Assembly: GCA_964247135.1 (NCBI GenBank)
Contig: CAXTTL010000170.1
Span: forward strand, 1-10,599
Direction of reading: 5' to 3'
Source of the DNA: an uncultured Deinococcales bacterium
Lineage (GTDB): Bacteria; Deinococcota; Deinococci; Deinococcales; JAAFIG01
Length of the DNA: 10,599 bases
Shown here: positions 1-10,599 of the stretch, one piece after another
Layout of the letters: each line of letters opens with the position of its first letter
Position numbering within the stretch: position 1 is the first letter of the stretch
Notes under the pieces: model-generated
What the model was told of the DNA's origin: nothing
Database searches by the model: none
The model's input: the letters and a program-made list of their open reading frames with translations, nothing else
Made by a program: the position numbers and the translations under genes

Positions 1-94
1 TCGGCAAAACCCAATTTAATGCTTGCGCCAACGCCGTGCCAAGGGTGGTTTTGCCAGAACCCAAAACGCCCATCACAACGATGGCTCGGGTCAC
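1..94 (-). CDS. Gluconokinase (GntK/IdnK-like P-loop kinase), 5' part only; runs off the left window edge
   Basis: Not in the ORF track. Manual translation from GTG at 94 gives MTRAIVVMGVLGSGKTTLGTALAQALNW..., matching the gluconokinase N-terminal pattern (hhMGVSGSGKST-G--LA--LGW) with a Walker A motif. Confidence 0.7.
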   Translation of the reverse strand, partial: MTRAIVVMGVLGSGKTTLGTALAQALNWVLP

Positions 95-144
95 AACGAA
101 CCCTGACGGCTTTTCTGACGCATGATGCAACCCAATATAACCGT

Positions 145-150
145 TAAACT
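145..150 (+). promoter_or_regulatory. Putative -10 element (TAAACT) for a leaderless nucS transcript
   Basis: TANNNT hexamer 6 nt upstream of GTG 157, with no Shine-Dalgarno sequence. Confidence 0.55.
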
Positions 151-156
151 GCTGTC

Positions 157-910
157 GTGAACCCGCAGATTCTCGAGCAACCCAGCACCAGTGAACTTGA
201 AGTGTTTTTGCAAGAACACCTTCGCAGGAAAAAGTTTGTCCAAATCGCTGGCACTTGCGAGGTCGTTTACGTCGGACGCGCCCGCCAGCCTGACCGAAGC
301 CGGCGATTACGTCGTGATGGTGAAAAGCGACGGCAGCATTCAGGTTCACGGCGCCAGGGGGGTCAAACCCATCAACTGGCAACCGCGCACCGACGACCTG
401 CGGGTGACCCGAGACGAAGATGACCGCCTGATGCTGCTCGCCGAGCGTTTCAAACCCAACGAACTGGTGCAGGTCACGTTCAGAAAAGTTTTTATGGCGT
501 TTTCTCTCGAGCTTCGGGATGAAAAAATGTTCCAACTGCACGGTTCAGAAGCCCAAATGCACGAGGCACTGGCGCAAAACCCAGGCAGCATCGAACCAGG
601 TTTGCGCGTCCTCGAGCGCGAACTGCTGGTCGGGGTGGGCGGCATTGACCTGTACGCGATGGACAACCTTGGGCGCTACGTGATCGTCGAGGTCAAACGC
701 GCCAAAGCCACCCAAGAAGCCGTGCATCAACTCGAGCGCTACGTCAATGCCGTGCGCGAACAAGTGCCAGGTGAAGTGCGTGGGATTCTGGCGGCGCCCA
801 GCATTTCAACCCCAGCCCGCACCGTGCTCGAGAAATTGGGACTCGAGTTTCTCGAGTTGAACGCACTGCCAGAGGAGAACAAACCAGTGCCGCAGATGGC
901 GTTGTTTTAA
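157..910 (+). pseudogene. nucS: Endonuclease NucS/EndoMS (mismatch-specific), about 250 aa if repaired; +1 frameshift at the CCC run 281-283 (true lesion or sequencing error)
   Basis: ORF 157..423 supplies the N-terminus (…IAGTCEVVYVGRA). ORF 191..910 supplies the rest (ASLTEAGDYVVMVKSDGSIQVH…KPINWQP…GSEAQM…GGIDLYAMD…VIVEVKR…AVHQLERYV…RGILAAP). Removing one C at 281-283 joins them as YVGRA-ASL, the typical NucS C-V-Y-GR motif followed by the RecB-like D…EVK/QLxRY nuclease motifs. Confidence 0.88.
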
Positions 911-971
911 AGCTCGAGCGTCAAAGTCATTTTTGCTCGGGTCACAAATAAATTTTTAGTTTTGAAAACCC

Positions 972-1646
972 TTACTGCATCCGCAGCACATAACCGACGT
1001 TGCGAATCGTTTGCAACAAACGCGGTTCGCCATTTTCCTCGAGTTTTTGGCGCAACTGCGAGACAAAAACTTCGACCACGTTGTCGTCACCAAAAAATTC
1101 TTCGCCCCAGACCCGATCCAGCAAGTATTTTTTGCTCATCACACGTTCGGGTTGCTCGAGAAATTCTTGAAGCAACCTGAATTCGCGGCTGGTCAGGGTC
1201 AGAACCCTGGTGCCGCGTTTGGCGACGAATGCGCCGACATCGAGCACGATGTCGTCAAAGCGCAGTAAATTCGAGATGGTTCCGTTTGATCGGCGTTCGA
1301 TGGCGCGAATCCGTGCCATCAGAACGTCAAAGTGAACGGGTTTGATCACGTAATCGTCTGCGCCGGTGTTCAAGCCTTCCATTTGGGCTTCCGGTTCGTC
1401 GTTGGCGGTCAGCATGATCACGGGCAGTTGTACGTCTGCGGCGCGGAGGCGGCGCAGGACTTCAAAACCGTCGATGCCTGGCATCATCAAATCCAAGATC
1501 ATCAGGTGCGGTGCGCGGTCCAGGGCGGCGCGTAAGCCGGTTTCGCCACTTTCGGCGGTTTCGACTTGAAAACCTTCAAAGGACAAGCCGCGTTTCAAAA
1601 AGTTACGAACGCTGACGTCATCGTCGATCACCAAAATGCGTTTCAC
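972..1646 (-). CDS. OmpR/PhoB-family response regulator (REC plus winged helix), MprA-like; no adjacent co-oriented kinase
   Basis: Receiver motifs ILVIDDD, ILDLMMPGIDG, LTA and GADDYVIKP; winged-helix motifs LTSREFRLL, NVVEVFVSQLRQKLE and IQTIRNVGY-type C-terminus (LQTIRNVGYVLR). Confidence 0.95.
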   Translation of the reverse strand: MKRILVIDDDVSVRNFLKRGLSFEGFQVETAESGETGLRAALDRAPHLMILDLMMPGIDGFEVLRRLRAADVQLPVIMLTANDEPEAQMEGLNTGADDYVIKPVHFDVLMARIRAIERRSNGTISNLLRFDDIVLDVGAFVAKRGTRVLTLTSREFRLLQEFLEQPERVMSKKYLLDRVWGEEFFGDDNVVEVFVSQLRQKLEENGEPRLLQTIRNVGYVLRMQ

Positions 1647-1653
1647 AGTCTTT

Positions 1654-1659
1654 AATTTA
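1654..1659 (-). promoter_or_regulatory. Putative -10 element (TAAATT) for a leaderless response-regulator transcript
   Basis: TANNNT hexamer 7 nt upstream of GTG 1646, with no Shine-Dalgarno sequence. Confidence 0.55.
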
Positions 1660-1682
1660 CAACCAATGGCTACAGATTTTGG

Positions 1683-1710
1683 TTGAAGCCAAACTGAGGG
1701 CGAGCTGAGG
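1683..1710 (-). promoter_or_regulatory. Triple direct-repeat operator (CCTCAG-N5-CCTCAG-N5-CTTCAA), OmpR/MprA-box-like
   Basis: 11-bp periodicity. Shares 16 identical bp (CCTCAGTTTGGCTTCA) with the box at 2693-2708. The middle repeat begins 39 bp upstream of the -10 element. Confidence 0.65.
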
Positions 1711-1734
1711 ATGCCCTTGCAGTGTCAAAAAATG

Positions 1735-1791
1735 GCGCTAGAGCTTGAGCTGGAATGCGCTAGAGCTTGAGCTGGAATCTCGAGCCGGAAT
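1735..1791. repeat. 22-bp perfect tandem duplication plus a degenerate partial third copy
   Basis: GCGCTAGAGCTTGAGCTGGAAT at 1735-1756 and 1757-1778, followed by CTCGAGCCGGAAT at 1779-1791 (11/13 match to the 3' part of the unit). Confidence 0.9.
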
Positions 1792-1800
1792 ACAATGTCA

Positions 1801-1819
1801 AAATTCAGGCGAAATTCAG
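1801..1819 (+). promoter_or_regulatory. Direct-repeat operator upstream of dps (AAATTCAG-N3-AAATTCAG), with candidate -10 TAAACT at 1852-1857
   Basis: 8-bp repeats with 11-bp period and the same YTCAG core as the other boxes. Confidence 0.5.
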
Positions 1820-1906
1820 TTGATGCCAAGCTTGTCCACAAGTCTCGATTCTAAACTTTGGTTTGTTTAAGCTTTGAAAATTCGCATCATCCTTGGAGGC
1901 AAGACC

Positions 1907-2479
1907 ATGTCAAAGAAAACAGACGTGAAACCAATCCTTAAAAAGACGGAAGCCAAACCAAAAGCAAGCGCCGATGCCAAAAAAGTGATGTTTGAAAACA
2001 GCATCGACATGAAAGTCCAAACCCGAGAGACGATGATTGGCATTTTGAATGCTCGACTGGCGGATTCTAGCGATTTGTACTCGCAGCTCAAACAGGCGCA
2101 TTGGAATGTCAAGGGAATGCAGTTCATTGCCATTCACGAACTGTTCGACGAGGTCGCCTCAGAGGTTTTGGGTTTTGTCGATGATATTGCCGAACGCGCC
2201 ACGGAGTTGGGCGGTTATGTTTACGGCACGGTGCGCTCCGCCGCCCAAACCTCGAATTTGCCCGAGTACGATTTGGAGGCGGTCAGTTGCCAGGAGCATT
2301 TGGAGGCGGTTGTGGCTCGGGTGGCGGCGTTTGGGGCGCTGGTGCGTCAGAACATCAAGGACACCCAGGATGATCTTGATACCGCCGATTTGTTTACCGA
2401 GATCAGCCGCGCGATTGACAAGAAGCTCTGGTTTCTCGAGGCGCATTTGTTGGATTCACCAGCTAAGAGGTCAACATGA
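1907..2479 (+). CDS. dps: Dps family DNA-protecting ferritin-like protein with a Lys-rich N-terminal tail (190 aa)
   Basis: Ferroxidase-centre motifs KQAHWNVKG…IHELFDE, DDIAERATELGG, D-DTADLFTE and DKKLWFLEAH. GGAGG at 1895-1899 favours ATG 1907 over TTG 1874. Confidence 0.95.
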   Translation: MSKKTDVKPILKKTEAKPKASADAKKVMFENSIDMKVQTRETMIGILNARLADSSDLYSQLKQAHWNVKGMQFIAIHELFDEVASEVLGFVDDIAERATELGGYVYGTVRSAAQTSNLPEYDLEAVSCQEHLEAVVARVAAFGALVRQNIKDTQDDLDTADLFTEISRAIDKKLWFLEAHLLDSPAKRST

Positions 2480-2658
2480 ATCCGGTAAAAGCCCCCAAAC
2501 CGCCAGCCGCTTCGAATCAAGCCGATGCCTTGCACGAGGAACTCAAACCCAAAGACGCGCCAACGCCCAAAGCCAGCCGTGGTCTTGGCGCCAAAGAAGA
2601 ACAGATGAATGAAAATCAAGTTTCAAACGAGAAAGGCAGCGATTCGCCTGGCGGTTGA
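2476..2658 (+). CDS. Small hydrophilic, probably disordered hypothetical protein (60 aa), translationally coupled to dps
   Basis: ATGA start/stop overlap with dps, GAGG upstream, and a P/A/K/E/S-rich sequence with no hydrophobic core. Confidence 0.6.
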   Translation: MNPVKAPKPPAASNQADALHEELKPKDAPTPKASRGLGAKEEQMNENQVSNEKGSDSPGG

Positions 2659-2681
2659 GTCAGACTTTGGTTTGGGTGGCG

Positions 2682-2709
2682 CCTCAGTTTGTCCTCAGTT
2701 TGGCTTCAG
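2682..2709 (+). promoter_or_regulatory. Triple direct-repeat operator (CCTCAG-N5-CCTCAG-N5-CTTCAG) upstream of the kinase operon; -10 candidates GATAAT/TAATCT at 2732-2739
   Basis: 11-bp periodic repeats at 2682, 2693 and 2704, with nearly the same spacing to the -10 element as the box at 1683-1710. Confidence 0.65.
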
Positions 2710-2744
2710 GTTTTTTTGAGGCTGAATTGGGGATAATCTTGCTC

Positions 2745-4232
2745 ATGATGTTGGCGCCGCTCAAAAACAATTCGTTGTTGGCGTGGTTTTACCGCGCAAA
2801 ACTCAGCACCAAGCTCGATCTGTTGGTGGTTATGATTTTGATTCCTTCGCTTTTTATGACCGCCACAATGGTTTTTGTGGCGGCTCGTTTGCAAGAAAAA
2901 TCTGCTTTGACCGCCTCGTACCGTATTGAACTCTTAAACGCCGCAGCCTTGCAAACGGGTTTGTTGAATGTCGAAACTGGGTTGCGCGGCTATGCCCTGA
3001 GCGCCCAACCAGGTTTTCTTGATCCGTACAAATTGGGGCTTGAACAGATCAAGACCGCGCTCGAGAATTTGAGTGAAAACGCACTTTTTCTGTCAGAGTT
3101 GAACGATGTGAAAGCCTCAGTCGACAATTACCTCGCCTGGGTGAAAAGCCAGTTGCAACTGGGTGATCTGAACGCGCAAATTTTTAAGTCTGTGGTGGCA
3201 CCGGCTGGTAAGGTTCGGTTTGATCGTCTTCGGGTGCAGTTGACCGACCTTTACGATAAATCTCAAAAAGCGTTTTTGAATGGCAGAAAAGAGGTGACTG
3301 GTTTGATCGGTTGGGTTCAAATTCTGCCCTGGACCTTGTTTGCCCTGATCGCCATCGCTGGCTTGCTGGTGCGCCGAGGCTTGCAGGTGTTTGTCTTGCA
3401 TCCACTCAAATTGATTGAACAGACCACCGAGGCGCAACTGATCGGTGATGAGGATTTAAGAACCAAAATTACCAGTCCCGACGAAATCGGACGGCTTGCC
3501 CTCAGTCTCAACTCCTCTTACGATGCCGTGCGAACCAGAACCGAAGCCCTGAGGCGCTCCAACGCCGACCTCGAGCAGTTCGCTTATGTGGCAACGCACG
3601 ACCTTCAAGAACCGCTGCGCATGATCTCGAGTTACACCCAGCTTCTCGAGAAACGCTACAAGGGTCAACTTGACAGCCGCGCCGATCAGTACATTCATTA
3701 CGCCGTGGACGGTGCAAACCGAATGCAGCGCCTGATTCAGGATTTGCTGGCGTTTTCGAGGTTGAACCGGCAAGCCCCAAAGATGCAGGCAGTCGATTCT
3801 GGCGCTGTGCTGCAAAGTGCCCTGCGTTCGCTCGAGATGGCGACGGAGGGGGCAACAGTGAATGTCATTGGCACCATGCCTTTGGTCATGGCTGACGAGG
3901 GTCAGCTCGAGCAGGTGTTTACCAACCTGATTGGCAATGCCCTAAAATTTCGTCGTCCGAATACGGCGCACAGGGTCGAAATTACCAGCGAGCCGGAGTC
4001 CAACGAGGAGTGGCGTTTTGCAATCAGTGACAACGGAATTGGAATTGAACAGGCTTATTTCGACCGAATTTTTACGATTTTTCAGCGCCTCAACACCAGG
4101 GAAGTCTTTGCGGGCAGCGGTATCGGCTTGAGCATTGTCAAAAGAATTATCGAGTATCACGGTGGTCGCATTTGGCTGAGCAGTCAACCCGATCAGGGCA
4201 CCACTTTTTACTTCACCCTGAAAGCAGCCTAA
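2745..4232 (+). CDS. Membrane sensor histidine kinase: TM-CHASE3-TM-HAMP-HisKA-HATPase (bacteriophytochrome/Cph1-type kinase core)
   Basis: CHASE3 motif LLNVETGLRGYALS…FLDPY…GKVRFDRLR; two hydrophobic segments; HAMP motif PLK…DEIGRLA; H-box LEQFAYVATHDLQEPLRMI; NLIGNALKF, DNGIGI, FTIFQRL and GSGIGL. Start placed at ATG 2745 (or 2748) because the upstream TTG 2655 extension covers promoter sequence. Confidence 0.92.
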   Translation: MMLAPLKNNSLLAWFYRAKLSTKLDLLVVMILIPSLFMTATMVFVAARLQEKSALTASYRIELLNAAALQTGLLNVETGLRGYALSAQPGFLDPYKLGLEQIKTALENLSENALFLSELNDVKASVDNYLAWVKSQLQLGDLNAQIFKSVVAPAGKVRFDRLRVQLTDLYDKSQKAFLNGRKEVTGLIGWVQILPWTLFALIAIAGLLVRRGLQVFVLHPLKLIEQTTEAQLIGDEDLRTKITSPDEIGRLALSLNSSYDAVRTRTEALRRSNADLEQFAYVATHDLQEPLRMISSYTQLLEKRYKGQLDSRADQYIHYAVDGANRMQRLIQDLLAFSRLNRQAPKMQAVDSGAVLQSALRSLEMATEGATVNVIGTMPLVMADEGQLEQVFTNLIGNALKFRRPNTAHRVEITSEPESNEEWRFAISDNGIGIEQAYFDRIFTIFQRLNTREVFAGSGIGLSIVKRIIEYHGGRIWLSSQPDQGTTFYFTLKAA

Positions 4233-4244
4233 AGGACCAAAACC

Positions 4245-4679
4245 ATGCCAAACAGTGGAACAAAAATGATCGAAATTTTGTTGGTCGAAGACAACCCTGG
4301 CGATGTTCAACTCACCAGAGAGGCGTTTTTGGAGGGCAAAATTCGCAACAACATGACCGTCATGCGCGACGGCGTGGAGGCTTTTGAATACCTTCAAACC
4401 CCTGGTGTTGCCCGTCCAGACATCATTTTGCTCGACCTGAACTTGCCGCGCATGGGTGGTTTGGAGGTGCTCGAGAAAATCAAAGACGATCTGGAATTGC
4501 GGGTGATTCCGGTGGTGATTTTGACCACCTCGCAGGACGAGGCAGACATTGCCAAATCTTACCGCTCGCACGCCAATTGCTATATCGCCAAACCGGTGGA
4601 TTTTGAAAAATTTATGCAGGTGGTTCGCAGTTTGGAAGATTTTTGGCTGACCGTGGTCAGGCTGCCGTCTCATTCATGA
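4245..4679 (+). CDS. Single-domain response regulator of the Rcp1/bacteriophytochrome-RR type
   Basis: ILLVEDNPGD, PDIILLDLNLP, LTTS, ANCYIAKP and the C-terminal FWLTVVRLP. AAGGA RBS upstream; lies immediately after a Cph1-type kinase. Confidence 0.93.
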   Translation: MPNSGTKMIEILLVEDNPGDVQLTREAFLEGKIRNNMTVMRDGVEAFEYLQTPGVARPDIILLDLNLPRMGGLEVLEKIKDDLELRVIPVVILTTSQDEADIAKSYRSHANCYIAKPVDFEKFMQVVRSLEDFWLTVVRLPSHS

Positions 4680-6202
4680 AGGCGGTTTACGAGCGTACCC
4701 ATATGAGAATTCTTTTGGTCGAGGACAACCCGGGCGATGCCTTGCTGGTTCGGGAGTATCTTTCCGAAGCGGACCCCAGTGTCGAATTGATCCACAAAAC
4801 CAGCCTGCAAGATTCTGCCGGCATTCTTGGGGAAAACAACATCGACGCCGTTTTGTTGGACCTCTCCTTGCCCGACACCCAAGGACTCGAGACGGTTTAC
4901 AAAGCCAGGGAATTGGCGCCGCATCATCCGATTGTGGTGCTCAGCGGCATCAGCGACCGCGAGACCGCCGTATTAGCATTGCAAAACGGTGCCCAAGACT
5001 TTTTGGTCAAAGGGCAGGGCAATGGCGACGACATTCTGCGGGCGTTAAAGTACGCCGTCGAACGCGCAGAATTGCTGCAAAAACTCGAGCAGAGCAACAC
5101 CCAACTCGAGATCAGTTCGGGTTTGGCACTTCATGCCGCGCGAATGGTGGCTTGGGACTGGTGCATCGAAGATGACACGTTAACCATGTCCAAAAATGCC
5201 AGCGAGGTGCTGGGCGCGAACGCCACCTGGGCAACCTTTCAGCTACGCAACAACGACATTCACCGCGAGGACCTTACAGCCTATCTCGAGGTGATTGACC
5301 GCGCCCAGCAAAACAAAGAGGCGTACCAAGCCAGTTTCAGAATTTGGAATCAAAGCACCCGCGAAAACATTTGGGTCGAAGAGTACGGCATGGCAAGGTT
5401 GGACACCAAAGGCAAAGTGATTGACATCAATGGGGTCACCCAAGACATCACCGAACGTAAAATAGCCGACATGACCCTGCGCCGCATCATTGAAGCCCAA
5501 AAGCGTTTTGTGGGCGATGCCGCCCACGAACTTCGCGCCCCGTTGACCAGCATTCAAGGCAACCTCGAGTTGCTGCGGCGCTACCCGAACATGCCGCCGG
5601 TTGACCGCAAGGAGACCACCGAAGATGCCTACCGCGAGGCGGCACGCTTGGGGCGGTTGGTCAACGACCTGTTGGCGCTGGCTCGGGGCGACGCGGGCGA
5701 GGGCTTACGCCTCGAGCCGATCCATTTGCATGAGCTGGTGGGTGAAAGTTTACGTCATGCCCAACACCTGACCAAAAACCATCATTTTGAACTGCTGAGT
5801 CTCAAGCATTGCACCGTCGAAGCCGACCATGACCGTATCCAACAATTAATGCTGATCTTGCTCGAGAATGCCATCAAGTACACGCCAGACGGCGGCTGGA
5901 TTCGGGTTTCGCTCGATTGCGATCCCCAGTGGGCAGAAATTCGGGTGCAAGACAGCGGCATCGGTATTTCTGAGGAGCACCTGACCCAGGTGTTCGAGCG
6001 TTTTTACCGCGTTGACAAGGGACGCCCGAGGGGCACCGACCCTGGCGGCACAGGTTTGGGCTTGCCCATTGCCAAATGGATTGTCGCCCAACACGGCGGC
6101 GAGATTTTTCTCGAGAGTGAAGTTGGCGTTGGGACGCTGGCGATTGTGCGTTTAAGAATTTCTGGCTCGAGTGAGCATCTGGGTCAAATTGAAGCTGTTT
6201 GA
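4676..6202 (+). CDS. Cytoplasmic hybrid kinase: REC-PAS-HisKA-HATPase
   Basis: N-terminal receiver (ILLVEDNPGD, LLDLSLPD, GAQDFLVK); PAS region (WDW…IHRED…GVTQDITERK); H-box RFVGDAAHELRAPLT; LLENAIKY, DSGIGI, FERFYR and GGTGLGL. Start is either ATG 4676 (ATGA overlap) or ATG 4703. Confidence 0.92.
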   Translation: MKAVYERTHMRILLVEDNPGDALLVREYLSEADPSVELIHKTSLQDSAGILGENNIDAVLLDLSLPDTQGLETVYKARELAPHHPIVVLSGISDRETAVLALQNGAQDFLVKGQGNGDDILRALKYAVERAELLQKLEQSNTQLEISSGLALHAARMVAWDWCIEDDTLTMSKNASEVLGANATWATFQLRNNDIHREDLTAYLEVIDRAQQNKEAYQASFRIWNQSTRENIWVEEYGMARLDTKGKVIDINGVTQDITERKIADMTLRRIIEAQKRFVGDAAHELRAPLTSIQGNLELLRRYPNMPPVDRKETTEDAYREAARLGRLVNDLLALARGDAGEGLRLEPIHLHELVGESLRHAQHLTKNHHFELLSLKHCTVEADHDRIQQLMLILLENAIKYTPDGGWIRVSLDCDPQWAEIRVQDSGIGISEEHLTQVFERFYRVDKGRPRGTDPGGTGLGLPIAKWIVAQHGGEIFLESEVGVGTLAIVRLRISGSSEHLGQIEAV

Positions 6203-6225
6203 CAAAATTGAAGACGATTTCTGAT

Positions 6226-6255
6226 TCGACAGAAGACTTTTGTTTCCTGTAGAAT
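6226..6255 (+). promoter_or_regulatory. Candidate sigma70-type promoter (TCGACA-N18-TAGAAT) for the third kinase
   Basis: 5/6 matches to both consensus hexamers in an AT-rich intergenic region. Confidence 0.4.
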
Positions 6256-6309
6256 CAAAATCCAGGCAAATTCGGTATTACTTACTCATTTTGTCCAGGC
6301 AGGTCGTGC

Positions 6310-8295
6310 ATGAAATTTTCTGAAACACAATTGCTCCAAGCCCTGCTCTCAACACCAAACGGTGTTGCCGTGATCGATCAAGATTTAAAATACGTTTACG
6401 TCAACGCTGGACTTGCCGCCATGAACGGCAGCGACCCTGCAAGCTTTATCGGCAAAACCGTGTGCGAAATCGTGCCGCAGCTTGCCGATAAGCTCGAACC
6501 GGCGCTCTTGGAAGTGTTCAAAACCGGTCAACCGATTCAAAACCTCGAGGTTGAAGGCATCGGACCAGACCGAGGACGGGTTTGGCTCGAGCATTTGCAA
6601 CCCATTTTTGATCAATCCTCTGAAGTCATACGCGTTGCAGTCATGATCGAAGAGATCACCGCGCGGCGACATTCCGAAGAACGTTACCGCACACTTTTTG
6701 TCAATTCCAACCAAGGATTTTGCATCATCGAAATTTTATACGATAACGCAAATAACGCTGTTGACTACTGCTTTCTCGAGACCAATCTGGCTTTTGAAAA
6801 CCACACTGGATTGTACAACGCCGTCGGTTTTTGCGCCCGCGCCCTTGTGCCAGGTTTAGAGCAATACTGGATTGACACCTATGCCAAAGTGGCACAAACC
6901 GGTGAGACGTACCGCTTTGAACAAGGCTCGGAGGCAATGGGTCGAATCTTCGAGGTCGAGGCAATGCGGGTTGGTGGGGTTCAGAGCCGTCAGGTGGCAG
7001 TTATTTTTACCGACATCACCGACCGTCGCCGTTCGGAAACCACGTTGCGTTTGGCTGCCCAACGCGACGAATACCGTTTGCTGCTCGCCGATACCTTGCG
7101 CAACCTCGAGAATCCAGAGTCGGTGCAAATAGAGGCTGCCGCCCTGCTCTCGAAAAACTTAAATGCAGACCGTGTCGTTTACTCTGAAATCGAAGCCGAC
7201 GGTGAACACTTTGTGGTTCACCGAGACGATGGACGGATCATACCCAAAGTCACCGGACGTTTTAAATTGCAAGACTACGGCGTAGCGATCATTAACGATT
7301 TGAAATTGGGGAAAATCGTGGTCATCGAAAATACCCAAACCGATCCACGTTTCAACCAAGCGCAACGCCAAGCCTACCTTGAGGTTGGCGTCTCGGCTAA
7401 CCTCAGCGTACCACTCATCAAAAGCGGCAAATTCGAAGCCATCTTGACCGTTCAAGAATCCAACCCTCGAGCCTGGACGCAAAACGAAATTTTACTGGTC
7501 TCAGACACAGCCGAACGCACCTGGGTAGATGTCGAACGCGCCAGGTTGACCCGTCTGCTTTTGGCACGCGACCTCAAATTGACCAACCTCAACGAAGCCC
7601 AACGCCGTTTTGTCTCAGACGCCGCCCACGAACTTCGAGCACCCTTGACCGCCATCCGTGGCAACCTCGAGTTGTTGTTGCGCTACAAAGATGTTTCCAA
7701 AGAAGATCGCCTCGAGATGCTGACCGACGCCGAACGGGAGGCGGCACGGTTATCGCGTCTCATCACCGACCTGCTCGCCGTGGCACGGGGTGATGCCGCA
7801 CAACACAGCGAATTTACGCCGCTGCGTTTGGACAAACTGATCAAAGAGAGCTTAAAGGTGACCCAGCACCTGAGCAGCCAACACCAGCTCGAGTCTGACA
7901 AATTGCCCCCAGTGAGGGTCATGGGCAACAATGACCGCCTCAAACAATTGTTGCTGGTGCTGCTCGAGAATGCCGTCAAATACTCCGCAGGCGGCAAGAC
8001 GATTCGGGTGTCCCTGGAGATCGACCGGCAAAATGCTGAAGATTCAAAAGCGGTCATCAAAATCTCCGATCAAGGACCTGGCATTGCCCCCGAAGACCTC
8101 AAACACGTCTTCGAGCGTTTCTACCGCGTGGACCGTTCACGCACCCCAGGGCGCGACCCTGGCGGAACGGGGCTGGGATTGTCAATCGCCAAACTGATCG
8201 CCGAAGCCCACGGCGGTTCGGTCTGGCTCGAGAGTGAACTGGGAAGCGGAACAACCGCAATCATCAGCCTGCCAGTCAACAAGGGCAGCGATTGA
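6310..8295 (+). CDS. Cytoplasmic sensor kinase: PAS-PAS-GAF-HisKA-HATPase
   Basis: PAS1 (YVYVN…IGKT…EITARR); PAS2 (GFCIIE…[13 protein letters not shown]…FTDITDRR); GAF (LNADRV…SVPLIKSG…PRAWT--EI); H-box [35 protein letters not shown] and GGTGLGL. No evident transmembrane segment. Confidence 0.93.
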   Translation: [661 protein letters not shown]

Positions 8296-8323
8296 AAGAA
8301 GCTCGGGTTTCTTGGTTCATTTG

Positions 8324-8371
8324 CGGGTTAACAAAAACAATGATTTACGGGGTGACAAAAACAACGATGGT
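8324..8371. repeat. Degenerate 24-bp tandem duplication
   Basis: CGGGTTAACAAAAACAATGATTTA followed by CGGGGTGACAAAAACAACGATGGT. Confidence 0.7.
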
Positions 8372-8410
8372 CTTCATCCCTGTCTTTCAAGTCGGATGAA
8401 ACCATCATTG
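8355..8410 (-). terminator. Probable intrinsic terminator between convergent genes
   Basis: Imperfect inverted repeat CAACGATGGTCTTCATCC (8362-8379) / GGATGAAACCATCATTG (8394-8410), followed on the - strand by TTTTTGT. Confidence 0.6.
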
Positions 8411-8446
8411 GTGACGCGTAAACATAAATAGATTATTCAAGATTCA

Positions 8447-8480
8447 AATTAACGAACCACCCGAATTAACGAACCACCCG
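8447..8480. repeat. 17-bp perfect tandem duplication of the gene 3' end including the stop codon
   Basis: AATTAACGAACCACCCG at 8447-8463 and 8464-8480, encoding RVVR* on the - strand. Confidence 0.92.
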
Positions 8481-8732
8481 CAGCGCCCGCAGCAAACCAA
8501 TTAAAATGGCAGCACCGACCACGCCCCAGAAAATACCAGCCACCGAAAAAGCGCCCGCAACGTGAGCGCCGCTCAAACCAATCACGTCGCCGAGCAACCA
8601 GCGTCCGAGCGCCGCTCCGCCAATACCAATGATAATGCTGGTAATTAGACCTTGTTCAGCATCGCTTTTCATGAAAATGCTTGCCAACCAACCAATTAAG
8701 GCACCGGCGACAATGACGACAATCCAATCCAT
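8466..8732 (-). CDS. GlsB/YeaQ/YmgE family stress-response membrane protein (transglycosylase-associated), 88 aa
   Basis: GALIGWLAS…IIIGIGGAALG…GVVGAAILI pattern, three hydrophobic segments and a GAGG RBS. Confidence 0.9.
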   Translation of the reverse strand: MDWIVVIVAGALIGWLASIFMKSDAEQGLITSIIIGIGGAALGRWLLGDVIGLSGAHVAGAFSVAGIFWGVVGAAILIGLLRALRVVR

Positions 8733-8794
8733 AAAAACCTCAATTCTTGGTTTGATTCAAAGCTGTCTGAGATGACTGGAAACTCGAGCCAAAT

Positions 8795-8842
8795 AATTTA
8801 GCGAATAAACCTGAGCGAATTTAGCGAATAAACCTGAGCGAA
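8795..8842. repeat. 23-bp perfect tandem duplication of the gene 3' end including the stop codon
   Basis: AATTTAGCGAATAAACCTGAGCG at 8795-8817 and 8818-8840 (plus AA), encoding (S)LRFIR* on the - strand. Confidence 0.92.
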
Positions 8843-9087
8843 CGCAACAAGAAAATCACGATCAAAGCGCCCAGAACGCCCCAGACGATGCCGTAAAGTG
8901 AAAACGAACCGGCAGCGCTGGCACTTCCAATATGAAGAACATTGCTAAACAACCAACGACCAACCGAAGCGCCCGCAATGCCAGTGACAATGTTGGCAAG
9001 CGCCCCCTGCTGATTTTCAGTGTCGGCAACAATACTAGCCAGCCAGCCAATCAAGGCGCCAACCAAAATAACAAAGACCCAATCCAT
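8821..9087 (-). CDS. GlsB/YeaQ/YmgE family stress-response membrane protein, second paralog, 88 aa
   Basis: MDWVFVILVGALIGWLAS…NIVTGIAGASVG…GVLGALIVI. The AAGGA RBS and alignment with the paralog put the start at ATG 9087. Confidence 0.9.
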   Translation of the reverse strand: MDWVFVILVGALIGWLASIVADTENQQGALANIVTGIAGASVGRWLFSNVLHIGSASAAGSFSLYGIVWGVLGALIVIFLLRSLRFIR

Positions 9088-9108
9088 GACAGTCCTTTCC
9101 GTTAACAT

Positions 9109-9330
9109 TTATAAAAGATGCTTTTCCGAATAACGCGGAATCGAAAGCTTATTGACCGAAGGACGGTTGCTACGCTCGAGATAATCTTGTCGGTGGGCTT
9201 CAACGCAATCACACCACTGCTCAATCATTTTGACTCCGCGTTGGACCGCTTCGTATGGGGTTTTCAAACCTGTCCCCTCGAGAAATTCGGCTTGGGCGCG
9301 ACGCATGTAGTTTGACTCACTTCTTTTCAT
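9109..9330 (-). CDS. Hypothetical small protein (73 aa)
   Basis: Strong RBS (AAGGAGG) just upstream of ATG 9330; fills the gap between co-oriented genes; no family recognised. Confidence 0.55.
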   Translation of the reverse strand: MKRSESNYMRRAQAEFLEGTGLKTPYEAVQRGVKMIEQWCDCVEAHRQDYLERSNRPSVNKLSIPRYSEKHLL

Positions 9331-9350
9331 TGAAACCCTCCTTTTTTGAT

Positions 9351-9381
9351 GGATTCAAGTGGTTTAAGATCACTTGAATCC
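9351..9381. other. Inverted repeat with 11-bp arms and 9-nt spacer: hairpin or operator
   Basis: GGATTCAAGTG (9351-9361) / CACTTGAATCC (9371-9381); no U-tract downstream on the - strand. Confidence 0.65.
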
Positions 9382-9407
9382 GCTATTCGAGCCTGAAAGA
9401 CTTAAAT

Positions 9408-10001
9408 TTAGTAGGTGATGGTGATTCCGCCCAAAGATTGGGTGATCAAATCATCGCTGCGTCCAATGGTCACCACGGTAGTGGTGTCTTTGTTGACATC
9501 GGTGATCAGGTTCCAACCGGCTTTGACCATTTTGCCTGTCGTCCATTCGGCATCGGTCTTGGAGTACAACAAAAAGCGATTGCCGCTGGCGGTTTTGCCA
9601 TTGGTGCTGTCTGCCAGAGCCTTGTCTTTTTCACCATTGTTGCCCGTGGCGTCAAGGTCGTACTTGCCGTCACCGGTCTTGTCCTCGTAAACCACAAATT
9701 TGTAAAAGCGTTGGGTGTCGCTGCCAAGGTCAATGTTTGGCACCAAAAATCCTGTGAAACCACCAGTACCACCGTTGATGGCAATCGACGTGGCAAAGGC
9801 AGCCGTTTCAGATTGTTCCTGACTTGCGCCGCCTGGCGTGGTGAAACGCACCAAAGCCAAACCGTAATTGACGGCGGCTGGTTGAGTGCCCTCGACCGAA
9901 CCTGCGAACGAAGGACCACCGTTGATGGCGTTGCCGAACAAACTGCAACCCGAGGCGGCGACTGATATCAAACCGAGTGCCAATAATGTTGTGATTTTCA
10001 T
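9408..10001 (-). CDS. Hypothetical lipoprotein (197 aa)
   Basis: Signal peptide MKITTLLALGLISVAASG|C with lipobox cysteine; AAGGAG RBS; DKTGDGKYD resembles a Dx[DN]xDG calcium-binding loop. Confidence 0.85.
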   Translation of the reverse strand: MKITTLLALGLISVAASGCSLFGNAINGGPSFAGSVEGTQPAAVNYGLALVRFTTPGGASQEQSETAAFATSIAINGGTGGFTGFLVPNIDLGSDTQRFYKFVVYEDKTGDGKYDLDATGNNGEKDKALADSTNGKTASGNRFLLYSKTDAEWTTGKMVKAGWNLITDVNKDTTTVVTIGRSDDLITQSLGGITITY

Positions 10002-10077
10002 GGTGTTCTCCTTTTATTTGGGGCGCTCTTTGCGCTGAACCTATCTTTCAATGCCGAGCTTTGCCACGGCTGCCAGC

Positions 10078-10097
10078 AAACTGAGTAGCGGCTGAAG
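10078..10097 (-). promoter_or_regulatory. Direct-repeat operator candidate (CTTCAG-N5-ACTCAGTTT) upstream of the lipoprotein gene
   Basis: YTCAG cores 11 bp apart; contains CTCAGTTTG as in the boxes at 1683-1710 and 2682-2709. Confidence 0.45.
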
Positions 10098-10131
10098 ACT
10101 TGATGTATAGTGTGAAGTATTGTTTGGCACG

Positions 10132-10170
10132 ACAAAAAACAAAGGCTCGGGTTTTAAAACCCGAGCCTTT
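10132..10170 (-). terminator. Intrinsic terminator downstream of the AI-2E transporter gene
   Basis: Perfect 30-bp palindrome AAAGGCTCGGGTTTTAAAACCCGAGCCTTT (10141-10170), followed on the - strand by GTTTTTTGT. Confidence 0.8.
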
Positions 10171-10226
10171 ACGGGCAGTTTTCAAGTAACATCTCATGGC
10201 TTTAAAATCTTGAAGCCATACCAGAT

Positions 10227-10598
10227 TCAAGTTGAAACCGACTCGGTTGAAATTGGCGTGGGAATTTCCAGCACCTTGATGCTCGGTTCGCTCGATCTTG
10301 TTGGACCGACCGGTTGTTGAATTGCCTCAATCGGGGCTTCAGGCGGTCCCTCGAGCGCCTCCTCTGGCGGCGGAACATTCAGAACACCCGCAATGTCTTC
10401 CTCGCTGACACCCTCGCCGCCAACGCTGGGCAAGTACAACTCTTCGTAAATGGCTTTGATGATGATGGTCATCGGAACCGCCAAAAACGTGCCGACAAAA
10501 CCCATCAACGACCCAAAGACCGAGACGCTGACCAGCACCGAAAGTGGTTGCAATTGCGTGGTGCGCCTGAAGACCATCGGACTTAAAAAATAACCATC
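10227..10598 (-). CDS. AI-2E (PerM/YhhT) family transporter, C-terminal part; begins beyond the right window edge
   Basis: DGYFLSPMVFRRTTQLQPLSVLVSVSVFGSLMGFVGTFLAVP matches the AI-2E C-terminal signature (P-hh-----LHP--h------GG-L-G--G-hLAVP), followed by an acidic Pro-rich tail. The frame is open to the window edge. Confidence 0.88.
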   Translation of the reverse strand, partial: DGYFLSPMVFRRTTQLQPLSVLVSVSVFGSLMGFVGTFLAVPMTIIIKAIYEELYLPSVGGEGVSEEDIAGVLNVPPPEEALEGPPEAPIEAIQQPVGPTRSSEPSIKVLEIPTPISTESVST

Positions 10599-10599
10599 G

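Follow-up and report, generated by a model that had tools for sequence, protein, structure and literature searches.

Genomes of an uncultured Deinococcales family carry the hexamer CTCGAG as a true highly iterated palindrome, shared by the whole lineage; it is a feature of the DNA itself and no by-product of coding. The best explanation overall, to which we assign a probability of roughly 55%, is that it is the recognition site of a putative protein with the six-base specificity of a restriction enzyme. The window, by which we mean the whole 10,599 nt stretch that was analysed, holds exactly 42 copies between positions 172 and 10355, as a preliminary description had estimated, and they fall where that description had listed them. 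Dinucleotide-preserving shuffles yield 2.04 copies on average (sd 1.41, maximum 7), and none of the 200 shuffles attains 42, so that the excess reported in that description stands but its size does not: it is about 20-fold rather than 15-fold over some three expected copies. The genome (84% complete) carries 33,925 copies in 5.09 Mb, or 1 per 150 bp, and CTCGAG is its commonest hexamer by more than two-fold. Observed-to-expected (O/E) ratios are 25, 35 and 14 under Markov nulls of order 0, 1 and 2; the ratio under the maximal-order (order 4) null is just 1.24 because the pentamers are themselves borne by CTCGAG sites, and, computed from counts, C precedes 87.6% of all TCGAG in the genome. Each of the 386 contigs carries at least 2.6 sites per kb. 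All 19 genomes of the family are extreme, at 4.3-6.8 copies per kb, which makes the word a lineage trait, a possibility that had been left for comparison with related Deinococcota. Three genomes from a neighbouring family are likewise extreme, and in the remainder of the phylum the trait is intermediate or absent, one close relative (G158) being without the abundance. We found no published account of the phenomenon in Deinococcales.

Sites in the window are given here without strand, and a site is called kept where CTCGAG is present in the aligned genus relatives. The NucS gene (191-910, +) is preceded by an intergenic copy at 172..177 and followed, directly past its stop codon, by another at 913..918, both kept in 3/3 relatives; its Leu-Glu sites at 506..511, 611..616, 731..736, 827..832 and 842..847 are also kept in 3/3, and the one at 851..856 is private to this genome (0/3, with TGCGAG or TGTGAG instead). 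Leu-Glu sites in the response-regulator gene (972-1646, -), at 1038..1043 and 1155..1160, are kept in 3/3, an intergenic copy at 1779..1784 faces an alignment gap in 2/2 relatives, and the Leu-Glu site at 2435..2440 in the Dps/ferritin-like gene (1874-2479, +) is kept in 4/4. The CHASE3 histidine-kinase gene (2655-4232, +) has Leu-Glu copies at 3060..3065, 3570..3575 and 3831..3836 (4/4 each), 3906..3911 (3/4) and 3645..3650 (1/4), together with one at 3626..3631 in the frame xxC-TCG-AGx (Ile-Ser-Ser; 4/4). At 4470..4475, in the receiver-domain gene (4245-4679, +), a Leu-Glu site is kept in 2/4, the others having CTTGAG. Leu-Glu copies in the hybrid histidine-kinase gene (4643-6202, +) lie at 4886..4891, 5084..5089, 5564..5569, 5711..5716, 5861..5866 and 6110..6115 (4/4 each), 5105..5110 (3/4) and 5285..5290 (2/4), and a copy in the frame xxC-TCG-AGx (Gly-Ser-Ser) at 6166..6171 is kept in 0/3. 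Those in the PAS-GAF histidine-kinase gene (6310-8295, +) lie at 7666..7671, 7711..7716 and 7963..7968 (4/4 each), 8227..8232 (2/2), 6586..6591 and 6775..6780 (3/4 each), 7105..7110 (2/4), 6544..6549 (1/4) and 7888..7893 (private to this genome, 0/4), and the frame xCT-CGA-Gxx (Pro-Arg-Ala) is used at 7466..7471 (1/4). Downstream, intergenic copies occur at 8783..8788, between two small Transgly_assoc genes (2/3, the third relative having CTCGGG), and at 9175..9180 and 9277..9282 (3/3 each), and a Leu-Glu copy at 10350..10355 lies within the end of an AI-2E transporter gene (10227-10598, -; 0/2). The preliminary description had thus placed the three copies in other frames (3626, 6166 and 7466) correctly; the intergenic ones that it named (913, 1779 and 8783) belong to a set of six that also includes 172, 9175 and 9277, and its dozen or so one-off variants comprise six CTCGGG and six CCCGAG.

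Across individual window alignments to relatives, 28/36, 22/31, 24/32, 33/41 and 7/8 copies are kept, compared with 30-49% of all hexamers. When this genome (G000) is compared with G005 over 305 aligned kb at 85.2% identity, the copies kept number 995/1,201 in frame 0, 172/254 in frame 1, 313/410 in frame 2 and 167/224 in non-coding DNA, where the control of all hexamers gives 46, 46, 46 and 43%, respectively. Retention of about 75-83% in frames 0 and 2 and in non-coding DNA, versus 43-46% for other hexamers, shows that a force guards existing sites against loss. The 387 one-off differences between the two genomes are spread equally over half-site positions 1, 2 and 3 (132, 127 and 128), so that the unit is the whole hexamer and not TCGA or CYCGRG. 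Two-off variants are at neutral expectation (O/E 1.06 and 1.01), and so are transversion one-offs, with ratios of 0.85-1.36 in non-coding DNA; transition one-offs there reach 1.8-3.1 (CCCGAG 3.07, TTCGAG 2.20, CTTGAG 1.84), a modest halo made up of sites that have decayed or are just arising. The force is also strong enough to fix amino-acid changes, with Leu-Asp, Phe-Glu and Leu-Lys each turned into Leu-Glu. Leu-Glu is the top dipeptide of this genome (O/E 2.37; Ser-Ser 1.63), the corresponding values in the motif-free relative G158, which has equal G+C, being 1.33 and 0.98.

Might the word nevertheless be a by-product, either of composition or codon-pair preference, CTC and GAG being favoured codons, or of the avoidance of other palindromes, restriction systems forbidding other spellings of Leu-Glu? 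The Leu-Glu reading does dominate, accounting for 33 of the 42 window sites (most, as had been said) and 63% of coding copies genome-wide, and more than 20 other palindromes are avoided in the genome. However, outside the word CTC accounts for a low 15% of the codons for Leu and GAG for 32% of those for Glu, and G042 and G008 are dense in CTCGAG despite retaining 1,197 and 568 copies of GAGCTC. Shuffling synonymous codons in the window's 11 genes, with proteins and codon usage kept, gives 5.26 +/- 2.08 copies against 36 observed, the largest count among 1000 shuffles being 12; applied genome-wide to 4,161 of the 4,166 called genes (five were left out for N or length), the protein-preserving shuffle gives 3,845 against 27,874 and so falls 7-fold short. 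The suspicion that codon bias is insufficient therefore survives the very shuffle that had been set as its refutation test. By frame, the observed and shuffled counts are 17,513 and 3,019 for Leu-Glu and, in the two remaining frames, 3,967 and 266 (a 15-fold excess) and 6,394 and 561 (11-fold). Non-coding DNA (904 kb) is as dense as coding DNA, at 6.64 versus 6.66 per kb, with 6,003 copies where 163-433 are expected, and against a motif-masked background the word is 58.9 times as frequent as expected in non-coding sequence and 56.4 times in coding sequence. Our genes are ORF-plus-codon-usage calls covering 82.4% of the genome, so that the intergenic class includes some uncalled, mostly foreign-looking genes. 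Enrichment in intergenic DNA and outside Leu-Glu frames, suspected from the window, holds genome-wide. Log-odds are 4.23 for Leu-Glu (77.8% of 22,502 dipeptides), 4.01 (41.6% of 9,543 eligible tripeptides) and 3.42 (49.7% of 12,870), which shows that a single uniform force favours the perfect hexamer some 30- to 70-fold (log-odds 3.4-4.2), in all frames and non-coding DNA alike. Shuffle, frame log-odds and non-coding density together refute a by-product origin, to which we give next to no credence. Equally negligible is the prospect that the word rides on repeats dispersed through the genome or on small mobile elements of REP or MITE type, a prospect refuted by flanks that are nearly information-free beyond positions -1 and +6 (G and C, respectively, in 39% of sites). 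Palindromic 8-mers around the word are rarer than flank frequencies predict (21% versus 27.5%), and the sites occupy orthologous positions within conserved codons. Gaps are near-geometric (CV 0.96) with a surplus of long ones (85 over 1 kb versus 39 expected), a distribution that also gives no sign of selection for even spacing.

Two further alternatives were weighed. The first is methylation-directed repair, which the preliminary description had suggested for CTCGAG, TCGA or CYCGRG; on this view, an orphan methyltransferase would mark CTCGAG and methyl-dependent mismatch or very-short-patch-type repair would turn mismatches into the methylated word; in Elhai's model for HIP1, methylation-directed repair is likewise said to make and keep sites. 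We consider this unlikely, since gene content gives it no support. Gamma-class methylase domains do occur in 4/4 CTCGAG-rich genomes tested, but no small type II methylase class is common to every dense genome: searches found no C5 in G008, no PF01555 in G011 or G042, and no D12 in G042. All seven small methylases of this genome stand in restriction-modification pairs with nucleases, and in six of these pairs the nuclease is of a named family or near solved enzymes for other words; one type II pair of unknown specificity (C4) in this genome counts on the side of methylation. The proposed search for XhoI- or TaqI-like methyltransferases found no TaqI-like methylase in this genome; as for XhoI-linked methylases, two lineages (gamma and beta) adjoin XhoI genes in relatives, of which beta has no orthologue in the family and gamma none in the family (a single 27% match), g23 or g19, its orthologues in 17/364 phylum genomes having carriers other than the CTCGAG-dense ones. 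XhoI-family nucleases and Vsr are each found in 0/19 family genomes, and DUF559 in 0/3 of g23 and 0/1 of g19 versus 61/111 in the CTCGAG-poor genus g7. No orphan methylase was found in this genome, although at just 84% completeness the absence of methylase or nuclease genes is not proven. The CTCGAG-free G158 is, in favour of methylation, also devoid of a detectable DNA methylase of five classes, with palindrome avoidance almost nil, and the 39% of sites with G before and C after the word recall Elhai's GmeC idea; yet a C>T hot spot at CpG is absent between G000 and G005 (82 versus 111 and 116 at other positions) and no word neighbouring CTCGAG is depleted. In cyanobacteria, HIP words accompany cognate orphan methylases (PMC4390886), which also speaks for the idea. 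Still less probable, in our estimation, is a molecular drive of the kind seen with Neisseria and Haemophilus uptake sequences, in which a competence machinery or recombination nuclease would prefer CTCGAG-bearing DNA so that alleles with the word spread. Like uptake sequences, CTCGAG is lineage-specific, occurs in all frames and alters proteins; as a palindrome it reads identically from both strands, relatives within this phylum are naturally transformable, and foreign-looking DNA is poorer in copies (3.5/kb on the methylase-helicase contig C112, none in an MvaI/BcnI-type methylase gene of 40% G+C). Known uptake sequences, however, are non-palindromic, 9-12 bases long and found about once per kb, and a six-base word discriminates little. 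Because every fragment has many copies at 1 per 150 bp, the gain from one more should vanish; the word nonetheless saturates 78% of Leu-Glu dipeptides.

We return, then, to recognition of CTCGAG by a putative protein, which we infer as a candidate only. Such a protein would recognise the perfect word, and every perfect copy would bear a small, equal advantage, perhaps as a genome-wide mark of 'self' or of nucleoid organisation (the preliminary description had likewise suggested binding by a chromosome-organising protein, which may apply), perhaps via repair biased to the bound perfect site; with each copy so favoured, new sites would fix and old ones stay. The data are consistent with a mutation-selection-like balance that gives the advantage to the exact six-base word alone; the excess of transition one-offs departs from the simplest equilibrium, where only the perfect site counts. 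The equilibrium patterns of selection and biased repair coincide. At 1 per 150 bp the benefit of an extra mark should drop, yet each site is still under a strong force, which points more to a repair bias acting locally than to a function that depends on density. As for the agent, the recognisable candidates (an XhoI-type nuclease, XhoI-linked methylases, Vsr, DUF559 and NucS) were tested and rejected. The cyanobacterial repeat HIP1 is itself still unexplained, and a nucleoid role has been argued for it from long-range periodicity. This genome has, as the preliminary description surmised, a HIP-like motif of its own, genome-wide, family-wide, frame-independent, equally dense in non-coding DNA and retained, and as a highly iterated palindrome the CTCGAG of Deinococcales parallels HIP1.

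The window contains exactly 42 copies of the palindrome CTCGAG, compared with an expectation of 2.04 (s.d. 1.41), and none of 200 dinucleotide-preserving shuffles reaches that number; the preliminary description had counted about 42, and both its count and its positions are correct. By our own gene calls, 33 of the copies lie in the frame that encodes Leu-Glu, two in the frame xxC-TCG-AGx (3626, Ile-Ser-Ser; 6166, Gly-Ser-Ser) and one in the frame xCT-CGA-Gxx (7466, Pro-Arg-Ala), these three reading just as had been claimed. The remaining six fall between gene calls, at 172, 9175 and 9277 as well as at 913, 1779 and 8783, the last three having been taken as intergenic before. Shuffling synonymous codons within the 11 genes of the window leaves 5.26 ± 2.08 sites (maximum 12 in 1000 shuffles) where 36 are observed. 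The mirror word GAGCTC is absent from the window. CTCGGG and CCCGAG, each one base off, occur six times apiece, in line with the dozen or so reported earlier, and they recur because several are perfect CTCGAG in relatives (CTCGGG at 2316, CCCGAG at 2022 and 6025), as are TTCGAG at 3755 and CTTGAG at 7378. In five relatives from the same genus, 28 of 36, 22 of 31, 24 of 32, 33 of 41 and 7 of 8 window sites are kept, compared with 30-49% of all hexamers. At 3.96 sites per kb, the window's contig (C170) is the 11th poorest of the 386 in its genome.

The first complete gene of the window (191-910, plus strand) codes for NucS/EndoMS, a mismatch endonuclease (PF01939 and PF21003). Its called GTG start at 191 is in doubt, as the alignment with relatives begins only near residue 32. 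Positions 972-8295 hold a dense cluster of signalling genes, among them an OmpR-type regulator, a Dps-like ferritin, a CHASE3 kinase, a lone receiver, a receiver-PAS hybrid kinase and a PAS-GAF kinase. Two open reading frames in this stretch (4245-4679 and 4643-6202) share 37 bases, which casts doubt on the TTG start at 4643.

In the genome as a whole (5.09 Mb in 386 contigs, 84% complete), CTCGAG occurs 33,925 times, or once per 150 bp. It is the commonest hexamer by more than 2-fold, with observed/expected (O/E) ratios of 25, 35 and 14 under Markov models of order 0, 1 and 2. At order 4 the ratio drops to 1.24, since the sites themselves supply the pentamers; C precedes 87.6% of TCGAG. Every one of the 386 contigs has at least 2.6 sites per kb (median 6.8). 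Gaps between sites are near-geometric (mean 148, CV 0.96), with 3 bp as the sole periodicity, and a spacing of 6 never occurs, since GAGCTC would then arise. Flanks are weak, with G at -1 and C at +6 in 39% of sites, and the profile is flat beyond ±1; the unit is therefore the hexamer, with no longer repeat behind it. A dispersed repeat of the REP or MITE type is likewise rejected by these flat flanks, which hold no conserved sequence past the core.

Might the excess simply reflect codon, dipeptide or composition bias? Our 4,166 gene calls, based on open reading frames plus codon usage and covering 82.4% of the genome, are rough and miss foreign-looking genes; they place 27,944 sites in coding DNA (6.66 per kb; 17,559, 3,984 and 6,401 by frame) and 6,003 in 904 kb of non-coding DNA (6.64 per kb), where G+C is only 46% and 163-433 sites would be expected. 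Shuffling synonymous codons within each gene yields 3,845 sites compared with 27,874 observed (4,161 of the 4,166 genes), or 3,019, 266 and 561 by frame compared with 17,513, 3,967 and 6,394. CTC accounts for 15% of leucine codons before residues other than glutamate and for 83% before glutamate, and CTCGAG spells 77.8% of the 22,502 Leu-Glu dipeptides. Measured against motif-free codon usage, the three frames show log-odds of 4.23, 4.01 and 3.42, and O/E over a background in which the sites are masked amounts to 58.9 in non-coding and 56.4 in coding DNA. Since the excess is alike in all frames and in non-coding DNA, a single force of similar size must act regardless of translation. Bias of codons, dipeptides or composition is thus ruled out by the shuffle, frame and non-coding tests. 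The earlier suspicion that codon bias would not suffice is borne out, and the loss of enrichment under a protein-preserving null, which the preliminary description had named as telling against it, did not occur.

The preference for this word at the level of DNA reaches into proteins. No dipeptide of the proteome exceeds its expectation more than Leu-Glu (O/E 2.37); for Ser-Ser the ratio is 1.63. In G158, a relative with the same G+C but without the word (400 kb sampled, C1:1-400000), the corresponding values are 1.33 and 0.98, so that Leu-Glu is nearly doubled compared with a motif-free relative, and CTCGAG spells only 8.6% of Leu-Glu there. G005, from the window's genus, resembles the window's genome (Leu-Glu 2.29-2.71, Ser-Ser 1.63-1.79). 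Where a Leu-Glu-frame site in one of these two genomes faces a partner one base off in the other, the most frequent partners are CTCGAA (38 cases), TTCGAG (Phe-Glu, 30), CTTGAG (28) and CTCAAG (Leu-Lys, 23); gains and losses of sites therefore come with amino-acid replacements. At two of the six Leu-Glu positions of the window's NucS protein, a Trueperaceae homologue carries Leu-Asp; this comparison used 6 of 11 loci and left out L194-L198.

To follow the retention of individual sites, 391 kb of G005 were aligned to the genome and 125 of 182 HSPs kept (305 kb, 85.2% identity). Sites are retained in 995 of 1,201 cases (83%) in frame 0, 172 of 254 (68%) in frame 1 and 313 of 410 (76%) in frame 2, compared with 46% of all hexamers in each of the three, and in 167 of 224 cases (75%) in non-coding DNA, compared with 43%. 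For 387 of the 748 sites found in just one of the two genomes, the partner is one base off. Folded by symmetry, these deviations are spread over half-site positions 1, 2 and 3 as 132, 127 and 128, with a majority of transitions (C>T 111, T>C 116, and C>T 82 plus C>G 41, respectively), from which it follows that the six bases weigh equally and that the CpG is no hot spot. Public sequencing runs gave no usable population variants; a single run contained 8% of the words sampled and yielded just a few short contigs on the window.

Among the neighbours of the word, variants two bases off are, genome-wide, at expectation (O/E 1.06 and 1.01). In non-coding DNA, transversion variants one base off range from 0.85 to 1.36, and transition variants are raised (CCCGAG 3.07, TTCGAG 2.20, CTTGAG 1.84, the last ranging over 1.2-1.8 in all); none of the variants counted genome-wide is depleted. 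That only those one-base variants reachable by a transition are raised, CCCGAG/CTCGGG most of all, may reflect a halo left by mutation or a slight advantage still attached to CYCGRG.

We surveyed 364 genomes of the phylum, including G327, which is flagged as unpublished and on which no result depends. The 19 genomes of the window's family all carry 4.3-6.8 sites per kb. Of a neighbouring family, G156 has 8.6, G157 7.0 and G042 3.6 sites per kb, whereas G158, from the same genus as the first two, has 0.3. Many genera of two further families lie at 1.4-3.5 per kb, which is 5-10 times their own GAGCTC count; in genus g9 CTCGAG is about as frequent as GAGCTC, and values in the large genus g7 lie at 0.01-0.36 per kb. 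Density thus forms a gradient across the phylum, and even close relatives can differ sharply. The 2.3-Mb genome of G158 has neither an excess of CTCGAG nor any other hyper-abundant palindrome, and is almost without palindrome avoidance; it serves as a motif-free baseline. On the practical side, XhoI would cut genomes such as that of the window to pieces of about 150 bp, and CTCGAG density is a sensitive marker for binning contigs of the lineage and for spotting foreign DNA in it.

A pattern scan of viral records (three sites) returned at least 126 stretches, 80 of which were examined, and the viral records among the matches listed are mostly high in G+C and rich in CTCGAG and GAGCTC alike. Four IMG/VR virus or provirus records of 66-70% G+C have a word bias like that of intermediate Deinococcota genomes: L092 (G365) with 100 CTCGAG and 1 GAGCTC in 36.9 kb, L094 (G368) with 98 and 5 in 33.4 kb, L075 (G366) with 18 and 1, and L103 (G367) with 37 and 0. 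No named phage matched L092 or L094.

Which gene products might act on the word? XhoI/PaeR7I-type systems recognise CTCGAG too and occur within the order (L007-L010), where a beta or gamma methylase adjoins the nuclease. A XhoI-family nuclease (PF04555) is present in 3 of 22 other genomes of the order, in one of them as a broken gene beside an intact methylase, and in 0 of the 19 family genomes, so that membership of a XhoI-type restriction-modification system does not apply to the family. XhoI-like methyltransferases, to which the preliminary description had pointed, fared no better: the best match to the beta lineage (L008) in the window's genome has 26% identity, with no orthologue in the family, and the gamma lineage (L009/L039) has orthologues in 17 of the 364 phylum genomes, none of them dense and none in the family or in genera g23 and g19. 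DUF559 nucleases, which resemble Vsr, are multi-copy and occur in 15 of 19 family genomes (E<=1e-15), but in 0 of 3 genomes of g23, 0 of 1 of g19 and 61 of 111 of CTCGAG-poor g7. The window's genome has three intact small DUF559 genes and one broken one (on contigs C142, C61, C252 and C290), none adjoining a recognisable methylase, and genus relatives have up to nine copies. NucS/EndoMS, considered as a mismatch-cutting agent on account of the window's first gene, has a scattered distribution across the phylum (170 of 364 genomes) and does not follow CTCGAG density, being present in 12 of 19 family genomes, 1 of 8 of genus g5, 0 of 3 of g23 and 55 of 111 of g7. A methylase-SNF2 fusion on contig C112 was rejected as sporadic and as lying on a low-density contig. 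In this 1,499-residue protein (C112:1668-6167; L047), an N6-adenine methylase domain is fused with an SNF2-type helicase, and full-length relatives exist in only 3 of 19 family genomes; C112 has half the usual CTCGAG density and is probably part of a mobile element.

The window's genome encodes at least 12 DNA methylase domains, and all seven small ones adjoin restriction nucleases. Contig C36 pairs an M.PvuII-like methylase with a PvuII nuclease (CAGCTG, 15 copies in the genome), C14 an M.HaeIII-like methylase with an NgoPII nuclease (GGCC-containing palindromes, 1-125 copies), C178 a C5 methylase with an Eco29kI nuclease (CCGCGG, 11 copies), C189 a PF01555 methylase with an MvaI/BcnI nuclease and C320 a D12 methylase with a SacI-like nuclease (GAGCTC, 0 copies). 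No word was assigned to the remaining two pairs, a PF01555 methylase with a weakly NotI-like nuclease on C207 and a 466-residue methylase with a 271-residue type II nuclease on C4, the latter having 8,000 or more homologues, none with an informative name. The other domains belong to one type I HsdM, two MmeI-like enzymes and the methylase-SNF2 fusion, and no orphan methylase was seen in this 84%-complete genome. Across five test genomes, no class of small methylase is common to all dense ones, and in G158 a methylase of none of five classes was detected. As a conserved orphan, the D12 methylase of C320 (83% identity in the relative G011 and 74.5% in G157, each time in another gene context) was rejected: a SacI-like nuclease comes next to it, and the pair fits the absence of GAGCTC, not CTCGAG. 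In this pair (C320:1061-2985; L038:320-2244), the gene of the D12-class adenine methylase overlaps by 4 bases the next one, for a 364-residue protein that matches the SacI nuclease family (PF09566, E 8e-7); GAGCTC has 0 copies in 5.09 Mb, and in G042, which yielded no D12 methylase, 1,197. More than 20 six-base palindromes are nearly absent from the window's genome, including GGGCCC (1 copy), CGGCCG (3), AGGCCT (4), CGTACG (5), GGATCC (7), CCGCGG (11), CAGCTG (15) and GCATGC (17). Four of the seven type II pairs have named words among the depleted ones, and avoided words far outnumber systems.

A force at the level of DNA, then, favours the perfect hexamer to an equal extent in every context; sites are retained, proteins are remodelled and the trait is a property of lineages. 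We suggest, at a probability of roughly 55%, that a putative hexamer-specific factor reads CTCGAG and that each site carries an advantage. The reader of the word would be a protein with six-base specificity, because equal weight on all bases and indifference to flanks resemble restriction-type recognition. Neighbouring words at or above expectation fit an advantage of the perfect site and are unlike the one-way, position-specific correction of very-short-patch repair. In E. coli, such repair by Dcm/Vsr enriches CCWGG and depletes its T-containing neighbours, and so offers a precedent for site-specific repair that shifts word frequencies genome-wide; CTCGAG does not belong with it, however, as Vsr is found in 0 of 19 family genomes, DUF559 does not track the trait, no neighbour is depleted (CTTGAG included) and the effect is larger by orders of magnitude. 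The advantage itself might be selection on a function, such as self-marking or nucleoid organisation, or a bias of repair, and the equilibrium patterns would be the same for both. With a site every 150 bp, the high saturation tips the balance towards a local process; the lack of a repair candidate tips it the other way.

Repair directed by methylation of the word, which the preliminary description had entertained, is in our estimation improbable. The one point that speaks for it is a single comparison, with G158, which lacks the word and also lacks methylases of the five classes and almost all palindrome avoidance. Neither a cognate methylase nor an orphan was found in the window's genome at its 84% completeness, the C4 pair being left without an assigned word. 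More doubtful still is a drive through uptake or recombination, by which the DNA uptake sequences of Neisseria (DUS) and Pasteurellaceae (USS) spread. These, like CTCGAG, are lineage-specific excess words that occur in all frames and alter peptides, but they are longer, not palindromic and roughly 7-fold sparser. Returning to a hexamer-specific factor, we tentatively entertain a more specific proposal, to which we give somewhat worse than even odds: CTCGAG may be the target of a system peculiar to Deinococcota, with restriction-like specificity but of no recognisable restriction or methylase family, that arose independently of the cyanobacterial palindromes. Such a putative system would mark or organise 'self' DNA, or bias repair towards its own site. 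If this is true, the more than 20-fold gap in strength within one genus (G156 and G157 versus G158) means that comparative genomics could find the gene, and the 30-year-old question of highly iterated palindromes (HIPs) would be opened to experiment.

How does CTCGAG compare with systems already known? Restriction systems normally deplete their own word, as seen here for CAGCTG, GGCC, CCGCGG and GAGCTC; CTCGAG is instead enriched 25-fold or more. To our knowledge, HIPs have so far been known only from cyanobacteria, and two proposals for their origin and function stand, selection for a role in the nucleoid and methylation-directed repair. A preprint, in the part available, names CTCGAG as a motif that is methylated in other phyla, and we found no printed report of its hyper-abundance in Deinococcota in the full-text literature, supplements aside. 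As far as the accessible parts of two papers go (Elhai 2015, PMC4390886; Xu, Lawrence and Durand 2018, PMC5861425), HIP1 (GCGATCGC) and the alternate HIPs (GGCGCC, GCsGC, rCCGGy) are, like CTCGAG, short palindromes rich in G+C that are hyper-abundant throughout the genome, whether the DNA is coding or not; they are lineage-specific yet at times missing from single relatives, including one small genome, and conserved between genomes above background. CTCGAG is far above Markov expectation, exceeds codon usage in all frames and non-coding DNA, is conserved at 68-83% of sites versus 43-46% and is shared by a clade with one exceptional relative, G158. Abundance, frame independence, conservation and clade distribution thus fit the definition of a HIP, and the suggestion that this genome has a HIP-like motif of its own stands. 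It is not HIP1 proper (GCGATCGC): the lineage is Deinococcales, the word is another one, of six bases, and CGATCG has only 47 copies. According to the same accessible parts, CTCGAG is denser (6,660 per Mb versus 300-2,700; PMC4390886) at a lower O/E (25-59 versus 55-228), its deviations are even (132/127/128) and so lack the outer-base bias of HIP1, and no cognate methylase was found for it in the 84%-complete genome. New here are the quantification as a single force, the even spread of deviations, the phylum-wide gradient with its within-genus contrast and motif-free baseline, the exclusion of six candidate agents and the assignment of the genome's methylases to ordinary restriction systems. 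CTCGAG provides a second case of a HIP, in another phylum, with another word and at a higher density than HIP1; related genomes graded from 0.01 to 8.6 sites per kb and a sharply differing pair within one genus make it an independent system in which to seek the cause, by phylogenetic profiling and by tests in cultured relatives of intermediate density.
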